A stretch of 64,000 bases of DNA from contig CBDUYM010000012.1 of assembly GCA_965371465.1 (NCBI GenBank), positions 15,821 to 79,820 on the forward strand. The letters run 5' to 3'. The notes beneath the pieces are model-generated. The model was given only the letters and a program-made list of their open reading frames with translations, made no database searches and was not told where the DNA came from. Every line of letters starts with the position of its first letter. The first letter of the stretch is position 1. The position numbers were made by a program, and so were the translations under genes. This document shows, one piece after another, positions 1-64,000 of the stretch. The DNA comes from an uncultured Alphaproteobacteria bacterium. GTDB taxonomy: Bacteria; Pseudomonadota; Alphaproteobacteria; CBDUYM01.

Positions 1-127
1 ATCCGGTCTGCATGCTCTGGGCTGTGTTCTGGTCCTGCGCGTGCAGCCCGCCGCCAGCCAGGGTGGCAAGCGATGTGATGGCGGCGAACACGAATAGGAA
101 ACGCGAAGAAACACGAAGACCCATCAT
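1..127 (-). CDS. Partial CDS (N-terminus only, continues past window edge): secreted protein with signal peptide
   Basis: Reverse complement of 1-137 reads GGAGAG-N5-ATGATG then MMGLRVSSRFLFVFAAITSLATLAGGGLHAQ: SD plus basic n-region and hydrophobic core. Not in ORF track because <60 aa lie inside the window. Confidence 0.35.
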   Translation of the reverse strand, partial: MMGLRVSSRFLFVFAAITSLATLAGGGLHAQDQNTAQSMQTG

Positions 128-326
128 TGATCTCTCCAATTTGAGGCAACAATCTGATGCAGCGAGCAGTTGGCAGATCGAGACCTTAACACAAGGTGTC
201 CATGGTGCTACAGCAACGGAGTTGTCTGTATGATGAACGGAAAAGCGTCAATGATGTTGACACTTTGGCCAGGTCGCTGCGCTTCTGCTAGCCTTCCCGA
301 CGAAATCACTCAATCGGAGAAAAGAC

Positions 327-695
327 ATGATCGGCTACGTAACACTTGGTACGAATGATTTTGAGCGGGCCGCTGCCTTTTACGATGAATTGCTGTCCTT
401 GATCGGTTGCACGCGCGCCATGGATGGCGATACGTCTATCGGCTGGTCCAATGGCAGCGCCGGCGCGCTCCTCACTATCATCAAGCCCTTTGATCAGCAG
501 CCTGCAACAGTCGGCAATGGCGGCATGGCGGCGATTCAGGTGACGGAACAGATTGATGTGGATCGGCTCCATGCAAAGGCCATTGAGCTGGGCGCGACCG
601 ACGAAGGTGCGCCCGGGCGGAGGGGTGAAGGCTTTTATGCCGGCTATTTCCGTGACCTCGATGGGAACAAGCTGAACGCCTACTTCATGGGGTAG
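327..695 (+). CDS. VOC family protein (glyoxalase/bleomycin-resistance/dioxygenase fold)
   Basis: 122-aa ORF; N-terminus MIGYVTLGTNDFERAAAFYDELL and C-terminal GYFRDLDGNKL are typical of the glyoxalase-I-like fold. Confidence 0.8.
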   Translation: MIGYVTLGTNDFERAAAFYDELLSLIGCTRAMDGDTSIGWSNGSAGALLTIIKPFDQQPATVGNGGMAAIQVTEQIDVDRLHAKAIELGATDEGAPGRRGEGFYAGYFRDLDGNKLNAYFMG

Positions 696-839
696 GCTTG
701 AGGTCAACTCGGCGCTTCAGGCTTGTCAGTTGCAGCGAAGTACAAGGCTGTATCTGGTCACCGCGTCTGACAGGGACGGAGCCTCCATTGCCGCTCTGAT
801 TTGACGCGATAAGTGTTGTCTGGCGAAGAGCCTTGGCGA

Positions 840-1382
840 TCAGGCCTTCAGCATTTTGGCGATGCGGATCACGTCCTCAGCGATTTTACGAATCTCAATG
901 CCCCGCGCCCTGTTGCTGGCCTGATTCTGCGCGTTCGCTGCCTCGTCGTAGACGGCGAAGGCGAGGCTGGCGAGCTCAGCGGCGTGCAAGCTGGCGCCCT
1001 GATTCGCGGGATCGCTGTCGAAAACATCCGCGACGACTTCAAACGCCTGCTTGAGCCTGGCGGCATCAATCGATGTCATCGAATTCTCGCTGTCTGCCGC
1101 AGCCTCGCTCAGAGGCCGGCCTTTGACCAGGCCAGTATCACGGTATCCAAGCTGCCGGATCACCATTTCCGAGACGCCGCGCGGCGTAAGAATCTCAAGA
1201 AGCTGAGCGATCTTGTCGGCGGGCAGGAAATCTTTTGCGGCCAGCTCCGGATTTTCCCAACGGGCGTAGCCGCTTGGTGTCCTGAAGCCCATCCGTTCCG
1301 CCATTTCAGCCTGAGTGAGGCCGGCGGCTCTGCGCAGCGTCTTCAGCCTGAGGGCTGCTGGTTCATGGATTTCTGTGGTCAT
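840..1382 (-). CDS. XRE-family helix-turn-helix transcriptional regulator (phage repressor-like)
   Basis: HTH motif LRLKTLRRAAGLTQAEMAERMGF near the N-terminus; ORF track gives 840..1547, start refined to MTTEIH (1382) because a TTGACA-N16-TATGAT promoter abuts it; alternative ATGs at 1394/1391. Confidence 0.7.
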   Translation of the reverse strand: MTTEIHEPAALRLKTLRRAAGLTQAEMAERMGFRTPSGYARWENPELAAKDFLPADKIAQLLEILTPRGVSEMVIRQLGYRDTGLVKGRPLSEAAADSENSMTSIDAARLKQAFEVVADVFDSDPANQGASLHAAELASLAFAVYDEAANAQNQASNRARGIEIRKIAEDVIRIAKMLKA

Positions 1383-1389
1383 GGCAACC

Positions 1390-1417
1390 ATCATAAACAC
1401 ATTTTTACTGTTGTCAA
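1390..1417 (-). promoter_or_regulatory. Near-consensus sigma70-type promoter (TTGACA-N16-TATGAT) placed for a leaderless repressor transcript
   Basis: On the minus strand, TTGACA at 1417..1412 and TATGAT at 1395..1390, with the ATG of MTTEIH at 1382..1380, about 7 nt from the -10; no SD before any of the three candidate ATGs. Confidence 0.4.
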
Positions 1418-1482
1418 AAGACATTAAAAGTGTAGTTTTCAGTTTCTCCCTTGATCCTTCTCGAAACAGAAATGGAACCGAC

Positions 1483-1872
1483 ATGCCCCAGGGCCGGATA
1501 AAGAAATTGTCGCGCAAACGATGCTGCGAATGCCAGACAGTGCTCAAGCTGAGCGAATTCAGACGGCACCCCAGAACCCGCGACGGCTACGCGAATATCT
1601 GTCGGAGCTGCATGAGCGCTCGCCCCAAGACTTCAACGCAACCCGCTGCATCCGTCACTGCGACGGCGAGAAGCCAACCAAGCCGTGCCAGCTTGCGTCG
1701 TGTCCGGGCGCTTCGCCATATGTATGAACGTCTGTCGTTACGCGGCTACGATGGAAGGCCCCATGCGAATCCGCTGAGCGCTACACCGGCAGCCGGGCGC
1801 GACGCTCCAGACATGACGAAGCGTCGCGGCTCAATTGGCCTGTCTTATACTCGCGACGAGTCGCAGATATGA
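1483..1872 (+). CDS. Hypothetical protein with Cys-rich zinc-ribbon-like N-terminus (phage-associated)
   Basis: In-frame ATG at 1483 within ORF 1315..1872; motif RKRCCECQ...ICRSC; divergent from the repressor; ATGA stop/start overlap with the next ORF. Confidence 0.45.
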   Translation: MPQGRIKKLSRKRCCECQTVLKLSEFRRHPRTRDGYANICRSCMSARPKTSTQPAASVTATARSQPSRASLRRVRALRHMYERLSLRGYDGRPHANPLSATPAAGRDAPDMTKRRGSIGLSYTRDESQI

Positions 1873-2219
1873 AAACTGCTGCACGGAACTGGCCCAAACC
1901 GCCAGTGGCGCGGGCGAGGTTCGAGGGTCAGGGCCTGACGCGGTATCAGATGCAGTCTCTGGAAGCCTGGCAACGGACGGTGGCTGGTCTCGAACAATTT
2001 GAACAAAAAGGCCCAGCCGTCGACGGGCCGCTTCGGGTTACATACACTATCCGCGGCGGTACGGCTAACACCGATCCACCTCTCGAAGCCTATAGCGGTA
2101 TTCTGACCGAGCAGCTCAGGCGTCTTCAGATCATCACCAGGGAAGCGACAGTCTCCAAGGCCATCATTCAATGGGGTGAAGTGAAAGTCGGCGTTCAGAT
2201 TGAAGTGGAGGAAATCTGA
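1869..2219 (+). CDS. Hypothetical protein (phage-associated)
   Basis: 116-aa ORF tightly packed between neighbours (4-nt overlap upstream, 1-nt gap downstream); no recognisable motif. Confidence 0.4.
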   Translation: MKTAARNWPKPPVARARFEGQGLTRYQMQSLEAWQRTVAGLEQFEQKGPAVDGPLRVTYTIRGGTANTDPPLEAYSGILTEQLRRLQIITREATVSKAIIQWGEVKVGVQIEVEEI

Positions 2220-2220
2220 A

Positions 2221-2799
2221 ATGAACCCAAGAAAAGATCAGCCCGACATGAACGAGACTGAAGAACGCCAGATCCCGACAAAGGAATATCTCGGCCACAA
2301 CCCGAATACCGTTGAAATCCGCGACCGCGATCCCGAGACCGGGGCGATTGTGCTGCACTATGTGAACCTGGATCAGCAGAATCATCCGGTTCTCAGCCGC
2401 CTGAGCAGGAACGGCACAATCACACCTGAGCAGGCAATCGCTGCAGAACGCTTTTACACCGATTACAACGCTGTTGGCTGCGGCCCGAACTATGCGACAG
2501 GTTCCCTGATCCGCATCGACAATGCCCATGGCGTCGATCACGACCATCGTGCCGATGTCCAGGCCCGGTATGACGGCGCCAGGCTACTCTTTATGGGGGC
2601 GGCGCTGTCGCTTCAGGTGAATGTTGTCGGTGAAGGCGAAAGCCTGCGTGCCTGGTGCCGGCGCTGGAACGTCAGCCGCAAGGCTGGCCAACGCCCCTAT
2701 TATCACGCGGAATGCATCGAGCTGCTGCGCGGCGTGCTCAATGATCTCGATGACTATTATCGGACCTGGGATTTACGGGTGAAACGCCGGAAAGCCTGA
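2221..2799 (+). CDS. Hypothetical protein (phage-associated)
   Basis: ATG at 2221 directly after the upstream stop (ORF track start 2200 would overlap); 192 aa, no recognisable motif. Confidence 0.45.
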   Translation: MNPRKDQPDMNETEERQIPTKEYLGHNPNTVEIRDRDPETGAIVLHYVNLDQQNHPVLSRLSRNGTITPEQAIAAERFYTDYNAVGCGPNYATGSLIRIDNAHGVDHDHRADVQARYDGARLLFMGAALSLQVNVVGEGESLRAWCRRWNVSRKAGQRPYYHAECIELLRGVLNDLDDYYRTWDLRVKRRKA

Positions 2800-3410
2800 C
2801 CAGGACTGCCAGGCGTCACCATCAGAACTGTAGCGCCTTGCGACCTCGGCATGGGGCCATCATCCCGGCTGGAACAGATCGGGCGCCAGTCCTTATCCGC
2901 CGCGCTGCGGGGGTTGGCGATTGTGCATCGGGGTCTGAACAGAGGCGACGCCTTTGTGGGGGCCGGTGTCGCGGTTTACAGCGAACTTGCCGGGGGCATT
3001 GCCCGGGTTCTGATCCGATTTCTGGCCCTTGGCCTTTTTAAGGGGTTTGGGCTTTCTGGGTTTTTTGGATTTTGGCATGCTTCAATTTCTCACAAGGTAA
3101 ATAGAGGTCATTCAAATGATTGCAGGGCGTGCATCAGCTCCTGCCGTGCGCCCCAGGACACTTTGCGGTTCGTTAAACCCAATTTTTGCGCATTTGCCTG
3201 AACCACTTGTAAGTCACATTGAAGCAGAGTCCGCATACTAACGGGTTTCGCCTGTCCGATCAATGCCTTAGAGCGGCATGACCGCGAAATTTGACCTTTC
3301 GATCAGTTTACGAGACATTGCGGCACGCTTGGCGTTACTGCGTAAGACAGTGACCAACGACCGAGCGAATTCACAGTCATTCAGAAATACCAAGGAAGAG
3401 TGCGGAGCCC

Positions 3411-3929
3411 TTGCGTCCGAAGAAATTTACTGACGATCTTGCCTCAGCCATCTGCCAGCGGATTGCAGCGGGCGAGACCATCCGGCTGATCTGCCAGGAC
3501 GGCGATATGCCCTCGAAGGCGACACTTTATCGCTGGCTCGCGGCTCCGGCTCAGGCAGCGTTTCGCGATCAGTACGCTGTCGCACTTGAAGCGCGTGCCG
3601 AGCTGATGGCAGAGGAAATTTTAGCCATCGCCGATGATGGGGCGAACGACTTTGTCGAGAAGCAGCTTAAATCAGGCGAAATCACCCATGTGTTTGATTC
3701 AGAGCGGGTGCAGCGGTCCCGGCTTCGCGTCGACGCCCGCAAATGGCTCCTCGCAAAAATGCTGCCCCGGAAATATGGCGATCTGGCTGCGCGCAGCAAA
3801 GCGCGTCACGAGGAAGGGCAATCTCAGGATGGAGAACCCGTAGATTACAAACAGGAACTCAATCGCAAACTGGCTCGCCTTGCAGACCAAATCCGCGCGC
3901 GCGAGCTGGATCGAAAGTCTGACGAATGA
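3411..3929 (+). CDS. Phage terminase small subunit
   Basis: 172-aa protein with N-terminal HTH-like segment (ICQRIAAGETIRLICQDGDMPSKATLYRWL) and RSRLRVDARKWLLAKMLPRKYGD, as in small terminases; TTG start; immediately followed by a large-terminase fragment. Confidence 0.6.
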   Translation: MRPKKFTDDLASAICQRIAAGETIRLICQDGDMPSKATLYRWLAAPAQAAFRDQYAVALEARAELMAEEILAIADDGANDFVEKQLKSGEITHVFDSERVQRSRLRVDARKWLLAKMLPRKYGDLAARSKARHEEGQSQDGEPVDYKQELNRKLARLADQIRARELDRKSDE

Positions 3930-4383
3930 TGAGGCTTCGGACTTACTCAAACGCTGGGAGTTCTGGGCACGACCTGAACAGATGGAACCTTCAGGCAACT
4001 GGCGGGTCTGGGCAATTATCGCTGGACGCGGCTTTGGCAAAACGCGAACCGGCGCAGAATGGGTCATGGCCAATGTCACAGGCGATACGCCAATGGCCAA
4101 AGGCCGTTACGGCCGTATCGCGCTGATCGCTGAAACTGCAGCCGACGCCCGCGACGTGATGGTCGAAGGGGAGAGTGGCATTCTGAATATTGCCGCGAAC
4201 AGTTTCCGGCCTACTTACGAACCATCGAAACGTCGTCTGACCTGGCCTAACGGCGCTGTTGCTTCGACGTTTTGCGCCCCTTACCCGATCCAGTTTGGTG
4301 GCGCGATCCAGAATCTTATTCAGTGCCTGTTCAATCGATCGAAACCTGCGTCGGTTGACATCCTTTACCGCTACGCATTGTAG
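3880..4383 (+). pseudogene. Phage terminase large subunit, N-terminal fragment (truncated remnant)
   Basis: WEFWARPEQ and AGRGFGKTRTGAEWV (Walker-A-like) then RIALIAETAADARDVMVEG match the N-terminal ATPase region of GTA/phage TerL, but the ORF stops after 167 aa; full TerL is roughly 400-450 aa and nothing downstream continues it. Confidence 0.55.
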
Positions 4384-4409
4384 CGGGCGTAAGCAGGGAG
4401 ATTACATGA

Positions 4410-4778
4410 ATGGATAAAGAAAAACTCACGGCAACTGTGAAAGAGGAAGGCTTTCATGCCGCCAGGTTCGCCATGCTGGTGACCATCACACTGGGGCTCA
4501 TTGGCCTTCTACAGGCGGCAGGGCTTGATCTTGATGATGTGCTGCCTGCGACCCGGGCTGATATTCAGTTTCTGGAGCAGGCTCAGGCGCGCGATGACGC
4601 CCTGTGGGCCAACTTCAATCTCATGAACCTGCAGGTGCGCCTTGCCCAGATCCAATCCGAGATCGACGCGACGGGCCCGAAACAAACGCTCATCCAGATC
4701 AAGGCTGATCTCGAACGCCAGATCCGCGAACAGACCCAGGAATACGAAGACGCCTCAAGACGCGCCCGCGAAGCGTAG
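4410..4778 (+). CDS. Hypothetical membrane-anchored coiled-coil protein (possible phage lysis/spanin-like)
   Basis: One N-terminal hydrophobic helix (FAMLVTITLGLIGLLQAAGL) followed by a charged, helical, Q/E/R-rich tail. Confidence 0.35.
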   Translation: MDKEKLTATVKEEGFHAARFAMLVTITLGLIGLLQAAGLDLDDVLPATRADIQFLEQAQARDDALWANFNLMNLQVRLAQIQSEIDATGPKQTLIQIKADLERQIREQTQEYEDASRRAREA

Positions 4779-4820
4779 CGGCAACAATCTCATCCCCCCT
4801 CAACCACAGGAGTAATCCCC

Positions 4821-5027
4821 ATGGATACAAAACCTTTTTACCTGTCCAAAACGCTTTGGGCCAATCTCATTGCCGGCGCAGCGGCCGTGCTCACAGCCTT
4901 CGGCTTTGACCTCGGCCTTGATGTCGAGACCCAGACCGCCATCGTCGGTGGCATCATGGCGCTGGTGAATGTTGTACTTCGCCTGACGACAAACAGCGCA
5001 ATTGGCTTAGGCGGTCAGAACGGATGA
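4821..5027 (+). CDS. Small membrane protein (phage holin-like)
   Basis: 68 aa with two hydrophobic segments; ATGA overlap with the next ORF. Confidence 0.4.
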   Translation: MDTKPFYLSKTLWANLIAGAAAVLTAFGFDLGLDVETQTAIVGGIMALVNVVLRLTTNSAIGLGGQNG

Positions 5028-5260
5028 TCTCCGCCGTTCTGAGCGCTCTTGCTTCCGGTCTTGAGGCCATAAAACTGTGGCTGAAAGGCCGGGAGCGAAG
5101 CGAGCTCAAGCATGCCGGGATCAATGAACAGAAAGTAACGGATCATGAAGCAAAAGATGCCTCGCGCGCCGAAAAACGCCGCCGTGACGATCATATCCGC
5201 CGCGATGTTGACGCTAACGTCCGCCTGCGTCAGCACTTCTACGACCCCCATGATCGGTGA
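5024..5260 (+). CDS. Hypothetical small protein
   Basis: 78-aa ORF with hydrophobic N-terminus and a highly charged tail; translationally coupled to the preceding ORF. Confidence 0.3.
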   Translation: MISAVLSALASGLEAIKLWLKGRERSELKHAGINEQKVTDHEAKDASRAEKRRRDDHIRRDVDANVRLRQHFYDPHDR

Positions 5261-5433
5261 TTTCTGCGACGAGTACACTGTCATCCGGGACGCAGACTCC
5301 CGCCATGTGCGCCTCAACAACGCTGTCTATGTCTGCAAATGCCTGGGGCCAGCTCATGCGCTCTATGCGGCAATCGGTTGCGGCGGCGTGGCAGTCTAGC
5401 CTATGCTCGCCCCTTGCATTAGGGGGAGAGATT

Positions 5434-6705
5434 ATGAAATTTGGTGTATTTTACGAGCTTCAGTTGCCCAAGCCCTGGGATGAGGGGCAGGAGCATGCAT
5501 TGTTTCAGCATGCGCTTGATCAGGTTGTGCTCGCCGACGAGATCGGTATCGATCATGCCTGGGCGGTGGAGCATCATTTCCTGGAAGAATATTCCCATTG
5601 CTCCGCGCCGGAGATTTTCCTGGCCGCAGCGGCGGCGCGGACGAAAAACATTCGTGTTGGCCATGGCATCCGCCAGGTCATTGCAAACTACAACAGTCCT
5701 GCGCGCACGGCGGAATGCATCGCGTCCCTCGATCTTATCTCCAACGGCCGGGTTGATTTTGGTATCGGTGAAGGGGCGACGCGGCTGGAGCTTCATGCTT
5801 TTGATATTCCAGCGCCCGAAAAACGCGCCATGAGCCTGGAGGCTGCCGAACAGATCGCCAATATGATGGCGATGACGCCTTATCCGGGCTATGTGGGAAA
5901 ATCGTTTTCCTTCCCGGCAAGGAACGTCATCCCCAAACCGCTGCAAAAGCCCCATCCTCCCATGTGGATGGCTTGCACCAACCGCGACACGATCAAGATT
6001 GCGGCGCAGAACGGCCTTGGCGCGCTTGCGTTTTCCTTCGTTGATCCCGAGGAAGCCCATAAGTGGAGCGAGATATACTACGACATCATCAAATCTGATG
6101 AATGTGTGCCCCTTGGCCATCGGGTGAATGCGAACATTGCCATGGTCTCATCGTTTTCCATGCATCATGATCGCGCCACCGCCATTCGCCAGGGCCAGGA
6201 GGGGTTCGAGTTCTTTGGCTATGCACTGAGACGCCTTGTAACCGAGGACATTATACCAGGCCACACTGAACATTTCGCAGAATTCCAGAAAATGCGCGGC
6301 AACCGGACCGAAGAGATGATTGCTGAGCTGGATGACCAGTCCGAAGGGATGGAACGTTCCGCCGGCATCGGCACGCCGGATGATTTCCGCAATCACGTCA
6401 ATCAGCTCGAAGCCGCCGGCATCGATCAGGTGATCCTGTTGCAGCAGGCCGGGAACAACACCCATGAACAGATCTGCTCTTCCCTGAACCTGTTCGCCGA
6501 AGAGGTGTTGCCCGAATTCAAGGCCAAGGTCGCCGAGAAGGAAGCGCGGAAAGAAAAGGAACTTGCGCCTTACATTGAGGCGGCGCTTGAGCGGAAAGAC
6601 AAAATGCCGGCACCTGCGGTGGAAGACATCCCGATCGTCAAGGCCGCTGTTGACACCAAAGCCTTCAACGAACGCCGCTACGCCAACCGCAGGAAGGCGG
6701 AGTAG
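5434..6705 (+). CDS. LLM class flavin-dependent oxidoreductase (luciferase-like monooxygenase family)
   Basis: Start refined to MKFGVFYELQLP (ATG 5434, preceded by AGGGGGAGAG); typical LLM N-terminus and length (423 aa). Confidence 0.85.
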   Translation: MKFGVFYELQLPKPWDEGQEHALFQHALDQVVLADEIGIDHAWAVEHHFLEEYSHCSAPEIFLAAAAARTKNIRVGHGIRQVIANYNSPARTAECIASLDLISNGRVDFGIGEGATRLELHAFDIPAPEKRAMSLEAAEQIANMMAMTPYPGYVGKSFSFPARNVIPKPLQKPHPPMWMACTNRDTIKIAAQNGLGALAFSFVDPEEAHKWSEIYYDIIKSDECVPLGHRVNANIAMVSSFSMHHDRATAIRQGQEGFEFFGYALRRLVTEDIIPGHTEHFAEFQKMRGNRTEEMIAELDDQSEGMERSAGIGTPDDFRNHVNQLEAAGIDQVILLQQAGNNTHEQICSSLNLFAEEVLPEFKAKVAEKEARKEKELAPYIEAALERKDKMPAPAVEDIPIVKAAVDTKAFNERRYANRRKAE

Positions 6706-6729
6706 GGGACCCAGAGTTCGATCCACGAC

Positions 6730-6755
6730 CGTTCGCCCTGAGCCTGTCGAAGGGC
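6730..6755. repeat. Solo half-copy of the palindromic intergenic repeat (cgttcgccctgagcctgtcgaagggc)
   Basis: Matches the right arm of the hairpin elements at 20014-20073 and 20395-20477; translates to VRPEPVEG in the overlapping spurious ORF; no partner arm seen upstream. Confidence 0.6.
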
Positions 6756-6836
6756 GGCAGCCGCACGCCTACACCAATAATCGTCTTGAAGTGCGGCCGC
6801 GCGCCGCGCGCTATCAGATCATTGAGAACCCCCCAC

Positions 6837-7139
6837 ATGCCCATCATCCGGGACATCTTCACGCTCGACATTCTGCTGCACAGCATCCTTGGGTTTGCCC
6901 TCATGGGATCAATGTGGGCGATGACGCAAGAGGCGGACTGGACGAACTATGCGCGTTTCTCCGCCATGATCCTCTATCTGCGTGAACTGGGCCAGGTGCA
7001 GGGCCGCTATTACGATAACAATTTCCTGAAGGGCTGGACCCTTGCCGGTGCCGATCCGGATCGTGCGTTTCATCGACACATGGAATGGATCGCGCCGTCG
7101 GTTGTGATTAACTGGGTTACGGTTTCCTGGCTGGTGTGA
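6837..7139 (+). CDS. Hypothetical protein
   Basis: ORF 6786..7139 overlaps the repeat; in-frame ATG at 6837 (MPIIRDIF) is more plausible; one hydrophobic segment. Confidence 0.3.
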   Translation: MPIIRDIFTLDILLHSILGFALMGSMWAMTQEADWTNYARFSAMILYLRELGQVQGRYYDNNFLKGWTLAGADPDRAFHRHMEWIAPSVVINWVTVSWLV

Positions 7140-7200
7140 GCAGGGAAATCATTTCGATCCGCCGGGCAGCCCAAAACCTTACATCGCTAGTCCTCCCCCA

Positions 7201-7226
7201 ACGCTCAGGCCACCCTTCCTGAGCGT
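7201..7226. repeat. Perfect 9-bp inverted repeat hairpin (acgctcagg-N8-cctgagcgt) between convergent genes
   Basis: Read directly; shares the cctgagc core with the palindromic repeat family; no T-run follows on either strand. Confidence 0.35.
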
Positions 7227-7293
7227 GGCCCCGCTGGTGCGTACCATTATGGCGCGCGCTGGCGGGGTTTCTTTGCGTTTCAGGAGGTCGGTT

Positions 7294-7707
7294 TCAGGCC
7301 GGGTTCGTCTCGAAGTGAGGTATGGCCGGGTCAAGGTGAGCCCAATCCGGCGCTGAGGACGTCCACACGTTCGCCAATAATTTGAGTCCATTCGGGTCAT
7401 CCAGTGCGCCAGCTTTCACTACACTGCGTTCCGGCCTCGCGCTGCTGCCGGCGAAAAGCGGCGTGCCGCAATCCGGACAGAATGAACGCCAGACACTATT
7501 GCCGCTGTCGGCCTTGTTTTCGAAAATTTTCGGTTCGCCGCCTATCATCCTGATCTGGTCGCTGGCGATCGGCAGGCTGAACGCAGGCGCGCCACCCGAA
7601 ACATACTGACATTCCCGGCAATGGCAGGCGACGAAGGCGGTAGGCTCTGAGATCAACTCAAATCGAACCGCGCCACACATACAGCCACCTTTGATGGGCA
7701 GATCCAT
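7294..7707 (-). CDS. GFA family protein (glutathione-dependent formaldehyde-activating enzyme / CENP-V-like)
   Basis: Cys motifs GGCMCGAVRFE...CHCRECQ...CPDCGTPLF. Confidence 0.8.
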   Translation of the reverse strand: MDLPIKGGCMCGAVRFELISEPTAFVACHCRECQYVSGGAPAFSLPIASDQIRMIGGEPKIFENKADSGNSVWRSFCPDCGTPLFAGSSARPERSVVKAGALDDPNGLKLLANVWTSSAPDWAHLDPAIPHFETNPA

Positions 7708-7957
7708 GAGTATCTCCTACAGAATAAACTTTGTTTTATATTGACTTCAAAGACATATGAACATATAAAACACAGATCATAAAAAGTCAAAAAAAATTGA
7801 ATTTGTAAACTGTGAATACTATTTTATGAAGAGTATGAAACCAAATTTTTTCGAGTACTTGATAAAATGAACTTCATATTTTCTCTAAAAATAAAAAAGT
7901 GATAAACTGAAATTCAAAATAAACTGATCTATATACGAAATATGAAATGAAGTTGCT
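7708..7957. promoter_or_regulatory. AT-rich (about 75% AT) 250-bp divergent intergenic island with a TTGACT-N17-TATAAA promoter-like element facing hipA
   Basis: Composition differs sharply from flanks; TTGACT at 7741-7746, TATAAA at 7764-7769 on the plus strand; repeated short motifs (aataaact twice). Confidence 0.45.
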
Positions 7958-9196
7958 ATGGCCCAATCACTTTGGGGAAATGTATATCTAGACGGCGGTT
8001 ATGCGGGACAATTGCAGGAAGAACCTGGCGGTCGCTGTGTCTTCATTTACGACGCTGCCTGGGTGGCCGAACGCCGGCCGGCCATCGCCCACACGCTGCC
8101 ACTTCGAGACGAACCTTACATAGACGAAAGGGGCTTGCACCCGTTTTTCGACAATCTCGTTGCGGAGGGGTGGCTTCGGAATGCCCAGGCCCGCGTTCTG
8201 GACGTAGCTCCGAGCAACGGATTTGCCCTGCTTCTCGGATTTGGCAGCGACTTGGCGGGGGCTGTCACTGTTCTTGATCCAGAACAGTCTGCGCGCAGAG
8301 TGTTGGACCAGCCCGATGAAGCAACGAGTGCTGCAATGAAGGGCAGCGCCTCCCTCTCTGGCATCCAAAGAAAGCTGCTCCTGATCAAAAAAGGTAAAGG
8401 CTTTCTGCCTGTCGGACCTGGGGAGCCAAGTACGCACATCGCGAAATTATCTTCGGGAGAACATCAGAACATTCTCGCACTGGAGTATCTGACTACAATG
8501 GCTGTGCGTCATCTGCTGCCAGACGATGACATCGTAGACATGGAAATCATGTTTCTTCCGTCTATTGGCGAAGAGGCACTGGTCATTCCGCGATTCGATA
8601 GGGCGCGGTCCGGGCGACGTCTGCATTTTGAGGAATTCAATCAACTGTTAGGGAAGTATTCAGGCGACGATAAGTACGAAGGGGCGTACCAGGACATGGG
8701 GCATTTCATCCTCAACACGCCAGGCTGCGTTCCGGCTGAGGCGGATCGCCTGCTTCGTCGAATTCTGGCCTGCTTGCTGGTCGGCAACACAGACGCACAT
8801 TTGAAGAACTTCGCGATGTTCCATACCCCGAATGGTCTGCGACTTACGCCTGCCTACGATCTGGTCGCTGGCTCGTACTATGCGGACTATCAGCGAATTG
8901 CTCTGACCGTTGGCGAAGCTCATGATCTGGATATCGGCAAACTGCAAGCGAAGCACCTGTTGTCCTTTGGCGAGGGCAGCTTTGGGGTCGCGGAAGACGC
9001 GGTCGTGCTGGCAATCGAACAGCTTGGAAAGCGGCTGTCGCTTGCACTCGCGGCGATCGAAGAATCGGAATTCGGCTCAAAGGCGCTGCGCACGACGCTA
9101 CAGGAAAGAATGGAGAAGAGATGGAACGGCAGTTTCGCATCAACTGGCCAGCTATTGTCGAAGAGGCAAAACAGAGACGCAAGAGCGAGCGGTTGA
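7958..9196 (+). CDS. hipA: HipA-family serine/threonine kinase toxin (type II TA toxin)
   Basis: 412 aa; HipA N-terminal domain pattern (FFDNLVAEGWLR...LLLGFGSDLAGAVTV), GIQRKLLLIK and catalytic-loop-like VGNTDAHLKNFAMF. Confidence 0.85.
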   Translation: MAQSLWGNVYLDGGYAGQLQEEPGGRCVFIYDAAWVAERRPAIAHTLPLRDEPYIDERGLHPFFDNLVAEGWLRNAQARVLDVAPSNGFALLLGFGSDLAGAVTVLDPEQSARRVLDQPDEATSAAMKGSASLSGIQRKLLLIKKGKGFLPVGPGEPSTHIAKLSSGEHQNILALEYLTTMAVRHLLPDDDIVDMEIMFLPSIGEEALVIPRFDRARSGRRLHFEEFNQLLGKYSGDDKYEGAYQDMGHFILNTPGCVPAEADRLLRRILACLLVGNTDAHLKNFAMFHTPNGLRLTPAYDLVAGSYYADYQRIALTVGEAHDLDIGKLQAKHLLSFGEGSFGVAEDAVVLAIEQLGKRLSLALAAIEESEFGSKALRTTLQERMEKRWNGSFASTGQLLSKRQNRDARASG

Positions 9197-9588
9197 CGCA
9201 GGAACGTCTTGCATCCCTGGCAGGCATAAGTACGCCGACAGTCTCGCGTTTTGAAAACGGCATAAGGGACATCACGCTTTCTTCAGTGATGAAAATTCTT
9301 CGTGTGTTGGGAATGGTTGACGAGCGCGTCATGGAATTCGACGATCCGGCTGCCGGATATGATTTGGATAGGGATCTGGTTTACTTCACCGGACAGATCG
9401 GAAGCGAAGCCGTGCCTTGCGCAATCAGCCGTGAAGCTCTGGAGGATCATTTTGAAAAAGGCAAGAAGAGTCTCCTACAGACTTATCAGGCGAACAGCGT
9501 GCACATTAATCATGAAGCCCGACGCAAGTATCTGGCGCAGAGTCTGGAATCCAATGGTTCCATATTGATTAGAACCGAAGACTTCTGA
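9121..9588 (+). CDS. XRE-family HTH protein with about 90-aa C-terminal extension (putative HipB-like antitoxin encoded downstream of hipA)
   Basis: HTH LTQERLASLAGISTPTVSRFENG; ATG 9121 preceded by GGAGAAGAG; overlaps the 3' end of hipA by 76 nt in another frame. Confidence 0.7.
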   Translation: MERQFRINWPAIVEEAKQRRKSERLTQERLASLAGISTPTVSRFENGIRDITLSSVMKILRVLGMVDERVMEFDDPAAGYDLDRDLVYFTGQIGSEAVPCAISREALEDHFEKGKKSLLQTYQANSVHINHEARRKYLAQSLESNGSILIRTEDF

Positions 9589-9617
9589 CGCGAAATTCAG
9601 ATGCGTCCTGGGTCCGC

Positions 9618-10442
9618 CTAGATCCCGAAATCGGCGCCAGCGAGATCGGGGTCGGTGTTCAGATATTTGGCGGTCGCATCCTCCAGCGCATCAGGCCAGG
9701 TCGCGCCAACTGTGGTGCAGATGTTGCGGGCCAACGGGAGATAGCTGCGTGCCACACCAGCATTGGCGGCAATGACGGATGCTTCGTCATCGGCGACTGC
9801 CGGGATGGATCTCAGAAGTTCCTGCTGATCATCAGTGAGGACAGGAAGGAGCTTCTTGCCGCTCGGCCGGGCGCTGGCTGGCGGGGTCATCAGCATCATC
9901 TCGATCAGCATATTTCGGAGAAGATTGAACCCTTCATGGCCGATATGGACGTCCTTCCGACCATTGACCACGACTGAGAGTCCAAGGACCCGGAAAAATT
10001 CGCTGACATGCCCTTCAATGAGCTCCTTCGGCGGGGCGGGCAGCTCCGGCGTATCGGGCACGCCGTCGTAGACATTTGTCGGATCGTAAACTGCGATCAG
10101 GGGCTGATCGAGAACGCCGGAGTCCATTTCGCCGAGCGAAAGATCAACACGGAGCCAGCCTTCTGTAATCAGACTGAGTACACGCATGCCGCCAAAATCG
10201 AAGTTGTTTTCAAGGACCAGAGGATCGATCTCGGCCACCAGGCCGCGCATCTGATCAGAGAGCTCATCCATGTCGTCTTCGGCAGCGATGATCGTCAGAT
10301 CAAGATCACTGAATCTATCGGCGGTCTCTTGTGCGGCTGAGCCTGAAATAAAGCTCGCCTGAACTTTTGGATGGTTCGTCGTCCAGTCGGTGAAAGCCTC
10401 CAGAACAGGGCCATAGGCTGGATCAAGCATTGAAATGGGCAT
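9618..10442 (-). CDS. Nucleotidyltransferase, aminoglycoside 6-adenylyltransferase (ANT(6)/AadK)-like family
   Basis: N-terminal pattern VQASFISGSAAQETADRFSDLDLTII (GS...D.D nucleotidyltransferase motif) and overall layout resemble AadK; assignment from recalled sequence similarity, not a search. Confidence 0.55.
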   Translation of the reverse strand: MPISMLDPAYGPVLEAFTDWTTNHPKVQASFISGSAAQETADRFSDLDLTIIAAEDDMDELSDQMRGLVAEIDPLVLENNFDFGGMRVLSLITEGWLRVDLSLGEMDSGVLDQPLIAVYDPTNVYDGVPDTPELPAPPKELIEGHVSEFFRVLGLSVVVNGRKDVHIGHEGFNLLRNMLIEMMLMTPPASARPSGKKLLPVLTDDQQELLRSIPAVADDEASVIAANAGVARSYLPLARNICTTVGATWPDALEDATAKYLNTDPDLAGADFGI

Positions 10443-10769
10443 CTAGTTTCCTTCAGTTCGGGCTTCGGCTTTTCGGTAATCCCGGAAGATCACCGGGAAG
10501 GCGGCGATATAGAGAATAAGAGTGACGAATCCAGCAATAGCCAGTGTTCTTAAGACATGGGCCGGCTGCTCTAATTGAAATGCCCGCCCGGCAAGAAAAA
10601 TGACAACGCCAGAGCCCAGCATGACCGCTATCCATGTTCTGACCACCAGCTTCCGATTTACTCCGCGCCTGGCTCGCAAATCAAGAAGCAGGCCGACGAC
10701 GATCACGGCAACGATGCTGAGAGGCGTGACAATATTAGCCGTCAGCAGGCTGAACCAGGGGTCGCCCAT
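10443..10769 (-). CDS. Small integral membrane protein (3 predicted TM helices)
   Basis: 108 aa, hydrophobic; SD GGAG 8 nt before ATG; its TAG stop is directly followed by the ATG of the nucleotidyltransferase. Confidence 0.5.
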   Translation of the reverse strand: MGDPWFSLLTANIVTPLSIVAVIVVGLLLDLRARRGVNRKLVVRTWIAVMLGSGVVIFLAGRAFQLEQPAHVLRTLAIAGFVTLILYIAAFPVIFRDYRKAEARTEGN

Positions 10770-10853
10770 AGCTGTTCTCCGCGTGTTGCTCCAACGTTCG
10801 CGTCATATACTATGCCCTATATATAGTGTGCTGATGCAGTCAGGGAGAGCGAA

Positions 10854-11450
10854 ATGTCGCAGCGTATAGAGCCCGCGAGCCAGAAGGTCCTCGATGATCA
10901 GGAAGAGATTCTCTCGCGATCACGAAATCTGATGGGATTCGTGCCGAACGCCATGCAGGTTATGGCCCTGAGGCCAGAGATTCTGGCCGGATTTTCAGGC
11001 CTGTTCGGCTCGGTTTTTGGGCCCGGATCGCTGGTTGACTCTGGGTTAAAGGAAATGATCGCCCATGTCGCCAGCCGAGCAGCAGGCTGCCAGTACTGTC
11101 AGGCCCATACAGCCCATATCGCCGAAATTTTCGGTGTCTCAGCAGAAAAGGTCGAAGCCCTCTGGACCTATGAGCGGAGCGATCTGTTCACGCCGGCTGA
11201 AAAGGCAGCTCTTTCACTGGCCCAGGCTGCGGGCGTCGTACCAAACGCCGCGACGGACGAACATTTCAGGGAGCTCAAAGAACACTATTCTGACGCACAG
11301 ATTGTCGAAATGCTGGCAACCATATCGCTTTACGGATTTCTCAACCGCTTCAACGATTCTCTCGCCACGGTAATGGAAGACCAGGCAATCGAATTTGCCA
11401 CCGCGCACTTAAGCGCGGGCGGCTGGACCGGCGGGAAGCACGTGAGCTGA
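10854..11450 (+). CDS. Carboxymuconolactone decarboxylase family protein (AhpD-like peroxidase-related)
   Basis: CxxC-H motif region AAGCQYCQAHTAHI typical of the AhpD/CMD fold. Confidence 0.8.
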   Translation: MSQRIEPASQKVLDDQEEILSRSRNLMGFVPNAMQVMALRPEILAGFSGLFGSVFGPGSLVDSGLKEMIAHVASRAAGCQYCQAHTAHIAEIFGVSAEKVEALWTYERSDLFTPAEKAALSLAQAAGVVPNAATDEHFRELKEHYSDAQIVEMLATISLYGFLNRFNDSLATVMEDQAIEFATAHLSAGGWTGGKHVS

Positions 11451-11468
11451 CTTAGTCTCCTCCGTTCG

Positions 11469-12761
11469 TTACCCAGATTTGGCGAGAGCCTGTTCGAGAT
11501 CAGCAACGATATCATCGATGTGTTCGAGGCCGACCGAAAGCCTGACATAACCGTCAGTGACACCTGTTGCCGCCTGTTCCTCCGGCGACAATTGCGAATG
11601 GGTTGTCGATGCCGGATGAATGGCGAGGCTGCGGGCATCGCCGATGTTGGCTACGTGATAGTGCATTTCGAGGCTGTCGATAAACTTTTTGCCGGCGTCA
11701 CCGCCACCTTCGAGCTCAAAGCCGACAAGGCCGCCGTAGCCGCCCGCCATATAGGCATCAGCGCGGCGTTTCATTTCACCGGATTGCAGCCCTGGGAAAA
11801 TTACCTTGGTGACCTGATCCTGACTGGTCAGCCAGTCGGCCACCAGGGCGGCATTTCTCGAATGCTCGCGAATGCGCAGCGGCAACGTCTCCAGCCCCTG
11901 AATAAACTGAAACGCATTCATCGGGCTGATGGCGGGCCCCAGGTCGCGCAACAGAACCACGCGCATGCGAAGGTGATAGGCGATCGGGCCCAGGGGTTTG
12001 ACGGCATCGACCCAGACAGCACCATGATAGCTTGGATCAGGCGTGCTGAAGTTCGGCTGGCGTTCCGCATGGGCTTCCCAGTCGAAGTTGCCGCCATCGA
12101 CAACCGCGCCGCCGATGGACGTGCCATGACCGCCGATGTATTTGGTCAGAGAATAAACCACAATGGCCGCGCCATGATCGAGGGGGCGACAGAGTACGGG
12201 TGCGGCGGTGTTGTCGACAATCAGCGGCACGCCAAATTCGCGCCCGATGTCCGAGACTTCCTGGATCGGAAAGACATGCAGTTTCGGGTTCGGCAAGGTT
12301 TCTGCATAGTAGGCGCGGGTCCGGTCATCGGTGGCCGCGCGGAAGGCTTCCGGGTCAGTCGGGTCAACAAATCTTGTTTCGATGCCCATCTGCGAGAGCG
12401 TATTGGCGAACAGGTTCCATGTGCCGCCGTAGAGATCCGTGGACGAAACAATGTTGTCGCCCGCACTTGCCAGATTTTGGACGGCGAGCGCCGATGCCGC
12501 CTGACCAGAAGCAACGGCAAGTGTTGCGACGCCTCCATCAAGGGCAGTCAGCCGATCTTCCAGCACAGCCTGCGTCGGGTTCATGATGCGCGTGTAAATG
12601 TTGCCAAGCTCTTCAAGCCCGAAAAGCTTCGAAGCGTGTTCGGTTGAATCGAACTGATAGGATGTCGTCTGATAGATGGGCACGGCCACAGCGTTCGTGC
12701 TTTCATCCTTCCTGTAGCCTGCATGCAGAACAATTGTTTCCGGATGTATGCTGTCGACCAT
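11469..12761 (-). CDS. metY: O-acetylhomoserine aminocarboxypropyltransferase / O-acetylhomoserine sulfhydrylase
   Basis: PLP-dependent Cys/Met-metabolism motifs (YTRIMNPT, SLTKYIGGHGTSIGG); start refined to MVDSIHPE (12761), preceded by GGGGGAG. Confidence 0.9.
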   Translation of the reverse strand: MVDSIHPETIVLHAGYRKDESTNAVAVPIYQTTSYQFDSTEHASKLFGLEELGNIYTRIMNPTQAVLEDRLTALDGGVATLAVASGQAASALAVQNLASAGDNIVSSTDLYGGTWNLFANTLSQMGIETRFVDPTDPEAFRAATDDRTRAYYAETLPNPKLHVFPIQEVSDIGREFGVPLIVDNTAAPVLCRPLDHGAAIVVYSLTKYIGGHGTSIGGAVVDGGNFDWEAHAERQPNFSTPDPSYHGAVWVDAVKPLGPIAYHLRMRVVLLRDLGPAISPMNAFQFIQGLETLPLRIREHSRNAALVADWLTSQDQVTKVIFPGLQSGEMKRRADAYMAGGYGGLVGFELEGGGDAGKKFIDSLEMHYHVANIGDARSLAIHPASTTHSQLSPEEQAATGVTDGYVRLSVGLEHIDDIVADLEQALAKSG

Positions 12762-12840
12762 GGTTATCTCCCCCATTTCATTTTTGTTGTCGGCGGAGTT
12801 TGGCGGGAAAATGTACTGAGTTCAACGGTTTTGCAGAGGC

Positions 12841-13866
12841 CTAGACCGGTGCTGCTTCCTTCAGGCGCGCCCAAAGGCCGCGGGTGATTTCGGGCGAGCC
12901 GAAGTCACCGAGGCGCACAAGGACAATGTCGAGGCTGGGCACAATATGAAGCATGCGGTGGAGAGCGCCGAGTGCGGCATACAGGTCGTCCGGTGCATTG
13001 GGAATGAGGGAGCTCCTGATCTCTGCTTGTGTTCCTGTGCCAATGGATATGCCTGGCCGGCCGTTCAGCCACCAGAGCAGACCATAGGCTGGATTGGCAT
13101 TGCTGGAAGACTGCAGGCAATCCGCCAACCAGCCCTTGTTGCCGATGATATCCTGGCCATTCCATTGACCGCCCCTTTGGACCATCAATCCAAACCGGCC
13201 AAGGTCGCGCGCCGATGTCGCAAGGCCTTGCTTGTTGACAAGCGGCCGGTCACCGACCTGAATACGCGGAACCCAGTGGGTTTCATGCATTTGAAGCGGA
13301 TCAAGGAGCCATTCTCTGGTGTAGGTGTCTCGATCGAGGCCGGACACTTCGGCGAGAATTTCGATCATCAGAGCGTAGGCAGGCGTGTTGTAGAACCATT
13401 TTTCACCGGGCGGTGCTTCGAAACGAAGCTGCTCCGAAAGGCCCGAAGTCAGGCTCAGCAGGTGCTGGATGGTAATGGCCTTTTCTACTCTGTTCGTCGC
13501 GTTCGACCAGCCTTTGCCAAGATACTTCCTCACCGGCGTATGCAGTTTCAGCAGCTTCTTTCCAATGGCAATACCGGTCAGGACAGAAACGACGCCTTTC
13601 TGAATTGAGGTGACGTCTTCGATTACGCGATTGTCATCAGTGTGGCCGACCGTAAGATTTGCATATCCAGGTGATATCTCGCCTGCATCGGCAGGATCCC
13701 ATTCGGCCTCGGCCATGATGCGGCCACGATGCAGTATGAGGAATGCGCTCGAACTGGCGGACCTCAAATAGTCCATGGCGGCTTTCAGGGCATCGGCATC
13801 CCAGCCGGCATCTACCGGCTCAATGCGCTCCCACTGGTCGCCCTCAGGATAGTAATTCCTACTCAT
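12841..13866 (-). CDS. Serine hydrolase, beta-lactamase/transpeptidase-like family
   Basis: 341 aa; S-x-x-K active-site motif in SIQKGVVSVL; family-typical size. Confidence 0.75.
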   Translation of the reverse strand: MSRNYYPEGDQWERIEPVDAGWDADALKAAMDYLRSASSSAFLILHRGRIMAEAEWDPADAGEISPGYANLTVGHTDDNRVIEDVTSIQKGVVSVLTGIAIGKKLLKLHTPVRKYLGKGWSNATNRVEKAITIQHLLSLTSGLSEQLRFEAPPGEKWFYNTPAYALMIEILAEVSGLDRDTYTREWLLDPLQMHETHWVPRIQVGDRPLVNKQGLATSARDLGRFGLMVQRGGQWNGQDIIGNKGWLADCLQSSSNANPAYGLLWWLNGRPGISIGTGTQAEIRSSLIPNAPDDLYAALGALHRMLHIVPSLDIVLVRLGDFGSPEITRGLWARLKEAAPV

Positions 13867-14104
13867 AGGTTACGCATCGGCCCGTGCCCCCGCGCGTTCA
13901 TTTGCATCCTAGTGCAAATCTTCCCGTACCAACTATTGCATGAACAGTGCTGTGAGCGAAGCAAACTGTCCGAGAGAGCGCGCCATGAGGGATTGAGCCA
14001 CCGCTCTCTTGTTCACGCAGAGGGATTTTGCGGCTTGCCGGAAATCGTCTCGAAATGCGGTCGCCTCTTCGACATTGGGAGGAGGTTCTGCTAACAGACT
14101 GGGT

Positions 14105-15994
14105 ATGGCAGATGACCCGAAAGCACCGAAACCGGCGAGTGTGCTGACAGCGGCGGCGAACGCGGCGCTGCTCGAAGCACTGCCGTTCTCTGATCGCAAA
14201 GATTTTGAGAGTGCGACCAGGGGCAAGCTTGCAGAGTTGCCGGATGGCATCGTCACCAACGATGACGGGGCGGTGCTGTGGGATCTTGGGCGCTGGAATT
14301 TTCTGGAGGGTGATGCGCCGCCTGAGGTGAACCCGAGCCTTTGGCGCCAGGCGCAGCTCAATCAGATTCACGGGCTGTTTGAAGTCACCGACGGGATTTA
14401 TCAGTTTCGCGGCTATGATCTTTCAGTCATGACTTTTGTTCGCGGTGAGCGAGGGTGGATCGTTGTTGATCCGCTGATCAGCCAGGTATCTGCAAAGCGC
14501 GGGCTGGAGCTTGTGAACAAGACTCTCGGCACACGCCCGGTTACGGCCATGCTCTACACACACTCTCACATTGATCACTATGGCGGCGCGATTGGCATTA
14601 TTTCGCCTGAGGACGCGTCATCGGGCCGGATTCCCGTCCTCGCGCCTGAAGAATTCACAGAAGAAGCAGTTTCCGAGAACATGATCGCGGGCAATCACAT
14701 GCGGCGGCGCGCCATGTATATGTACGGCCCCCTGTTACCACCAGATCCGAAAGGGCATGTGGATGCAGGGCTGGGCCGGACCACAGCGCCGGCACCGGGT
14801 CCGCTGATCCCGCCTAATGACATCATTCGCGAGACCGGCGAAGAGCGTATTCTCGATGGCGTGAAGTTCATCTTTCAGGTCGCGCCGGGTGCCGAAGCGC
14901 CGGTGGAATTCATATTCGATCTGCCCGAAAAGAAGGCCCTCTGCATGGCCGAGATTGCGACCCACGTCATGCACAACGTCTACACGCCGAGAGGCGCACA
15001 GGTTCGGGACGCGCTTTTGTGGTCGAAGCACATTGATGATTCCATCCGGTTTTTTGGCGCGGAGACGGAGGTTCTGTTCGCCAGTCACCATTGGCCGACC
15101 TGGGGGAACGCGGACCTCATCGGGTTCCTGGAACTGCAGCGCGATGCTTACAAATATATCCATGATCAGACGCTTCGGCTTGCCAACCACGGTTACAATA
15201 TGGTCGAGGCGGCAGAGATGGTGCAACTACCCGACAGCCTGGGCAAAGTCTGGGCGAACCGGGACTATTACGGCACCGTGAACCATAATGTGAAAGCGAC
15301 CTGGCAGCGCTATTTCGGCTGGTTTGATGGTAATCCGGCCAATCTGCATCCTCTGCCGCCTGAGGAGGCGGCGACGCGCTATGTGGATTTCATGGGCGGC
15401 GCGGCGGCTGTGCTGGAACGCGCAGCTGCCTCTTTCGATAACGGCGAATATCGCTGGGTTGCCGAAGTGGTCAGGCATGTTGTGTTTGATGATCCTGAAA
15501 ATGAGGCCGCACGTTTTCTGCTGGCCGATGCCATGGAACAGATGGGGTATCAGGCAGAATCCGGCCCATGGCGAAATTTTTATCTCACAGGCGCGATGGA
15601 GCTCAGGCAGATGCCTGATTACGGCGATGTGCGGGCGCAAAGCGGCGCACAATTCCAAGGGCTGTCCCTGGAGCTGTTGTTCGATACGCTATCGGTGCTG
15701 GTAAATGGACCCAAGGCCGACGGGCTCGATCTCGCCCTGAATATTGAGTTCACTGATACCGATGAGTGCGCGAGAATCTGGATTGAAAACGCTGTCCTGC
15801 ATTACAGGATCGGATCAGACGATGGGGGCACTGTTACGATCACGGGCACAAGACGCGTCATCATGGATTTGCTTCTTGAGAACGCATCCAGTTCCGAGAG
15901 TGACATCGAAGTTGAAGGCGATCAATCGGTGCTCACTGCGTTCATCGGTCTCCTTGATCACTTCCCTTTCTGGTTCAACATCGTGGTTCCCTAG
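14105..15994 (+). CDS. Alkyl/aryl-sulfatase, MBL-fold metallo-hydrolase (SdsA1/BDS1-like)
   Basis: THSHIDHYGG metallo-beta-lactamase motif plus long C-terminal dimerisation/SCP2-like region; start refined to MADDPKAP (14105). Confidence 0.8.
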   Translation: MADDPKAPKPASVLTAAANAALLEALPFSDRKDFESATRGKLAELPDGIVTNDDGAVLWDLGRWNFLEGDAPPEVNPSLWRQAQLNQIHGLFEVTDGIYQFRGYDLSVMTFVRGERGWIVVDPLISQVSAKRGLELVNKTLGTRPVTAMLYTHSHIDHYGGAIGIISPEDASSGRIPVLAPEEFTEEAVSENMIAGNHMRRRAMYMYGPLLPPDPKGHVDAGLGRTTAPAPGPLIPPNDIIRETGEERILDGVKFIFQVAPGAEAPVEFIFDLPEKKALCMAEIATHVMHNVYTPRGAQVRDALLWSKHIDDSIRFFGAETEVLFASHHWPTWGNADLIGFLELQRDAYKYIHDQTLRLANHGYNMVEAAEMVQLPDSLGKVWANRDYYGTVNHNVKATWQRYFGWFDGNPANLHPLPPEEAATRYVDFMGGAAAVLERAAASFDNGEYRWVAEVVRHVVFDDPENEAARFLLADAMEQMGYQAESGPWRNFYLTGAMELRQMPDYGDVRAQSGAQFQGLSLELLFDTLSVLVNGPKADGLDLALNIEFTDTDECARIWIENAVLHYRIGSDDGGTVTITGTRRVIMDLLLENASSSESDIEVEGDQSVLTAFIGLLDHFPFWFNIVVP

Positions 15995-16546
15995 ATGACG
16001 AAAACCATTTCGTCGACAATTCTTGCTCTTGCCCTGCTGCTTTCGCTGCCGGCGAAAGGTTCGACATTCAAAGAATGCCTGCACGACATTTTGAATGAAG
16101 ACCTTACTGCCAAGGTGGGGTATCAGACTGCACTTCGCGATTTAAGCATTGAGCTTGCACCGGAATTTGAGGAACTGGCGACATTGAATGCGCGACTGCA
16201 GATTGCATTCGCGGCCATGCGTCAGGCGCAGCTGATCTACCTTGTCGAAGTGCATCCGGAGGTTCTGATCACCGCAGAGAACCTGCTTGCGTTCACCAAT
16301 TACGAATGGAGCACTGAATACGAGCTTGAGACCCGGGCCTTTGATGATGTCTATCCTGTACTTTACGCCGAGGTGCGGGTGCTTCAGGAACAGAATGATG
16401 GCCATCCGGACTGGCCGGCGTTCAGGACGGCCTTTGTCGAAGACATTGCGACAAGCGCAGAATTTTCAGGCCTTACAGAATCGTTTCTCGATCAGCAGCA
16501 CGCGACCGGCGAGGCTTTAAAGCTGTGCGCTCCGGAACCTGGATGA
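15995..16546 (+). CDS. Secreted hypothetical protein (signal peptide), co-transcribed with the sulfatase
   Basis: MTKTISSTILALALLLSLPAKG signal peptide; ATG directly follows the sulfatase TAG. Confidence 0.5.
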   Translation: MTKTISSTILALALLLSLPAKGSTFKECLHDILNEDLTAKVGYQTALRDLSIELAPEFEELATLNARLQIAFAAMRQAQLIYLVEVHPEVLITAENLLAFTNYEWSTEYELETRAFDDVYPVLYAEVRVLQEQNDGHPDWPAFRTAFVEDIATSAEFSGLTESFLDQQHATGEALKLCAPEPG

Positions 16547-16657
16547 ACATGTCGATGGGTGGCCGGCGTGAATTGATTTGACGCAGACGCCTGGCTTCCC
16601 GGTGTAGTACGATATTCCTGCTTGATCTGCGAGCGATGGCCCTGAAAGGCGAAGCCG

Positions 16658-17731
16658 ATGAGTGTAGAGGAGCATGCCCACCACGATCATAGTGATCACC
16701 AGATGCACCACGCCGGGCGCTTCGACCTTCTTCTTTGGGGCAGCATCTCAGCCGTCGTAATCCTCTATGCATCAGGTTGGATTTTTCCGTCTGAGCTGAG
16801 ATCCGTTCCCTGGCTTTATGTGCTGGCTCGCTCTGTCTTCGATTTGATGAATACGATCTGGTGGGGCATCACGATTGGCCTGGTAATGGTGGCCATTCTG
16901 GGGAAAGTACCGCGGGAATTTATTATCTCGATCCTGGGAAAAGGTGGCGGTTTCAGCGGCATTCTACGAGCGACGCTCGGCGGCGTGCTGTTGGATCTGT
17001 GCAGCCATGGCATCCTGCTCGTTGGCGCCAAGCTCTATGAAAGGGGCGCCAGTGCGGGGCAGGTGGTGGCATTTCTGGTCGCCAGCCCCTGGAATTCTTT
17101 TTCCCTGACGCTGGTGTTGATTGCGCTCGTCGGGTTGTCCTGGACTTTGCTGTTTATTTTCATGTCTCTTGTAATCGCACTGATTACCGGCTTGCTGTTT
17201 GATTCTCTCGTTGCTGCCAAACGGCTGCCGGCCAATCCAAACCGATTTGATCTGGCTGATGACTTCGATTTCTGGGGCGAGGCACGAGCGGGCTTCCACG
17301 CCCAGCGGTTCGACATTGCATTTTTCCGTGAAATGTTCCGGAATGGCGTGATGGAATCGCGCATGGTGCTCCGCTGGATACTGTTCGGCGTTGTGCTGGC
17401 GGGTCTGGTGAAGGCCTTCGTCGATACCGGCAGCCTGCAGACCTGGTTTGGGCCGACCCTTGCGGGTCTCGGTCTGACGGTATTGGTCGCAACCATCATC
17501 GAAGTTTGTTCCGAAGGCAGTACACCGATTGCGGCTGATCTTCTCACCCGGGCGAACGCGCCCGGCAACAGTTTTGCGTTTCTTATGACCGGGGTCGCAA
17601 CCGATTACACAGAAATCATGATCCTGAAAGATACGACCAAGTCCTGGAAATTCTCGCTCAGCCTGCCGCTTCTTACTTTACCTCAGGTGCTGCTGATCGG
17701 CTGGCTGATGAATGTGTTTGGCAGCACCTGA
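16658..17731 (+). CDS. Permease (COG0701 / DUF318-ArsP-like family) with His-rich N-terminus
   Basis: Multi-TM protein with CSHG and GAS.G...AFL motifs typical of the family; N-terminus MSVEEHAHHDHSDHQMHH suggests metal binding. Confidence 0.7.
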   Translation: MSVEEHAHHDHSDHQMHHAGRFDLLLWGSISAVVILYASGWIFPSELRSVPWLYVLARSVFDLMNTIWWGITIGLVMVAILGKVPREFIISILGKGGGFSGILRATLGGVLLDLCSHGILLVGAKLYERGASAGQVVAFLVASPWNSFSLTLVLIALVGLSWTLLFIFMSLVIALITGLLFDSLVAAKRLPANPNRFDLADDFDFWGEARAGFHAQRFDIAFFREMFRNGVMESRMVLRWILFGVVLAGLVKAFVDTGSLQTWFGPTLAGLGLTVLVATIIEVCSEGSTPIAADLLTRANAPGNSFAFLMTGVATDYTEIMILKDTTKSWKFSLSLPLLTLPQVLLIGWLMNVFGST

Positions 17732-17745
17732 TCTGGAGCTGACCC

Positions 17746-18012
17746 ATGAAACTGAATCCAACTGCCTTCGGGCTGGCGCTTGGCGCCGCGACGGCTGTTC
17801 TGTGGACGATCTGTAGTCTGATTGTGGTGCTGATACCCGGTTTTGCCATGAACATGACCGGCCATATGATGCATGCTGATCTTGGCTCGATGATGTGGAC
17901 CATGAACATCACAGGCTATCTCATCGGGCTGTTCATCTGGGGCGCGTCCGCCTGCATCACGGGCTGGATTACAGGTGTCTGCTATAACAAAATTGCAGCC
18001 TCTGAAGACTAG
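17746..18012 (+). CDS. Small two-TM membrane protein (possibly DUF5676-like partner of the permease)
   Basis: 88-aa hydrophobic ORF 15 nt downstream of the permease. Confidence 0.5.
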   Translation: MKLNPTAFGLALGAATAVLWTICSLIVVLIPGFAMNMTGHMMHADLGSMMWTMNITGYLIGLFIWGASACITGWITGVCYNKIAASED

Positions 18013-19379
18013 TCGGCGGCAAGCTCAGCCATGCGCTGACGCACACGTGCAGCGATTTTTCCGGCCTTGATGCTCTCTGGCGGGTCGAGGAACTGGCTGA
18101 CGCGCATGATCTGTATTCTCAGCTGCCGGTCGTCGCGGGCAAGCGACATGAGGGCGGCATTAAAGGCGATTTCCTCGTCGAAGTTTTCAGGTTTGTCGCC
18201 TGTCGCTTCGGGGAAAACGAAATCACCGATCGCAGCGCGTAGCCAGGGCTCGTGCACGAACTCGGCCTGGCGGTGACGGAAGATTTCTCCTGCCTGGCCG
18301 TGACCGAGGCCAGTGGCCTTCAGTTCCTGAAACACTCCACCCAAAATTTTCGCCTGATAGAGCCCCGATGTCATGCCCTGGCCATAGAGGGGATTGAGGC
18401 TGACAACGGAATCGCCAAGGGCCGCGAAACCAGTTGGGAAAGCCGCCATTTGTTCAAAGTGGTGCCACAGATTTGACGGGAAATTGAAGCTTGTCGGCGG
18501 GACGGTCACGGGCCGGTCCTTCAGCGTTTCAAAAACGTCAGCGGAGGCGAGCTCGACCATGTCCTGCATCAAGCCCTCAAGCCCTTGCCTTGGCACCTGG
18601 CCGAGCCGACCGGAAATTGACACCAGCCATTGATTGCCCTCGACCGCAATCAGGCTTGTGCCGATTTTGGTGCGCGGGAAATCACGGATGATATAGCCCC
18701 ATTCATCCCGGCCAGGGTCATCTTCCCGATCGAACAGAATGGTTGTGTATTTGATGCCGATATTGATTTCGGATTTCGGTGGCGCGCCATAACCGAGTGC
18801 CTCAAGCCAGCTGATACCGCGTGACCCGCGACCCGAAGCGTCGACAACAAAATCGCCTTCGATGATGTCCTCGCCGCTCCCGTCGCTAACGGAAATGCCG
18901 CCGATCGTGCCATTTTCGCTCGCATACAGCCCGGTGACGCGCTGTTCCCACATTGAGGCGACATTGGGGATTACATCGATATTTTTCCGGATTGTTTCTT
19001 CGATCAATGGCCGCGTCTGGGTCAGAACTTCAATGCCGCTCGGCTCTTTGCGGCTGTATCCCCCTGGGCCATAGATGCGAAAACCGATACCATTGTCGAA
19101 GCTCACGCTGCCCGCGGCCACCATCTGATCCCGGAAGCTGCCAAGCGGGGAGGAGGCCGGGAAAAACTCCTCCAGAATGGCTTGTGCCCCGGCTTGCAGG
19201 ACATGGATGTGCTTTCCTGCCGGTACGCCGGGCCTTGTGACATAGCCCACCGGGCGCTTGTCTTTCTCAAAGATCAGTACCTCTTCAAAATGATCCGACA
19301 GCACGCGTGCCGCCGACAATCCTGCGTGCGACGCGCCAATGACAATCGCCCGGCTGGCGATATAGTTTTCTTCACCCAT
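18009..19379 (-). CDS. FAD-dependent oxidoreductase
   Basis: N-terminal dinucleotide-binding pattern AIVIGASHAGLSAARVL...LIFEK; 456 aa. Confidence 0.7.
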   Translation of the reverse strand: MGEENYIASRAIVIGASHAGLSAARVLSDHFEEVLIFEKDKRPVGYVTRPGVPAGKHIHVLQAGAQAILEEFFPASSPLGSFRDQMVAAGSVSFDNGIGFRIYGPGGYSRKEPSGIEVLTQTRPLIEETIRKNIDVIPNVASMWEQRVTGLYASENGTIGGISVSDGSGEDIIEGDFVVDASGRGSRGISWLEALGYGAPPKSEINIGIKYTTILFDREDDPGRDEWGYIIRDFPRTKIGTSLIAVEGNQWLVSISGRLGQVPRQGLEGLMQDMVELASADVFETLKDRPVTVPPTSFNFPSNLWHHFEQMAAFPTGFAALGDSVVSLNPLYGQGMTSGLYQAKILGGVFQELKATGLGHGQAGEIFRHRQAEFVHEPWLRAAIGDFVFPEATGDKPENFDEEIAFNAALMSLARDDRQLRIQIMRVSQFLDPPESIKAGKIAARVRQRMAELAAD

Positions 19380-19451
19380 GGCACGACAGCCTATAGGATT
19401 GACCGAAAGAAAGTCATATGGGTTTTATCGAAATTAGCAGGGGAGAGAGAC

Positions 19452-20000
19452 ATGAGACTGAGTAAACCAAGGCTGGAGCCGCTACCCGATGAGGACTGGG
19501 ACGCGGAACTCCTGGAACGCTACAAGCGGGATGACAGCCCTCTTGGCATCCTCAATATTTTCAGGACGCTTGCGCATCATCCCGCGCTTTTCAAGCGATG
19601 GACGGTATTCGGTAATCATGTGCTGTTCAAATCCACATTGGGAGCGCGCGAGCGGGAGCTTGCAATCCTGCGCATAGGCTGGCTCTGTCAGGCCGAATAT
19701 GAGTGGGGCCAGCACGTTATCATCGGGCTCCGCGATGGCCTGACGAAAGAGGAAATCGAGCGCGTCAAGGCAGGCCCGGAGGCAGAGGGCTGGTCAGAAC
19801 TGGATCACGCCATCCTGACTGCGACCGATGAGCTCCATGAGGACGCCTTCATCTCAGATGAGACCTGGGCGGTTCTATGCAAACATTATTCGTCGCAACA
19901 GATCATGGATCTCGTTTTCGCCGTCGGTCAGTACAATTTGGTGTCCATGGCGCTCAATACGCTCGGCGTTCAGCTCGACGAGGGAATTGCAGGGTTTTAG
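19452..20000 (+). CDS. Carboxymuconolactone decarboxylase family protein
   Basis: Start refined to MRLSKPRLEP (ATG 19452, after GGGAGAGAGA); CMD-like helical protein with ILRIGWLCQAEYEWGQH. Confidence 0.7.
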   Translation: MRLSKPRLEPLPDEDWDAELLERYKRDDSPLGILNIFRTLAHHPALFKRWTVFGNHVLFKSTLGARERELAILRIGWLCQAEYEWGQHVIIGLRDGLTKEEIERVKAGPEAEGWSELDHAILTATDELHEDAFISDETWAVLCKHYSSQQIMDLVFAVGQYNLVSMALNTLGVQLDEGIAGF

Positions 20001-20013
20001 TGGGGGCATCCCC

Positions 20014-20073
20014 CCTTCGACACGCTCAGGACGCTCGAATATACTCCCCCGTGCGTCCTGAGCTTGTCGAAGG
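20014..20073. repeat. Palindromic intergenic repeat element, copy 1 (hairpin: ccttcgacacgctcaggacgc / gcgtcctgagcttgtcgaagg)
   Basis: 21-bp arms, 18-nt loop, read directly; right arm translates to VRPELVEG in spurious ORFs. Confidence 0.8.
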
Positions 20074-20100
20074 AGGGCAACCCATTTCCCGGAGGCCAAC

Positions 20101-20382
20101 TTGTTTTATGTATACATTTTGAAGTGCGTGGATGGGTCTTATTATACGGGCCATACAGACAATCTGGAAAGCCGGATTGTTCAGCATGCTTCAGGTAAAG
20201 GCAACGGCTATACATCCACAAGGCTGCCCCTGGAACTCGTATTCACTGCGGACTTTGAGACGCGCGCTGATGCGCTTGAGCGTGAACGGCAAATCAAGGG
20301 ATGGAGTAGGCGTAAAAAAGAGGCATTGATAGCTGGAAATCTGGATCTGCTTCCAGCACTGGCAGACACATCAAAGACTTGA
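20101..20382 (+). CDS. GIY-YIG nuclease family protein (small, stand-alone)
   Basis: Canonical motif YVYILKCVDGSYYTGHTDNLESRIVQH...GKG...TS; 93 aa. Confidence 0.85.
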   Translation: MFYVYILKCVDGSYYTGHTDNLESRIVQHASGKGNGYTSTRLPLELVFTADFETRADALERERQIKGWSRRKKEALIAGNLDLLPALADTSKT

Positions 20383-20394
20383 GTCTGTGGCCAT

Positions 20395-20477
20395 CCTTCG
20401 ACAAGCTCAGGACGAACGGGGAGGGGTATGCTTTGGTTTGATGCAGTCCTCCGTTCGTGCCTAGAGCTTGTCGAAGG
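20395..20477. repeat. Palindromic intergenic repeat element, copy 2 (hairpin: ccttcgacaagctcaggacgaacgg / ccgttcgtgcctagagcttgtcgaagg)
   Basis: 25/27-bp arms, 31-nt loop; shares flanks (catcc before the left arm, a[ag]gcaaccc after the right arm) with copy 1. Confidence 0.8.
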
Positions 20478-20504
20478 AAAGCAACCCGAAAGGAGCGCGC
20501 AATC

Positions 20505-21314
20505 ATGCGTGTTGAAGGAAAAGTGGCCATTGTGGTTGGCGCAGGCCAGACAGTGGGTGAAACCATTGGCAACGGACGTGCCGCAGCTATCCTGTTCGCA
20601 CGGGAAGGGGCGGAGGTTTTTCTCGTGGATCGGGACGAAACGTCCCTTCAGGAAACCGCTGAGATGATCGCGGGCGAGGGCGGCGTTTGCGATATCCATG
20701 TTGCAGATATCACCTCTGAGGCGGCTTGCGAGGCCATGACCCAGGCCTGTGTTGATAAATTCGGGAAGCTTGATATCGCGCTCAATAATGTCGGCATCGG
20801 GCGCGGCGACCGCGGGGCAACCAGCCTGACGGAGGACGCCTGGGACAACATCATGGATGTCAACCTCAAGGCCATGTGGTTCTGCTGCAAACACGAGCTG
20901 CCCCATATGCGCCGGAACGGATCGGGCAGCATTGTGAACATCTCATCAGTGGCCTCCATCGCATCAACCGGCATGCTGGCCTACAAGACGTCAAAGGCCG
21001 GGGTCAATGCGCTCAGCCAGCAGATCGCCATGGGTAACGCGCGGCACCGTATCCGCTGTAACGCCGTTTTGCCTGGCCTGATGGACACGCCCATGGCGAT
21101 TGAAGGAAATGTCCAGTCACGGGGCATGGAGCGAAGCGCTGTGCGCGACATGCGAAACGCCATGGTGCCGCTTCACGGTGAGAGCGGCGAAAGCCAGATG
21201 GGTACCGGCTGGGACACGGCAAACGCGGTCCTCTTTCTCTCGTCTGACGAAGCGAAGTTCATTACCGGCGTGCTCCTGCCGGTCGATGGCGGCCAAAGCG
21301 TGAAGGTGGGGTAG
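20505..21314 (+). CDS. SDR family NAD(P)-dependent oxidoreductase
   Basis: GKVAIVVGAGQTVG Rossmann motif and YKTSKAG catalytic motif; start refined to MRVEGK (SD AGGAG 9 nt upstream). Confidence 0.85.
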   Translation: MRVEGKVAIVVGAGQTVGETIGNGRAAAILFAREGAEVFLVDRDETSLQETAEMIAGEGGVCDIHVADITSEAACEAMTQACVDKFGKLDIALNNVGIGRGDRGATSLTEDAWDNIMDVNLKAMWFCCKHELPHMRRNGSGSIVNISSVASIASTGMLAYKTSKAGVNALSQQIAMGNARHRIRCNAVLPGLMDTPMAIEGNVQSRGMERSAVRDMRNAMVPLHGESGESQMGTGWDTANAVLFLSSDEAKFITGVLLPVDGGQSVKVG

Positions 21315-21316
21315 GC

Positions 21317-22045
21317 TTACCAGTTCTCTTTGTGAGGTCTCAGATCCAGTTCGTGCGTCCAGGCGTTTCGCGGCTGGCGGTACATGAACATGTAACTCTC
21401 AGCGATGCCCTGAAGGCCAACGAGGCCGTCTTCACCGAGGCCGGCAACCCAGTCGGGGGCACGCTCTTTCACCAGAGCGCCGCCAATTGCACCGTCGACG
21501 ATTGTATGGCCGACATGGATGCCTTGCGGGCCAAACTCGCGGGCGAGGGACTGGGCAAGCATCCTGAGGCCGGCTTTGGCGGCGGCGAAGGCTGCGAAGT
21601 TGCGGCGGCCACGCAGGCTTGCTGAGGCGCCTGTAAACAAAAGAGTGCCGGTTTCCCTCGGGACCATTTTCCGCAGTGCTTCGCGACCGAACAGAAAGCC
21701 GCCGAGGCAGCCGACACGCCAGGCTTCCTCAAAATAGTCAGCTTCCATCTCAAGGATTCTGCCAGGCATATTGTTGCCGGTGTTGTAGATCGCGAGATCA
21801 ATCGGGCCTTCGGCTTCTGCTGCCTCTATCAGCGCGGTGACGGCTACCTCATTTGTACCCTCCGTAACCAGGGCTGTGGCGCTGCCACCGGCTGAGCCTA
21901 TGGTGTCGGCAACTTTGTCGATTTTCGCTTGTGTGCGGCCAGCGATGAACACATGAAGGCCTTCTCTGGCGGAGGCCTGGGCCAGGTATGAGCCAAGCCC
22001 CTCCACCGCGCCAACGCCAATGACGACTGCTGTTTTTTCTGCCAT
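21317..22045 (-). CDS. SDR family oxidoreductase
   Basis: Start refined to MAEKTAVVIGVGAVEGLG (22045); SDR-like fold with AAFAAAKAGLRML. Confidence 0.75.
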   Translation of the reverse strand: MAEKTAVVIGVGAVEGLGSYLAQASAREGLHVFIAGRTQAKIDKVADTIGSAGGSATALVTEGTNEVAVTALIEAAEAEGPIDLAIYNTGNNMPGRILEMEADYFEEAWRVGCLGGFLFGREALRKMVPRETGTLLFTGASASLRGRRNFAAFAAAKAGLRMLAQSLAREFGPQGIHVGHTIVDGAIGGALVKERAPDWVAGLGEDGLVGLQGIAESYMFMYRQPRNAWTHELDLRPHKENW

Positions 22046-22151
22046 TTCAACCACTCCTCTGTTTCGGCCAGAGCATGCCACCGGCGGGCCACGATGGGCA
22101 AGAGTGCGGTCACCTTGTGCCGATGCGGTCGCTCCGATAACCTCCGCGGCC

Positions 22152-23414
22152 ATGGGCGAGAATGAGACTTCAGCAAAGCGTGGCATCCATTATGGCTGGG
22201 TGATTGTGGGCTCCACCTTTGTCATGTTGATGGCAACATCCGGGCTCTCGTTTTACAATCTCGCTGTTTTTCTGCGGGCCTTCACGACTGAGTTCGGCTT
22301 CTCTGTGGCGGCAGTTTCGGGAGCTTCTGCGCTCTATTTCGTTGCATCCGGAATAGCCGGACTTTGGGTTGGCAGCTTGCTCACGAGATTCGACGCACGA
22401 CCGATCATTCTGGTTGGTGTTCTGGTCGTTACGCTGTCCCTGCTGGCAATCCCCTGGATCAGCGAGATCTGGCATGTCTACGCCTTCTATATTGTTATGG
22501 GCCTCGGCAACGCGGCCTGCGCAATGGTGCCGGCCACAACATTGATCACGCGATGGTTTGTCGAAAAGCGAACTATCGCCATGTCGCTGTCGACCACGGG
22601 TCTGTCGGTCGGCGGAATAGTGCTCACGCCAATTTCAGTCTGGCTGATAGACAGCATGGGATTTGCAGCTGCGTCCCGCTGGATTGCCGGTCTCTTTTTT
22701 GCGCTGATAGTTATTGCTGCCCTGTTCGCGCGATCGACACCTGATGAAATGGGGCTGACACCGGATGGCGGTGTGGCCCAACCTGACGAGACGCCGATTG
22801 CTCACACGGGTATGGATTTTCCCGTTGCGGTGCGTAGCCGGTTCTTTCACCTGTTCTCCATGGCCAATCTGTTCGTCATGATGGCGGAAGTTGGCACCAT
22901 CAATCATCAGTTCAGCCTTGTGGACGGGCGTGTGGGGGCAGGGGTGGCCGCGCTGTCGATTTCAATTCTGGCCAGCGGGGCAGCAATCGGGCGGCTGGTT
23001 GGTGGCTGGATTCTGACCCGGGTGCCGATCAAAAAGTTTGCTATGTGTGTTTACGGTATCCAGGCATTTTCCCTTGTTGTGCTGGCATATGGTGAGAGCA
23101 GTGTCACGTTGCTCCTGGGTGCCGGGCTCTTCGGGTTGATCCTTGGCAATGCATTGATGATGCCGCCACTGATGACTGCGGAAGCATTTGGCGTGAAAGA
23201 TTATTCGCGGATCTTCAGCGTTGGCAGCATTTACGGGACGGCAGGATCGGCGGCTGGCCCGATTGTATTTGGCGTTCTGTTTGAAATGACCGGCGGGTAC
23301 GTTTTTCCGTTTCTGGCCGGTGCTGCCGTGACCGGTCTGGCCATGCTAATTCTCTGGGCGGCGGGCCCGGTTGACCAGCAAGGAATGCTGGCCCAAAAAG
23401 ATGCAGACCTCTAA
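22152..23414 (+). CDS. MFS transporter
   Basis: About 12 predicted TM helices; start refined to MGENETSAKRG. Confidence 0.8.
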   Translation: MGENETSAKRGIHYGWVIVGSTFVMLMATSGLSFYNLAVFLRAFTTEFGFSVAAVSGASALYFVASGIAGLWVGSLLTRFDARPIILVGVLVVTLSLLAIPWISEIWHVYAFYIVMGLGNAACAMVPATTLITRWFVEKRTIAMSLSTTGLSVGGIVLTPISVWLIDSMGFAAASRWIAGLFFALIVIAALFARSTPDEMGLTPDGGVAQPDETPIAHTGMDFPVAVRSRFFHLFSMANLFVMMAEVGTINHQFSLVDGRVGAGVAALSISILASGAAIGRLVGGWILTRVPIKKFAMCVYGIQAFSLVVLAYGESSVTLLLGAGLFGLILGNALMMPPLMTAEAFGVKDYSRIFSVGSIYGTAGSAAGPIVFGVLFEMTGGYVFPFLAGAAVTGLAMLILWAAGPVDQQGMLAQKDADL

Positions 23415-23821
23415 TCCATCAATTCGCTGTCTGTGTATTCAGTATATTTTAGCAGCCCGTCTTCAATGTCGTGCCAGGGCAGCTTTGAAGCTGCATAGAC
23501 ATGGAATTCCGGCCTGATGCCCGGATCCTGATCCAGTGATCCGGCTGGAACGCCAACGGTGTCGCCGGGAAAGTAAAGCGGTACATTGCCGCCGCAGCAA
23601 GAGCAGAAAGCACGCAAGTTGCCAGGTGAAGATTCGTATCGCGCGATGAGATCCTTGCCCGCAGCCCACGAAAAATCACTTCGCTTGCACACCGCGAAAG
23701 TGACGAAAGCGGCGCCGTGAGATTTTCGGCACATTGAGCAATGGCAATGTGCCATCTGGATGAAATCACCATTGATTTCGTAAACAACGCCGCCGCACAG
23801 GCAGCTGCCGCTATAAGGCAT
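23411..23821 (-). CDS. GFA family protein (second paralog)
   Basis: CLCGGVVYE...CHCSMCRK...CSCCG Cys motifs. Confidence 0.8.
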   Translation of the reverse strand: MPYSGSCLCGGVVYEINGDFIQMAHCHCSMCRKSHGAAFVTFAVCKRSDFSWAAGKDLIARYESSPGNLRAFCSCCGGNVPLYFPGDTVGVPAGSLDQDPGIRPEFHVYAASKLPWHDIEDGLLKYTEYTDSELMD

Positions 23822-23964
23822 GATTGATCCTTTAGTCGACCGGTCAAAAGGGCAGTTCCGGAGGCATCATAAGAGGCTTGAATGTCAGGACAAGCAGCTT
23901 GCCGGAAACAGATCATCCGTGATCCAATGGCACGCTCCTGTTGTATACGAGAGGGAGATTTCTC

Positions 23965-24402
23965 ATGCCTTTAGGCAGAATTGAGCCCATGCGCTTTTTG
24001 ATGATTGCGCCCCTCCTGCTCTTCCTGACCAGCTATCCGGTACTTGCTCAGTCGGCCTATGATTCGATCTCAAGCTGGATGCTGGAAGGCGAAGAATGGA
24101 TCGATGTCGAAGCTACTTCGCGGGGCCAGCTTGGCGGCGGCGGCAATCAAACTTTTACGGCCTATCTGAGTGGTTCGGATTATTACGCCATGGGGGCTAT
24201 GTGTGATTCTGATTGCAGCGGCGTCTCGCTCGCGGTTGAAGGTTCGCGGTTCTATTTCGCAATTTCAGGCGAACAGGAGGCCTATGTCTCGATCTGGATC
24301 GAGAACGCCGGGTCATACGAGTTCACTGTATCCATTGACGAATGTTCGACGTCATTCTGCTATTGGGGAGTCCTTGGCGGCATAGACTGGTTGATGTGGT
24401 GA
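23965..24402 (+). CDS. Secreted hypothetical protein
   Basis: ATG 23965 preceded by GAGGGAG; MPLGRIEPMRFLMIAPLLLFLTSYPVLAQS signal peptide; several Cys in the mature part. Confidence 0.45.
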   Translation: MPLGRIEPMRFLMIAPLLLFLTSYPVLAQSAYDSISSWMLEGEEWIDVEATSRGQLGGGGNQTFTAYLSGSDYYAMGAMCDSDCSGVSLAVEGSRFYFAISGEQEAYVSIWIENAGSYEFTVSIDECSTSFCYWGVLGGIDWLMW

Positions 24403-24404
24403 GA

Positions 24405-25199
24405 TCAGCCGGACGGGGCGTCAGTCTTGTGCGAGCCTGAGCTCTGTCTGTCAGGGTCATGCCGCCAAACCCACCAGGAATAGATGATGATGCCGATAAC
24501 GCCTGTCACAAGGCCAGCTGTAAAGAGCTCAGCGGTCAGCTGTCGCCCCGGCAAAAGTGTGACGGCAATCAACACGATGCCGGCCATGAAGAAGAACCGG
24601 GCACCCGCGCGGTGGGTTTTGTGCCAGCTCAACTCGCTCGAAAGGGTCCAGGGCGTTCTTATGCCGAAAAACCAGTTGGACTGGACCTTGCCGAAATAGT
24701 TGCCGATGACCATGAACAGCACGGCGGATGAAAGGAGGACCAGCTCGGCACTGCCAATTGGCACACCATAGAGGCTTGCAACAAGGGCGGCATGCACGGA
24801 AACGAGCACCAGCATCAATCCGCTGGCCATGCCGACGAAAGCCTTCATGGAGCGGAGCAGGTGCTGCCGCCTTGGTTCGATGAAGGGCAGTATGGTCAAC
24901 AACAAAAACGTGCCGAGCATGATCGCAGGGACCAGCATCAATGCTGTCAGCTTGTCGATCTGCCTGAATTCTTCGCTGTAACTTATGCTACCGGGAAGAT
25001 TGATGCCGGGAAGATTGATCCCGACAATGCCAGTGGCGCCGTCAGTTGCCTGCAACCGGGCAACGGCATCCATCGGCAGATCATACCAGGCCCACAGTGA
25101 AACGCCGCACATCACAGCCAAAATAAGGCCCGCGACTTTCAGAAAGGTCCACCAGGGACGGAGCAATTCGCGACTTTCATCTTGGCGGAGGTCAGACAT
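24405..25199 (-). CDS. SdpI/YhfL-like membrane protein
   Basis: Multi-TM protein immediately downstream of an ArsR-type regulator; start refined to MSDLRQDE (25199). Confidence 0.6.
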   Translation of the reverse strand: MSDLRQDESRELLRPWWTFLKVAGLILAVMCGVSLWAWYDLPMDAVARLQATDGATGIVGINLPGINLPGSISYSEEFRQIDKLTALMLVPAIMLGTFLLLTILPFIEPRRQHLLRSMKAFVGMASGLMLVLVSVHAALVASLYGVPIGSAELVLLSSAVLFMVIGNYFGKVQSNWFFGIRTPWTLSSELSWHKTHRAGARFFFMAGIVLIAVTLLPGRQLTAELFTAGLVTGVIGIIIYSWWVWRHDPDRQSSGSHKTDAPSG

Positions 25200-25494
25200 T
25201 CTCATCTCCTTTTGAGTTGGCGGCCTTATCGGAAGGCTCAATCCCGAAGGCACCCATGAGAGCCATCAGTGCTTCTTCAAGAATTGATACATTGAGCCTG
25301 TAGGTAATCACCGTTCCCGACTTTTCGCCGTAAATCAGATCGGCCTCTCGAAGCACGGCGAAGTGTTTCGAAAGGGTCGGCTTGGCGAGATCGAAGTGCC
25401 CGGACAATTCCCCGGCGTTCATGGCGCGTTCCCGCAAAAGCTCAAGGATTCTGCGACGTGTGGGGTCGGCGAGCGCTTTGTACACCAGGTGCAT
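25192..25494 (-). CDS. ArsR/SmtB-family transcriptional regulator (SdpR-like)
   Basis: LADPTRRRILELL...NAGELSGHFDLAKPTLSKHFAVLREADLI winged-helix motif. Confidence 0.85.
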   Translation of the reverse strand: MHLVYKALADPTRRRILELLRERAMNAGELSGHFDLAKPTLSKHFAVLREADLIYGEKSGTVITYRLNVSILEEALMALMGAFGIEPSDKAANSKGDENV

Positions 25495-25634
25495 TGCGGG
25501 GTCCCGCTCCTTATTTCGTTAATTAGCAAAATAGCGAATTTAGGCTCGTTGTCAACAATCAACTTGCCAGTGACAACATGGTGTGGCGAAGTCCTGGGAC
25601 TGCCTGATTTGCGTTGATCGAACGGGGTAACGCC

Positions 25635-27140
25635 ATGCCTGACCCTTTTTATGAACGACTGTTCTTTGGCGTTGCCGCCATGATCGTGATTGTGCTGGCG
25701 GGGCCCGTGCTGGCAGTAGAAGAGCCGGCGGCACCCCGTTCTGAGGCCACAAGTGTCGATATGAGCATCGCCGCCGCCCGCGCCGCGATCGAGGCCGGTG
25801 ATGGTCAGCTCGCCTTCGAAAAGCTTGATAGGTTGTTGAGTGTGGATACGGTTGCCATTCAGTCTGCAACGGTTTCGGTCCTCTATGGTCACGGCTATGT
25901 GCTGATCGGAGAGCCGGAATTTGCGATCGACTTTTATACCGATGCAATTGATGGGGCAGTTGCTGATCAGATTGCCAGATCCGATGAGTTCGATGAGATT
26001 CTGGATGGCATTGCGCGATTTTTGATGCGACAGGGCAACATTCCTCTGTTGGCTGAGGTTGCCGCCATCACATATGAGAACGGCCTTTCTTTCGACAATG
26101 TGATGATCGATCCAGACAACTTCGATCTGATTCTGAGCGATCCATTTGCAATCGTGCCGAACGAAGTGGCTGACTTTTCGCGCCGCCAGGTACGCTTCTA
26201 TCAGTCCGGTTGGCTTGATTTGTCTTTCAGATATTCCCTTGCCGGCTCGAACACTTCACTGATTGATCTCTATTTTTCCAAATATGGGGCAGATTACGAA
26301 GCTGAACATTTCGAAAGTGCGAAGGGCGATATCTACGGAATCTACAACAGCGTTGAACTGCTGTCCGAGGAAATGGATTTCCGAACAGGGGATGCAGAAG
26401 TTCCGGCGGGCAATTATGCCAGCTTCAGATTTGAAAGGTCCGATGTTCTTCATGCGTCAGAGCTGTTGTTGATCGTTGTTGATGACTGGCATCTGAAATT
26501 GCGCGCAAGTTATCCCTGGGACGGCCGCGACAAAGGCCGTGTCCAGGTGGCCGACTTTATCGAACAGTTTCCCTGGCCGATACCCGCTGTCATCCCGCTA
26601 CCGATTGCCGAGGCCGACGGTGCGGGTTGCCCGGCCTGGGTCGACAGGGATGGACCGTCCCGAGCAGTCCCTTCAGCGGCGGCAGCTTTGGGCATGGGGC
26701 TGACCTACATCACCTATGCGCGCGGGGACGCGCCCATTCCGGTCATCAAGCCAGATGAATTTTGTGTCGCTCAAAAGTTCAAATCCTATGGCCAGACTGT
26801 CGTCGCCTACTCACGTTTCAAGAACGGGGCGATTGCAGAAGAAGGTGAAGTAGAGCCGAGCGACGTTGTCCTGCATCGATTTTCTGTCAATGCCGGTCAG
26901 GAATATATGGAGGTCTCAACCTCCCTGCTTCTCGATGAACTGATCGCCAATGAGCCGGATCAGGTGATTTCGGATCAGGCGGTCCAGATCACTTATTTTG
27001 GCCAATACGCAACCTACCTCATGGGCCTGTTTGATGGCGTGCCTGCGCAACAAACTCTGGCCCGCATGGTCAGCGAAATGATTGCCGGCCAATTCGATCC
27101 AATGGTCAGCGTCAACATCGCCGAGGCCACCGCGCCCTGA
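25635..27140 (+). CDS. Hypothetical protein with N-terminal hydrophobic segment, no recognisable domain
   Basis: 501-aa ORF; start refined to ATG 25635 (MPDPFYERLFFGVAAMIVIVLAGPVLA). Confidence 0.5.
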   Translation: MPDPFYERLFFGVAAMIVIVLAGPVLAVEEPAAPRSEATSVDMSIAAARAAIEAGDGQLAFEKLDRLLSVDTVAIQSATVSVLYGHGYVLIGEPEFAIDFYTDAIDGAVADQIARSDEFDEILDGIARFLMRQGNIPLLAEVAAITYENGLSFDNVMIDPDNFDLILSDPFAIVPNEVADFSRRQVRFYQSGWLDLSFRYSLAGSNTSLIDLYFSKYGADYEAEHFESAKGDIYGIYNSVELLSEEMDFRTGDAEVPAGNYASFRFERSDVLHASELLLIVVDDWHLKLRASYPWDGRDKGRVQVADFIEQFPWPIPAVIPLPIAEADGAGCPAWVDRDGPSRAVPSAAAALGMGLTYITYARGDAPIPVIKPDEFCVAQKFKSYGQTVVAYSRFKNGAIAEEGEVEPSDVVLHRFSVNAGQEYMEVSTSLLLDELIANEPDQVISDQAVQITYFGQYATYLMGLFDGVPAQQTLARMVSEMIAGQFDPMVSVNIAEATAP

Positions 27141-27234
27141 TGCCCGGCATAGCCCAATGGCATTGCGCCCGTAACTCTCAGCCCCTATGCTGCCCGCCGA
27201 ATTCAAAGCAAAAAGACACCTCAGGGGGAATACG

Positions 27235-27999
27235 ATGCGTGAAGTGAAAGTCCGGACAATCTGGGCGAATGGTGGTGCGGTGGTTAACGGCTGGCTCAGC
27301 ATTCCGAATGTCTACACGGCGGAAATAATGGCCAATTGCGGGTGGGATTCGATCACCATCGACATGCAGCATGGGCTTGTCGGTTATCAGGAAGCTGTGA
27401 ACATGCTGACCGCACTTTCGACCACCGATGTGACGCCCTTTGTGCGCGTGCCATGGATGGAGGAAGGCATCGTCATGAAGATGCTGGATGCCGGTGCGAT
27501 GGGTATCATCTGCCCGATGGTCAACAACAAGGCGGAAGCGGAGCGTCTGGCCGCGGCCTGCAAATATGCGCCGCAGGGCATCAGAAGCGTCGGCCCGATC
27601 CGCGCCGGGCTCTATGCCGGGGGTGATTACTTTGCAAATGCCAACGAGCAGACAATTTGCTGCGCCATGATCGAAACCAAAGAAGCGGTGGAGAACATGG
27701 ACGAGATCATGGCTGTTGATGGTATCGACATGGTCTACGTCGGGCCATCGGACCTCTCACTCACCTATGGCCTGCCACCGGCGCAGAACAACAAGGACAA
27801 CGCAACCTATGAAGCGCAGGTTGCGGTCGTTGCCGGCGCCAAGAAGCATGGCATCAAGGCCGGGCTTCACAACGCGTCCGCAGCCTATGCCAAAGAGATG
27901 GTGGACCTTGGGTTCGATTTCGTGACGGCGGGATCAGATTCAGGATCGATCGCACGTTCGGCTCGCGCTGACATAGCGACAGCGCGCGGCGAAGGCTGA
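27235..27999 (+). CDS. HpcH/HpaI-family aldolase
   Basis: Start refined to MREVKVRTIWANGG; (beta/alpha)8 aldolase-family pattern including DMVYVGPSDLS. Confidence 0.8.
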   Translation: MREVKVRTIWANGGAVVNGWLSIPNVYTAEIMANCGWDSITIDMQHGLVGYQEAVNMLTALSTTDVTPFVRVPWMEEGIVMKMLDAGAMGIICPMVNNKAEAERLAAACKYAPQGIRSVGPIRAGLYAGGDYFANANEQTICCAMIETKEAVENMDEIMAVDGIDMVYVGPSDLSLTYGLPPAQNNKDNATYEAQVAVVAGAKKHGIKAGLHNASAAYAKEMVDLGFDFVTAGSDSGSIARSARADIATARGEG

Positions 28000-28017
28000 T
28001 CTTCGGAAGTTACATCT

Positions 28018-28485
28018 ATGGCAGTTGAATCAAGATGGGCGGTCGAGGGCATTGACCTCGCCCGCCCCGAAGTTTTTGCGCATTGGGCCGAAGTCGCCCT
28101 TCGCTTTTCCGACCAGGACGCCGTGGGGCATGTCAACAATGTGGCCTATGCGGCCCTTGTTGAGTCAGGCCGTATCGCCTACATGCGTGAAGAAACAAAA
28201 TTCATGCACAACACGCTCTTTGGATTTGCAGCGCTTCACATAAATTTCATTCAGGAAATGTTCTATCCGGGGGTGGCCAGTGTAGGGACAGTTGTTGTCG
28301 GCGTGGGCGAGAGGTCCTTCATGATCGGTCATGGTATTTTCAAAGATGATATCCTGTATGCCACTGCCACGGGCACAATGGCGCATCGCGGGAAAGTTGA
28401 CGGTGTGACCCAAACGATCCCGGATGACACGCGGCGGGTGCTGGAATCCTTGCGTCAAGAGGCCCTTGCGCGGAGCTCAGGTTAG
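28018..28485 (+). CDS. Acyl-CoA thioesterase (hotdog fold, YbgC/4HBT-like)
   Basis: RFSDQDAVGHVNNVAYAALVESGRIAYM hotdog-thioesterase signature. Confidence 0.75.
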   Translation: MAVESRWAVEGIDLARPEVFAHWAEVALRFSDQDAVGHVNNVAYAALVESGRIAYMREETKFMHNTLFGFAALHINFIQEMFYPGVASVGTVVVGVGERSFMIGHGIFKDDILYATATGTMAHRGKVDGVTQTIPDDTRRVLESLRQEALARSSG

Positions 28486-28527
28486 CTGGCACACTTGTGG
28501 CGGCTTTAGACGTGAGGAAACAGAAAA

Positions 28528-29499
28528 ATGGTTCAGACGAAGTCAGCTACTGGCGAGCTGCAATCGATGGCCGCCACGGGGGACAAGGCGGAACGGCGCG
28601 TCCTTGAAGATATTGAGTCTCTTGGCCTGAGCCGTCATGTGCTTGAGCTGGAAGTCCAGGGCTTCACGGTTTTGCCTGGCGCCCTTTCGGAAGACCGCGT
28701 TGAACGCGCAAAGGCAGCCATTTTAAAGAGGGTTGAGCGCCAGACCAGTTGTACGATCGATCCAGATACGGCAACGGCTGATGACTTCCACGGTATGGCC
28801 TACCAGCATTACCTGATATTCGATGATCCTGTGTTCCAGGAAATCCTGCTTGAGCCAGAGCCACTCGCTCTGGTGACCTACCTCCTTGGCGAGAGCTGCG
28901 TTTTGTCGTCCATGGGCAGTCACTTTCGCGGTCCGGGCGGCATGCCGCTGGGTGCTCATGTTGACGGGCAGTCGGACCCGTTCTTGACCGAAGCGGCGTC
29001 GATTGCAAATTGCAACTATGCGCTTACGCCCTACACCCAGGAGGGCGGCGCACTTGTCATGTTTCCCGGCAGTCACAGAAAGCGGCGCCAACCAACGGCA
29101 CATGAGAACTGGACTGCTGGCGGTGAAACCATCCCCGAAATAATCGCCAAGAAACTTGCGCCAGAGGATCTCGATAAGGTCGAATGGGAAATTCCCAGGG
29201 GCGGTGTAACCATGGAGATTAATCCGGGCGACGCGGTGATCTGGCATGGCAATTCCTGGCACGCGGGCTGGCGTCGAGACGTCGCGGGCACGCGCATAAA
29301 CCTCGCGGCCTACTTCTGTCGTCCTTTCATGTCGACCCAGGAACTGCGCGGCGATGAGCGCCAATCCGAAGTGTTCGAACGCTATTCTAACGAACCCCGC
29401 TTTGCGACACTCATGGGAGCTAACGTGTTCAATGGCTGGCGAGAAGAAGGGCCGGATTTCAGTGGAAGAAAGACAAGCCCGCGAGGTCTTTTCGACTAG
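28528..29499 (+). CDS. Phytanoyl-CoA dioxygenase (PhyH) family Fe(II)/2-oxoglutarate oxygenase
   Basis: H-x-D (GAHVDGQ) and distal His (WHGNSWHAG) arrangement typical of PhyH. Confidence 0.75.
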   Translation: MVQTKSATGELQSMAATGDKAERRVLEDIESLGLSRHVLELEVQGFTVLPGALSEDRVERAKAAILKRVERQTSCTIDPDTATADDFHGMAYQHYLIFDDPVFQEILLEPEPLALVTYLLGESCVLSSMGSHFRGPGGMPLGAHVDGQSDPFLTEAASIANCNYALTPYTQEGGALVMFPGSHRKRRQPTAHENWTAGGETIPEIIAKKLAPEDLDKVEWEIPRGGVTMEINPGDAVIWHGNSWHAGWRRDVAGTRINLAAYFCRPFMSTQELRGDERQSEVFERYSNEPRFATLMGANVFNGWREEGPDFSGRKTSPRGLFD

Positions 29500-29547
29500 C
29501 TCGCCGGTTTGAGATGTTATGGAACGCGCCGAGCCATGCCATTGAGA

Positions 29548-30261
29548 CTATTCGTTTCGCGTAAGCGCCGCGGCAGCGAATTCAGCCATAGTCTCGAACC
29601 GGATGTCACAGGGCGGCCAGGGCTTGCCTTCGGCTTCCAGATCGCTCAACAGGTCCTGGCGGTCTATCCAGCAAGTTTGAAGGCCAAGGTCATGAGCGGG
29701 TTCGATGTCGTGATAAACGCTTTGCGCGACGTGCAGAAGTTCGATCGGGCGAAAGCCCCAATCCGTGACGGTCTGGACAAGATAACGGAAGTTCGCAAGC
29801 GAAGGCTTGTAACTGCCGATGTCTTCAGCGGTCAGAATTGCATCAAACTCGATGCCAAGCGCATTATTGGTCAGACGGAAGCTTGCATTGTCGACATTCG
29901 ACAGAATGATAAGACGATATCTCTTTCGCAGCGCCGCAAGTGCCCCCACCGTATCAGGGAAGAGAGGCCAGGTGCCAACTGTCGCGGCGAAGGCATAGGC
30001 CTGGTCCTGCCTTGAGGTGAGCCCCCATTGCTCGCCAAGTGCGGCATGGGTTTCAGCCAGAATGTCCTGATAGGAGGCGCTCTGCCGGGCCTCTTCCACG
30101 GCTGCTTCAGCTTCGACATAGGCCGCCAGGATCTCGTCCCGTGTTTTCTCCTGCTCATTTTCCTGTAACCAGGGCAGAAGTGCGGCCTCAATGCCGGAGG
30201 CCCAATCGACGAGAGTGCCGTAGCAGTCGAAACTCAGAACTCTGATACCGGAGAAATCCAT
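29548..30261 (-). CDS. HAD-superfamily hydrolase (haloacid dehalogenase type II-like)
   Basis: Start refined to MDFSGIRVLSFDCYGTLVDW (HAD motif I D-x-Y-G-T), SNVDN, K and D motifs follow. Confidence 0.8.
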   Translation of the reverse strand: MDFSGIRVLSFDCYGTLVDWASGIEAALLPWLQENEQEKTRDEILAAYVEAEAAVEEARQSASYQDILAETHAALGEQWGLTSRQDQAYAFAATVGTWPLFPDTVGALAALRKRYRLIILSNVDNASFRLTNNALGIEFDAILTAEDIGSYKPSLANFRYLVQTVTDWGFRPIELLHVAQSVYHDIEPAHDLGLQTCWIDRQDLLSDLEAEGKPWPPCDIRFETMAEFAAAALTRNE

Positions 30262-30354
30262 CGGCCCTGTTCCAGTATGAGAAACTCGTTGAACGCAATG
30301 CTGGCAACTAGTATGCCAGAAAACAACAATTGCGAATATGGCAGGAGAGAAATC

Positions 30355-31317
30355 ATGAAAGCAGCGGTTTATTACGAAACGGGTGGTCCTGAGGTCTTCA
30401 AGTATGAGGAAATGGACGATCCGACCTGCCACCCAAAAGGCATCATTGTGGATATCGAAGCTATCAGCATTGAAGGCGGCGATGTTCTTGGGCGTGCCGG
30501 CGGCATGCTGCGCACAAACCCGCATATAGTCGGCTATCAGTCCGCCGGTACGATCCGCGAAGTGGGAGCGGAGGTTACAGATCGAAAGCCTGGCCAGCGT
30601 GTGGTGACATCGGGCGGCGATGGATCTCATGCATCCGTGCGTTCGGTGCCCGTCAGGGGCTCATGGCTGATTCCCGATGGCATGGACATCAAGATTGCAT
30701 CCGGCATCCCGATACCGTTCGGTACTGCGGACGACTGTCTGTTCGAATTCGGGCGTTTGCAAAAGGGCGAAACCGCGCTCATTCAGGGCGGCGGCGGCGG
30801 CGTTGGCCTGGCCGCGATCCAGCTTGCCAAGCGCGCAGGTGCACGCGTCCTTGCCACAGCGTCCACCGACGAAAAGCTTGAGCGGCTCAAGGAATTCGGC
30901 ATGGATGAAGGTATCAACTATGTTGAAAAGGATCTCGTGCCCGAGGTCATGCGCCTGACCGACAATCGTGGTGTTGATGTGGTTGTCGATCCGGTTGGCG
31001 GCGAAACCCTGCAAAAGAGCATTAACTCTCTTGGTTACAGGGGGCGCTGCGTCACTGTCGGCAACGCCAGCCGCGGTGGCATGAAGCATGAAATCGGTGG
31101 CCTCATGGCCGGGAACCGGAGCATCACGGGCGTATTCCTGGGTGCAGAGATTGGTGGCGACCGCGCCTACAATATGATCCAGGACCGCATCAACGAGGTT
31201 GCCGCCGGTGAGCTGCAAGTCGTCATCGACAGTGAATTCCCGCTATCAGACGCCGCTGGCGCACATGCCCATATCGAAAGCCGCAAGGCGTTCGGGCGGG
31301 TATTGCTGATTCCGTAG
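30355..31317 (+). CDS. Zinc-binding alcohol dehydrogenase / quinone oxidoreductase family (MDR) protein
   Basis: Start refined to MKAAVYYETGGPEV; cofactor site LIQGGGGGVGLAAIQLAK. Confidence 0.85.
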   Translation: MKAAVYYETGGPEVFKYEEMDDPTCHPKGIIVDIEAISIEGGDVLGRAGGMLRTNPHIVGYQSAGTIREVGAEVTDRKPGQRVVTSGGDGSHASVRSVPVRGSWLIPDGMDIKIASGIPIPFGTADDCLFEFGRLQKGETALIQGGGGGVGLAAIQLAKRAGARVLATASTDEKLERLKEFGMDEGINYVEKDLVPEVMRLTDNRGVDVVVDPVGGETLQKSINSLGYRGRCVTVGNASRGGMKHEIGGLMAGNRSITGVFLGAEIGGDRAYNMIQDRINEVAAGELQVVIDSEFPLSDAAGAHAHIESRKAFGRVLLIP

Positions 31318-31532
31318 GGGTGGGAACCAACCCTTCCTGCTTCCGCGGAAACACCCAGGATTGGCTGGCGCTCAGGCCGCCGTCGACGGCAGTGATAGTG
31401 GTGCGCTTTCCGTCCAGTTCGCCTGCAGTCCAGCCCGGACAAATCTAGGGCTGTCAATCTTGTTACGTGATCTGGCGTGGCGGATCAGTCCTGTGCTATA
31501 TCCCGCTCCCTCAAATCGAAAGACTCTTGGAA

Positions 31533-33056
31533 ATGTCGTTGCTGATCGCGAACAATCTGGTCTTTGCCTACGGGGCCGAGAACATCCTGAAGGGCCTGTC
31601 CTTCACGGTGGAAGAACGTGATCGCATTGGCCTTGCCGGCAATAACGGTTCAGGCAAATCGACGTTGCTGCGCTTGCTTGCCGGCGACTTCGAGCTCGAC
31701 AAGGGTGGTGTCAGCAAATCCCGTGGCCTGACAACGGCCTTTGTGCCGCAGGAATCGCCTGAAGGCCTTGAAGACCTCCCCATCTTTGATCTGGTTGCAA
31801 ACTGGCTGCCGGAGGAGGAGAGAGAATATCTTGCTTACCGGGTCGAGCTTGCGCTTCAGGCGCTTGGCTTTGAAGAAGAGCGCTGGCAGGATCCTTTTGG
31901 AACCTTGAGCGCCGGATGGCAGCGGCTTGCGCTCATTGCCCGGGCGGCGGTGGTGGAACCTGATCTTCTTCTTCTCGATGAGCCGACAAATTATCTTGAT
32001 GTGGGAAAAATCCTCAGGCTCGAGCGCTGGCTTCGCGACGATGTGCGATCAGGGGTGATCATGGTGAGTCATGATCGCGCCATGCTGGACGCAACGGCCA
32101 ATCGCACGTTCTTTTTGCGCGATGGCTTGCTGACGTCCTTCTCCGAACCCTTTGGCCGGGCGCGTGAACTTCTCGAAGAACAGGATCTGGCAGCGGCGAA
32201 AGCGCGGGCGGCGGAAGAGGTTGAAATCAAGCGTCTGCAAAAGAGCGCCAAGCGTCTCGCGCTCTGGGGCTCGCAATATGACAATGTCAAATTTATAAGA
32301 CGCGCCCAGAGCATGGAAAAGCGAATTGATCGCCTGAAAGATGATCAGACAAGTGTCGTGTCCGATGACCGACGAAGGCTGGAGCTGCGCGACGCCGAGA
32401 TGCGTCCGAACATTCTTCTCAGGGTCAACCATCTTGAGGTGAAGACGCCGGATGACACCCATCTTTTTGACATTGAAAGCCTTATCGTCGCCAAAGGCGA
32501 CAGGATCGCGCTTCTTGGGCCAAATGGGGCAGGGAAATCGACATTCCTCTCTTACCTGGACCGTGCGTCCCAGGATAAAGAGCAGCGAATTATGCGCGAA
32601 GCCGACATTGCCTTTAATCCGCAATGCGAAGTTGGCTTCTTTGATCAGGAACTCTCCCGGTTACCACCAGATGTGGGAGTATTCAGATTTTTCTCGTCCA
32701 CGTTCAGCGTTGGCGACACGCTGCTCAGAAGTCAGCTGGTCAGGGCGGGCTACCCGGCAACGGAACATGACCGGCCTATTGGCATGCTTTCCGGCGGCGA
32801 GAGATCGCGGCTTATGTTCCTTCTTCTGAAACTTGAAAACCCGAATTTCCTTATTCTTGATGAGCCGACCAATCACCTCGATCTCAAAGGCTGCGAGCAG
32901 CTTGAAGAGGAGATCCTTGAAAAAGAGCTGACTGCAGTGCTTATTTCCCATGACCGCCGTTTCGTTGATGCCGTGGCCACGCGCTTCGTCATGATCGGAA
33001 ACCGGGGCTTACGCGAAATCGACAGCGCCGAGGAATTCTACGAGACGCTGCGGTAG
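31533..33056 (+). CDS. ABC-F family ATPase (two ABC domains, no TMD)
   Basis: Two Walker A sites (GNNGSGKST; GPNGAGKST), two signature motifs (LSAGWQ; LSGGER), inter-domain linker; start refined to MSLLIANN. Confidence 0.85.
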   Translation: MSLLIANNLVFAYGAENILKGLSFTVEERDRIGLAGNNGSGKSTLLRLLAGDFELDKGGVSKSRGLTTAFVPQESPEGLEDLPIFDLVANWLPEEEREYLAYRVELALQALGFEEERWQDPFGTLSAGWQRLALIARAAVVEPDLLLLDEPTNYLDVGKILRLERWLRDDVRSGVIMVSHDRAMLDATANRTFFLRDGLLTSFSEPFGRARELLEEQDLAAAKARAAEEVEIKRLQKSAKRLALWGSQYDNVKFIRRAQSMEKRIDRLKDDQTSVVSDDRRRLELRDAEMRPNILLRVNHLEVKTPDDTHLFDIESLIVAKGDRIALLGPNGAGKSTFLSYLDRASQDKEQRIMREADIAFNPQCEVGFFDQELSRLPPDVGVFRFFSSTFSVGDTLLRSQLVRAGYPATEHDRPIGMLSGGERSRLMFLLLKLENPNFLILDEPTNHLDLKGCEQLEEEILEKELTAVLISHDRRFVDAVATRFVMIGNRGLREIDSAEEFYETLR

Positions 33057-33098
33057 GGCACACGTTCACCTATTGAAACAGAACTGTTTTTCTGGAGA

Positions 33099-34325
33099 TC
33101 AGACCAGTATCAGCCCATCTTCGCCCGGCGGCAGGTCGCCGACGACGTTGGCTTCCCGCAGTTTCGCGATGTCATCTGATGAGCGGCCAATTTCAGCGAG
33201 AATTTCATCTGTGTGCTGACCAAGGGTCGGGGCTGGCATATTGATTTCTGTTTTCCGGCCGTCATAGAGAGCGGGTGGTCTTGGCTGGCGGATGACACCG
33301 GCGGTGGGGTGAGTGTATTCTATCAATGTCTCGTTATGGATGACTTGTGCGTCGTCGAATACTTCCTCGCGCGTCAATACTTTGGCGGCGGCGAGTTCTT
33401 CGGCGTAGAGCCTTTCGCAAAGCTCATCCGTGTCCCACTTGGCGATCTCCTCTTTGACCATGGTCTGGTAGTCTTCCATGTGGCCAACAAGCGCCATAAT
33501 GGTGGAAAATCTTGGGTCTTCAAGCCAGTCCTCCCGCTTCAGAGCTCGACAAAGGCCCTCCCAGGTGGCTTGGGAAGCAATCAGTATTGTAATAAAGCCA
33601 TTCTTGGTCTCTATAACCTTATAGGTCTCATTGAGATATGAGAATTCGACCATACCTTCGCCGACGAAGGTGTGATTCCACATGCCATCCAGCCAGACAA
33701 AATGAAGCCCGGCATCCATCATCGCCATTTGCAGATGCTGGCCGCCGCCGCCTTTTTCGCGGTGGAGAAGTGCCGCTGTAATGGCCTGGGCGGTGGTCAG
33801 CGCTGTGACTTTGTCGACGACGTAGGTGCTGAACATCTGTGGCTTGCCAGTTTCGGGGTCGGCTTGCTGGCGGGCGAATACCATGGACCCCTGGATGACA
33901 CTGTCGAACACCTGACGTTTGATGTTGGGGCCGGTCAGACCGAATCCCGTGACAGAGACGAAGATAATGTCCGGATTGATTTTCTTCATATCCTCATAAT
34001 CAATGCCAAGCCGATCATCAACACCGGGGCGCATGTTCGCAACCATGACATCGGCGTCGCGCACAAGATCACGAAGAATCTGAACGCCCTCCGGCAGCTT
34101 CACATCCAGCATGATGGAACGCTTTGATCGGTTCATCATCAGGCCGGCACCGCCAAATCCGCCACGCCAGCCGCCCATGCTGCGGGCCAAATCACCAACG
34201 ATCGGTTTTTCAACTTTGATGACATCGGCCCCCTGGTCACCCAGAATCTGGGTGCACATCGGGCCTGAGATAATGGTGGTGAGGTCGATGACCTTCACGC
34301 CTTCAAGCGGGCGGGTTATGTCCAT
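33099..34325 (-). CDS. CaiB/BaiF-family CoA transferase
   Basis: LEGVKVIDLTTIISGPMCTQILGDQGADVIKVE N-terminus typical of family III CoA transferases. Confidence 0.85.
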   Translation of the reverse strand: MDITRPLEGVKVIDLTTIISGPMCTQILGDQGADVIKVEKPIVGDLARSMGGWRGGFGGAGLMMNRSKRSIMLDVKLPEGVQILRDLVRDADVMVANMRPGVDDRLGIDYEDMKKINPDIIFVSVTGFGLTGPNIKRQVFDSVIQGSMVFARQQADPETGKPQMFSTYVVDKVTALTTAQAITAALLHREKGGGGQHLQMAMMDAGLHFVWLDGMWNHTFVGEGMVEFSYLNETYKVIETKNGFITILIASQATWEGLCRALKREDWLEDPRFSTIMALVGHMEDYQTMVKEEIAKWDTDELCERLYAEELAAAKVLTREEVFDDAQVIHNETLIEYTHPTAGVIRQPRPPALYDGRKTEINMPAPTLGQHTDEILAEIGRSSDDIAKLREANVVGDLPPGEDGLILV

Positions 34326-34414
34326 GGCAATTTCCTGATTGCAAACTGTTTCTCACTGGGCCGGAAGTTTCGCTGGAAAGGGCAAGTCAGGCAAGTGGCG
34401 AAAGACGAAATCCT

Positions 34415-35704
34415 TCAGGATGAACTGAGATCCTGCTCTGCTGCTGGCCTTTCAACCAGTCTGATCAATCGTTCGCGCCAGCGATAGAGGCCGAGGGAGG
34501 CGAGAATGGTCAGCAGGCCGGCTGTAATGGTCGGCGCTTCAAAACCGAAGCGGTCTGCCGATGCGCCAAGCAACCATGCGCCAATCGCTGGGACGCCCCT
34601 GAAGATAAGCCCCCACAGGCTCATGACGCGGCCGCGCATGCGGCCATCGACTGTGCTCTGCACCAATGTCTGGGTGCCGGTACCGCAAACGGAAATGAAG
34701 AAGCTCGCCATCATCACGGCGCCGAGGCCGATGTAAAAGTTGTCGGTCGAGACGAACAGAATGGCGAAGACACCGGTCAATACGATGGCGGCAAGGGAAA
34801 TGTTCGTTAGCCCGTCCATGCGGCCACGGCTTGCAAGCCAGACGCCCGAGATGACTGCGCCGATGCCAGCTGCAGTGGTCAGCATGGCGAAGCCCCGCAC
34901 GCCTTCAGAAAACACCTCGTCCGCAAAACCGGGCAACAATTCGAGAAACGGTCGACCGATCAATGCGATGACAATACTGATCATCAGGATCGGCCCGATT
35001 GCGGCATGGGAGGCGGCATAGCGGATGCCTTCGACCATATCCTTCAGGACGCTTGCGCCTTTTGAGCCGCCTTCCTCAGATTTGTCGACGGTGAGACCGA
35101 GAAGGACCACAACAAACAGAATGTAGCTGAAAGCGTTGAAAGCGAATGCCGGGATGTAACCGAAGTAAAAGATAGTTGCGCCACCGATCAGCGGGCCAAC
35201 GGAACGTGCCGAATTGAAGACGACCGAGTTAAAGGCAAGGGCCGAGTTCAGATCACGTGCCCGCACTAGGTTCGGCACAATGGCGAGCCTCGGCGGCTGT
35301 GAAAAGGCTGAGATCACGCCAACCATCAGTGTGAGTGCGACAAGAAGTTCAGGCGTCATCAGATCAAGGAACACCAGCGTGCCCACAGCGATGGCCTGGA
35401 CGGCGGCCAGACTTTGGGTCACGGCAATGATCATGACCCGGTCGTGGCGGTCGGCAAAAACACCGGCGAGGGGGCCGAGAATAACCGCTGGAAAGAGATC
35501 GGCGAAAGCGACGGCGCCAATCCAGAATCCCTGGTCGGTCAGCTCCCACATCAGCCACATCACGGCGATCCGGTGGAGCCAAAGCCCAATCAGAGACACA
35601 CCATTCGACGACATGTAGAGCGTATAATTGCGGTTCGAAAACAGGCTGCGATAAGCAGCAATTGGGCCTGCTCGGGGACTGGATGGGGTACGCGTGCTGC
35701 TCAT
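34415..35704 (-). CDS. MFS transporter
   Basis: 429 aa, about 12 TM helices; FADRHDR motif region. Confidence 0.8.
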   Translation of the reverse strand: MSSTRTPSSPRAGPIAAYRSLFSNRNYTLYMSSNGVSLIGLWLHRIAVMWLMWELTDQGFWIGAVAFADLFPAVILGPLAGVFADRHDRVMIIAVTQSLAAVQAIAVGTLVFLDLMTPELLVALTLMVGVISAFSQPPRLAIVPNLVRARDLNSALAFNSVVFNSARSVGPLIGGATIFYFGYIPAFAFNAFSYILFVVVLLGLTVDKSEEGGSKGASVLKDMVEGIRYAASHAAIGPILMISIVIALIGRPFLELLPGFADEVFSEGVRGFAMLTTAAGIGAVISGVWLASRGRMDGLTNISLAAIVLTGVFAILFVSTDNFYIGLGAVMMASFFISVCGTGTQTLVQSTVDGRMRGRVMSLWGLIFRGVPAIGAWLLGASADRFGFEAPTITAGLLTILASLGLYRWRERLIRLVERPAAEQDLSSS

Positions 35705-35817
35705 GGGATCAGTCTTAGCATGTGAGCGACTAAAGGCCAGTGGGAGCGGGGTTCTATTGTCCGATGCTTCAATCTATGCTCGACTGCCGGCAATCACTTG
35801 CTGGCGTGGAGAGAGAA

Positions 35818-37149
35818 ATGTCTGATTTGTTGCAGAACCCCTGGCCCCTGGTGCCGTCGGCGCGGATGACTGAGATCGTGCGGACCGAGGGAGTCTATCT
35901 CCACTATAAGGACGGCCGGAAAATTCTCGATGCCTGCGGCGGGGCGATTGTCTCGAACGTCGGCCATGGCCGGCCGGAAATTGCTGAAGCTGTCGCCAAG
36001 TCCATGAAAAATATCTCTTACGTTGTGCCACCCTACGCGACCGAAGAACGGCTCGGCCTTGCGGAACGATTGCAGAACCACTGGCTGCCTGATGGTGTCA
36101 CACGCATATTCCTGACCAGCGGTGGATCGGAAAGTACCGACAGTGCAGTGAAGCTTGCCCGGCAATACCAGGTGCTTTCGGGTCATCCGGATCGCTGGAA
36201 AGTCATTGGCCGGGATGTTTCCTATCATGGGACAACGCTCGGCGCTCTCGCTGTCGGTGGCCATACGGCAAGGCGGAAGGGTATGGAGCCTTTCCTGACG
36301 GACTTCCCCCATGCGCCGCCCCATTATTGCCTGCGCTGCCCATTGTCGAAATCCTATCCGGGCTGCGATGTTGCCTGCGCGGATGAGCTGGAAGTCATAA
36401 TCGAACGCGAAGGACCGGAGACAGTTTCCGCTTTCATTGCCGAGCCCGTCAATGGCGGCAGCGGCGCCGCGCTGACGCCGCCTGATGAATACTGGCCGCG
36501 CATACGCGAGATCTGTGACAAGTACGGTATCCTGATAATTTGCGACGAAGTCATGTCGGGCTTCGGCCGTACCGGCAGGAACTTCGCCATCGAGCATTGG
36601 GATGTAACCCCTGATATTATCACCGGCGGCAAGGGTCTCGCCGGCGGCTATGCTCCCCTTGGCGGCGTCTATGCCACTGATGATGTTGTTATGCCGCTGG
36701 CGGAAGCAGGTCAGTCGCTGATGTTCAATACATTCGGTGGCCATCCAACAGCCTGTGCGGCGGCGAACGCTGTCCTCGATATTATGGTCGAAGAAAAACT
36801 GGTGGAGCGTGCGGCTTATCTCGGCGACTTGCTGACCAAGCGATTCTCGAGCCTGCGTCAACATCCTCATGTGGCTGAAATCAGGGGCAAAGGCCTTCTC
36901 TGGGGGCTGGAGTTTGTAAAGGACCGCGATACGCTGGAACGTTTTCCTGAAGAGGCCAGAATGGGCAACAAGGTGGTCACCGAAGGCTATCGTCGCGGCG
37001 TCGCTTTCTATCCCGGCGGCAATGGCAACGAAGCGCGAGATATGATCATCTTTGGCCCGGCCATGGTGGTGACGGATGATGAGATCGACACCATTGTCTC
37101 GGTGCTGGAAGAAGCCATTGATGCGGCAGCGGCAGCGGCGCTCAACTGA
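35818..37149 (+). CDS. Class III (omega) aminotransferase, PLP-dependent
   Basis: Start refined to MSDLLQNPW; ICDEVMSGFGRTG PLP-lysine region. Confidence 0.85.
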   Translation: MSDLLQNPWPLVPSARMTEIVRTEGVYLHYKDGRKILDACGGAIVSNVGHGRPEIAEAVAKSMKNISYVVPPYATEERLGLAERLQNHWLPDGVTRIFLTSGGSESTDSAVKLARQYQVLSGHPDRWKVIGRDVSYHGTTLGALAVGGHTARRKGMEPFLTDFPHAPPHYCLRCPLSKSYPGCDVACADELEVIIEREGPETVSAFIAEPVNGGSGAALTPPDEYWPRIREICDKYGILIICDEVMSGFGRTGRNFAIEHWDVTPDIITGGKGLAGGYAPLGGVYATDDVVMPLAEAGQSLMFNTFGGHPTACAAANAVLDIMVEEKLVERAAYLGDLLTKRFSSLRQHPHVAEIRGKGLLWGLEFVKDRDTLERFPEEARMGNKVVTEGYRRGVAFYPGGNGNEARDMIIFGPAMVVTDDEIDTIVSVLEEAIDAAAAAALN

Positions 37150-37229
37150 CCTCTAAGCTGCTTGCAGTCGCACGGGCCAGGGCGTATGTTCCGGCCCCGC
37201 ATTCAGGCTAATAATGGAGCACGAAGATC

Positions 37230-38117
37230 ATGTCCAATCCTCAGTTCAAAGGGTCAATTACCGCACTGATTACGCCCTTTAAAGGGGGCAAGCTGGACGA
37301 AAAGGGATTTGCAAAGTTAGTCGACTGGCAGATCGGTGAGGGGACGCATGGTCTTGTCCCCTGCGGCACGACGGGTGAGAGCCCGACCTTAAGCCATGCA
37401 GAGCATCATCGTGTGGTCGAAATCTGCATCGAAGCCGCTGGAGGGCGCGTGCCGGTGATAGCCGGGGCGGGCTCGAACTCTACTCAAGAAGCCGTGAGCC
37501 TTGCGGTTCATGCAGAGGAAGCCGGTGCAGATGCGGTGCTGGTAGTGACACCCTACTATAACAAGCCGACCCAGGCCGGCATGTATGCCCACTTCAAGGC
37601 GGTCAACGATGCGATTGGCATTCCCATCATCATCTACAACATCCCGCCGCGCTCTGTGGTCAATATGTCGGTGGAGACGATGGGCGATCTCTACAAGCTT
37701 GAAAATATTATCGGTGTGAAGGATGCCACCGCCGACCTCGCACGGGTCAGCCAGCAGCGTGTCGAAATTGGCGAGGATTTTTTACAGCTTTCGGGAGAGG
37801 ACGCAACCGCGCTGGCGCTTTTTGCCCATGGCGGCCACGGCTGCATTTCTGTGACCTCCAATGTAGCACCGTCTCTTTGCTCTGAGTTTCAGACATATCT
37901 GATGGCTGGCGATTTTCCGTCAGCGCTTAAAGTCCAGGATCGGCTGATGCCGCTTCACGACGCGCTGTTTTGTGAAAGCAGCCCCGGACCGGTAAAGCAT
38001 GCGGCAGGGCTTCTGGGCCTTTGCGGCGACGAAACCAGGCTTCCCCTTGTGCCTATTGCGGAAGCATCCAAGACGAAAGTCGAGACAGCGCTTCGTTCCG
38101 CAGGGCTTTTGAACTGA
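37230..38117 (+). CDS. dapA: 4-hydroxy-tetrahydrodipicolinate synthase
   Basis: [10 protein letters not shown]...[10 protein letters not shown]...IIYNIP signature of DapA. Confidence 0.9.
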
Positions 38118-38129
38118 ACCGGTGATGTC

Positions 38130-38618
38130 ATGGCGGGTAAGAAGCGAAAAAGCGTCGCCCATGGCGGCAATATAGCGGCAGAGAATCGCCGCGCGCGCTT
38201 TGACTTCAACATTGAAGAGACATTTGAAGCGGGCCTTCAGCTGAAGGGTACCGAAGTAAAGTCGCTGCGCGAAGGCCGCTCCAACATTCAGGAGAGCTAC
38301 GCCCGCGAGGAAGGCGGCGAAATCTGGCTTCTGAACGCCTACATTCCCGAATACGGCAAAGCATCCCACTTCAATCATGAGACCCGTCGGGCGAGAAAAC
38401 TCCTCCTTCACAAGCGTGAAGTAAAACGCCTGATGGGGCAGGTGAAGGAGCGGGGCAAGACGATCATTCCTTTGCGCATCTATTTCACGCCACGCGGCCT
38501 GGCCAAGGTGGAAATTGCCCTTGGCACAGGCAAGAAGCTCTACGACAAGCGCGCAACGCAGCGCGACCGGACCTGGACCAGAGACAGGCAGAGACTTTTG
38601 AAACGCGGAGTCGACTAG
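38130..38618 (+). CDS. smpB: SsrA-binding protein
   Basis: [29 protein letters not shown] and C-terminal basic tail. Confidence 0.95.
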
Positions 38619-39259
38619 CTTGCCAACTTTTCGCGCACTGTCCGAAAAGCGTCATGGAACATCTGCACAGTCAGACGCCCCGTGTTCGTGTTGTAGCGCG
38701 AACAGTGGTAGCTATCTACGAGCGTAATGCTGTCTGTTACAGTGTGGACTGCATTGTGGCCGAATTTGAACGCGGATTTCTTGTGGCCGAAAGCGCTGAC
38801 GACGCTGTCATGTGCGACTTTGCCGAGAGCGAGAATGACCTTCAAATCAGGCATCTCGGCGATCTGCGCCGAAAGAAACCGGCGGCATGTGTGAATTTCG
38901 GTTGTGGTCGGCTTGTTTTGTGGTGGCACGCATCTGACAGCGTTGCTGATCAGGCAGTTCACTAGCTTGAGCCCGTCATCAGGGCGCTGGTCGTAAGTGC
39001 CTTTTGCAAAACCGAAAGACGCAAGTGTCGAATAAAGAAGATCGCCTGCGTAGTCCCCTGTGAAGGGTCTGCCAGTGCGGTTCGCCCCGGTTATGCCCGG
39101 AGCAAGGCCCATGATTAGAAACTTCGCCGCCGGATCGCCGAACGACGGCACGGGTCTGTTGAACCAGTCGGGGTGCTGCAAACGCGTCTCTGCGAGGAAG
39201 CCGGCAAGTCTCGGGCACAAATTGCAGTCAGCTGCAGGTTCTGAATTTCCAATGCTCAT
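38615..39259 (-). CDS. Uracil-DNA glycosylase, family 4
   Basis: CNLCPRL...GLAPG...TGRPFTG motifs; start refined to MSIGNSE. Confidence 0.85.
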
Positions 39260-39319
39260 ATCCCGCTCATTGTTATAGTGGGAACCTGGAACTGGCAACG
39301 GGGTGCACTGGATCGCGAC

Positions 39320-39781
39320 ATGATAGGCATTGGCCTTGGGGCAAATTTACCGTCTGATCTTGGTCCGCCGGAAGTGACGCTGGCGGCTGCCCTTCGACTA
39401 ATGCCAGAGTTTGGCATAAGCGTACTGAAACGTTCTGGTTTCATCGAAACAGAGCCCGTGCCTCCCTCCGATCAGCCGAACTACGTAAATGCGGTGGCGC
39501 TTGTGGAAACGGATCTCTCGCCAATTGAACTGATGGCCTCTTTGCTGGCGCTCGAAACCCAGTTCGGCCGTGTCCGTACAGTCCGAAACGCGCCGCGCAT
39601 CATCGATCTTGATCTTCTCTTCTATAATGAGGTGGTGATGGCGGGCGCCGAGCTCTCGTTGCCCCATCCGCGCCTGGCGGAGAGGCTGTTCGTTGTCGGT
39701 CCATTGGCGGAGATAGCGCCGGATTGGCAGCATCCGATCAGTGGCGAGACGGCTTTTTTGCTCAACAAGCGGCTGAAATAG
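39320..39781 (+). CDS. folK: 2-amino-4-hydroxy-6-hydroxymethyldihydropteridine diphosphokinase
   Basis: IGLGANLP...RIIDLDLLFY HPPK motifs; start refined to MIGIGLG. Confidence 0.85.
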   Translation: MIGIGLGANLPSDLGPPEVTLAAALRLMPEFGISVLKRSGFIETEPVPPSDQPNYVNAVALVETDLSPIELMASLLALETQFGRVRTVRNAPRIIDLDLLFYNEVVMAGAELSLPHPRLAERLFVVGPLAEIAPDWQHPISGETAFLLNKRLK

Positions 39782-39862
39782 GGGATTTCACAGCAATTTC
39801 TTGCATTTTTTCGGCTTTCGCCCTATGAACGCGCACTCACAAATTTTCCGGAGAATTTGCCA

Positions 39863-40309
39863 ATGGCCCGCGTGACCGTCGAAGACTGTGTCGACAAGGT
39901 TCCCAACCGATTTGACCTTGTACTTATGGCTTCAAACAGGGCGCGCCAGATCGTCGCCGGCGAGCCGCTGACCGTGGATCGCGATGATGACAAAGACCCG
40001 GTTGTGGCTCTTCGCGAAATTGCCGAAGAGACCATCGACCCTGCCGACCTGTTGGAAAGCATCATTCTGGGCCTCCAGCGTCACGTTGAAGTGGAAGAGC
40101 CTGAAGAAGACGACATGGCGCTTCTGATGGCACGCGAAGGGCTGACCGCTCTGCCAGAGGATATGAAAAGCGCATCTGCGGCGCCCGGCCAAGCTGCCGG
40201 TCAGGCCAGGGCCGACGATCAGGCCGAGGAAGTCCCCGCCACCAAGACCCCGCAGCAGATTCTTGAGGAAATGTTTTCCGATGTGCCGGAGGCCTCCAAA
40301 GAGGACTAG
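39863..40309 (+). CDS. rpoZ: DNA-directed RNA polymerase subunit omega
   Basis: [30 protein letters not shown]; acidic C-terminal extension as in alphaproteobacterial RpoZ. Confidence 0.9.
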
Positions 40310-40403
40310 CAACGCTCAGCGCTCCGGCACGCCGCCGTTGCCGAACGGTTGGGAATTTGCTGTATCTATTGTAAACTGGCCCTGAAAAGGGCTTTAGACC
40401 AGG

Positions 40404-42569
40404 ATGATCCGCCAATACGAATTGGTTGAGCGAGTTCGCAGCTATGATGCTGATGCGGACGAACAGCTCCTGAATCGAGCCTATGTGTTTTCCATGAAGG
40501 CGCATGGGGCACAGACCCGCGCGTCGGGCGATCCATATTTCTCCCACCCCCTGGAAGTTGCCGGCATTCTCACTGAGCTGAAGCTTGATTGCGCCACCAT
40601 TGTGACAGCACTGTTGCACGACACTGTGGAAGATACCGTGGCGACGCCGGATCAGATCCGTTCCCTGTTCGGTGACGAGATTGCCCGACTGGTCGATGGG
40701 GTCACAAAACTGTCACAGATCGAGTTTGCGTCTGATGACACGAAGCAGGCGGAGAATTTCCGCAAGCTGCTGATCGCCATGTCAAATGACATCCGCGTCC
40801 TGCTGGTCAAGCTTGTTGACCGGCTCCACAACATGCGGACGCTTCATTTCATTAAAGATCAGGAACGCCGCAGGCGCATTGCACTCGAGACAATGGAAAT
40901 CTACGCACCCCTGGCAGAGCGCATCGGCATGCGGGATCTGAAGGACGAGCTTGAGGATCTGGCATTCGAGCAGCTGAATTCTGAAGCAAGAGCATCAATA
41001 TTGGCTCGCCTCGAATTCCTCAGGCGCGACGGCGGCAAGATTGTCGAGAAAATAGAGAAATCCATCTCCTCGACTCTTAAAAAGGGCGGCGTCGATGCTG
41101 ATGTCATTGGCCGCGAGAAACATCCTTTCTCGATCTGGCGAAAGATGGATCAGAAAAAGCTTACCTTCGATCAGCTCTCGGACATCATCGCTTTTCGGAT
41201 CGTAATCAAGGACGATGCTGACTGCTATCAGGTGATGGGCGTGTTGCACGCGGCCTGGCCAAATGTGCCAGGGACGTTCAAGGATTACGTTTCTTTGCCG
41301 AAGCCGAATGGATATCAGTCTCTGCACACAGCGGTGATGGGGCCTGAGCAACGCCGTATCGAGCTTCAGATCAGAACAGAGGCGATGCATCAGATTGCCG
41401 AGCGGGGCGTTGCAGCGCATTGGCGCTATAAGCAGGGCCAGCCAAAAGTCGGCGCCAAGTCGGATCCCAAGTCCGCGACCGGACCCCAGGCTACGCCCTA
41501 TCGCTGGTTGCGGGAGCTGCTGGAAATCCTCGAAAACGCTGAGACCATGGAAGAGTTTCTGGAACATACGAAACTTGAGATGTTCCAGGATCAGGTCTTT
41601 TGTTTTTCGCCGAAGGGCGATCTGATTGCGCTGCCACAAGGGGCGACCCCGGTTGACTTTGCCTATGCGGTCCACACAGAAATTGGCAACGCCTGCGTTG
41701 GCGCAAAAGTGAATGGGCGTCTGACTGCGCTGCGTTCGATTCTTGAAAATGGCGATCAGGTTGAGATCATTTGCTCTGAAACACAGGAACCTATGCCCCA
41801 GTGGGAGGATTTTGTTGTTTCGGGCAAGGCGCAGTCGGCGATCCGTCAGCATATTCGAAAACTGAAGAAGGCCGAGTACCTGACTCTGGGCGCTGCCATC
41901 ATCAAAGGGACGTTTCGTCAGCAGGGTAAGCGTGTGCCCAGGCGCCAGATAGCGCGTGTCGCCCAGGAATTTCATCTTGAAAGCTCGGATGAGCTTTATG
42001 GCGAGGTGGGCCGAGGCAATCTGACCGGGCAACAGGTCTTCAAAGCGGTCTATCCAGATGAAACATTCATGCATGAGCCGAACCTGCATCCGGGCGGTGA
42101 GGCCGGTTTCAGCGGCCCGGTTGTGCCGGTGCACGGGCTGAAGAAGGGCCACGCGCTTCATTACGGCGCATGCTGCCATCCGCTGCCCGGTGATCGTATT
42201 GTCGGCATTATGTCTCAGGGCCATGGCATCAACGTCCATACGATTGATTGCAGCCAGTTGGAGCCATTCCACGACCAGCCCGATCTCTGGTGCGATGTCA
42301 ACTGGGATCCGAAGGCTGGCGAAGAAGAATATTATCTTGGGCAGATCAGCCTTGTCGTGCAGAACACGCCGGGCGCGCTTGGCAAGCTCTCTGAAATGAT
42401 TGCCGACGGCGGAGGTAACATTTCGAACCTTGATATCCTTGATCGCAGCCCCGAGTTCTACGAAATGACGGTGGACATTGAAGTTCACGATGTGAAACAA
42501 CTGGCCGAAATCATTATGACTGCGCACGAGCTTGACGTGATTGAAAAAGTCGAGCGAATTCACGGTTAG
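40404..42569 (+). CDS. rel: Bifunctional (p)ppGpp synthetase/hydrolase (RelA/SpoT homologue)
   Basis: HD domain (HDTVEDT), synthetase domain, TGS and ACT regions; 721 aa, directly after rpoZ. Confidence 0.95.
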   Translation: MIRQYELVERVRSYDADADEQLLNRAYVFSMKAHGAQTRASGDPYFSHPLEVAGILTELKLDCATIVTALLHDTVEDTVATPDQIRSLFGDEIARLVDGVTKLSQIEFASDDTKQAENFRKLLIAMSNDIRVLLVKLVDRLHNMRTLHFIKDQERRRRIALETMEIYAPLAERIGMRDLKDELEDLAFEQLNSEARASILARLEFLRRDGGKIVEKIEKSISSTLKKGGVDADVIGREKHPFSIWRKMDQKKLTFDQLSDIIAFRIVIKDDADCYQVMGVLHAAWPNVPGTFKDYVSLPKPNGYQSLHTAVMGPEQRRIELQIRTEAMHQIAERGVAAHWRYKQGQPKVGAKSDPKSATGPQATPYRWLRELLEILENAETMEEFLEHTKLEMFQDQVFCFSPKGDLIALPQGATPVDFAYAVHTEIGNACVGAKVNGRLTALRSILENGDQVEIICSETQEPMPQWEDFVVSGKAQSAIRQHIRKLKKAEYLTLGAAIIKGTFRQQGKRVPRRQIARVAQEFHLESSDELYGEVGRGNLTGQQVFKAVYPDETFMHEPNLHPGGEAGFSGPVVPVHGLKKGHALHYGACCHPLPGDRIVGIMSQGHGINVHTIDCSQLEPFHDQPDLWCDVNWDPKAGEEEYYLGQISLVVQNTPGALGKLSEMIADGGGNISNLDILDRSPEFYEMTVDIEVHDVKQLAEIIMTAHELDVIEKVERIHG

Positions 42570-42587
42570 TCTTCTAAGGGAAGCCAT

Positions 42588-43172
42588 ATGACTGATGACG
42601 AGGTTCTTGATGCATTTCGCGCCTCGGACGCTCTACTGGAAGGACACTTTATTCTGTCTTCCGGAAAACATTCTTCAGCTTATCTTCAGTGCGCGCTTGT
42701 GCTTGCCGATGCGGCAAAGGCCGAGAAATTGTGCAGTGCCCTGGCCCTGAAAGTGCGCAATGAGATCGTGGATGAGATCGAGCTGGTTGTCTCACCCGCC
42801 ATGGGGGGCGTTGTGGTCGGCTATGAAATGGGCCGCCAATTGTCTGTGCCGGCGATCTTCACCGAACGCGTTGATGGCGAATTCAGCTTTCGCCGCGGCT
42901 TCGCCGTGCCGCAAGGGGCGAATGTGCTGATGGTGGAAGATGTTGTCACCACAGGCCTGTCGAGCCGCGAGTGCATTGAAACCATTCGATCCGCAGGCGG
43001 CAACGTTGTCGGTGCGACCTGTCTTGTCGATCGTTCGGGCGGCAAAGCAGACGTGGGCGTGCCCCTTGTGCCCCTGATCGCTCTTGAAGTGCCGGTCTTT
43101 GATGCCGATGCCGTCCCGGCGGACCTTAAGGACGTTCCGGCGGTGAAGCCGGGCAGTCGATTGCTTACCTGA
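42588..43172 (+). CDS. pyrE: Orotate phosphoribosyltransferase
   Basis: PRPP-binding motif VLMVEDVVTTGLS. Confidence 0.9.
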   Translation: MTDDEVLDAFRASDALLEGHFILSSGKHSSAYLQCALVLADAAKAEKLCSALALKVRNEIVDEIELVVSPAMGGVVVGYEMGRQLSVPAIFTERVDGEFSFRRGFAVPQGANVLMVEDVVTTGLSSRECIETIRSAGGNVVGATCLVDRSGGKADVGVPLVPLIALEVPVFDADAVPADLKDVPAVKPGSRLLT

Positions 43173-43173
43173 G

Positions 43174-43794
43174 ATGCTGTTCAGACGCAGAGAAAAACGA
43201 TCCCCAGGCACAGTTGCACGTGAGCTGATTTGGCCAAGTGCGGGATGGCGTCGAACCTTGATCTATCTCAGGCATCGGATTCAGCGCCTGCCTGGAACAC
43301 CATATGTTATCGCCGGCGGACTGGCATCTGGCGTCGCGGTTTCGTTTACGCCGTTTATCGGGCTTCATTTTGTGCTCGCCGCAATTTTGGCCTGGAGTTT
43401 GCGAACCAGCATTATTGCGTCGGCCATTGGCACCGCTGCAGGCAACCCCTGGACGTTTCCTTTGATCTGGGCAGCCGTGTATCAGATTGGGAACGCAATT
43501 TTGGGCCGTGAAGGCACGGAAGCTGAGATTGAACTGACCGCCGACCTCATTTTCGGAATATTTGGCGATCTGTTCACGTTCAAACTGGAAGCACTCAGTG
43601 ATCTGTGGTTCCAGATTCTTGCACCCATGACACTTGGCGGCGCGATTCTAGGTGCCGTTTCCTGGGGCGTTACATTCGCTGTATTTTACGTTCTGGTGAA
43701 GGACTACCAGAAGCTGCGGCGTCGCAGAATTGGGGCCAGGACTGAGCGCATGAAATCTGGCATCGACCAGTCACAGAATCTTGAGCAGGACTAG
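43174..43794 (+). CDS. DUF2062-family membrane protein
   Basis: 206 aa with hydrophobic segments; family assignment from recalled pattern; sits between pyrE and acpS. Confidence 0.6.
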   Translation: MLFRRREKRSPGTVARELIWPSAGWRRTLIYLRHRIQRLPGTPYVIAGGLASGVAVSFTPFIGLHFVLAAILAWSLRTSIIASAIGTAAGNPWTFPLIWAAVYQIGNAILGREGTEAEIELTADLIFGIFGDLFTFKLEALSDLWFQILAPMTLGGAILGAVSWGVTFAVFYVLVKDYQKLRRRRIGARTERMKSGIDQSQNLEQD

Positions 43795-43797
43795 AGA

Positions 43798-44220
43798 ATG
43801 CATGTTCTTGGCATAGGCAGTGACCTCATTGACATCCGGCGCATCGAGAGAACCATTGATCGGTTCGGGGATCGTTTCCTCGACAGGATTTACACTGATC
43901 TGGAGAAGCAGCGATCCGATGGCCGAAGGAACAGAATTGAGAGTTATGCCAAACGCTATGCTGCGAAAGAGGCCTGCTCAAAGGCGCTCGGTACCGGATT
44001 TCGCCGTGGCGTCTATTGGCGTGATATGGGCGTCGCCAACATGCGCGGTGGCAAGCCGACAATGGTGCTGACCAATGGTGCGCTTCTGCGGCTGACCGAA
44101 ATCACCCCTGAAGGCATGGTCGCTCAGATAGATCTCACGATCACCGATGAGCCGCCTATGGCACAAGCTTTCGTTATGATCACAGCCGTGCCTGTGCCGA
44201 TCACAGAATCGGCCAGTTAG
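43798..44220 (+). CDS. acpS: Holo-[acyl-carrier-protein] synthase
   Basis: [17 protein letters not shown]...[14 protein letters not shown] signature. Confidence 0.9.
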
Positions 44221-44298
44221 CGTAAGTTTCAGGCAGTTTCACGCGCCTTGACAGGCCATGACAGCGCAGGTCATATGGGCTGGAAACCGGAGGACTAG

Positions 44299-45102
44299 AT
44301 GGCAGCAGACGACGAGATCGTTGATGAGAGCGGCGAAGAGGAGATCGAACGCGTAAAAGGCGGGGGCTTTGGTGAAAATGTCCGCACTATCCTCTACGCC
44401 ATTTTGATTGCTCTCGTGATCCGTACCGTTGCCTATTCACCGAGAAGTATTCCCTCTGAATCGATGCTGCCGACGCTTTTGATCGGGGACTATCTTTTTG
44501 TTTCAAAGTTCGCCTATGGATACAGCCGATATTCCTTGCCGTTCGGTCCGCCGATTTTCGATGGCCGGATATTTGAAAGCTCTGTCGAGCCCGGTGACGT
44601 GATTGTATTCAAACTGCCCCGGGATAACGAAACTGACTACATCAAGCGTGTGATCGGGCTTCCAGGGGATCGCATCCAGATGATCAATGGCGTGCTCCAC
44701 ATCAATGATCAGACCATTCCACGCATAGATGCCGGCAGCTTCGAGATTTCGAAGGGCGGTATGAGCTTTCGTGTGCCGCAATACAAAGAGACGCTGCCAA
44801 ACGGTGTCAGCTACCTGACGCTTGACGCAATCCGTAACGGTCCCTCTGACAACACGCGCGTGTTTACCGTGCCCGAGGGGCACCTGTTTGCCATGGGGGA
44901 CAATCGCGACAATTCTCTCGACAGCCGTGCGCCGTTTACCATTGGCGTCGGCAATATCCCCATTGAAAACGTCATTGGCCGGGCTGAGGTGCTATTCTAT
45001 TCAACGGACGGTTCAGCCAGCTGGTGGCAATTCTGGCGCTGGCCCAGTGCAATCCGTTATGACAGGATATTCACATCGGTAGCATGGTCGGAGGATGACT
45101 AG
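44299..45102 (+). CDS. lepB: Signal peptidase I
   Basis: Catalytic Ser box SIPSESMLPTL and GDNRDNSLDSR box. Confidence 0.9.
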   Translation: MAADDEIVDESGEEEIERVKGGGFGENVRTILYAILIALVIRTVAYSPRSIPSESMLPTLLIGDYLFVSKFAYGYSRYSLPFGPPIFDGRIFESSVEPGDVIVFKLPRDNETDYIKRVIGLPGDRIQMINGVLHINDQTIPRIDAGSFEISKGGMSFRVPQYKETLPNGVSYLTLDAIRNGPSDNTRVFTVPEGHLFAMGDNRDNSLDSRAPFTIGVGNIPIENVIGRAEVLFYSTDGSASWWQFWRWPSAIRYDRIFTSVAWSEDD

Positions 45103-45125
45103 GCGAGCCCGATGGTCAAAATCAA

Positions 45126-45818
45126 ATGGATTTCTTGAACCTCTATAATGCTATCGGTTACACATTCAAGGAACCGGATCTTCTGGCAGAGGCGCTGACG
45201 CATCCGAGCAGCGGGAAGAGCTTCAGCTATGAAAGACTTGAATTCCTGGGCGATCGTATCCTTGGCCTGGTGATCGCTGAATGGCTTTACGCGAACTATC
45301 CCGACGCCAGCGAGGGTGAGATAGCACCCAAGCTGAACGAGCTTGTCCGTAAGGAATCATGCGCAGATGTGGCTTCAGATCTGGGCCTCGGCGAATTTGT
45401 CGCTCTGGCTCAGGGCGAGGTTGATACGGGTGGGCGGGCGAAAACCAGCATCCTTGGCGACATTGTCGAGTCCGTCATTGCAGCGATCTATCTTGATGGC
45501 GGCCTCGAGCCTGCCAGTACATTTATTCACGCCAACTGGGCGCAGATGTTTGAAGGAGCAGACGAGATTACGATCGATGCCAAAACACAGTTGCAGGAGT
45601 GGGCGCAGGCGCTTGGCAAGCGATTGCCCGAATATGTCGTCAAGAGCCGTCAGGGCCCGGATCATGCGCCTGTGTTCACTGTGGAAGTGACGGTAAACGG
45701 CTATCCGACTGTGGAAGGCATGGGTACATCAAAGCGAAACGCGGAACGCGCGGCAGCTACTGCTTTGCTGGCTGCGCACTACAGTGATGACGACAATGAT
45801 GATGTGGCCATCGGATGA
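45126..45818 (+). CDS. rnc: Ribonuclease III
   Basis: RNase III signature ERLEFLGDRILG and C-terminal dsRBD. Confidence 0.95.
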   Translation: MDFLNLYNAIGYTFKEPDLLAEALTHPSSGKSFSYERLEFLGDRILGLVIAEWLYANYPDASEGEIAPKLNELVRKESCADVASDLGLGEFVALAQGEVDTGGRAKTSILGDIVESVIAAIYLDGGLEPASTFIHANWAQMFEGADEITIDAKTQLQEWAQALGKRLPEYVVKSRQGPDHAPVFTVEVTVNGYPTVEGMGTSKRNAERAAATALLAAHYSDDDNDDVAIG

Positions 45819-46717
45819 GCCACACAAAATGTGGATATGTCGCTCTGATTGGCGCACCAAACGCCGGGAAATCGACACTTCTCAATCAGCTCCTGGGCGT
45901 AAAAATATCCATTGTAACCCGCAAGGTTCAGACTACGCGGACACGGATCACGGCCATTGGTCTCCGTGGAGACAGTCAGGTCGTTTTTGTTGATACGCCG
46001 GGCATTTTCGAACCTAAACGACGTCTTGATCGCGCCATGGTCAGCGCTGCCTGGGCTGGCGTCGATGAGGCTGATCTTGTAGCCCTTCTGATAGATGCGG
46101 AACGTGGACTTGATCGCGACAGCCGTAACATTATTGATGGGCTTCGCGAGCGTAAACGAAACGCGATCGTAATCCTGAACAAGACGGATGCGGTCAGGAA
46201 AGAAAGTCTCCTGACGCTGGCGGACGAGATTCAACGTATGAAATTGTTCGCTGAGATATTTATGGTTTCGGCCCTGAAAGGTGATGGCACGGACGAGCTA
46301 TACGATTATTTGGCAGCTCAGATGCCGGATGGCCCCTGGCTCTATCCTGAAGATCAGCTTGCTGATTTTCCGGAGCGACTTTTGGCTTCGGAAATCACGC
46401 GAGAGAAGCTTTATCTCCGCCTGCATCAGGAGCTTCCTTACGCCTCAACAGTCGAGACCGAGACCTGGGAAGACAGAAGAGACGGCAGTGTGCGGATCGG
46501 CCAGGTCATTTTCGTTCGGCGAAATACGCAGAAATCCATCGTTCTGGGCAAAGGTGGCCAGACCATCAAGGCGATCGGCGCAGAATCGCGGAAGGAACTG
46601 GAGGAGATTCTTGACCGAAAAGTGCATCTGTTCCTGTTTGTGAAGGTTCGCAAGGACTGGGAGGATGATCCGGAGCGCTATCGTGAAATGGGTCTCGAAT
46701 TTCCGAAGAAAGCATGA
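45815..46717 (+). CDS. era: GTPase Era
   Basis: G1 GAPNAGKST, G3 DTPG, G4 NKTD, and KH domain; overlaps the rnc stop. Confidence 0.95.
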   Translation: MSHTKCGYVALIGAPNAGKSTLLNQLLGVKISIVTRKVQTTRTRITAIGLRGDSQVVFVDTPGIFEPKRRLDRAMVSAAWAGVDEADLVALLIDAERGLDRDSRNIIDGLRERKRNAIVILNKTDAVRKESLLTLADEIQRMKLFAEIFMVSALKGDGTDELYDYLAAQMPDGPWLYPEDQLADFPERLLASEITREKLYLRLHQELPYASTVETETWEDRRDGSVRIGQVIFVRRNTQKSIVLGKGGQTIKAIGAESRKELEEILDRKVHLFLFVKVRKDWEDDPERYREMGLEFPKKA

Positions 46718-46749
46718 CATTCTAGGGGAGTCAGGCTTGGTACTCAGGC

Positions 46750-47700
46750 TTGGCCAGGAAAAGCTGGATCATGATTGCACCGATTTCTGCTCTTCAGATA
46801 CTAAAGGAAGCCCTGTCAGGCTTTGACGGGCGCAATGCCTTGCTGGTTTTGTTCCCGGCGGCTCTGTTCGTTACTTTTTTTGCGCTTGCCATGCGCTTCG
46901 TTGAAACATCGGGGATCAGTCTGGGGGACGGACCGCAGGTTCTTCTTGTCCTCCTGTTCCTGATCCTTGGGGCGCAGATCGCCGTGTCCCTGTTGCCTGG
47001 CCAGGTGAATGATACGCTGCCATTTCTCATGTGGAGCCCGCGGCACACGACTGTGTTCCTGGCATTTCTAAGCATTCTTCTGGCGGCGGCTTTTTTACAG
47101 GACATGGCCATTGCCATCGCCGCGGGGCTTGAGGCGGAAGTTGACCATTTTGACGCGCAGGCCGAGCTTTATGCCATGGCGGGCATGGAGGGTGGATTGC
47201 GCGTATCAAGATCGACAGCCAATATGGCGTTGATGACGATTATATTTATGCCCCTGTTCATCCTGATGTCTGCGACGGTGCTCCTTCTCTTCACCACCGT
47301 GCCGATTTTTCTTGCGGCCCGGCTATTGCCCCTCATCGCAGGCAAACTTCGCGGCGAAGAAGTGAGCCTTGGCGATTGTTGGCGCTACACCATCGGTAAT
47401 GCAGCCCAGCTTACGCTCATTGCCCTCGGTATCTGTGTATTGTTCCTTGTGGCGAATGTTCTCGGATCCGGACTGGCAACCTCAGTCCACTTCATGATCG
47501 CCGATTCTTTGCCATGGACCTCAGACCTGATTGAGATACTATTGGTTACAGCCCTGAACTTTGGCGCCCTGATGCTATCTGTCGATCTGCTTCTCAAAGC
47601 TGACGCGGCGCTGGAGGCGGTGCGGAGCGTGGCACGGGCAACAGCCAGAAGTCGATACCGACTTCAGGGCGGTACGGGTGAGGCCGTTGGATTGGTCTGA
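46750..47700 (+). CDS. Hypothetical integral membrane protein
   Basis: 316 aa with about 6 hydrophobic segments; lies between era and recO. Confidence 0.5.
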   Translation: MARKSWIMIAPISALQILKEALSGFDGRNALLVLFPAALFVTFFALAMRFVETSGISLGDGPQVLLVLLFLILGAQIAVSLLPGQVNDTLPFLMWSPRHTTVFLAFLSILLAAAFLQDMAIAIAAGLEAEVDHFDAQAELYAMAGMEGGLRVSRSTANMALMTIIFMPLFILMSATVLLLFTTVPIFLAARLLPLIAGKLRGEEVSLGDCWRYTIGNAAQLTLIALGICVLFLVANVLGSGLATSVHFMIADSLPWTSDLIEILLVTALNFGALMLSVDLLLKADAALEAVRSVARATARSRYRLQGGTGEAVGLV

Positions 47701-48445
47701 CGAAGGCATTGTGCTCCGCGTCAGCAGACACGGTGAAACAAGCTCCATCGTTACATTGCTGACCCGCCACCATGGCCGCCACGCGGGCCTGGTCCGCGGC
47801 GGTGCGGGCAGACGACATCGCGGCACATTGCAGACCGGAAACTCGATCAAGGCTCATTGGCGTGCGCGTCTCGCCGATCACCTCGGCACGATGACGGTTG
47901 AACTCCTGGAAGCCCGCGCTGCTGCATGCCTTGCCCATGGCCTTTCACTTGCGGGGCTAAGTGCGGCCTGCGCCGTGGTGGAGCGTGCATTGCCAGAACG
48001 TGAGCTGCATCCTGCCATCCATCAAGCCCTTGAAGCGCTTCTCGATACAATCGTTGCCCACGCCGGCGAAGCAGATGAAGCTTCGGTCTGGGGACCAGCG
48101 CTCGTCACTTTCGAGATCGGCCTCCTCCATGAGCTCGGCTTCGGCCTCGACCTCAGCCATTGCGCAGTCACCGGTGCAACCACAGATCTCGCTTATGTCT
48201 CGCCCAATTCCGGCAAGGCAGTTTCCATCTCGGCTGCTGGCACCTACAAAGACCGGCTCCTCAAACTGCCGACATTCCTCGGTGGCAGCGGCGGCGAAAC
48301 TGGCGCCGAAGATATCCACAACGGACTTCTCCTCAGCGGCTACTTTCTTGCTGCCCACGTGTTCGCCGACAACAGCGGCAACGGTGCCAATGCGAATGAC
48401 AGCAACCTGCCGCCCGCGCGACAAAGGTTGCTGGAGGCGATTTAG
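47678..48445 (+). CDS. recO: DNA repair protein RecO
   Basis: N-terminal OB-fold pattern EGIVLRVSRHGETSSIVTLLTRHHGRHAGLVRGG and Cys-containing region; GTG start overlapping the preceding ORF by 23 nt. Confidence 0.8.
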   Translation: MRPLDWSDEGIVLRVSRHGETSSIVTLLTRHHGRHAGLVRGGAGRRHRGTLQTGNSIKAHWRARLADHLGTMTVELLEARAAACLAHGLSLAGLSAACAVVERALPERELHPAIHQALEALLDTIVAHAGEADEASVWGPALVTFEIGLLHELGFGLDLSHCAVTGATTDLAYVSPNSGKAVSISAAGTYKDRLLKLPTFLGGSGGETGAEDIHNGLLLSGYFLAAHVFADNSGNGANANDSNLPPARQRLLEAI

Positions 48446-48458
48446 GGCATATTTGAGT

Positions 48459-64000: not shown

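What the first reader, a model, noticed from the sequence alone, without database searches (positions are those of the whole stretch)
840..5260. Decayed prophage or gene-transfer-agent-like remnant
The region holds an XRE repressor-like gene divergent from a tight array of small overlapping ORFs, then a small terminase and only the first 167 codons of a large terminase, then small membrane and coiled-coil ORFs that resemble lysis genes. No integrase, portal, capsid, tail or endolysin gene is present, so this looks like a deletion remnant rather than an intact prophage. The surviving repressor could still confer superinfection immunity.
Basis: partly seen in the sequence, partly recalled or inferred. 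Interest (0 to 1): 0.55.

Follow-up and report, generated by a model that had tools for sequence, protein, structure and literature searches.

The report
Selectively maintained defective prophage remnant
This 4.6-kb stretch is the stripped-down remains of a temperate phage (repressor, late-gene regulator, small terminase, a stump of the large terminase, lysis genes). It is not rotting away: evolution has kept every one of its small genes intact in two related bacterial lineages, so the host probably uses it.

Summary
Window 840-5399 carries:
- an XRE repressor on the minus strand;
- three tightly packed small genes;
- an Sf6-type small terminase (TerS);
- a large-terminase (TerL) stump;
- a membrane/coiled-coil gene, a holin and an overlapping spanin-like pair.

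TerL homology stops at nt 4278, before Walker B. The rest of TerL is in no frame of the 64 kb, so this is a real truncation.

"Decayed" is not supported. Four metagenome contigs carry the same locus, the same TerL junction and the same chromosomal flanks at about 92% DNA identity. Against them all 11 ORFs show purifying selection (dN/dS 0.05-0.55). The TerL stump scores 0.05 and its 34-codon foreign tail has 0 non-synonymous changes. dS and GC3 equal those of host genes. There are no coding indels and no stops, where about 11 stops are expected under neutrality.

The 192-aa ORF is a divergent DUF6456 protein. DUF6456 is the GafZ/GafA-C family of Q-like antiterminators that switch on gene transfer agents.

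The best reading is a domesticated defective prophage, analogous to E. coli DLP12. It keeps a repressor, antiterminator and late-operon circuit that drives TerS, the TerL stump and lysis genes. Its role for the host is inferred, not shown. Candidates are exclusion or abortive lysis, or a service to a gene transfer agent.

The parts
840..1382 (-). XRE/CI-like repressor, 180 aa: N-terminal HTH and a helical C-terminal part with no S24 peptidase hit
   Evidence: Pfam HTH_31 1.8e-7, HTH_3 2.6e-5; PHROG transcriptional repressor families; NCBIfam RstR-like 2e-5. dN/dS 0.33 vs L004.
1383..1482 (.). Divergent control region. The minus-strand promoter TTGACA-16-TATGAT (1417->1390) ends 7 nt before the repressor ATG, so the mRNA is near-leaderless. 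A possible face-to-face plus-strand -35 (TTGTCA 1411-1416) overlaps it. An inverted 8-mer ATTTCTGT/ACAGAAAT lies at 1369-1376 and 1466-1473.
   Evidence: Promoter scan; repeats; sequence read directly. The plus-strand promoter and any operator role are inference.
1483..1872 (+). 129-aa CxxC...CxxC zinc-ribbon protein (Lar-like / endonuclease-VII-N-like); the fastest-evolving gene of the unit
   Evidence: phrog_5558 2.3e-8, phrog_1035 4.8e-7; dN/dS 0.55.
1869..2219 (+). orf116, unknown function, predicted beta-alpha-beta-alpha-beta-beta
2221..2799 (+). orf192: divergent DUF6456 protein (GafZ / GafA C-domain family). Candidate Q-like late-gene activator or antiterminator.
   Evidence: Exhaustive phmmer finds 12 relatives. 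Six of them hit PF20057 DUF6456, 5.6e-16 to 3.5e-5. hhalign of the orf192 subfamily against them: 99.5%, E 7.7e-23. Homologues P0260 and P0261 lie at the end of phage early regions. GafZ function from PMC11150451 and PMC9638019. dN/dS 0.19.
2893..3078 (-). 61-aa very basic, Lys/Pro/Gly-rich protein, convergent with orf192; function unknown
   Evidence: dN/dS 0.11, p 5e-5. The overlapping + ORF 2851-3201 has dN/dS 1.5 and stops in L004. Called as a gene in L004 and L005. No family hit.
3250..3410 (+). Conserved non-coding block just upstream of TerS. Candidate late promoter, antiterminator loading site or pac site.
   Evidence: 0-4% mismatch against an average of about 9%. No Rfam match. Fold z = -0.9. 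No palindrome. The proposed role is inference only.
3411..3929 (+). Small terminase subunit, Sf6 gp1 type, full length (172 aa)
   Evidence: PF20901 9.2e-39 (profile positions 1-102 of 106); phrog_1482 2.5e-40. 50-53% identity to annotated phage TerS. dN/dS 0.09-0.12.
3880..4383 (+). TerL': codons about 7-133 are the N-terminal ATPase part of a T4-type large terminase. Walker A (GRGFGKT) is present. Walker B, the rest of the ATPase and the nuclease are absent. It is fused at nt 4278/4279 to 34 unrelated codons.
   Evidence: PF03237 6.3e-11, profile positions 2-79 of 215. 57% identity to phage TerL N-termini. Same junction in L003-L006. dN/dS 0.05 (33 synonymous, 6 non-synonymous, p 3e-15); tail 5-9 synonymous, 0 non-synonymous.
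4410..4778 (+). orf122: N-terminal transmembrane helix followed by long helices (coiled-coil-like); lysis-cassette accessory of unknown role
   Evidence: Kyte-Doolittle (KD) hydropathy TMD at 15-41. AF2 all-helical, pLDDT 62. No family hit. dN/dS 0.07.
4821..5027 (+). Holin-like 68-aa membrane protein
   Evidence: PHROG holin families 34682 (3e-4), 962, 297, 9752; Pfam Phage_holin_10 0.018. Its 40%-identical homologue is the first gene of a lysis cassette (XhlA-like, PlyB-like endolysin) in phage MW202608. dN/dS 0.10.
5024..5260 (+). i-spanin-like 78-aa protein, 40% charged residues, borderline N-terminal hydrophobic segment
   Evidence: Position and overlap with the lipoprotein gene. KD 1.39, below the 1.6 cut-off. 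No family hit. The non-overlapping part has dN/dS 0.08.
5145..5399 (+). o-spanin-like lipoprotein, 84 aa. It starts inside the previous gene in another frame (overlapped architecture).
   Evidence: Signal peptide 11-31, lipobox-like TSAC with Cys28. phrog_1275 Rz-like spanin E 0.006. The non-overlapping part has dN/dS 0.08, p 4e-6.

Best explanation
This is a vertically inherited, domesticated remnant of a temperate tailed phage.

Losses (inferred): deletions removed the integrase side, the replication genes and the whole morphogenesis block. One deletion fused TerL codon 133 to 34 unrelated codons just upstream of the lysis cassette, and the endolysin probably went with it.

What is left is a compact, intact regulatory cascade:
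1. A CI-like XRE repressor.
2. A divergent early promoter.
3. An early operon: Zn-ribbon protein, orf116 and a DUF6456 GafZ/Q-like activator-antiterminator.
4. A conserved late control region.
5. A late operon: TerS, the TerL stump, orf122, a holin and an i-/o-spanin pair.

Shown:
- gene identities;
- the truncation point;
- the shared junction and synteny in a second lineage;
- strong purifying selection on every ORF since that split.

Inferred: the host keeps the locus because it works.

Most likely working model (about one in three): it is a repressor-gated exclusion or suicide module. The repressor gives immunity to related phages. When the circuit is switched on, for example by an infecting relative's anti-repressor or late activator, two things follow. 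The holin and spanins, using the invader's own endolysin, cause premature death or lysis. TerS and the ATPase-dead TerL N-fragment, which is the part of TerL that normally contacts TerS, interfere with the invader's packaging.
For: - Gene calls.
- Truncation: TerL homology ends at nt 4278 and is nowhere else in the 64 kb.
- Shared ancestry of the truncated state: L003-L006 have the identical junction and tail. L004 is syntenic with window 509-12600.
- Selection against L004: TerL' dN/dS 0.05 (p 3e-15), tail 0 non-synonymous, TerS 0.12, orf122 0.07, holin 0.10, spanin non-overlap parts 0.08, orf116 0.11, orf192 0.19, orf61 0.11.
- Host flanks score 0.05-0.09. dS is mostly the same in element and host genes: about 0.16-0.46 for whole element ORFs (0.67 in the short o-spanin non-overlap segment) against 0.24-0.35.
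- Zero coding indels and zero stops, against about 11 stops expected under neutrality.
- GC and GC3 equal those of host genes, so residence has been long.
- orf192 is DUF6456. Its homologues sit at the early/late boundary of phage genomes. GafZ is a Q-like antiterminator (PMC11150451; bioRxiv 10.1101/2024.11.20.624540).
- The gene order (early genes, antiterminator, gap, late genes) and the TerS-plus-TerL-stump pattern mirror E. coli DLP12: rusA-quuD-essD-rrrD-rzpD/rzoD-...-nohD-aaaD'.
Against: - No experiment supports any of this. No defence-family hit in PADLOC.
- No endolysin is present, so the cassette cannot lyse on its own.
- The i-spanin N-terminal TMD is only borderline. The holin and o-spanin profile hits are weak.
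- One relative (L003) has a nonsense codon at TerL' codon 122, so the stump is not indispensable in every cell.
- The selection evidence rests on essentially one deep comparison, the window against a 97-99% identical cluster of four contigs.
- The element was found only in this narrow clade.
- The promoter, operator and late-control assignments are pattern-based only.
Confidence: 0.6

Rival explanations
1. It is a peripheral control and release locus of a gene transfer agent. The DUF6456 protein, under the XRE repressor, switches on a GTA head-tail cluster elsewhere in the genome. It also co-expresses this locus's TerS and lysis genes so that particles are filled and released. This parallels RogA, GafYZ, the GTA cluster and its accessory loci in Caulobacter.
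For: orf192 belongs to the GafZ/GafA-C family. GTA genes are typically scattered and mis-annotated as remnant prophages, and they are under host-level selection (PMC9638019, PMC9632790, PMC11150451). The purifying selection and host-like composition fit. A cassette without an endolysin would make sense if the lysin is encoded elsewhere.
Against: orf192 is a divergent member that does not reach Pfam's own DUF6456 threshold. Its nearest homologues are in phage-like early regions, not GTA loci. No GafY (DnaA-domain-IV-like) partner was detected next to it. No head, tail or packaging family appeared among the 25 of 35 PHROG families listed for the other 57 ORFs of the window, apart from one lysin-type 'minor tail protein' hit, phrog_382. 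RcGTA-type clusters carry their own TerS and TerL. The rest of the genome could not be examined.
Confidence: 0.17
2. It is a neutral wreck: an ordinary cryptic prophage fragment on its way to deletion, with ORFs that merely have not yet been hit.
For: TerS plus truncated-TerL remnants are common products of decay. Examples are L177, cut by an IS21 element, and DLP12 nohD-aaaD', annotated as a pseudogene. L003 has a nonsense mutation in TerL'.
Against: dN/dS is 0.05-0.25 for nine of the eleven ORFs, with p values down to 3e-15 (XRE 0.33, Zn-ribbon 0.55). There are 0 stops against about 11 expected, and no indel in 3.6 kb of coding sequence, while the non-coding spacer has a 16-bp indel. dS equals that of host genes, so the comparison spans the whole post-truncation history.
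Confidence: 0.06
3. The low dN/dS is imported. The remnant acts as a recombination partner of active related phages, and its alleles are periodically overwritten by phage alleles that evolved under selection in functional phages. The remnant itself need have no function.
For: Relaxed homologous recombination between temperate phages and defective prophages is established (De Paepe et al. 2014, as cited in PMC6379469). The terminase and lysis genes are those that a superinfecting relative would share.
Against: The junction and the 34-codon non-TerL tail cannot exist in an intact phage, yet they show 5-9 synonymous and 0 non-synonymous changes. dS shows no clear outlier across the whole element ORFs and matches host genes. 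No close phage relative of any element gene was found: TerL is at most 67% identical in IMG/VR, and there is none for orf122 or orf192.
Confidence: 0.07
4. It is a helper-dependent phage satellite (PICI-like) that uses its own TerS to redirect a helper phage's packaging.
For: Satellites carry a repressor, a few regulators and a TerS. A 60%-identical TerS lies in an island with a primase, a helicase-like ATPase and a resolvase but no TerL (L007 and L008).
Against: There is no integrase, excisionase, primase/replicase or att repeats. The position is fixed and syntenic in two diverged lineages, with host-like dS. Satellites do not usually carry a lysis cassette plus a TerL stump.
Confidence: 0.05

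Closest known systems
E. coli K-12 cryptic lambdoid prophage DLP12 (also Qin and Rac), and the general class of 'domesticated defective prophages' (Bobay, Touchon & Rocha 2014, PNAS; cited from my own knowledge and via PMC6379469)
   Same: It is a grounded prophage that kept nin-type small genes, a Q-type antiterminator (quuD), a holin, overlapping or embedded spanins (rzpD/rzoD), a small terminase (nohD) and only an N-terminal stump of the large terminase (aaaD'), which directly abuts distal late genes. It is vertically inherited and kept under purifying selection.
   Different: It occurs in a different bacterial group; the alphaproteobacterial assignment is only an inference from its relatives. 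Its late regulator is DUF6456, not Q-lambda, Q21 or Q82. It has no integrase, tRNA site, IS elements or endolysin. Its order is terminase then lysis, not lysis then terminase. The TerL stump here is an intact ORF with dN/dS 0.05, whereas aaaD is annotated as a pseudogene. At 4.6 kb it is much smaller.
RogA / GafY-GafZ (Caulobacter) and GafA (Rhodobacter) control of gene transfer agents
   Same: An HTH repressor gates a small operon that encodes a DUF6456 protein. That protein activates or antiterminates a late, phage-derived operon ending in cell lysis (PMC9632790, PMC11150451, PMC9638019). orf192 is homologous to this family.
   Different: orf192 is a distant subfamily. No GafY partner is recognisable. 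The repressor is an XRE type without an S24-like domain. The operon downstream holds no head or tail genes.
Lambda-type Q-dependent late-gene switch
   Same: The layout is: repressor, early genes, a regulator at the end of the early region, a spacer of about 600 nt containing a conserved block, then late genes (packaging and lysis).
   Different: No sequence similarity to Q. No terminator or qut-like element could be identified. The similarity is one of architecture only.
Packaging interference by phage satellites (SaPI Ppi, PICI Rpp and satellite TerS; from my own knowledge)
   Same: A chromosomal element encodes terminase-related proteins that could bind a phage's terminase subunits and divert or block packaging.
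   Different: No homology to Ppi or Rpp. The element is not mobile. Interference by an ATPase-dead TerL N-fragment has not been described as far as I know. This is a hypothesis only.

Membership tests
Small terminase, Sf6 gp1 type (PF20901) | Full-length match to the family profile above the curated cut-off | tested here: met
   132 bits against a cut-off of 27, profile positions 1-102 of 106; phrog_1482 2.5e-40.
Large terminase (T4-type, PF03237 N-domain plus nuclease C-domain) | Walker A P-loop in an N-terminal region homologous to TerL | tested here: met
   GRGFGKT at residues 49-55; 57% identity to phage TerL residues 34-154; PF03237 6e-11.
Large terminase (T4-type, PF03237 N-domain plus nuclease C-domain) | Walker B / catalytic Glu, the remainder of the ATPase domain and the C-terminal nuclease | tested here: not met
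   Only profile positions 2-79 of 215 are matched. The alignment ends 13 residues before the reference Walker B (AWCDE). No further match in any frame of the 64 kb. It is therefore a fragment, not a terminase.
DUF6456 (GafZ / GafA C-terminal domain) | Sequence homology to the family across the domain | tested here: met
   hhalign of the orf192 subfamily against six PF20057-positive proteins: 99.5%, E 7.7e-23, 148 columns. phmmer E 5e-5 to 5e-4 against 1.8 billion proteins.
DUF6456 (GafZ / GafA C-terminal domain) | Direct hit to Pfam PF20057 above the gathering score | tested here: not met
   No PF20057 hit for orf192 or for its close relatives P0259-P0261, even at E<=1. It is a divergent subfamily.
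DUF6456 (GafZ / GafA C-terminal domain) | Adjacent GafY (DnaA-domain-IV-like HTH) partner, and antitermination activity | tested here: inconclusive
   The upstream orf116 has no Bac_DnaA_C or HTH hit and is predicted as alpha/beta. About a third of GafZ homologues lack an adjacent GafY (PMC9632790). Activity cannot be tested with these tools.
Gene transfer agent (RcGTA-like) | Head-tail structural cluster (portal, capsid, tail) under the activator's control | not testable with these tools
   None in the finding. No head, tail or packaging family appeared among the 25 of 35 PHROG families listed for the other 57 ORFs of the window, apart from a phrog_382 lysin-type 'minor tail protein' hit in an unidentified ORF.
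Intact (inducible) prophage | Integrase and att sites, replication genes, portal, capsid, tail, endolysin | tested here: not met
   None found by Pfam, PHROG or NCBIfam in 840-5399. No tRNA. No flanking direct repeats above chance.
Holin | Small membrane protein with one or more TMDs, encoded in a lysis cassette | tested here: met
   68 aa. One segment has KD>=1.6 and a second is moderately hydrophobic. Four PHROG holin families, best 3e-4. Its homologue is the first gene of a cassette with an endolysin in phage MW202608. Hole-forming activity was not tested.
Two-component spanin (Rz/Rz1-like) | o-spanin: a small outer-membrane lipoprotein (signal peptide plus lipobox Cys) whose gene is embedded in or overlaps the i-spanin gene in another frame | tested here: met
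   The 5145-5399 ORF overlaps 5024-5260 out of frame. Signal peptide 11-31, TSAC with Cys28 (relaxed lipobox, Thr at -3). phrog_1275 Rz-like spanin 0.006. Its own frame is under selection, dN/dS 0.08.
Two-component spanin (Rz/Rz1-like) | i-spanin: N-terminal transmembrane anchor plus a periplasmic coiled coil | tested here: inconclusive
   The N-terminal 19 residues have mean KD 1.39, below the 1.6 cut-off. The rest is 40% charged. It is only 78 aa and has no family hit.
Domesticated defective prophage (sensu Bobay et al. 2014) | The same defective element at the orthologous chromosomal site in diverged lineages | tested here: met
   L004 is syntenic with window 509-12600 at 90-93% identity, with an identical TerL junction.
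Domesticated defective prophage (sensu Bobay et al. 2014) | Purifying selection on its genes (dN/dS well below 1) | tested here: met
   dN/dS 0.05-0.55; nine of 11 ORFs are at or below 0.25 (XRE 0.33, Zn-ribbon 0.55), with p from 1e-2 down to 3e-15. Neutral simulation.
Phage satellite (PICI / P4-like) | Integrase, a replication module and helper-dependent mobility | tested here: not met
   No integrase, primase or replicase. Fixed syntenic position with host-like dS.
Known anti-phage defence systems (PADLOC-DB 2.0) | Profile match to a catalogued defence protein | tested here: not met
   Only sub-threshold HTH-type matches.

The most novel reading that the evidence does not exclude
The TerS plus ATPase-dead TerL N-fragment pair, which is under housekeeping-level constraint, could be the working payload of a previously undescribed prophage-derived defence or control module. 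In this reading the pair is a 'terminase decoy' that sequesters or mis-directs the terminase of infecting relatives, or of a resident GTA. It is co-expressed with holin and spanins from a late promoter that a DUF6456 (GafZ-like) antiterminator switches on and an XRE repressor keeps silent.
Probability: 0.15. Interest if true: 0.7.

Novelty: new member of a known kind. Interest (0 to 1): 0.4.

Why it matters
Cryptic prophage fragments are usually dismissed as junk. This one is a clean, very small example (11 genes, 4.6 kb) in which sequence evidence alone shows that the host lineage has preserved the whole circuit, including a truncated terminase that cannot be an enzyme.

It also places a DUF6456 / GafZ-type regulator, so far studied only as the master switch of gene transfer agents, in a phage-style position between early and late genes. 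That supports a phage late-regulator origin for GTA activators. It also offers a minimal natural system (regulator, target region and five late genes) in which to study that family.

If the terminase stump acts as a packaging decoy, that would be a new way for bacteria to turn phage parts against phages. As it stands, the finding is an instructive member of a known class, not a new class.

Tried and rejected
- Sequencing frameshift in TerL: rejected. No TerL C-terminal similarity in any frame of the window, and the same junction is present in four independent contigs.
- First TerL probe: the TerL from L009 belongs to a different terminase type and did not match even the stump. I replaced it with the Brevundimonas phage Strzyga TerL.
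- Finding the intact progenitor phage or an empty site failed:
  - genome collection: only two distant TerS loci;
  - GenBank phages at DNA level: two trivial hits;
  - plasmids: none;
  - 80 IMG/VR loci with related TerL (at most 67% identical) carry none of the element's other genes within 10 kb;
  - orf122 and orf192 have no IMG/VR relatives;
  - 80 metagenome loci with the neighbouring LLM gene lack the element and lack upstream synteny.
- + strand ORF 2851-3201: rejected as a gene (dN/dS 1.5, stops in L004). The minus-strand 61-aa ORF is the conserved one. The 72-nt match to an Octadecabacter virus 'TerS' is low-complexity and in the wrong frame.
- TerL' tail as the C-terminus of a known phage protein: no match.
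- Structured RNA, Rfam family or palindrome in the conserved block upstream of TerS: none.
- att-like flanking repeats: only chance-level matches.
- Known defence systems: none.
- Other short TerL N-products in long contigs turned out to be ordinary. One is a split TerL in an otherwise complete prophage (L176). One is a TerL cut by an IS21 element (L177).
- Taxon of the source genome could not be established. The 90% clusters of its housekeeping proteins hold no named members.

Full report
1. What is there

Six-frame ORF listing, direct reading of the sequence and profile searches give the following map.

- 327-695 (+): a host glyoxalase/VOC gene.
- 840-1382 (-): an XRE-type repressor (HTH_31 1.8e-7; PHROG repressor families). 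An 11/12 sigma-70 promoter, TTGACA-16-TATGAT, ends 7 nt before its ATG. This implies a near-leaderless mRNA, as for many CI-type repressors.
- A tightly packed plus-strand trio:
  - a CxxC...CxxC zinc-ribbon protein (1483-1872; phrog_5558 'Lar-like' 2e-8);
  - orf116 (1869-2219);
  - orf192 (2221-2799).
- About 600 nt that hold a 61-aa basic protein on the minus strand (2893-3078).
- 3411-3929: a full-length Sf6-type small terminase (PF20901 9e-39; phrog_1482 2.5e-40).
- 3880-4383: an overlapping 167-codon ORF whose N-terminal part is a T4-type large terminase (PF03237 6e-11, profile positions 2-79 of 215).
- orf122 (4410-4778): one transmembrane helix plus long helices.
- A 68-aa holin-like protein (4821-5027).
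- A 78-aa highly charged protein (5024-5260).
- 5145-5399: an out-of-frame 84-aa ORF that overlaps the previous gene. It has a signal peptide, a lipobox-like TSAC and a weak Rz-like spanin hit.
- 5434: a host luciferase-like monooxygenase starts.

There is no tRNA, no att-like repeat above chance, and no integrase, replication, portal, capsid, tail or endolysin gene. For the other 57 ORFs of the window, none of the 25 (of 35) PHROG families listed is a head, tail or packaging family. The one exception is a lysin-type 'minor tail protein' hit (phrog_382) in an ORF I did not identify. The window is chromosomal: it carries ParC, SpoT and others.

2. The terminase truncation is real

A 546-aa TerL from Brevundimonas phage Strzyga aligns to the window only over its residues 34-154 (57% identity). 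The alignment ends at window nt 4278. That is 13 residues before the reference Walker B motif. Nothing else in the 64 kb matches the remaining 390 residues in any frame. Walker A (GRGFGKT) is present. Walker B, the rest of the ATPase domain and the nuclease are gone. The last 34 codons of the ORF have no detectable homologue.

3. It is not decaying

The protein collection holds close relatives of TerS and of the TerL stump. Their contigs, L003-L006, come from Logan metagenome assemblies of one study and carry the same arrangement.

- L004 (10.4 kb) is collinear with window 509-12600 at 90-93% identity, including the host genes on both sides.
- The four contigs are 97-99% identical to one another and about 92% identical to the window. 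In effect there is one deep comparison plus some within-population variation.
- The TerL junction and the 34-codon tail are identical at protein level in all five sequences. The truncation therefore predates the split.

Nei-Gojobori counts against L004:

| Gene | Result |
|---|---|
| TerL stump | 33 synonymous / 6 non-synonymous, dN/dS 0.05, p 3e-15 |
| Foreign tail of the stump | 5-9 synonymous / 0 non-synonymous |
| TerS | 0.12 |
| orf122 | 0.07 |
| Holin | 0.10 |
| Non-overlapping parts of both spanin-like genes | 0.08 |
| orf116 | 0.11 |
| orf192 | 0.19 |
| Minus-strand 61-aa gene | 0.11 |
| Repressor | 0.33 |
| Zn-ribbon | 0.55 |
| Flanking host genes | 0.05-0.09 |

- dS is about 0.16-0.46 for whole element ORFs (0.67 in the short o-spanin non-overlap segment) against 0.24-0.35 for host genes. 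The element has therefore co-diverged with the chromosome.
- Scattering the observed number of substitutions at random gives about 11 premature stops across the 11 ORFs. None is seen, and no run out of 2000 left all ORFs intact.
- There is no indel in coding sequence. The non-coding spacer has a 16-bp one.
- GC and GC3 match the host.
- The only blemish is a TGG->TAG change at stump codon 122 in one contig (L003).

This is the signature of a domesticated defective prophage. That phenomenon was documented at scale in enterobacteria (Bobay et al. 2014; from my own knowledge, cited in PMC6379469).

4. A GafZ-type regulator

orf192 had no direct profile hit. A word-indexed search found only its 91% orthologue. 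An exhaustive phmmer over 1.8 billion representatives found 12 relatives. Six of these are bona fide PF20057 DUF6456 proteins. A profile-profile comparison of the orf192 subfamily with them gives 99.5% probability, E 8e-23, over 148 columns.

DUF6456 is the annotation of GafA, the direct activator of the Rhodobacter gene transfer agent (PMC9638019, PMC9765227). Its stand-alone version GafZ is a processive antiterminator of the Caulobacter GTA cluster. GafZ loads between -35 and -10 and travels with RNAP-NusAGE (PMC11150451). It has been argued to be structurally Q21-like (bioRxiv 10.1101/2024.11.20.624540).

The two nearest non-orthologous homologues of orf192 lie at the downstream end of phage-like early regions containing methylases, DUF1376 replication proteins and GapR (L174 and L175). 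That is where a late-gene regulator belongs.

In the window, orf192 is followed by a spacer. Its last about 160 nt (3250-3410) are the most conserved non-coding sequence of the locus: 0-4% mismatch against about 9% on average. I could not find a palindrome, a terminator, an Rfam family or a significant fold there. Its role as a late promoter, loading site or pac site is inference.

5. Lysis genes

The holin call rests on four weak PHROG holin hits. It also rests on a 40%-identical homologue that opens a lysis cassette (XhlA-like protein, PlyB-like endolysin) next to the terminase in an uncultured phage.

The overlapped, out-of-frame lipoprotein gene, under selection in its own frame, is the hallmark of a two-component spanin. 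However, the putative i-spanin has only a borderline membrane anchor. No endolysin is present, so the cassette cannot lyse a cell unaided.

6. How it most likely works

Shown:
- the parts;
- their order;
- the truncation;
- the age of the truncated state;
- the constraint on every ORF.

Inferred:
- The repressor keeps a divergent early promoter off.
- When it is relieved, the early operon produces the DUF6456 protein.
- That protein turns on or antiterminates transcription from the conserved region upstream of TerS, through TerS, TerL', orf122, the holin and the spanins.

Why a host would keep this cannot be decided here. I rate 'functional, domesticated remnant' at about 0.6 as formulated. 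The sub-models rank as follows.

- (a) A repressor-gated exclusion or abortive-lysis module. The holin and spanins act together with an invader's endolysin. TerS plus an ATPase-dead TerL N-fragment jam the invader's packaging. About one in three within the main explanation.
- (b) A peripheral control or release locus of a GTA encoded elsewhere (0.17).
- (c) Low dN/dS imported by recombination with active phages (0.07). The constrained, non-phage junction tail and the lack of any clear dS outlier argue against it.
- (d) A neutral wreck (0.06), contradicted by section 3.
- (e) A satellite (0.05). It has no integrase or replicase and sits at a fixed site.

7. Comparison with what is known

The closest analogue is E. 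coli K-12 DLP12. It retains rusA, the Q homologue quuD, essD (holin), rrrD, rzpD/rzoD, the Nu1 homologue nohD and only a roughly 100-codon stump of gpA (aaaD, a pseudogene) that abuts tail-fibre assembly genes. TerS-plus-TerL-stump remnants also arise in other ways, for example by IS21 insertion in L177.

Four things differ here:
- the regulator family is DUF6456 instead of Q;
- the locus is extremely compact;
- there is no endolysin;
- the terminase stump is an intact ORF under housekeeping-level constraint.

8. Verdict

It is a new member of a known kind, the domesticated defective prophage. Two features are worth a specialist's attention: the phage-context GafZ-like regulator and the strongly constrained TerS and TerL-stump pair. 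Interest is 0.4.

Limits:
- the source taxon is unknown;
- there is only one deep evolutionary comparison;
- the whole genome is not available;
- no intact progenitor phage was found;
- all functional statements beyond homology are inference.

Noticed in passing
window 7460-9616: This segment is absent from the otherwise collinear relative L004. It contains an AT-rich stretch (GC 0.40 at 7500-8250) and a HipA-type kinase toxin gene at 7958-9196 (Couple_hipA plus HipA_C). It looks like a strain-specific insertion of a toxin-antitoxin module. No HipB partner was identified.
   Followed up: partly
window 3250-3450: This is the most conserved stretch of the locus: 0-4% mismatch against four relatives, compared with about 9% on average. 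It is mostly non-coding and lies just upstream of and into the TerS start. No Rfam hit, significant fold or palindrome was found.
   Followed up: yes
window ~3365-3380 vs L003 cols 455-486: The 16-bp unit CGAATTCACAGTCATT is single in the window but tandemly duplicated in L003 and L004. It is the only indel in the whole 4.6-kb locus and lies in non-coding DNA upstream of TerS.
   Followed up: no
L003:985-1350 (= window TerL' codon 122): TGG->TAG nonsense change in the TerL stump of one metagenome contig. The other three contigs of that population and the window keep the ORF. It is either a rare null allele or an assembly or sequencing error.
   Followed up: partly
L007:4925-11810 and L008 (ENA metagenome contigs): A TerS 60% identical to the window's sits in an island with a Toprim primase, an AAA_25 ATPase, a PAPS-reductase-like gene and a Peptidase_S74 gene. 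It is followed by a resolvase and no TerL. The layout is satellite-like.
   Followed up: no
window 2893-3078 (-): A 61-aa extremely basic, Lys/Pro/Gly-rich, probably disordered protein lies between the antiterminator-like gene and TerS on the opposite strand. It is under purifying selection (dN/dS 0.11) and has no homologues in any library. A small minus-strand gene occupies the same position after the orf192 homologue in L175.
   Followed up: partly
window, one of the 57 ORFs beyond 6786 (not identified): One ORF matches phrog_382 'minor tail protein with lysin activity' at 2e-11. It is probably a host peptidoglycan hydrolase. Because the element lacks an endolysin, it would be worth finding out which gene this is.
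   Followed up: no
L176:8001-9720 and L177:7421-8525: These are other short TerL N-terminal products of the same family in long contigs. One is a TerL split into 152 and 400 aa inside an otherwise complete prophage. The other is a TerS plus a 174-aa TerL stump cut by an IS21 element.
   Followed up: yes

Follow-up and report, generated by a model that had tools for sequence, protein, structure and literature searches.

The window, by which we mean the whole 64,000-nt stretch of DNA that was analysed, contains a prophage remnant inserted between a glyoxalase gene and a luciferase-like gene of the chromosome (Table 1). Two divergent genes stand back to back at one end of the remnant, one encoding a repressor-like HTH protein on the minus strand and the other, orf129, a zinc-ribbon protein on the plus strand, and terminase genes lie further along. 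The gene for the large terminase subunit (TerL) is truncated: residues ~7-141 alone of its product align with phage TerL N-termini. Integrase, replication and structural genes were looked for in the remnant and not found, and the same holds for att-like direct repeats flanking it. Positions 700-5400 contain no Rfam families, and PADLOC gave no meaningful defence-system match. Judged by its gene content, the element is a decayed prophage remnant and not an inducible prophage. A ~90%-identical relative (L001/L002) shares this layout. At least three lineages also appear to have inherited the remnant vertically, at the same place in the chromosome.

Table 1 Features of the remnant, its flanks and the region between the two divergent genes, in window coordinates.
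Feature	Position	Strand	Remarks
Glyoxalase gene (chromosomal flank)	327-695		
Prophage remnant, ~4.4 kb	about 840-5250		
XRE-family HTH repressor-like gene	840-1382	minus	180 aa from ATG 1382; Pfam, PHROG
Start codon ATG	1382-1380	minus	opens MTTEIH...; predicted transcription start at A1382 or C1383
Discriminator GGTTGCC	1389-1383	minus	7 nt between -10 and ATG
In-frame ATG	1391-1389	minus	shares 2 nt with the -10 hexamer
In-frame ATG	1394-1392	minus	within the -10 hexamer
-10 hexamer TATGAT, repressor promoter	1395-1390	minus	invariant in L001, L137, L138 and L139; TATGCT in L003
Spacer of repressor promoter, ACAGTAAAAATGTGTT	1411-1396	minus	16 nt
-35 hexamer TTGACA, repressor promoter	1417-1412	minus	unchanged in all six sequences, 57% orthologue included
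Fourth in-frame ATG	1424	minus	database gene-caller start (194 aa)
Substitution-free block, window versus L001	1390-1434		45 nt; 25% G+C in a 57% G+C genome
Candidate operator O_a, ACATTTTTACTGT	1399-1411		ACA-N7-TGT; takes up 13 nt of the 16-nt repressor-promoter spacer
-35-like TTGTCA, divergent promoter	1411-1416	plus	5/6 match; 5-bp overlap with the repressor -35, opposite strand
Candidate operator O_b, ACATTAAAAGTGT	1421-1433		inverted copy of O_a (11/13), inside the divergent-promoter spacer
-10-like TAGTTT, divergent promoter	1433-1438	plus	3/6 match (T1, A2, T6); spacer 16 nt, 17 nt in L003
Weak terminator-like hairpin	1490-1473	minus	
orf129, first divergent gene	1483-1872	plus	129-aa CxxC...CxxC zinc-ribbon protein; PHROG, synteny
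Gene after orf129	1869-2219		64% identical to L003 counterpart
Terminase small subunit	3411-3929	plus	Pfam Sf6_terminase, 1e-38
Truncated terminase large subunit	3880-4383	plus	Terminase_6N, profile positions 2-79 of 215
Luciferase-like gene (chromosomal flank)	5257-6705		

The repressor-like protein belongs to the XRE family by its Pfam matches, which cover residues 10-65 and are to HTH_31 (32.6 bits, cut-off 27) and HTH_3 (25.4 bits, cut-off 23), and the PHROG families that it matches are ‘transcriptional repressor’ families. From the sequence we read its recognition helix as RTPSGYARWE. A search with Pfam found no Peptidase_S24 domain in the protein. The AlphaFold model, made from a three-sequence alignment (mean pLDDT 56), is confident for the HTH domain only, where it shows five helices across residues 9-79 at a pLDDT of ~70-88; three more helices are predicted at low confidence in the C-terminal 100 residues. 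An HMMER search of 1.84 billion representatives returned a sole full-length relative at 50% clustering, P0003, the others matching the HTH alone. There was no match by tblastn among 50,697 phage records, a scan of the genome collection for relatives gave none, and a search of the PDB returned a single weak HTH match, to Aca3 (E = 0.0024). Metagenome and viral matches to the repressor alignment were discarded: they covered the generic HTH (residues ~6-77) only and are not orthologues. The product of orf129 has PHROG matches to Lar-like, endonuclease VII and HNH families (residues 8-82), no Pfam match and no HTH, and its homologue in L003 is syntenic and 35% identical.

We compared the locus with a small set of counterparts, from three close lineages and one distant lineage, L003, all of which come from one sequencing-run series (ERR105031xx-ERR105032xx). 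L137, L138 and L139 were added by way of their orf129 homologues, and P0001 and P0089 were left without located loci. Homologues of orf116 were left out because their contigs end short of the control region.

The sequence-only reading had described a minus-strand promoter, TTGACA-N16-TATGAT, whose -10 hexamer overlaps two ATGs and is followed by a third ATG about 7 nt on, and the letters are as it claimed. The two hexamers match the sigma-70 consensus (TTGACA/TATAAT, spaced by 16-18 nt) at 11 of 12 positions across a 16-nt spacer, and the promoter scan found this site alone between positions 700 and 2300. On both strands of the 64-kb window (128 kb of strand), two sites have at least 11 of 12 matches, where Markov shuffles of the window lead one to expect 0.15 ± 0.38. 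ATG 1382 is the only long-ORF ATG in the window that has both a TAnnnT hexamer 5-8 nt upstream and a good -35. The scans were limited to the sigma-70-type consensus, which may not be that of the host, a poorly sampled alphaproteobacterium whose SpoT shares no more than 59% identity with that of any species representative. In the alphaproteobacterium Methylorubrum, the -35 is E. coli-like, promoters such as TTGACA-N16-TATAGA are found, and 7% of mRNAs are leaderless (PMC9320726). An extended -10 (TGn) was considered and rejected, as the TG at 1399-1398 sits one base out of register.

The complete arrangement, TTGACA-N16-TATGAT-N7-ATG, recurs in three lineages of ~90% identity. The 7-nt discriminator differs among close lineages in its sequence (GGTTGCC versus TGTGGCC), with its length constant. 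L003 keeps TTGACA-N16-TATGCT despite coding DNA that is only ~70% identical.

Where transcription would begin can be predicted from this geometry. C1383 is the seventh base past the -10 hexamer and A1382 the eighth. Because the modal start position lies 7 bp past the -10, with a purine favoured at the start site and a pyrimidine at the base before it (PMC5730371), and the -10 hexamer ends at 1390, the predicted start falls at 1383 or 1382. By distance alone, a 1-nt leader beginning at C1383 is as likely as a start at A1382 itself; the purine and pyrimidine preferences favour A1382. In the MFE fold of the putative mRNA, no pairing involves its first 31 nt.

To assess Shine-Dalgarno (SD) sequences, the 20 nt upstream of each ATG were paired with a generic anti-SD. 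The best pairings for ATGs 1424, 1394, 1391 and 1382 have energies of +0.4, -1.6, -1.6 and -3.0 kcal/mol, respectively, as against a median of -3.1 kcal/mol for random 20-mers of the window and -6.6 to -9.3 kcal/mol for the adjoining genes. All four in-frame ATGs therefore pair no better than random sequence, which bears out the earlier statement that none of them has an SD. At ATG 1382, an AUG start codon, the 7 nt that separate it from the -10 are too short for an SD. A promoter that abuts the start codon, together with the lack of an SD, implies an mRNA that would be leaderless or have at most a 1-nt leader. The leaderless transcript that had been proposed thus gains comparative support for its two premises, a promoter abutting the true start and no SD, and its start site stands as a prediction.

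The comparison with L003 supports ATG 1382 as the true start of the repressor, which would make it a protein of 180 aa rather than the annotated 194. The orthologue P0003 (57% identity) begins MSTEI at the Met equivalent to ATG 1382. In L003, a TAA directly follows the counterpart of ATG 1424, and the sole other upstream in-frame ATG opens an unrelated peptide, MLWPRSYD, versus MMVA in the window. ATG 1391 is ATT in L001, L137, L138 and L139.

The same comparison revealed a difference in the leader. From the -10 to the ATG, L003 has 19 nt versus 7 in the window; the 12 extra nt (AGGAGTTATGAC) are in frame and include an AGGAG placed 7 nt upstream of the ATG (-6.9 kcal/mol). Strong SDs precede both divergent genes in L003. 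In the window lineage the repressor gene lacks an SD, and that of the other gene is weak. We predict that one promoter serves a leaderless form of the gene in the window lineage and an SD-led form in L003.

Conservation is concentrated in part of the 100-nt intergenic region. The window and L001 differ there by 12 mismatches, all of them at 1435-1473, 1386 or 1389, and by our own hypergeometric arithmetic the chance that all 12 would fall outside 1390-1434 is ~4e-4. Not one substitution separates the window from L001 within the promoter-operator core, and a single one (at 1408, in L138/L139) is seen over the three close lineages.

This region also contains a plausible promoter for the divergent gene. 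It scored under the threshold of the promoter scan and is a weaker call than the repressor promoter. Its -35-like TTGTCA is conserved in all relatives owing to the bases that it has in common with TTGACA on the other strand. Its -10-like TAGTTT is identical in L003, and in L001, L137, L138 and L139 the one change nearby, at 1435, gives TATTTT, which is nearer to the consensus.

Repeated operator half-sites, which the sequence-only reading had suggested looking for, are present as two inverted 13-bp candidate sites, O_a and O_b. The ACA/TGT arms of O_a are kept in L003 (ACACGAAAAATGT) and in L138 (ACAATAAAAATGT), and O_b is retained in L003 as ACACTTTTCATGT. With at most two mismatches, ACACTTTTAATGT, a pattern picked after inspecting the sequence, occurs at two sites only in the 64-kb window, 1399-1411 and 1421-1433, 22 bp apart; ACA-N7-TGT has 17 occurrences versus 9 expected. 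We infer from these features that O_a and O_b may function as operators. A DNA-pattern scan with TTGACAACANNAAAAATGT gave 27 matches in viral contigs, none of which has similar flanks, and these were rejected as chance.

We propose, with a probability of roughly 0.68 for the explanation as a whole, that the locus is the autorepressing control region of a decayed prophage, composed of a leaderless repressor promoter, a weaker divergent promoter and two operators. The 100-nt intergenic region (1383-1482) would be the control region of a decayed alphaproteobacterial prophage. From the strong minus-strand promoter of the sigma-70 type, RNA polymerase would initiate at A1382 or at the base before it, giving a repressor mRNA practically devoid of a 5' untranslated region and lacking an SD. 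A ribosome would bind the 5'-terminal AUG and produce the 180-aa XRE-type HTH repressor-like protein. The weaker promoter (TTGTCA-N16-TAGTTT), lying back to back with the first so that their -35s overlap, would drive the divergent operon from 1483. The repressor would most likely bind O_a and O_b, which are ~two helical turns apart, as a dimer or a pair of dimers, and its binding there would shut off the divergent operon and limit the repressor's own synthesis. Since each promoter has a candidate operator within its spacer, the predicted outcome is simple repression on both sides, and not the activation of PRM known from lambda.

Among the other explanations, the one that survives best, improbable as we consider it, accepts ATG 1382 as the start codon and places it chiefly within a longer mRNA whose promoter went unrecognised, with internal SD-independent initiation and a minor part for the consensus site. 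Initiation of this kind is common in some alphaproteobacteria; the scans saw sigma-70-type consensus promoters only, and the weak terminator-like hairpin at 1490-1473 hints at transcription entering from upstream. However, the conservation across lineages of the hexamers, of the 16-nt spacing and of the 7-nt distance to the ATG is hard to explain on these terms, the SD of L003 sits exactly at the 5' end predicted from the same promoter, and the sigma-70-type scan found no other promoter-like site. Variants of the same idea can be imagined in which the longer transcript comes from an alternative-sigma promoter or from antisense transcription through orf129, or in which the site acts as a UP/-35 partner of the divergent promoter.

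We give a small chance, too, to the possibility that the promoter is real and that the gene behind it is damaged, a 12-nt deletion having removed the SD-bearing leader that L003 still has, so that it now yields little protein or none and is decaying into a pseudogene. This would suit a remnant with a truncated TerL, and it would suit the difference between L003 and the window lineage in the SDs of both genes. Among the remnant genes, the two highest dN/dS values are also those of the repressor gene (0.33) and orf129 (0.55), and the C-terminal half of the repressor, with an omega of 0.92 between the window and L001, is nearly neutral. Yet the ORF of 180 codons has stayed intact in every lineage, three of which are dS 0.12-0.20 apart, and it is under significant constraint, with a dN/dS of 0.15-0.33 overall (binomial P from 1e-3 to 3e-5) and of 0.06-0.09 in the HTH domain. 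Loss of function also sits poorly with a distance between -10 and ATG that is kept while its sequence changes, and with a promoter-operator core as conserved as the one described above. The 12-nt indel could be a gain or a loss, and leaderless AUG mRNAs are translated in every bacterium tested (PMC10491246). As the 180-aa ORF is under purifying selection, we infer that it is translated, and that this would happen without an SD.

It is very unlikely that the annotated 194-aa protein is the right one, made from ATG 1424 (or 1394) on a leadered upstream transcript and with the promoter match conserved as coding DNA: gene callers chose ATG 1424 for P0001 and P0002, many alphaproteobacterial genes initiate without an SD, the reading frame is open from 1547 and the extension MSFDNSKNVFM(M/I)VA is almost identical among close lineages, but in L003 that extension is broken by the TAA and by a 1-nt indel that shifts the frame, with the MSTEI start behind its AGGAG; of the four candidates, ATG 1424 pairs least well with the anti-SD (+0.4 kcal/mol); the only match further upstream on the same strand is a poor one (8/12, with a 19-nt spacer) within the neighbouring gene; a chance 11/12 consensus promoter within 42 nt of coding DNA would be very improbable; and the conserved block runs on through 1425-1434, which on this reading would be untranslated leader.

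The autorepressing, leaderless control region that we favour resembles several characterized switches in part. It had been likened to the divergent immunity switch of lambdoid phages, and this holds as far as the plausible divergent promoter and the two candidate operators are concerned, but there is no Cro, no S24 domain and, in place of a phage, a remnant. As with lambda cI and PRM, the repressor gene diverges from an early operon across a short control region (100 nt here), and the -10 ends a few bases before an ATG that has no SD; the cI mRNA is leaderless (PMC10491246), and here the leaderless start is predicted from sequence geometry. Unlike cI, to which it has no sequence similarity, the repressor described here is without an S24/LexA-type autocleavage domain and has a C-terminus predicted to be all-helical. 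The opposite gene encodes a zinc-ribbon protein and not a Cro-like HTH protein, there are two candidate operators instead of three (OR1-3) and they are located inside both promoter spacers, the -35 hexamers of the back-to-back promoters overlap, and the element is a ~4.4-kb remnant and not a complete inducible temperate phage. Measured by S24, Cro, OR1-3 and a complete phage, the locus is not a lambda-type immunity switch.

In the immB region of the telomere phage PY54, both cI and cro have been found to be leaderless by RACE (PMC4488713). The locus shares with immB a short operator-bearing (here, candidate operators) intergenic region between divergent genes and a strong promoter directly before a start codon. 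It differs in that both PY54 genes are leaderless and encode HTH repressors, whereas here the leaderless geometry is found on the repressor gene only; ahead of the divergent gene, whose product is a zinc-ribbon protein, a leader of ~38 nt is predicted. The hosts also differ (Alphaproteobacteria versus Enterobacteriaceae), and PY54 has been mapped, whereas the window is known from its sequence.

The repressors of the 434 type and the C repressor of rhizobiophage 16-3, which infects an alphaproteobacterium, have operators of the form ACAA-Nn-TTGT. The candidate operators are similar in being short ACA/TGT-armed palindromes with an A+T-rich centre, found together with an XRE/434-like HTH. They are unlike those of 434 and 16-3 in their ACA-N7-TGT spacing and variable fourth base; the recognition helix also differs from that of 434, the homology being limited to the generic HTH. 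In tetR/tetA of Tn10, overlapping divergent promoters are controlled by one repressor at operators within the promoters. The arrangement here is comparable, with back-to-back overlapping promoters, two palindromic candidate operators and one HTH repressor that would act on both genes, but the repressor is of the XRE type (HTH_31/HTH_3) and not of the TetR family, is without a recognised ligand-binding domain and has a phage-derived context.

A leaderless repressor arrangement is already known from lambda cI, and the locus presents no new mechanism. It provides a corrected gene model, with 180 aa from ATG 1382 versus the 194 aa called in the close relatives P0002 and P0001, and charts two promoters and two candidate operators in a compact control region, for a protein family with about three known members. 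It would also be an alphaproteobacterial, prophage-derived addition to the known pattern that repressor genes of temperate phages are often leaderless. We hold as a tentative and rather doubtful idea that selection has preserved the repressor together with its control region in a remnant incapable of forming virions, the repressor perhaps having become a domesticated regulator; if so, it might confer immunity to superinfection by the lost phage's relatives, or control the remnant genes that are retained. Finally, the window lineage and L003 offer a natural pair of leaderless and SD-led orthologues behind the same promoter, set apart by a 12-nt indel that is the whole predicted 5' untranslated region, and such a pair would suit the study of shifts between translation modes in Alphaproteobacteria.

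The minus-strand promoter of the repressor gene is as the sequence-only reading had described it: TTGACA-N16-TATGAT, with the -10 hexamer lying over two ATGs and a third ATG 7 nt downstream. The seventh base after the -10 is C1383 and the eighth is A1382. It was the only site returned by a promoter scan of 700-2300 (11/12 matches), and sites with at least 11/12 sigma-70 matches are rare: the full 64 kb, both strands, holds two, against 0.15 ± 0.38 in Markov shuffles. The other one, GTGACA-N16-TATAAT (55753-55780, minus), precedes by about 50 nt the ATG at 55702 that opens a long chromosomal PEP-synthase/rifampicin-phosphotransferase-like gene (53018-55702), and is probably the promoter of that gene, with a conventional leader. 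In a further scan we took every in-frame ATG that lies in the first 40% of an open frame of at least 100 codons and still leaves 100 codons or more, and required a TAnnnT hexamer ending 5-8 nt before it together with a -35 that matches at 4/6 positions or better: ATG 1382 was the single strong case in the window. Only one other such long-ORF ATG, 19379 (minus), has a -10-like hexamer (TAGGCT, 8 nt upstream), with a poor -35 (ATGACT); this weak second leaderless candidate is probably due to chance.

Features of the repressor control region and of the prophage remnant
Feature	Position	Strand	Remark
Repressor gene	840-1382	minus	
Start ATG opening MTTEIHEPAALRLK...	1382-1380	minus	read from sequence
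Discriminator GGTTGCC	1389-1383	minus	read from sequence
Two in-frame ATGs	1394-1392, 1391-1389	minus	overlap -10 hexamer; read from sequence
Repressor -10 TATGAT	1395-1390	minus	read from sequence
16-nt promoter spacer ACAGTAAAAATGTGTT	1411-1396	minus	read from sequence
Repressor -35 TTGACA	1417-1412	minus	read from sequence
Fourth in-frame ATG	1424	minus	gene-caller start of the public protein P0001 (194 aa)
Candidate operator ACA-N7-TGT	1399-1411		fills spacer of repressor promoter
Candidate operator ACA-N7-TGT	1421-1433		fills spacer of divergent promoter
Divergent -35-like TTGTCA	1411-1416	plus	overlaps repressor -35 by 5 bp
Divergent -10-like TAGTTT	1433-1438	plus	16 nt after TTGTCA
Divergent zinc-ribbon gene (orf129)	1483-1872	plus	
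Two ORFs, function unassigned	1869-2219, 2221-2799		remnant, after zinc-ribbon gene
Terminase small subunit	3411-3929	plus	remnant
Terminase large subunit (TerL)	3880-4383	plus	remnant; truncated after about residue 141
Three small ORFs			end of remnant, after terminase large subunit

The repressor family is tiny: a word-indexed search of 5.8 billion proteins returned three members, HMMER against 1.84 billion representatives gave one full-length relative, the remaining matches being HTH-only, and no match was found in phage records. Contigs with relatives, found via the repressor and via neighbouring orf129, form one close lineage of L001, L002 and L137, a second of L138 and L139, and the distant L003 (57% protein identity). 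Of all contigs with relatives of remnant genes, which also include L135, every one but the 545-nt ENA contig L136 (ERZ24794554) comes from one run series (ERR10503165-ERR10503253), so the comparative sample is narrow. In the close lineages, at about 90% DNA identity, the remnant and the chromosomal genes on either side of it are the same, so it was inherited vertically; L003 is syntenic with the window, its zinc-ribbon gene being 35% identical and the next gene 64% identical.

These relatives point to ATG 1382 as the conserved start. The N-terminus of P0003, the L003 orthologue, reads MSTEI and aligns to MTTEI of the window. In L003 a TAA directly follows the ATG equivalent to 1424, and the only other in-frame upstream ATG there lies within the -10 and would add MLWPRSYD, a peptide with no relation to MMVA; ATG 1391 reads ATT in L001/L137 and L138/L139, the close lineages besides that of the window. 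The 194-aa annotation of P0001 and P0002 from ATG 1424 is very probably a mis-start, the predicted true product being 180 aa from ATG 1382.

The sequence-only reading had seen no Shine-Dalgarno sequence (SD) at the candidate ATGs, and pairing energies bear this out: with a generic, assumed anti-SD (the 16S gene lies outside the window), the upstream 20 nt give +0.4 kcal/mol at ATG 1424, -1.6 at 1394 and 1391 and -3.0 at 1382, none of which beats random window 20-mers (median -3.1), and the genes nearby pair at -6.6 to -9.3. The preferred start of RNA polymerase lies 7 bp downstream of the -10, a purine being strongly favoured at the start itself and a pyrimidine at the preceding base, and shifts of 1-2 bases occur (PMC5730371). 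With C at position 7 and A at position 8, the favoured predicted start is A1382; a start at C1383 would give a 1-nt leader, and a transcript begun beyond A1382 would lack an intact start codon. In the minimum-energy fold the putative mRNA is unpaired over its first 31 nt. Promoters such as TTGACA-N16-TATAGA have been mapped in Alphaproteobacteria, and 7% of Methylorubrum mRNAs are leaderless (PMC9320726).

The arrangement TTGACA-N16-TATGAT-N7-ATG is kept in all close lineages, and the discriminator itself differs among them (GGTTGCC vs TGTGGCC). Between the window and L001, 12 of 100 intergenic positions differ, all of them at 1435-1473, 1386 or 1389. The substitution-free block 1390-1434, which extends from the repressor -10 as far as base 2 of the divergent -10, with 25% G+C in a 57% G+C genome, has a hypergeometric chance of about 4e-4 by our own arithmetic, before allowing for block choice. 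L003 has TTGACA-N16-TATGCT and 19 nt from -10 to ATG, vs 7 in the window, and the extra 12 nt include AGGAG 7 nt before the ATG. If transcription starts at an equal distance from the -10, these 12 nt would be the entire 5'UTR of the L003 mRNA, and the window lineage would thus carry this gene behind this promoter in a form that lacks the leader. AGGAG precedes both divergent L003 genes by 7 nt (-6.9 and -8.6 kcal/mol); in the window lineage the repressor gene has no SD, and a weak GGAA (-3.3 kcal/mol) is all that precedes ATG 1483 of the zinc-ribbon gene. The translation signals of both divergent genes, not one, differ between the window lineage and L003.

The 180-codon repressor ORF is intact in every lineage, with dN/dS of 0.33, 0.25 and 0.15 in three pairwise comparisons (binomial P 1e-3, 3e-5 and 5e-5) and 0.06-0.09 in the HTH domain. 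Given the lack of an SD, the lack of room for a leader and selection on the protein, leaderless translation is the simplest explanation; as a prediction, it is well supported by the comparative evidence.

A candidate divergent promoter, below the threshold of the standard promoter scan, overlaps that of the repressor. Its -10 has 3/6 matches (T1, A2 and T6 present); L003 has an identical -10 after a spacer of 17 nt, and a single nearby change in L001/L137 and L138/L139 turns it into TATTTT. A leader of about 38 nt is predicted. The search for repeated operator half-sites at 1395-1483, which the sequence-only reading had proposed, found two candidate sites, one in each spacer, for a motif picked after sequence inspection. 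They agree at 11/13 positions when read on opposite strands, their centres are 22 bp apart, and ACACTTTTAATGT with up to two mismatches occurs nowhere else in the window. Both L003 and L138 retain the ACA/TGT arms; the fourth base and centre are variable. A protein on either candidate site would exclude RNA polymerase, so the repressor would most likely shut off the divergent operon and limit its own expression. The layout, overlapping back-to-back promoters with a candidate operator inside each, resembles simple repressor/operator pairs such as tetR/tetA, and the arms recall 434-type and 16-3 operators, both likenesses serving as leads only.

The repressor gene encodes an XRE-type HTH protein (Pfam HTH_31, 32.6 bits, cut-off 27) that matches PHROG 'transcriptional repressor' families, and it forms the left end of a phage-derived block of ~4.4 kb, which is flanked by a glyoxalase-family gene on the left and a luciferase-like monooxygenase on the right. 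The remnant ORFs are all intact (dN/dS 0.05-0.55). Constraint is strongest on the truncated TerL ORF (0.05; 6 nonsynonymous vs 33 synonymous changes), which has 167 aa, as in L001, and whose alignment to the N-termini of phage TerL (57% identity, Brevundimonas phages) is confined to residues ~7-141. A 24-nt direct repeat of 75% identity (GGATAAAGAAA..., 1496-1519 and 4412-4435, plus), near the orf129 and orf122 5' ends, is probably chance. Known RNA families, defence systems and att repeats were looked for, and none offers an alternative reading of the region. Outside the remnant the window is chromosomal (ParC, SpoT, HipA, others); the HipA-family kinase gene (7958-9196, plus; Couple_hipA and HipA_C domains) presumably encodes the toxin of a HipBA-type module. 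SpoT has at most 59% identity to any of 185,579 GTDB species representatives, the best matches all being Alphaproteobacteria; the host thus belongs to a poorly sampled part of that class.

Lambda cI is expressed from PRM as a leaderless repressor gene of a temperate phage (PMC10491246), and PY54 cI and cro are both leaderless by RACE (PMC4488713); the arrangement here is predicted to work alike. The immunity switch proposed from the sequence stands in part, with a divergent promoter candidate and candidate operators. However, by the defining features examined it is not a lambda-type switch: the repressor has no S24 cleavage domain, there is no Cro-like gene, the candidate operators number two rather than three, and in place of a complete prophage there is a non-inducible remnant. 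The outcome is modest, a corrected gene model and a compact control region, with a natural pair of a predicted leaderless gene and its SD-led orthologue. Leaderless phage repressor genes are already known, and this repressor adds one more predicted case.

What the first reader, a model, noticed from the sequence alone, without database searches (positions are those of the whole stretch)
7708..7957. 250-bp AT-rich island in a 60%-GC genome, directly upstream of hipA
The divergent region between the GFA gene and hipA is about 75% AT, far below local composition. It carries a near-consensus TTGACT-N17-TATAAA element (7741-7769) facing hipA and repeated short motifs (aataaact twice, several tgaa/ataaa runs). 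It could be a strongly regulated promoter with a long 5' UTR, a small RNA, or the scar of a foreign insertion that delivered the hipA module.
Basis: seen in the sequence. Interest (0 to 1): 0.5.

Follow-up and report, generated by a model that had tools for sequence, protein, structure and literature searches.

The report
Operator array of a hipA toxin cassette
The AT-rich island is the promoter and repressor-binding region that travels with a mobile hipA toxin-antitoxin gene pair; this is an ordinary kind of control region, unusual here only in being about twice the usual length.

Summary
Window 7708-7957 is 23.6% GC against 56.2% for the window, and it is the only such stretch in 64 kb.

It is not an sRNA. 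There is no Rfam hit, no excess RNA structure and no ORF. It is not an insertion scar either.

It is the regulatory 5' end of a two-gene toxin-antitoxin cassette: hipA (7958-9196), then an HTH+DUF1488 antitoxin gene (9121-9588) that starts inside hipA.

In about 150 related cassettes from hosts of 35-71% GC, the last ~100-120 nt before hipA stays AT-rich. It holds three copies of the 16-bp palindrome ATAAA-N6-TTTAT at about -98, -57 and -16. A -35 (TTG) follows the first copy and the -10 (TAAAAT) lies inside the second. Homology between related cassettes in unrelated contexts starts at about -119.

The operator type tracks the antitoxin's recognition helix: ATAA-type with SRFE/SHFE/SRLE helices, GTAA..TTAC with N-x-FE. 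This points to the antitoxin as the binding protein.

The window has degenerate copies at exactly -96/-56/-16. A mirror-image promoter-like element there faces the GFA gene.

Antitoxin binding, repression and start sites are inferred, not shown.

The parts
7708..7957 (.). AT-rich island (23.6% GC) between the divergent GFA and hipA genes
7294..7707 (-). GFA-family gene (137 aa). It is a host neighbour and not part of the cassette
   Evidence: Pfam PF04828, E 7e-31. It is absent from all 160 related loci.
7714..7718 (-). Shine-Dalgarno sequence AGGAG of the GFA gene, 6 nt before its ATG
   Evidence: Read from the sequence.
7724..7739 (.). Distal operator O-d1, ATAAACTTTGTTTTAT: a perfect ATAAA-N6-TTTAT palindrome and the best site in the window
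   Evidence: 15.6 bits against the island's own composition. It is the only 0-mismatch match in the window. It is 18-19 of 19-20 nt identical to operators of relatives.
7741..7769 (+). Distal promoter-like element TTGACT-N17-TATAAA facing hipA. The -10 lacks the final T. The predicted start is near 7776
   Evidence: 10 of 12 consensus matches. Not listed by the stricter scan. Consensus match only.
7765..7780 (.). Distal operator O-d2, ATAAAACACAGATCAT: left half perfect, right half degenerate, 41 nt after O-d1
   Evidence: 8.8 bits. The 41-nt spacing equals the family's spacing between the first and second operators.
7762..7790 (-). Promoter-like element on the minus strand, TTGACT (7790-7785)-N17-TATATG (7767-7762), facing GFA. 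Its -10 overlaps the -10 of the plus-strand element
   Evidence: 9 of 12 consensus matches. Consensus match only.
7812..7827 (.). Weak operator-like site GTGAATACTATTTTAT (right half perfect)
   Evidence: 5.5 bits. Marginal.
7839..7861 (.). Expected left boundary of the canonical cassette, at about -119 to -99 from the hipA ATG
   Evidence: Homology limits of cassette pairs that sit in different contexts. Placed here by analogy.
7862..7877 (.). Proximal operator O-p1, ATAAAATGAACTTCAT, at -96
   Evidence: 10.5 bits. The family's first operator clusters at -99 to -94.
7880..7908 (+). Proximal promoter at the family's position: decayed -35 TTTCTC, 17 nt, then TG-n-TAAACT (an extended -10 inside O-p2). 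The predicted start is near 7915
   Evidence: Family profile: TTG at -22 to -20 from the second operator, a 17-nt spacer, and TAAAAT at operator positions 1-6. Window sequence.
7902..7917 (.). Proximal operator O-p2, ATAAACTGAAATTCAA, at -56
   Evidence: 4.0 bits. The family's second operator clusters at -58 to -53.
7942..7957 (.). Proximal operator O-p3, ATGAAATGAAGTTGCT, at -16, abutting the hipA ATG
   Evidence: 5.0 bits. The family's third operator clusters at -17 to -14. All three canonical positions are occupied in 0 of 5000 shuffles.
7958..9196 (+). hipA, a HipA-family Ser/Thr kinase toxin of 412 aa, full length. The Gly-rich loop (SLSGIQRK), the catalytic motif (DAHLKN) and the YD motif are all present
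   Evidence: Pfam Couple_hipA (E 6e-24) and HipA_C (E 3e-36). Translation. Closest solved structure is S. oneidensis HipA, 4PU3.
9121..9588 (+). Antitoxin gene (155 aa) with an N-terminal Xre/HipB-type HTH and a C-terminal DUF1488. It starts 76 nt inside hipA, behind its own GGAG
   Evidence: Pfam HTH_3 and DUF1488. NCBIfam couple_hipB/Y4mF subfamily hit, below its cut-off. A homologous downstream gene is present in 78 of 80 loci with a conserved overlap. Sequence.

Best explanation
The island is the promoter-operator region of a reverse-order hipA-hipB type II toxin-antitoxin cassette. In this cassette the toxin gene comes first, and the HTH(-DUF1488) antitoxin gene starts inside the toxin gene's 3' end.

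The family's regulatory unit is about 100-120 nt long. It holds three 16-bp palindromes, ATAAA-N6-TTTAT, spaced about 41 bp apart, which is roughly four helical turns. The first palindrome sits just upstream of the -35 (TTG...). The left half of the second is the -10 (TAAAAT). The third abuts the hipA start codon.

The most likely mechanism is as follows. Dimers of the HTH antitoxin, alone or with HipA bound, occupy these palindromes. That blocks RNA polymerase at the -35/-10 and obstructs the early transcribed region, so the operon represses itself as E. coli hipBA does. When antitoxin is lost, the promoter opens.

The AT-richness is the direct result of selection on these AT-only half-sites and promoter hexamers, so it survives in genomes of up to 71% GC.

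In this window the canonical unit is present at 7862-7957 with its geometry intact but with weakened sites. A further ~130 nt of AT-rich DNA upstream (7708-7838) carries a consensus operator, a second operator 41 nt later and a near-consensus promoter. It probably also carries the divergent promoter of the GFA gene. That distal part is most simply an extra copy of the regulatory unit, either a duplication or the remnant of an earlier cassette.

Shown: composition, motif content, motif positions, conservation, cassette boundaries, and the link between operator type and recognition helix. Inferred: who binds, repression, which promoter fires, and the origin of the distal half.
For: 1. AT-richness travels with hipA. 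In 80 related loci from hosts of 35-71% GC, the last 100 nt before hipA is 7-44% GC.

2. The motif is concentrated upstream of hipA. The strict core TAAA-N6-TTTA occurs 129 times within 200 nt upstream of hipA and 24 times in the remaining ~850 kb. Sites cluster at -98, -57 and -16.

3. A promoter is interleaved with the operators. When loci are aligned on the second operator, TTG lies at -22 to -20, a 17-nt spacer follows, and TAAAAT falls on operator positions 1-6.

4. The window fits this layout. PWM sites lie at -96, -56 and -16; 0 of 5000 shuffles fill all three canonical positions. There are 6 sites against 0.54 expected in the whole island. Eight of the 16 window matches to ATAAA-N6-TTTAT (up to 2 mismatches) lie in the island.

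5. The region belongs to the cassette. Homology between related cassettes in unrelated contexts runs from about -119/-99 to about +1640 (L001/L022 at 95% identity, L049/L052, L077/L080). None of the window's neighbouring genes occurs in any of the 160 loci.

6. The antitoxin is the likely binder. A homologous HTH gene lies downstream in 78 of 80 loci. Recognition helices of the SRFE/SHFE/SRLE type go with ATAA-type operators in 113 loci. Helices T[IVL]N-x-FE go with GTAA..TTAC operators in 10 loci. No locus has the opposite operator type; 21 loci could not be called.

7. Selection acts on the sites rather than on base composition. In 83 loci whose hipA is high in GC, operators stay at about 18% GC. 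The spacers average 34% and follow hipA GC3 (r 0.71 across all loci).

8. There is a precedent. In the reverse-order HipAB of Shewanella putrefaciens CN-32, HipB and HipA-HipB repress the promoter upstream of hipA 2-3 fold (PMC8978831). HipB binding to palindromic operators is the accepted model for hipBA (PMC8262856).
Against: 1. No binding, footprint or transcript data exist for any member of this family.

2. The helix/operator correlation may rest on a single evolutionary event in one clade (loci L070-L080).

3. The window's own canonical operators are weak. Their summed score is 18 bits against a family median of 42, below the family's 25th percentile. Its proximal -35 has decayed to TTTCTC. 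Autoregulation at the canonical position may therefore be impaired here.

4. The window's spacers are far more AT-rich (19% GC) than in 97.6% of the high-GC loci. The operator model alone does not explain this.

5. The duplication idea for the distal half rests on site geometry only. Self-identity at an offset of 138 nt is 44% against 33% expected (z 2.5), which is not significant among the ~190 offsets tested.

6. A full-length nhmmer profile of the family's upstream region hits only the island, but with marginal E-values of 0.045-0.27.
Confidence: 0.8

Rival explanations
1. Only the proximal ~120 nt is the toxin-antitoxin control region. The distal ~130 nt (7708-7838) is an inert relic, such as the orphaned left end of an earlier cassette or slippage-expanded AT-rich DNA. 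It now serves at most as the host GFA gene's promoter.
For: The cassette boundary in relatives lies at about -119. No cassette from a host of at least 52% GC has an island over 176 nt, whereas the window's is 262 nt. The third distal site is weak or absent (0.2-5.5 bits). A promoter-like element facing GFA lies in this segment. The GFA gene has no other upstream DNA in which to place a promoter.
Against: The best operator in the whole window (15.6 bits, 0 mismatches) and the best promoter match (10 of 12) both lie in this segment. They keep the family's 41-nt operator spacing, and the -35 lies between the operators. Decaying neutral DNA in a 56% GC genome would be expected to gain GC, yet this DNA is about 24% GC. 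Arrays of 4-5 operators exist in relatives (L027, L028, L031, L067).
Confidence: 0.3
2. The island is kept AT-rich mainly as a target for a nucleoid-associated silencer of AT-rich or foreign DNA (MucR/Ros-type in Alphaproteobacteria, H-NS-like elsewhere), or for DNA curvature, rather than for antitoxin binding.
For: The window's spacers are unusually AT-rich as well (19% GC, lower than in 97.6% of high-GC loci). The island contains long A and T runs. The host appears to be an alphaproteobacterium (best MetY relatives). That such silencers prefer AT-rich tracts is established knowledge and was not tested here.
Against: Across the family the conserved features are specific palindromes at fixed positions, not general AT content. 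In high-GC loci the spacers rise to about 34% GC on average, and up to 60%, while the operators stay near 18%. Operator sequence tracks the antitoxin's recognition helix. The same architecture occurs in phyla with different silencers.
Confidence: 0.1
3. The island encodes a small RNA or a structured 5' leader (riboswitch, RNA antitoxin or thermosensor) that controls hipA.
For: If the distal promoter fires, a leader of about 180 nt would be made. The island is non-coding.
Against: No Rfam family matches above threshold. The best E-values are 4-8, to eukaryotic snoRNA and miRNA models. The minimum free energy equals that of shuffles on both strands (z -0.10 and -0.57). In relatives the leader is only about 44 nt, and its conserved element is a DNA palindrome made of A-T pairs.
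Confidence: 0.04

Closest known systems
E. coli K-12 hipBA promoter-operator region (HipB operators TATCC-N8-GGATA; Black et al. 1994, Schumacher et al. 2009/2015; summarised in PMC8262856)
   Same: A HipA-family kinase toxin is paired with an Xre/HipB-type HTH partner. Several copies of a palindromic operator overlap the promoter directly upstream of the operon. [quoted passage not shown]
   Different: The gene order is reversed (toxin first), and the antitoxin gene starts 76 nt inside hipA. The operator is ATAAA-N6-TTTAT, not TATCC-N8-GGATA, and none of the latter lies in the island. The family has three sites at about 41-bp spacing. The antitoxin carries a C-terminal DUF1488. HipA similarity to E. 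coli HipA is only E 1e-11 to 1e-12.
Reverse-order hipAB subclades (Hip tree clades VI/VII) and hipEB (clade IX) of Gerdes et al. 2021 (PMC8262856)
   Same: The kinase gene is followed by a gene for an HTH protein. These modules were recognised bioinformatically as toxin-antitoxin modules, and none was tested experimentally at the time.
   Different: That paper does not describe promoters or operators for these modules, the gene overlap, or a DUF1488 domain. Which clade the present HipA falls in was not tested here.
HipAB of Shewanella putrefaciens CN-32 genomic island GI21 (PMC8978831)
   Same: This is a reverse-order hipA-hipB module. The promoter upstream of hipA is repressed 2-3 fold by HipB and by HipA-HipB. 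The module sits on a mobile element and stabilises it.
   Different: Its HipA has 448 aa. Its HipB (152 aa) has the HTH at the C-terminal end. The two genes are 4 bp apart rather than overlapping. No operators were mapped. It belongs to a different subfamily.
Shewanella oneidensis MR-1 HipBA (PDB 4PU3/4PU4)
   Same: It is the closest solved relative of both proteins by sequence: HipA E 5e-18 and the HipB HTH E 9e-5. It is a DNA-bound toxin-antitoxin repressor complex.
   Different: It has the canonical hipB-hipA gene order, a different operator sequence and no DUF1488.

Membership tests
HipB-type autoregulated toxin-antitoxin promoter-operator (hipBA paradigm) | Lies directly upstream of an operon that encodes an intact HipA-family kinase | tested here: met
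   Pfam Couple_hipA (E 6e-24) and HipA_C (E 3e-36). The protein is full length, and the Gly-rich loop, DxHxKN and YD motifs are visible in the translation.
HipB-type autoregulated toxin-antitoxin promoter-operator (hipBA paradigm) | The operon encodes an Xre/HipB-type HTH partner | tested here: met
   HTH_3 E 1e-12. NCBIfam couple_hipB/Y4mF scores 48.7 bits, below its 71.65 cut-off. A homologous downstream gene is present in 78 of 80 loci.
HipB-type autoregulated toxin-antitoxin promoter-operator (hipBA paradigm) | Multiple palindromic operators overlap the -35/-10 elements | tested here: met
   There are three family-conserved ATAAA-N6-TTTAT sites, with the -35 between the first two and the -10 inside the second. 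Window sites lie at -96/-56/-16, with further sites at 7724 and 7765.
HipB-type autoregulated toxin-antitoxin promoter-operator (hipBA paradigm) | The antitoxin binds the operators and represses transcription | not testable with these tools
   The support is indirect: the recognition-helix type matches the operator type in 123 loci and never the opposite type, with 21 loci uncalled. There is also the experimental precedent in another reverse-order hipAB module (PMC8978831).
E. coli-type hipBA specifically | Gene order hipB then hipA, with operator TATCC-N8-GGATA | tested here: not met
   The order is hipA then the HTH gene. No TATCC-N8-GGATA match with up to 2 mismatches lies in the island; the window has 18 matches against 14.4 expected by chance.
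Reverse-order hipAB / hipEB modules (Gerdes 2021) | The kinase gene is followed by the HTH antitoxin gene | tested here: met
Reverse-order hipAB / hipEB modules (Gerdes 2021) | Placement of the kinase in clade VI, VII or IX of the Hip tree | not tested
Shewanella CN-32-type HipAB | HipB with a C-terminal HTH, and genes separated by a few bases | tested here: not met
   Here the HTH occupies residues 17-67 of 155 and the genes overlap by 76 nt.
Known small RNA / cis-regulatory RNA families (Rfam 15) | A covariance-model match at the family's gathering score | tested here: not met
   There were 0 matches at gathering thresholds in the whole window. Around the island (7400-8300) the only matches were at E 4-8, to eukaryotic snoRNA and miRNA models.

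The most novel reading that the evidence does not exclude
The distal half of the island is a working bidirectional control region. Its two back-to-back promoter-like elements (TTGACT 7741-7746 on the plus strand, TTGACT 7790-7785 on the minus strand) have overlapping -10 hexamers, and both lie under or beside family-type operators (7724, 7765). The antitoxin of a mobile toxin-antitoxin cassette would then also repress the neighbouring host GFA gene. A selfish module's repressor would have been recruited as a regulator of host metabolism, with kinase-toxin activity and GFA expression coupled through antitoxin level.
Probability: 0.12. Interest if true: 0.5.

Novelty: new member of a known kind. 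Interest (0 to 1): 0.3.

Why it matters
It explains a striking compositional anomaly without invoking anything exotic. An 8-sd AT spike in a GC-rich genome can be the signature of a toxin-antitoxin operator array rather than a sign of recent foreign origin or of an RNA gene.

At family level it gives an untested reverse-order hipA/HTH-DUF1488 cassette a concrete regulatory model that can be tested directly. The model has three ATAAA-N6-TTTAT operators at 41-bp spacing, a promoter interleaved with them, and a cassette boundary just upstream of the first operator. A natural specificity switch to GTAAA...TTTAC, paired with a Ser-to-Asn change in the recognition helix, could guide mutagenesis.

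For annotation, the motif and its geometry are a usable marker of the 5' end of these cassettes.

Tried and rejected
1. Known RNA. An Rfam E-value search around the island and a gathering-threshold search of the whole window gave nothing credible. The window has no tRNA or tmRNA.

2. RNA structure. Folding the putative leader and the minus strand gave energies equal to shuffles.

3. Hidden small gene. The island contains only a 45-aa and a 30-aa minus-strand TTG ORF of low plausibility.

4. Recent tandem duplication of the regulatory unit. Self-comparison at an offset of 138 nt gave 44% identity against 33% expected, which is not significant among the ~190 offsets tested. I keep it only as an inference from site geometry.

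5. Full-length profile of the family's upstream region (nhmmer). Its only hits in the window are in the island, but the E-values are marginal (0.045-0.27) because of the composition-bias correction. The per-site matrix with shuffle controls was more informative.

6. Empty-site or orthologous-intergenic test:
- The exact HipA is not on record.
- The best HipA relatives are at most 71% identical in both the genome and metagenome collections.
- The MetY anchor found a 100% identical protein whose contig could not be retrieved.
- The next candidate contig is only about 71% identical at the DNA level and only 3 kb long.

7. Plasmid origin. There is no DNA match for 5200-13000 and no HipA match at E 1e-60 in PLSDB.

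8. Operator-like repeats at the right end of the cassette, which would hint at a recombination site. No clustering was found.

9. Extra hipA or antitoxin fragments elsewhere in the window. None was found.

10. Literature. No paper in the library links HipA with DUF1488. PDB entry 9U9G (a 153-aa HipB) matches only the HTH, and no paper for it was found.

Full report
**1. The observation**

Window 7708-7957 is 23.6% GC. The window as a whole is 56.2% GC, and 250-nt windows have sd 4.0%, so the island is about 8 sd low. No other 100-nt stretch in the 64 kb drops below 35% GC.

The island lies between two divergent genes.
- On the left is a minus-strand GFA-family gene (7294-7707).
- On the right is a plus-strand hipA (7958-9196; Couple_hipA + HipA_C).
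- hipA is followed by a 155-aa gene (9121-9588). It encodes an N-terminal Xre/HipB-type HTH plus a C-terminal DUF1488. It starts 76 nt inside hipA, behind its own GGAG.

Its -10 lacks the conserved last T, which is why the stricter scan did not list it. The host is about 56% GC, not 60%.

**2. What relatives show**

HipA relatives of 50-71% identity were fetched: 80 loci from species-representative genomes and 80 from metagenomes. They come from Gamma- and Alphaproteobacteria, Nitrospira, Vampirovibrio, Elusimicrobia and others.

- *Composition.* Locus GC in the 80 genome loci ranges from 33 to 71%. In nearly all of them the last 100 nt before hipA is 7-44% GC, whereas hipA itself follows the host.
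- *Motif.* Reading these upstream regions shows a repeated 16-bp palindrome, ATAAA-N6-TTTAT. Its strict core TAAA-N6-TTTA occurs 129 times within 200 nt upstream of hipA and 24 times in the other ~850 kb.
- *Positions.* Sites cluster at -99 to -94, -58 to -53 and -17 to -14, which gives about 41 bp between centres.
- *Promoter.* When 111 loci are aligned on the second operator, a TTG appears at -22 to -20, followed by a 17-nt spacer. TAAAAT then falls on operator positions 1-6. The -35 therefore lies between the first and second operators, the -10 is inside the second, and the third abuts the ATG.
- *Operator number.* Most loci have 2-3 sites above the scoring threshold, and a few have 4-5 sites in the same 40-nt register.

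**3. The region belongs to a mobile cassette**

None of the window's neighbouring genes (GFA, nucleotidyltransferase, luciferase-like monooxygenase, CMD and others) occurs in any of the 160 loci.

Related cassettes in unrelated contexts share homology from about -119/-99 to about +1640 and nothing beyond. Examples are L001/L022 (95% identity over -119 to +1639), L049/L052, L077/L080 and L004/L005.

The AT-rich operator region is therefore the left end of a roughly 1.75-kb two-gene cassette.

**4. Who binds**

A homologous HTH gene lies downstream in 78 of 80 loci. It always starts 30-108 nt inside hipA.

The operator type partitions cleanly with the antitoxin's recognition helix.
- Helices of the T[IVL]S[RH]FE type (plus three TVSRLE and two SVS[RH]FE) go with ATAA-type sites in 113 loci.
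- T[IVL]N-x-FE goes with GTAA..TTAC sites in 10 loci.
- No locus has the opposite type, and 21 loci could not be called.

This supports the antitoxin as the operator-binding protein. It may reflect a single evolutionary event, and no biochemical data exist.

The window's helix is TVSRFE, so ATAAA-N6-TTTAT is predicted as its target.

**5. Why the region is AT-rich**

In 83 loci whose hipA is high in GC, operators stay at about 18% GC. Spacers average 34% and follow hipA GC3 (r 0.71 across all loci).

The AT spike is thus maintained by selection on AT-only half-sites and promoter hexamers. It is not a sign of recent arrival. GC3 of hipA (0.59) and of the antitoxin gene (0.55) is only slightly below that of the neighbours (0.60-0.67).

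**6. The window's own island**

I scored the island with a matrix built from relatives, against the island's own composition.

| Site start | Position relative to hipA ATG | Score (bits) |
|---|---|---|
| 7724 | -234 | 15.6 |
| 7765 | -193 | 8.8 |
| 7812 | -146 | 5.5 |
| 7862 | -96 | 10.5 |
| 7902 | -56 | 4.0 |
| 7942 | -16 | 5.0 |

- Six non-overlapping sites reach 4 bits, against 0.54 expected, and 0 of 500 shuffles reach that number.
- The last three sites sit at the family's canonical positions. In 5000 shuffles none filled all three.
- At the family's promoter position the window has TTTCTC-N17-TAAACT preceded by TG, that is, a decayed -35 with an extended -10.
- The canonical operators are weak. 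Their summed score is 18 bits against a family median of 42.

Upstream of the expected cassette boundary (about 7839) lie another ~130 AT-rich bases. They contain the following.
- The only perfect operator in the window (7724-7739).
- A second operator 41 nt later (7765-7780).
- The 10-of-12 promoter match facing hipA.
- A 9-of-12 promoter match on the minus strand, TTGACT 7790-7785, N17, TATATG 7767-7762. It faces GFA and its -10 overlaps the plus-strand -10.

The island is 262 nt by a common measure. That is longer than in any of 90 cassettes from hosts of at least 52% GC (median about 115 nt, maximum 176 nt). Its spacers, at 19% GC, are more AT-rich than in 97.6% of high-GC loci.

The geometry (-234/-193 against -96/-56) suggests a second copy of the regulatory unit. 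Sequence identity at that offset is not significant, however, so the origin of the distal half remains an inference.

**7. Rivals**

- *Small RNA or structured leader.* This is not supported. There is no Rfam match, folding energies equal those of shuffles and there is no plausible ORF.
- *Insertion scar.* This is replaced by 'functional end of a mobile cassette'.
- *Distal half as an inert relic or merely the GFA promoter.* This remains possible (about 0.3).
- *Silencer or curvature role for the AT tract.* This cannot be excluded for the window's unusually AT-rich spacers, but it does not explain the position-specific palindromes seen across phyla.

**8. Comparison with what is known**

In kind this is the HipB-type autoregulatory operator array known from E. 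coli hipBA, where HipB binds palindromic operators (PMC8262856). It is not that system. The gene order is reversed, the operator sequence differs (no TATCC-N8-GGATA in the island), the genes overlap, and the antitoxin carries DUF1488.

Reverse-order hipAB and hipEB modules were catalogued bioinformatically, without promoter analysis (PMC8262856).

One reverse-order HipAB, from Shewanella putrefaciens CN-32, was shown to repress its own promoter 2-3 fold. Its HipB has a C-terminal HTH and its genes do not overlap (PMC8978831).

The closest solved structures are S. oneidensis HipA and HipB. No paper in the library links HipA with DUF1488.

**9. What could not be done**

No close relative of the host or of this particular cassette is retrievable.

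**10. Verdict**

This is a real and strongly non-random feature with an ordinary explanation: the promoter-operator region of a toxin-antitoxin cassette.

The family-level operator architecture appears not to have been described. The window's copy is atypically long and partly decayed, with a possibly bidirectional distal unit.

Novelty: new member of a known kind. Interest: about 0.3.

Noticed in passing
window 9121-9196; loci L001-L080 at about +1160 to +1240 from the hipA ATG: The antitoxin gene starts inside the 3' end of hipA in a different frame. The overlap is 76 nt here and 30-108 nt in 78 of 80 relatives, most often about 69-75 nt. The overlapped part encodes the highly conserved antitoxin N-terminus MERQFRINW.... 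A long two-frame overlap conserved like this is unusual for toxin-antitoxin pairs. It may set the toxin:antitoxin translation ratio.
   Followed up: partly
loci L070-L074 and L076-L080 (Nitrospira, Micavibrio and relatives): In this clade the antitoxin is only 66-67 aa (HTH alone, no DUF1488). The operators are GGTAAA-N6-TTTACC and the recognition helix has Asn in place of Ser. DUF1488 is therefore dispensable for the module, and this clade offers a natural change of specificity.
   Followed up: partly
window 800-5300: This looks like a degraded prophage or gene-transfer-agent-like remnant 2.5-7 kb upstream of the island. It includes a cI-like HTH repressor ORF (840-1547, minus strand), a small-terminase-like ORF (3411-3929), a truncated large-terminase-like ORF (3880-4383) and small membrane/holin-like ORFs (4410-5260). 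These readings come from the ORF translations only and were not checked with profiles.
   Followed up: no
window 1393-1408: ATAAACACATTTTTAC is a one-mismatch match to the operator palindrome. It lies in the moderately AT-rich region next to the phage-repressor-like ORF. About 0.35 strict core matches are expected by chance in 64 kb (my own estimate), so it is probably coincidental.
   Followed up: partly
loci L008 and L011 (same contig CAWDUG010000013.1, 40 kb apart); L009: One metagenome-assembled genome carries two near-identical copies of the cassette with identical upstream flanks, which points to a larger duplicated segment. In L009 about 166 extra nt lie between the shared upstream flank and the cassette compared with L008.
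   Followed up: no
window 9618-10442 (minus strand): The gene convergent with the antitoxin gene encodes a 274-aa protein with weak nucleotidyltransferase matches (Polbeta, and an MntA-antitoxin-like hit), all below the curated cut-offs. It ends only 30 nt from the antitoxin stop. Whether it belongs to another toxin-antitoxin or defence pair was not examined.
   Followed up: no
window 62431-62703: This is the second-lowest GC stretch of the window (minimum 41% in 250 nt). It is far milder than the hipA island and was not examined.
   Followed up: no

Follow-up and report, generated by a model that had tools for sequence, protein, structure and literature searches.

In the canonical hipBA operons the gene encoding the HTH protein HipB is located upstream of the kinase gene hipA. 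The reversed gene order has already been published (Gerdes 2021, PMC8262856; Zhao 2022). Gerdes, Baerentsen & Brodersen (2021, mBio, PMC8262856) described hipAB subclades as well as the HipE/hipEB family, with the HTH gene downstream; these sets are small (12 hipEB and 8 hipAB modules). For the reversed hipA-hipB pair of Shewanella putrefaciens CN-32, located on the genomic island GI21, toxicity, neutralization and autorepression were shown by experiment (PMC8978831).

The window of our study, i.e. the whole stretch of 64,000 nucleotides, contains a hipA gene that is followed and overlapped by the gene of a HipB-like partner protein. The features of the locus are as follows, with distances counted from the hipA ATG.

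7294..7707, strand opposite to hipA (divergent): gene of the GFA family, located 5' of the hipA region
7708..7957, + strand: upstream AT-rich regulatory region, 250 bp, 24% G+C, bearing operator-like palindromes
7724..7739, + strand: extra perfect palindrome, ATAAACTTTGTTTTAT, at -234
7765-7780: extra palindrome site, 2 mismatches
7862..7877, + strand: operator-like site O1, ATAAAATGAACTTCAT, 1 mismatch, at -96 (family -98/-97)
7902..7917, + strand: operator-like site O2, ATAAACTGAAATTCAA, 2 mismatches, at -56
7919-7934: extra palindrome site, 1 mismatch
7942..7957, + strand: degenerate site O3, ATGAAATGAAGTTGCT, 3 mismatches, at -16, abutting the hipA ATG
7958..9196, + strand: hipA, ATG start, 412 aa, full-length HipA Ser/Thr kinase by its domains
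9112-9115, + strand: Shine-Dalgarno motif GGAG of the partner gene, within the hipA codons M-E-K-R-W
9121..9196, + strand: overlap of hipA and the partner gene, 76 nt
9121..9588, + strand: HipB-like partner gene, ATG start, 155 aa, in another frame than hipA

Both parts of the kinase were recognized by Pfam, the N-subdomain as Couple_hipA (aa 8-105, nt 7979-8272, 85 bits, cut-off 22.5) and the kinase core as HipA_C (aa 132-356, nt 8351-9025, 125.6 bits, cut-off 30.5), which bears out the full-length HipA proposed in the initial annotation. In an alignment with HipA of E. coli and S. oneidensis, the residues S132, K163, D279, N284 and D301 correspond to S150, K181, D309, N314 and D332 of the E. 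coli protein, and they are invariant among 56 family members. They belong to the Gly-rich loop with its adjacent serine (S132-L-S-G-I-Q-R-K139), the ATP-binding lysine K163, the catalytic motif D-x-H-x-K-N (D279-A-H-L-K-N284) and the Mg-binding aspartate in Y300-D301. A kinase lacking its catalytic residues, considered initially as an argument against the module, is thus not what we found, as all catalytic motifs are intact. Judged by these motifs the HipA of the window is a complete kinase, and kinase activity is predicted. In a sequence comparison with solved structures, the best relatives were 4pu3/4pu5 (E 5e-18), followed by E. coli HipA (E 2e-12); the structure prediction of the protein itself, based on a shallow alignment, was of low confidence (mean pLDDT 58). 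At 9 columns with a conservation of 90% or more, the HipA of the window deviates from the family; one of these changes, R130S, is next to the Gly-rich loop. It is therefore conceivable that the window copy is weakened or under a different regulation.

The region 7708-7957 contains no HTH ORF, and the next gene upstream is the divergent GFA gene, so that the reported lack of an upstream HTH gene holds. Likewise, we found the 155-aa XRE-HTH ORF which had been noticed to start in another frame within the last 76 nt of hipA, and the strong Shine-Dalgarno sequence claimed for it: GGAG is followed by AAGAG and then by the ATG at 9121. The HTH_3 domain of the partner (aa 17-67, nt 9169-9321, 48 bits in Pfam) scores best with HipB/Y4mF models, and its closest solved structures are four different HipB proteins. 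Nearly all of 232 database relatives of the partner are 153-157 aa long; the first 25 residues (MERQFRINW...EEAKQRRK) are conserved, and so is the N-terminal helix preceding the XRE HTH. The about 90 additional C-terminal residues, initially described as being of unassigned function, do form an extra domain whose function is still unassigned. Profile searches, as had been suggested, matched HipA and the HipB-like HTH, but placed this C-terminal part in an already known Pfam family, DUF1488 (PF07369; aa 72-149, nt 9334-9567, 45 bits vs. a cut-off of 22). It shares the fold of a solved structure, PDB 2gpi (Shew_3726).

Across the family, the variability of codon positions follows the hipA frame up to the partner ATG and switches exactly there to the partner frame. 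Within the overlap it amounts to 0.95 bits at position 3, 0.67 bits at position 1 and 0.46 bits at position 2 of the partner codons. By this pattern and the conserved N-terminus of its relatives, the overlapping partner ORF is not due to chance. A functional C-terminal tail of HipA in the overlap was considered and rejected, because selection there follows the partner frame. Three lengths of the overlap account for almost all loci: it comprises 76 nt in 79 loci, 70 nt in 33 and 91 nt in 16, and a further 6 loci have a different length. The partner starts with ATG in 152 of 152 family loci and is preceded by GGAG at -14 to -4 in 140 of them, while a four-base Shine-Dalgarno-like match in front of the hipA start exists in only 13 of 120 loci. 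On these motifs hipA has a ribosome-binding site that is weak at best, and the partner has a strong one.

With canonical hipBA the locus shares the architecture and motifs of the kinase, the HipB-type HTH and several phased palindromic operators in the promoter. It differs in the HTH gene being downstream of hipA, in the partner having twice the length of HipB with a folded DUF1488 replacing the short HipB tail, and in one operator abutting the toxin start codon. The operator sequence is different as well, ATAAA-N6-TTTAT compared to TATCC-N8-GGATA of the E. coli hip operator. The hipEB and hipAB modules resemble our locus in that the kinase keeps N-subdomain-1, the HTH gene is downstream and the modules are presumed toxin-antitoxin (TA) systems. 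In the main-text description they are set apart by a partner given only as an HTH protein HipB, and this main text mentions neither DUF1488 nor operators or a gene overlap (PMC8262856). The CN-32 module has the reversed order in common with ours, but its HipA comprises 448 aa instead of 412 aa, its genes are 4 bp apart whereas those of the HTH-DUF1488 family overlap by 70-91 nt, and its 152-aa HipB, for which DUF1488 is not reported, carries the HTH at the C-terminal end and not at the N-terminal one (PMC8978831). HipBST possesses a kinase without the N-subdomain and a separate hipS, while here Couple_hipA is part of HipA. YjjJ/HipH is monocistronic, its kinase being preceded by an HTH in the same polypeptide; Pfam detected no HTH domain within our HipA, and the NCBIfam YjjJ model reached 28 bits compared to its cut-off of 401. 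Finally, DS-6 also combines a HipA-family kinase, whose activity is needed, with a non-canonical partner containing DUF domains. That partner, however, is a DUF3037/DUF1829 protein without similarity to HipB, and an anti-phage role was shown for DS-6 only (DefensePredictor preprint).

The 16-bp palindrome ATAAA-N6-TTTAT shows peaks at about -97, -57 and -16 in the family. It was matched 169 times in 12.2 kb of upstream sequence compared to 39 times in the remaining 443 kb, an about 158-fold enrichment, and its positions recur in an independent metagenome set. In the window, 3 matches with at most one mismatch are found in 7708-7957 (0.16 expected from the composition of this region, P ~4e-4), out of 4 in the whole 64 kb. 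O1, O2 and O3 are weaker than the family consensus. Across the family O2 overlaps the likely -10 element, and in 36 of 75 family promoters a TTGNNN hexamer is located 16-17 nt before the TAAAnT in O2. The palindromes in the operon's own promoter are thus putative operators of autoregulation. A sigma-70 consensus scan of 7600-9800 detected no promoter, and a terminator scan of the same region gave only two terminator-like sites, both inside coding sequence and at chance level. An Rfam search of the whole window yielded 0 matches.

Kinase and partner belong together far beyond this locus. In a scan seeded with the partner (76 loci, one genome per species), a HipA homologue with 50-70% identity was located directly upstream on the same strand in about 70 loci, and in a metagenome scan seeded with hipA the partner was present in all 68 loci for which 400 nt or more of downstream sequence were available. 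hipA and the HTH-DUF1488 gene are a conserved two-gene cassette and not a local oddity. None of the four neighbouring genes in the window recurs in the 76 genome loci. This includes the nucleotidyltransferase-like gene downstream (9618-10442), which was rejected as a third component because it is absent from all of these loci. The contexts of the cassette vary, often with transposases or defence genes (AbiE, DndB, Fic, type I R-M) nearby. The family has hundreds of members, compared to the small published hipEB and hipAB sets (PMC8262856), mostly in metagenome-assembled genomes, and ranges over Gamma-, Alpha- and Deltaproteobacteria, Legionellales, Rickettsiales and Vampirovibrio. In a plasmid collection no full-length relative of the partner was found; matches from Clostridium were rejected as relatives, being unrelated HTH regulators.

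The suggestion of a variant or undescribed Hip module stands insofar as no literature linking DUF1488 to HipA was found among the searchable papers; it does not stand for the gene order as such. The window copy is an intact member of a widespread, apparently undescribed variant of HipA modules. A large Hip sub-family is hereby defined with a clear regulatory architecture, i.e. three phased putative operators, one of them at the start of the toxin gene, and a partner gene served by a strong ribosome-binding site inside hipA.

The described DUF1488 proteins (Shew_3726 and YrdB of E. coli) are stand-alone, about 85-90 aa long and have no known function or partner. In the present family, in contrast, DUF1488 follows a HipB-like HTH within one protein and is linked to a kinase toxin. 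The Vampirovibrio partner consists of the HTH only, with the same overlap and operators but without a remnant of DUF1488. Sister clades of hipA (48%, 44% and 31% identical) have partners with the same N-terminal HTH and other C-terminal domains, and some have no C-terminal domain at all. The same DUF1488 subtype is also found fused to a Fic enzyme, beside SIR2 and HerA-like genes. DUF1488 is therefore probably an accessory module and not the core neutralizer. With the HipA kinase toxin and the fusion in cis to Fic, this domain with its solved structure and unusual fold gains a first consistent functional context. It is a speculative and rather unlikely extension that the C-terminal domain of the partner is a swappable input module, with DUF1488 sensing a trigger or regulating an enzyme, in trans in the case of HipA and in cis in the case of Fic. 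If so, the modules would form a family of toxin or defence systems gated by signals, and a first function would be assigned to DUF1488, including E. coli YrdB and a common integron cassette of Xanthomonas.

The module is likely to be an autorepressed type II TA operon of the Hip family, self-contained and with the toxin gene preceding the antitoxin gene, a reading that is well supported by context. Partner dimers would bind the three palindromes, which are spaced by about 40 bp, and repress the promoter, with one operator just upstream of the -35 element, one over the -10 element and one abutting the hipA start codon. By analogy to HipB, the partner may hold HipA inactive via its conserved N-terminal helix and the HTH. 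Although encoded by the second gene, the antitoxin would be in excess, with the weak ribosome-binding site of hipA buried in the third operator and the expression of the partner favoured by the near-invariant GGAG-N5-ATG inside hipA. The module would thus illustrate that an antitoxin can be maintained in excess even if the toxin gene comes first. Loss or titration of the partner would allow HipA to arrest growth by phosphorylating an essential target, which by analogy may be an aminoacyl-tRNA synthetase. DUF1488 might serve the antitoxin as an accessory module for stability, oligomerization or the sensing of a trigger. We infer that HipA is toxic, that the partner neutralizes it and binds DNA, and what the kinase targets.

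Overlapping with the TA reading, it might be that the module acts in abortive infection, with DUF1488 sensing a phage trigger and releasing or activating HipA. As a precedent, DS-6 is a validated defence system that joins a kinase of the HipA family, whose activity is required, to a partner other than HipB (DefensePredictor). Several family loci are located beside DndB, AbiE, Fic, type I R-M or AAA/DUF4276 genes and transposases, the fusion of the DUF1488 subtype to Fic is found beside SIR2 and HerA-like genes, and the exchange of the C-terminal domain resembles the sensor swapping of defence systems. PADLOC, however, gave no specific model match but only generic HTH and weak ones, the surroundings of many loci, that of the window included, consist of ordinary metabolic genes, and among the top fold matches in predicted viral proteins the DUF1488 fold was absent, with matches to the HTH only. 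A role in defence is possible, but we regard it as unlikely. Less probable still is a partner acting solely as transcriptional repressor, while HipA is restrained by its N-subdomain and by autophosphorylation of S132. Such a division is known from HipBST, where inhibition is due to the HipS/N-subdomain element and HipB does not act as antitoxin (PMC8262856); the invariance of the autophosphorylation serine S132 would fit, and the operators point directly to regulation whereas neutralization is only what we infer. Against this, HipB neutralizes HipA in all two-gene hipBA/hipAB pairs studied (PMC8262856; PMC8978831), and both the strict co-inheritance and the asymmetry of the ribosome-binding sites in favour of the partner fit an antitoxin.

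The folded extra domain of the partner would also suit a signalling pair, a possibility raised in the initial annotation, with HipA controlling transcription, rather than poisoning the cell, through phosphorylation of the partner or of a target that DUF1488 recruits. We think this very improbable: the concentration of the palindrome at the module's own promoter, in the window as well as in the family, is a pattern of autoregulation and not of a regulon, and the distribution, patchy and independent of context, matches that of selfish or accessory cassettes. For the copy in the window, decay or silencing has to be weighed too, as its operators are degenerate (O3 most of all), a consensus promoter was not found in 7600-9800, HipA shows the nine departures mentioned above and the nearest relative is only 78% identical. 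Yet both ORFs are full length without frameshift or stop, the catalytic residues as well as the Shine-Dalgarno motif and ATG of the partner are intact, the upstream region is still enriched in palindromes, and in the partner only 4 conserved columns are changed, 3 of them conservatively. A remnant is therefore about as improbable as a partner that merely represses, and an intact TA operon remains the reading we prefer.

Because of the long overlap on the same strand, some gene callers shorten the partner gene, and the HTH is then missing from the annotations. Surveys relying on annotated neighbours can hence miss or misread the HTH-DUF1488/hipA family.

The hipA gene of the window and the HTH gene downstream of it in another frame, which had been described as overlapping by 76 nt, were both found as ATG-started ORFs sharing exactly this number of bases.

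Features of the two-gene module
7958..9196, + strand: hipA, ATG ORF, 412 aa
9121..9588, + strand: partner gene, ATG ORF, 155 aa, in a frame other than that of hipA
9112-9115, + strand: GGAG Shine-Dalgarno (SD) sequence of the partner gene, separated by AAGAG from its ATG at 9121

The strong SD claimed for the second gene is thus present, with the 5 nt AAGAG between GGAG and start codon. As also reported by the initial annotation, there is no HTH gene 5' of hipA: the 250 bp directly 5' of it are intergenic (24% G+C; surroundings roughly 57%), and the next gene beyond them is a divergent one of the GFA family. Pfam assigns to HipA an N-terminal domain (aa 8-105) and a kinase core (aa 132-356), and to the partner an XRE-type HTH (aa 17-67). 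The about 90 additional C-terminal residues of the partner do exist, but they are not an unrecognised domain, because Pfam matches them at aa 72-149 to DUF1488 (PF07369; 45 bits vs a cut-off of 22).

The closest solved proteins to the window HipA by sequence are HipA of Shewanella oneidensis (E 5e-18) and of E. coli (E 2e-12). S132 aligns with the autophosphorylated S150 of the E. coli protein, K163 with K181, D279-A-H-L-K-N284 with the catalytic motif around D309, and D301 with the Mg-binding D332. These residues (S132, K163, the D279-N284 motif and D301) are invariant in 56 of 56 family members. Judged by these alignments the kinase is intact in its motifs, and the loss of catalytic residues considered in the initial annotation was not observed. 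The window HipA deviates from the family at nine columns conserved to at least 90% (residues 30, 35, 80, 104, 110, 130, 150, 169 and 174), including R130S beside the Gly-rich loop, R150L and E174A; none of them is a motif residue.

A scan with the partner profile, using one genome per species, yielded 76 loci. About 70 of these carry, immediately 5' and in the same orientation, a HipA homologue (50-70% identical) that extends over the partner start. The converse scan of metagenome contigs with a HipA profile gave 80 loci, and the partner starts inside hipA in all 68 with 400 nt or more of sequence downstream. In both sets together the overlap measures 76 nt in 79 loci, 70 nt in 33, 91 nt in 16 and another length in six. 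All 152 of 152 partner genes begin with ATG, and GGAG stands before it in 140. Most hosts are uncultured members of the Gamma-, Alpha- and Deltaproteobacteria, Legionellales and Rickettsiales, joined by Vampirovibrio and a few isolates, e.g. Vineibacter terrae. hipA and its partner form a real, conserved, widespread and coherently organised two-gene cassette.

The second ORF is genuine, and its start is the ATG at 9121. Among 5.8 billion proteins searched, 232 relatives turned up, nearly all of 153-157 aa with both domains; their first 25 residues (MERQFRINW..EEAKQRRK), encoded within the overlap, are among the best conserved. Across 75 loci, variability 5' of the partner ATG tracks the hipA frame (1.52, 1.07 and 0.63 bits at codon positions 3, 1 and 2), while from this ATG on it tracks the partner frame (0.95, 0.67 and 0.46 bits at positions 3, 1 and 2). 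This switch indicates that the partner is the selected reading in the overlap. The last about 23 residues of HipA (after W389; window 9124-9196) are largely a passenger, and this tail (RWNGSFASTGQLLSKRQ...) looks conserved only because the partner N-terminus, read in the other frame, is conserved. Direct reading of the sequence places the hipA stop within conserved Leu-Thr codons of the partner (xTG ACx), explaining the fixed overlap lengths.

Some gene callers truncate the partner because of its 70-91-nt same-strand overlap with hipA, and the annotated products of such calls lack the HTH. For the window partner, the identical public protein (P0001) has 131 aa, fitting a TTG start at 9193, just 5' of the hipA stop. 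Many of the "DUF1488-only" proteins of 89-126 aa found beside hipA are truncated calls as well: in the related locus L160 the called gene has 91 aa, but ORF 5809..6276 encodes the full 155 aa, and in L159 a call of 99 aa stands against ORF 5833..6300 with the full 155 aa and the HTH. JGI calls of the partner are usually full length.

The part of the partner that accompanies this HipA clade throughout is the N-helix plus HTH, the C-terminal domain being exchangeable, because HTH-only partners, alternative C-terminal domains and a Fic-DUF1488 fusion all occur. Vampirovibrio loci (L070, L072, L073 and L074; about 2844-4273) share this hipA (53% identical), the overlap, here of 91 nt, and the three operators in consensus form; their partner of 72-90 aa has the HTH, and no trace of DUF1488 was found in it or downstream. 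An exhaustive HMMER search showed residues 1-70, the conserved part of the partner, joined to other C-terminal domains as well: one of about 97 aa in the proteins P0346, P0378 and P0400, another in P0334, and one of about 270 aa in P0416, P0422 and on Sinorhizobium meliloti pSymA. Neither the about 97-aa nor the about 270-aa domain matched a Pfam family. P0378 and P0346 likewise lie 3' of and overlap a HipA (48% and 44% identical, respectively); the pSymA kinase shows 31% identity, with an overlap of 25 nt.

Sister hipA clade loci with a downstream overlapping HTH gene
L166, 2423-4083
L169, 2835-4498
L077 (S. meliloti pSymA), 1823-4002

Both pSymA genes, kinase and HTH, are missing from the incomplete feature table of the plasmid collection. 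P0408 (469 aa; L168, 4001-5410) is a Fic enzyme with a C-terminal DUF1488 about 37% identical to that of the window, and its gene adjoins SIR2 (SIR2_2) and HerA-like genes. In P0354 (190 aa, L167) DUF1488 is joined to a different, non-HTH N-terminal domain. We infer that DUF1488 serves as an accessory module (for stability, oligomerisation or trigger sensing) and that the core of neutralisation lies elsewhere; no other part of our account is as weak. The searchable literature on DUF1488 covers just its unusual fold, E. coli YrdB and a frequent Xanthomonas integron cassette, and gives no function. No paper in it was found to combine DUF1488 and HipA, and the NetFlax toxin-antitoxin (TA) survey does not mention DUF1488.

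Alignment of family sequences 5' of hipA revealed a palindrome, ATAAA-N6-TTTAT (extended consensus TATAAAaTATAtTTTATA). Allowing one mismatch at most, 12.2 kb of upstream sequence contain 169 copies, and the remaining 443 kb of these loci contain 39 (about 158-fold enrichment). Its positions peak sharply at -97, -57 and -16 relative to the hipA ATG (O1, O2 and O3), and the identical three peaks recur in the independent metagenome set. Neighbouring sites are about 40 bp apart, and the last base of the third site directly precedes the ATG. Between the first two sites, 49 of 75 promoters have a TTGNNN hexamer, which in 36 of these stands 16-17 nt before the TAAAnT of the second site, a spacing by which this second palindrome probably overlies the -10 element. 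A four-base SD-like match was seen at just 13 of 120 hipA starts. The operators of the window (7708-7957) form an atypical set, with degenerate sites where the family has its three.

Palindrome sites upstream of the window hipA
7862, + strand: site at the O1 position, 1 mismatch, weaker than family
7902, + strand: site at the O2 position, 2 mismatches, weaker than family
7942, + strand: site at the O3 position, 3 mismatches, weaker than family
7724 (perfect, far upstream), 7765 and 7919, + strand: extra palindrome matches

Given its own composition, the region is nevertheless enriched (3 sites vs 0.16 expected, P about 4e-4), and O1 and O2 have a common 17-nt repeat (TGATAAAATGAACTTCA and TGATAAACTGAAATTCA, 40 bp apart). 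A consensus scan of 7600-9800 found no sigma-70 promoter.

Gerdes et al. 2021 (PMC8262856) class Hip kinases by gene context and describe eight hipAB and twelve hipEB modules (HipE family) with the HTH gene downstream; their main text terms these partners HTH proteins without the term "DUF". The HipA-HipB pair of Shewanella putrefaciens CN-32 is unlike the window pair in its C-terminal HTH in HipB, a 4-bp gene gap and a HipA of 448 aa (PMC8978831). A HipBST architecture was ruled out, since the N-terminal domain lies within the 412-aa HipA, and domain and family-model searches ruled out YjjJ. These differences led us to file the window module as a putative HipA-family TA module of reversed, overlapping organisation. 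The variant or undescribed Hip module proposed initially is supported in part: a reversed order had been described before, and the additional domain belongs to an established DUF family. The novelty appears to lie in the partner architecture and the operator layout, and the link of a kinase toxin to DUF1488 appears undescribed.

The mechanism proposed here starts from what the sequences show: motifs of an intact kinase, a HipB-like HTH, two genes that are strictly linked and overlap, and palindromes phased along the promoter of the operon itself. A partner dimer would bind the palindromes and repress the operon, and the partner would also bind and neutralise HipA. The weak ribosome-binding site of hipA vs the strong internal GGAG-ATG of the partner may keep the antitoxin in excess though it is encoded second. 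Free HipA might phosphorylate an essential protein; the models for this are GltX and TrpS, the targets given in PMC8262856 for HipA and HipT. An experimental toxin-first precedent is the CN-32 pair, shown to be toxic, neutralised and autorepressed (PMC8978831).

The genes flanking the window module are absent from all 76 genome loci, and family neighbourhoods elsewhere are diverse: some hold housekeeping genes, others transposases, AbiE, DndB, Fic or type I restriction genes. A 172-aa ORF (3411-3929) lying about 4 kb 5' of hipA resembles the phage Sf6-type small terminase subunit (E 9e-39); among nine neighbouring ORFs put through Pfam there were no other phage genes, and two had no match at all. 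The convergent gene at 9618-10442 (- strand), also absent from the 76 related loci, ends 29 nt past the partner stop and shows weak nucleotidyltransferase matches below the cut-offs (Polbeta, aminoglycoside adenylyltransferase-like) together with weak PADLOC candidate-system matches.

Follow-up and report, generated by a model that had tools for sequence, protein, structure and literature searches.

The 64,000-nucleotide stretch of alphaproteobacterial DNA analyzed here (the window) contains a gene for a 93-residue GIY-YIG protein that is flanked on both sides by an oriented hairpin repeat, and the link between this gene and this repeat is general across many bacterial phyla. The original prediction knew of no description of such an arrangement, and on this point it has been overtaken, as the same kind of system was published in 2025: the Ssn proteins are small GIY-YIG site-specific nucleases for single-stranded DNA (ssDNA), with genes flanked by hairpin repeats termed NTS/SRM (Chenal et al., Nat Commun 2025; PMC11893778). 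Both the protein branch and the repeat are different here, and we classify the window system as a sister, Ssn-like system that lies outside the Ssn family as defined by Chenal et al. By analogy, we consider it probable that this 93-aa protein, which falls in the UPF0213 branch (YhbQ/YazA, Slx1-like) of stand-alone GIY-YIG nucleases, works in an Ssn-like manner, as a site- and structure-specific endonuclease with the repeat flanking its own gene as cognate site.

The hairpin-gene-hairpin module

The module is located between a gene of the carboxymuconolactone-decarboxylase family (CMD) on its 5' side and a short-chain dehydrogenase (SDR) gene on its 3' side, all on the plus strand. The features are summarized in Table 1. 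The original prediction, a GIY-YIG reading frame between two hairpin copies with shared flanks and a third, solo copy 13 kb away, is borne out: both hairpins are inverted repeats, their flanks are also repeated directly (direct repeats D1 and D2), and the solo copy is a unit in its own right. The left hairpin has arms of 28 nt (20010-20037 and 20050-20077; 89% complementary) around a 12-nt loop, and folds as ssDNA with -29.8/-32.6 kcal/mol (z -8.2/-9.6 versus shuffles). The arms of the right hairpin (20387-20408 and 20464-20485) fold with -31.3/-30.7 kcal/mol (z -7.4/-6.6 versus shuffles). The inner arms of the two hairpins form a further inverted repeat of 35 nt with 91% complementarity (20047-20081/20387-20421), which encloses the gene. 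Units U2 and U4 have the 3' extension GCAACCC in common. In translation, the window repeat reads VRPELVEG. A 20-mer core of the repeat is found four times in the window at ≤3 mismatches, including the solo copy (6734-6753), against 0.01 expected from shuffles.

Table 1. Positions of the module, its repeat units and the nuclease gene in the window
Feature	Position	Strand	Description
Solo unit	6729-6754	+	ccgttcg-CCC-TGAG-CCTG-TCGAA-GGG; compensated stem CCC/GGG; just 3' of a stop codon
Whole inserted module, hairpin-gene-hairpin	20001-20486	+	from CMD stop codon to SDR ribosome-binding site; synteny with L240, alignment A3
Left hairpin, units U1+U2 tail to tail	20010-20077	.	inverted repeat and ssDNA fold
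Unit U1	20013-20038	- (folding strand minus)	degenerate tail tcgagcg, X = CGTG; scaffold scan
Unit U2, canonical left-end	20049-20074	+	ccgtgcg-TCC-TGAG-CTTG-TCGAA-GGA; 27 nt 5' of start codon
GGAGG ribosome-binding site of nuclease gene	20091-20095	+	sequence reading
GIY-YIG nuclease gene, 93 aa, single domain	20101-20382	+	UPF0213-like clade; Pfam, alignment A1, PDB profile search, structure model
Right hairpin, units U3+U4 tail to tail	20387-20485	.	inverted repeat I3 and ssDNA fold
Unit U3, canonical right-end	20394-20419	- (folding strand minus)	perfect CCGTTCG tail; 12 nt past stop codon
Unit U4, degenerate	20451-20478	+	CCGTTCG-TGCC-TAGAGCTTGTCGAA-GG; direct repeat D1; core match at ≤3 mismatches

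The nuclease gene starts with TTG, and its ribosome-binding site lies 6 nt 5' of the start codon. It is the only GIY-YIG gene in the window; a weak tblastn match at 53618-53743 lies inside an 894-aa open reading frame and was dismissed as noise. Residues 1-73 of the protein form a PF01541 GIY-YIG domain (Pfam, E=4.3e-19), and the usual catalytic residues, Y5, Y14/Y15, G17, R25, H29 and E62, are all present and invariant across the homologues of the clade (alignment A1). No match to the protein was found in NCBIfam, PADLOC or PHROGs. A profile of the clade matches two solved structures only, the UPF0213 proteins BH0048 (E=1.5e-22) and EF2693 (E=1.9e-18). The AlphaFold model is one compact domain (pLDDT 88), for which Foldseek returns the same two UPF0213 proteins as top matches, followed by the nuclease domains of Slx1, a structure-specific nuclease. 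By sequence and fold similarity the protein groups with UPF0213, and its closest relatives are BH0048, EF2693, YazA (41% identity) and YhbQ (36%). YhbQ and YazA have been assigned to the Slx1 family in a review (PMC7017083).

The module is polymorphic between related genomes. A syntenic contig, L240, has the same gene order as the window, with a 456-aa FAD oxidoreductase on the opposite strand followed by CMD and SDR (SDR protein 83% identical). From CMD stop to SDR start, however, L240 has 14 nt where the window has 504 nt, and the alignment of the two (A3) contains a gap of ~490 nt. The short spacer in L240 indicates that the two genomes differ by a module of ~490 nt, which L240 lacks. A syntenic but repeat-free gene in relatives had been named as evidence against the original prediction; in this related genome it is the whole module that is absent. 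In a third relative (84% identity), the SDR gene is preceded at a distance of 40 nt by a (+) unit, which lies where the contig ends.

The repeat unit and its association with the gene

A hairpin arm is longer than the true repeat unit, which has a structure of its own. We gathered copies from 39 viral contigs, at least 120 genome loci and 80 metagenome loci, so that the counts given here are samples among the matches listed. Read on one strand, the consensus is CCGTTCG-NNC-TGAGCYTGTCGAA-GNN, in which a 5' tail (CCGTTCG) is followed by one half of a covarying stem of 3-4 bp, the element TGAG-X-TCGAA, and the other half of the stem. Each of the three base pairs beside the 13-mer is intact in 146-147 of 148 distinct units, and double compensatory changes number 13, 32 and 40. 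The stem scores 0.309 for covariation, versus 0.155 in shuffles (0 of 500 reach 0.309) and at most 0.11 in slid controls. Wobble pairs are strongly asymmetric between the strands, with G.T over A.C at 36:1 for stem pair 3 and 120:14 for pair 4. This excess identifies the folding strand as the one that reads TGAG...TCGAA, with the CCGTTCG tail at its 5' end.

Variant families differ only in the middle element X, which is CTTG, CCTG, GTA, GAA, CGAAG, CCCG or an insert of 15-40 nt that is complementary to itself; all of them retain tail, stem, TGAG and TCGAA. From the sequence we infer that TGAG and TCGAA can stack through a T-A pair, tandem sheared G.A/A.G pairs and a G-C pair, which would make X the apical loop. 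A 5'-Y-GA-R-3' context favors the tandem sheared G.A geometry, and both GA steps of the unit are in such a context. The UGAG...CGAA arrangement also resembles domain 2 of the hammerhead ribozyme, but the CUGANGA core is absent and we rejected a hammerhead or other ribozyme. An Rfam scan of the window gave no match at gathering score, and only miRNA-like noise up to E 10.

Adjacent units are arranged as inverted doublets with tails outward (81 pairs), inverted doublets with tails inward (32) or direct pairs (21). At 59 doublets we found no target-site duplication, palindromic target, or direct or complementary flank signature. Relative to transcription, solo units are sense in 17 cases and antisense in 11, which is not significant, and the calling of reading frames was crude. 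An exact 21-mer is common to Sphingomonadales, Chloroflexota, Gamma- and Betaproteobacteria, and others, while the proteins are 50-69% identical; the phylum spread of the repeat rests partly on metagenome binning, with isolates and closed chromosomes included. The repeat is a source of spurious reading frames in genome annotation, and the read-through tails and N-terminal extensions of many homologues are indeed translated repeat (PSTSSGRT, FDKLRTNG, LSLSKD).

The association of gene and repeat was assessed at 80 metagenome loci, picked among the matches listed solely because they encode a homologue (53-70% identity). The main core repeat is located within 150 nt of the gene in 58 of these 80 loci. 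It is found upstream in 44 (minus orientation of the core) and downstream in 50 (plus orientation), which are recurrences of the position and orientation of U2 and U3, respectively; at 39 of the 80 loci the gene has such units at both ends, in a fixed inverted orientation. Among the 22 loci without the main core nearby, most have variant units with the same scaffold in the same places. Repeat density is 4.75/kb near the gene versus 0.16/kb in the remainder of the same contigs, a 29-fold enrichment (p~2e-84). In the reverse direction, the gene abuts the repeat in 5 of 120 loci picked, among the matches listed, for the repeat alone; at one of the five, L065, the gene is frameshifted and the flanking units are kept. 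Repeat copies vastly outnumber gene copies, with the repeat at 7-15 places per plasmid or chromid record in Comamonas and Sphingobium. Seen from the gene as well as from the repeat, the association supports the REP/RAYT-like reading of the original prediction. The nuclease gene was absent from all fetched stretches of 39 viral contigs (among the matches listed) that carry the repeat. No other gene family recurs beside the repeat in genome loci among the matches listed; the genes that do recur are phage structural genes, among related viral contigs, and generic SDRs.

The canonical layout consists of a tail-outward unit, 20-45 nt, the gene, 0-40 nt, and a second tail-outward unit. The four-unit layout of the window recurs in L170, L204, L218, L197, L199, L216 and L242, and in the window, L170, L204 and L218 the gene and its right-hand unit are bracketed by direct repeats comprising a unit and part of the 5' UTR. 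Variant units match their genes: the type of X is the same in the left and right units of one gene, a Sphingomonas parapaucimobilis plasmid has the gene flanked by CGAAG variant units, and a C-terminal AWG..NPLP tail is encoded at all five loci with GTA-type loops and at no others, among the matches listed. This tail alone tracks loop type; the catalytic core does not partition cleanly by repeat type. Exceptions within the clade are the S. paeninsulae gene, located between rnc and era, which has no recognizable repeat, and that of M. bullatum, where the units are reversed. No such repeats were found at the YhbQ and YazA loci.

Relation to Ssn and other known systems

Several known systems resemble the module in part. 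The UPF0213 proteins YhbQ and YazA are the closest in sequence and fold, but the repeat association belongs to the DGSYYTGHT subclade. REP/REPIN-RAYT systems likewise have a single-copy gene with tagged hairpin repeats in inverted orientation on either side; their dispersed copies, too, are for the most part inverted doublets, whose stems often differ and which lack a target-site duplication. They differ in tag and hairpin, and in using an HUH Y1 (TnpA-REP) transposase instead of a hydrolytic GIY-YIG enzyme; GIY-YIG is the sole domain of the 93-aa protein. The CGTC-tagged REPs, which have no dedicated transposase (Di Nocera et al., 2013; PMC3733652), are also palindromic, tagged and common in Alphaproteobacteria, and the CGTC-1 repeats of Neisseria are the dRS3 elements, about half of which have been redefined as NTS (PMC3733652; PMC11893778). 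However, their stems of 8-9 bp starting with AT, loops of 4-5 nt and CCA tail are all missing from the window unit (PMC3733652), and stem and loop geometry rules out this identity. GIY-YIG homing endonucleases such as I-TevI and the Seg proteins have the same catalytic domain and a selfish-looking gene placement, but carry an extra DNA-binding domain and occur in introns, inteins and phages, in contrast to the bare 93-aa domain in the spacer of a bacterial metabolic operon. An IS or MITE with a DDE transposase finds no counterpart in the 93-aa protein, which has no transposase domain, or at the 59 doublets, which lack target-site duplications. In the searchable literature, which leaves most subscription journals outside, we found no relevant account of the repeat sequence, of its translated peptides, or of GIY-YIG proteins in connection with REP, RAYT, MITE or YhbQ; the one relevant paper was that on Ssn.

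The Ssn system is the nearest in kind. SsnA of Neisseria meningitidis is a 94-aa single-domain GIY-YIG protein (CDD cd10448, GIY-YIG_unchar_3) that binds the NTS hairpin repeat, a subset of dRS3, on one ssDNA strand and cuts upstream of it, and it is inactive on dsDNA and RNA (PMC11893778). The SRM is found near 71% of the genes for SsnA homologues and on both sides of 42%, the gene is found in 81% of the genomes rich in the repeat, and the NTS-ssnA-NTS arrangement was likened by the authors to an IS or a REP/RAYT system (PMC11893778). The corresponding fractions in the window clade are 72% and 49%, among the matches listed. Both systems have a conserved 5' tag followed by a hairpin for which one strand is the right one, and in both the oriented repeat is also dispersed in many copies. 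They differ in the unit itself, which has a CCGTTCG tail, a free stem of 3-4 bp and TGAG-X-TCGAA here versus CGTC and a ATTCCCGC/GCGGGAAT stem in the SRM. Cleavage has been demonstrated for Ssn, whereas the window clade is known from sequence comparison.

These likenesses raise the possibility that the window protein is an ordinary divergent member of the published Ssn family (cd10448), with nothing beyond what Chenal et al. reported, which we regard as distinctly unlikely. The protein does have the size, the single-domain architecture and the repeat-gene-repeat layout of an Ssn system, and the family is said to hold many NTS-Ssn pairs of differing specificities (PMC11893778). It aligns to gonococcal SsnA, which stood in for the N. 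meningitidis proteins (P0250-P0252; 96% identical), with 37% identity over 78 residues and an hhalign probability of 97.8%. The family was delimited per proteome by blastp to N. meningitidis SsnA at E≤1e-10 and at least 75% coverage (PMC11893778); the 42 bits of our match give E 2e-11 between two sequences, but by our own arithmetic ~1e-5 in a proteome-sized search, which falls short of that threshold. As a proxy for CDD assignment, clade placement was based on HMM cross-scores and a neighbor-joining tree with 120 SsnA homologues and 120 window-clade proteins. Window-clade proteins reach 146-181 bits against the HMM of their own clade but 31-57 against that of Ssn, and Ssn members mirror this pattern, with complete separation overall (146-209 bits on the own HMM, 31-57 on the other). 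YazA scores 85.7 bits on the window-clade HMM versus 28.2 on the Ssn HMM, and in the tree the window clade groups with YhbQ and YazA, apart from the 120 SsnA homologues. UPF0213, cd10456 and YhbQ are not mentioned by Chenal et al. (PMC11893778). The published SRM pattern (HGTCWYN0-2YYVSBRHN0-5WNVSBRGN0-2RNCYNB; PMC11893778) matches 0 of 618 units, which excludes it as the identity of the window repeat; it has no site in the window and four in 295 kb of homologous loci, yet it recovers the NTS control and six sites in the 1.4 kb of the gonococcal ssnA locus.

The sister system that we favor could also be read as something more mobile or as something more passive. It is rather unlikely, in our judgment, that the module is a purely selfish autonomous element of the IS or homing type, with the nuclease as mobility enzyme and the gene-less doublets as MITE- or REPIN-like non-autonomous derivatives. 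The empty site in L240, the spread of 88 gene loci over 68 context groups, and insertions in tight operon spacers (CMD-SDR, rnc-era, and between nrdR and an RNA methyltransferase gene) point in this direction, as do the frameshifted copy with its flanking units, the direct repeats that bracket the gene and the predominance of tails-outward doublets. Against it stand the occurrence of the gene just once per replicon (48 of 48 plasmid or chromid records that have it), the lack of any target-site duplication or flank signature, and a synteny upstream of an RNA methyltransferase gene that is conserved at seven Sphingomonadales loci and suggests vertical descent, as for domesticated RAYTs; nor do we know of any strand-transfer activity for a hydrolytic GIY-YIG nuclease. 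We consider it very improbable that the repeat is independent of the nuclease, a terminator, an RNA-stabilizing hairpin or a MITE of another enzyme that gathers by the gene, and that the nuclease is a general repair enzyme like YhbQ. Most repeat copies do lack a nearby nuclease gene, units are strong hairpins and often lie just 3' of genes, the annotation of E. coli YhbQ is that of an exonuclease of the DNA-damage response, and SOS control has been described for one Caulobacter COG2827 gene (PMC1839093). But passive accumulation would not predict a fixed orientation and spacing at both ends of the gene in different phyla, a 29-fold enrichment, or variants that match their gene on both sides; YhbQ and YazA are without such repeats, and no other gene family recurs beside the repeat in genome loci among the matches listed. 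The orientation of solo units is not significantly biased, and the strand that can fold is not the same at the left and right ends of the gene, which fits poorly with a single role at the mRNA level.

Proposed mechanism and implications

We hypothesize that the enzyme of the sister system recognizes the folded unit on ssDNA and, by analogy with SsnA, cleaves in the CCGTTCG tail or just 5' of it. The strand bias of the wobble pairs lends indirect support to an action on one strand. The site would be an oriented ssDNA hairpin composed of the tail, a freely variable but complementary stem of 3-4 bp, TGAG, X, TCGAA and the second stem half, and the putative ssDNA substrate carries CCGTTCGTCCTGAGCTTGTCGAAGGACG. 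With one unit per gene end and the tails outward, each DNA strand would have one foldable unit at its 5' end. The gene-less copies throughout the genome, mostly inverted doublets with some solo units, may be the other substrates of the enzyme. The occurrence of the repeat without the gene in viral contigs implies that the enzyme would act there in trans, or that the repeat has a life of its own.

The module may be selfish and mobile, or it may have been domesticated, for example to limit recombination or ssDNA uptake. Mobility is suggested by the empty site, the many contexts, the direct repeats on either side of the gene and a copy that has become a pseudogene; the single copy, the Sphingomonadales synteny and the lack of strand-transfer chemistry suggest domestication, as has been argued for RAYTs and SsnA. 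We speculate, though with more doubt than conviction, that a second GIY-YIG lineage on the UPF0213/Slx1 side possesses a cognate ssDNA hairpin of its own, and that the unit of ~400-490 bp is a mobile element that enters operon spacers with the 93-aa nuclease as its sole protein. If true, this would constitute a class of prokaryotic mobile DNA outside the IS, REP-RAYT and homing-endonuclease schemes, and would point to an ancestral hairpin-cutting role of the YhbQ/YazA/Slx1 branch.

The Ssn enzymes reportedly were the first endonucleases with site-specific cleavage restricted to ssDNA, and tools based on them are under construction. A sister clade, if true, would widen the ssDNA toolbox with a hairpin of different build (tail, free stem and probable tandem G.A pairs), a swappable apical loop and natural pairs of enzyme and loop variants. 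The nuclease is a candidate partner enzyme for a repeat that is kept as an exact 21-mer across several phyla, and the large and unexplained UPF0213/YhbQ/YazA family would gain a testable substrate.

Arrangement of the repeat units

The repeat unit is an oriented hairpin, with the 5' tail CCGTTCG, a covarying stem of 3-4 bp and TGAG-X-TCGAA, in which X is the variable apical part. Among the loci collected elsewhere for comparison (L-numbers), units also occur in long head-to-tail arrays with a period of ~36-48 nt (L140, L107, L200 and L212), which resemble BIME clusters. In L200 and L212 the next gene is fused to an array whose translation gives a PSTPVRPEPVEG-type repeat. Where two adjacent units are inverted, forming a doublet, the stem triplets of the two usually differ, for example TCC/GGA with TGG/CCA (L041, L047, L051, L076, L089, L095 and others). 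In such doublets each single unit can fold on itself, but the two together fall short of a long, perfect palindrome. REPs are reported to share this 'heterodimer' habit.

In the window and in three further loci (L170, L204 and L218), the unit after the nuclease gene duplicates the unit before it together with the first 10-17 nt of the nuclease 5' UTR. It looks as if the element were followed, head to tail, by a second, truncated copy of itself. Through this duplication the downstream SDR gene of the window has a stretch with GGAG in front of it.

Positions of unit arrays and of the duplicated stretches
Feature	Location	Remarks
Unit array	L140:1634-2333	at least 15 copies
Unit array	L107:5981-6136	
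Unit arrays	L200 and L212	5' and 3' of the nuclease gene
Duplicated stretches	window, 20060-20083 and 20464-20487	

Within each of two groups of related viral contigs (L010-L012, L017, L019, L022 and L039; L006, L021, L023, L033 and L038), a unit lies at apparently the same intergenic position, and the genes flanking it have diverged in both groups. Either the unit is strongly conserved, or the spot has been targeted repeatedly.

Gene neighbourhood and divergent members of the clade

RNA methyltransferase genes are recurrent neighbours of the nuclease and yazA genes. In seven Sphingomonadales-type loci (L178, L181, L183, L191, L203, L221 and L242) a SpoU/TrmH-like RNA methyltransferase gene is located directly 3' of the nuclease gene, and the nuclease ORF often reads through into it. 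In B. subtilis (L246), yazA, which encodes a UPF0213 protein, is flanked by trmNF (tRNA methyltransferase) and rsmI (rRNA methyltransferase).

The flanking units in Methylobacterium bullatum (L243:1300-2000) are in the opposite orientation, with their tails toward the gene; their apical insert is long, and the tail differs in sequence (CCTCATCC). No recognisable repeat was found at the nuclease gene of Sphingomonas paeninsulae (L244), which sits between rnc and era.

Protein C-terminus and possibly coexisting nucleases

Every protein flanked by GTA-loop units (L169, L177, L211, L231 and L237) ends in AWG..NPLP..L. Because the codons vary synonymously, this is a real protein motif. Recognition of the apical loop may lie in this C-terminal tail.

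Sphingomonads (Novosphingobium aromaticivorans pNL2, L248; Sphingomonas parapaucimobilis, L242) have both kinds of small GIY-YIG gene, the window type and one resembling SsnA, a published ssDNA nuclease with its own hairpin repeats. Both nuclease-repeat systems may therefore be present within the same order, perhaps even in a single genome.
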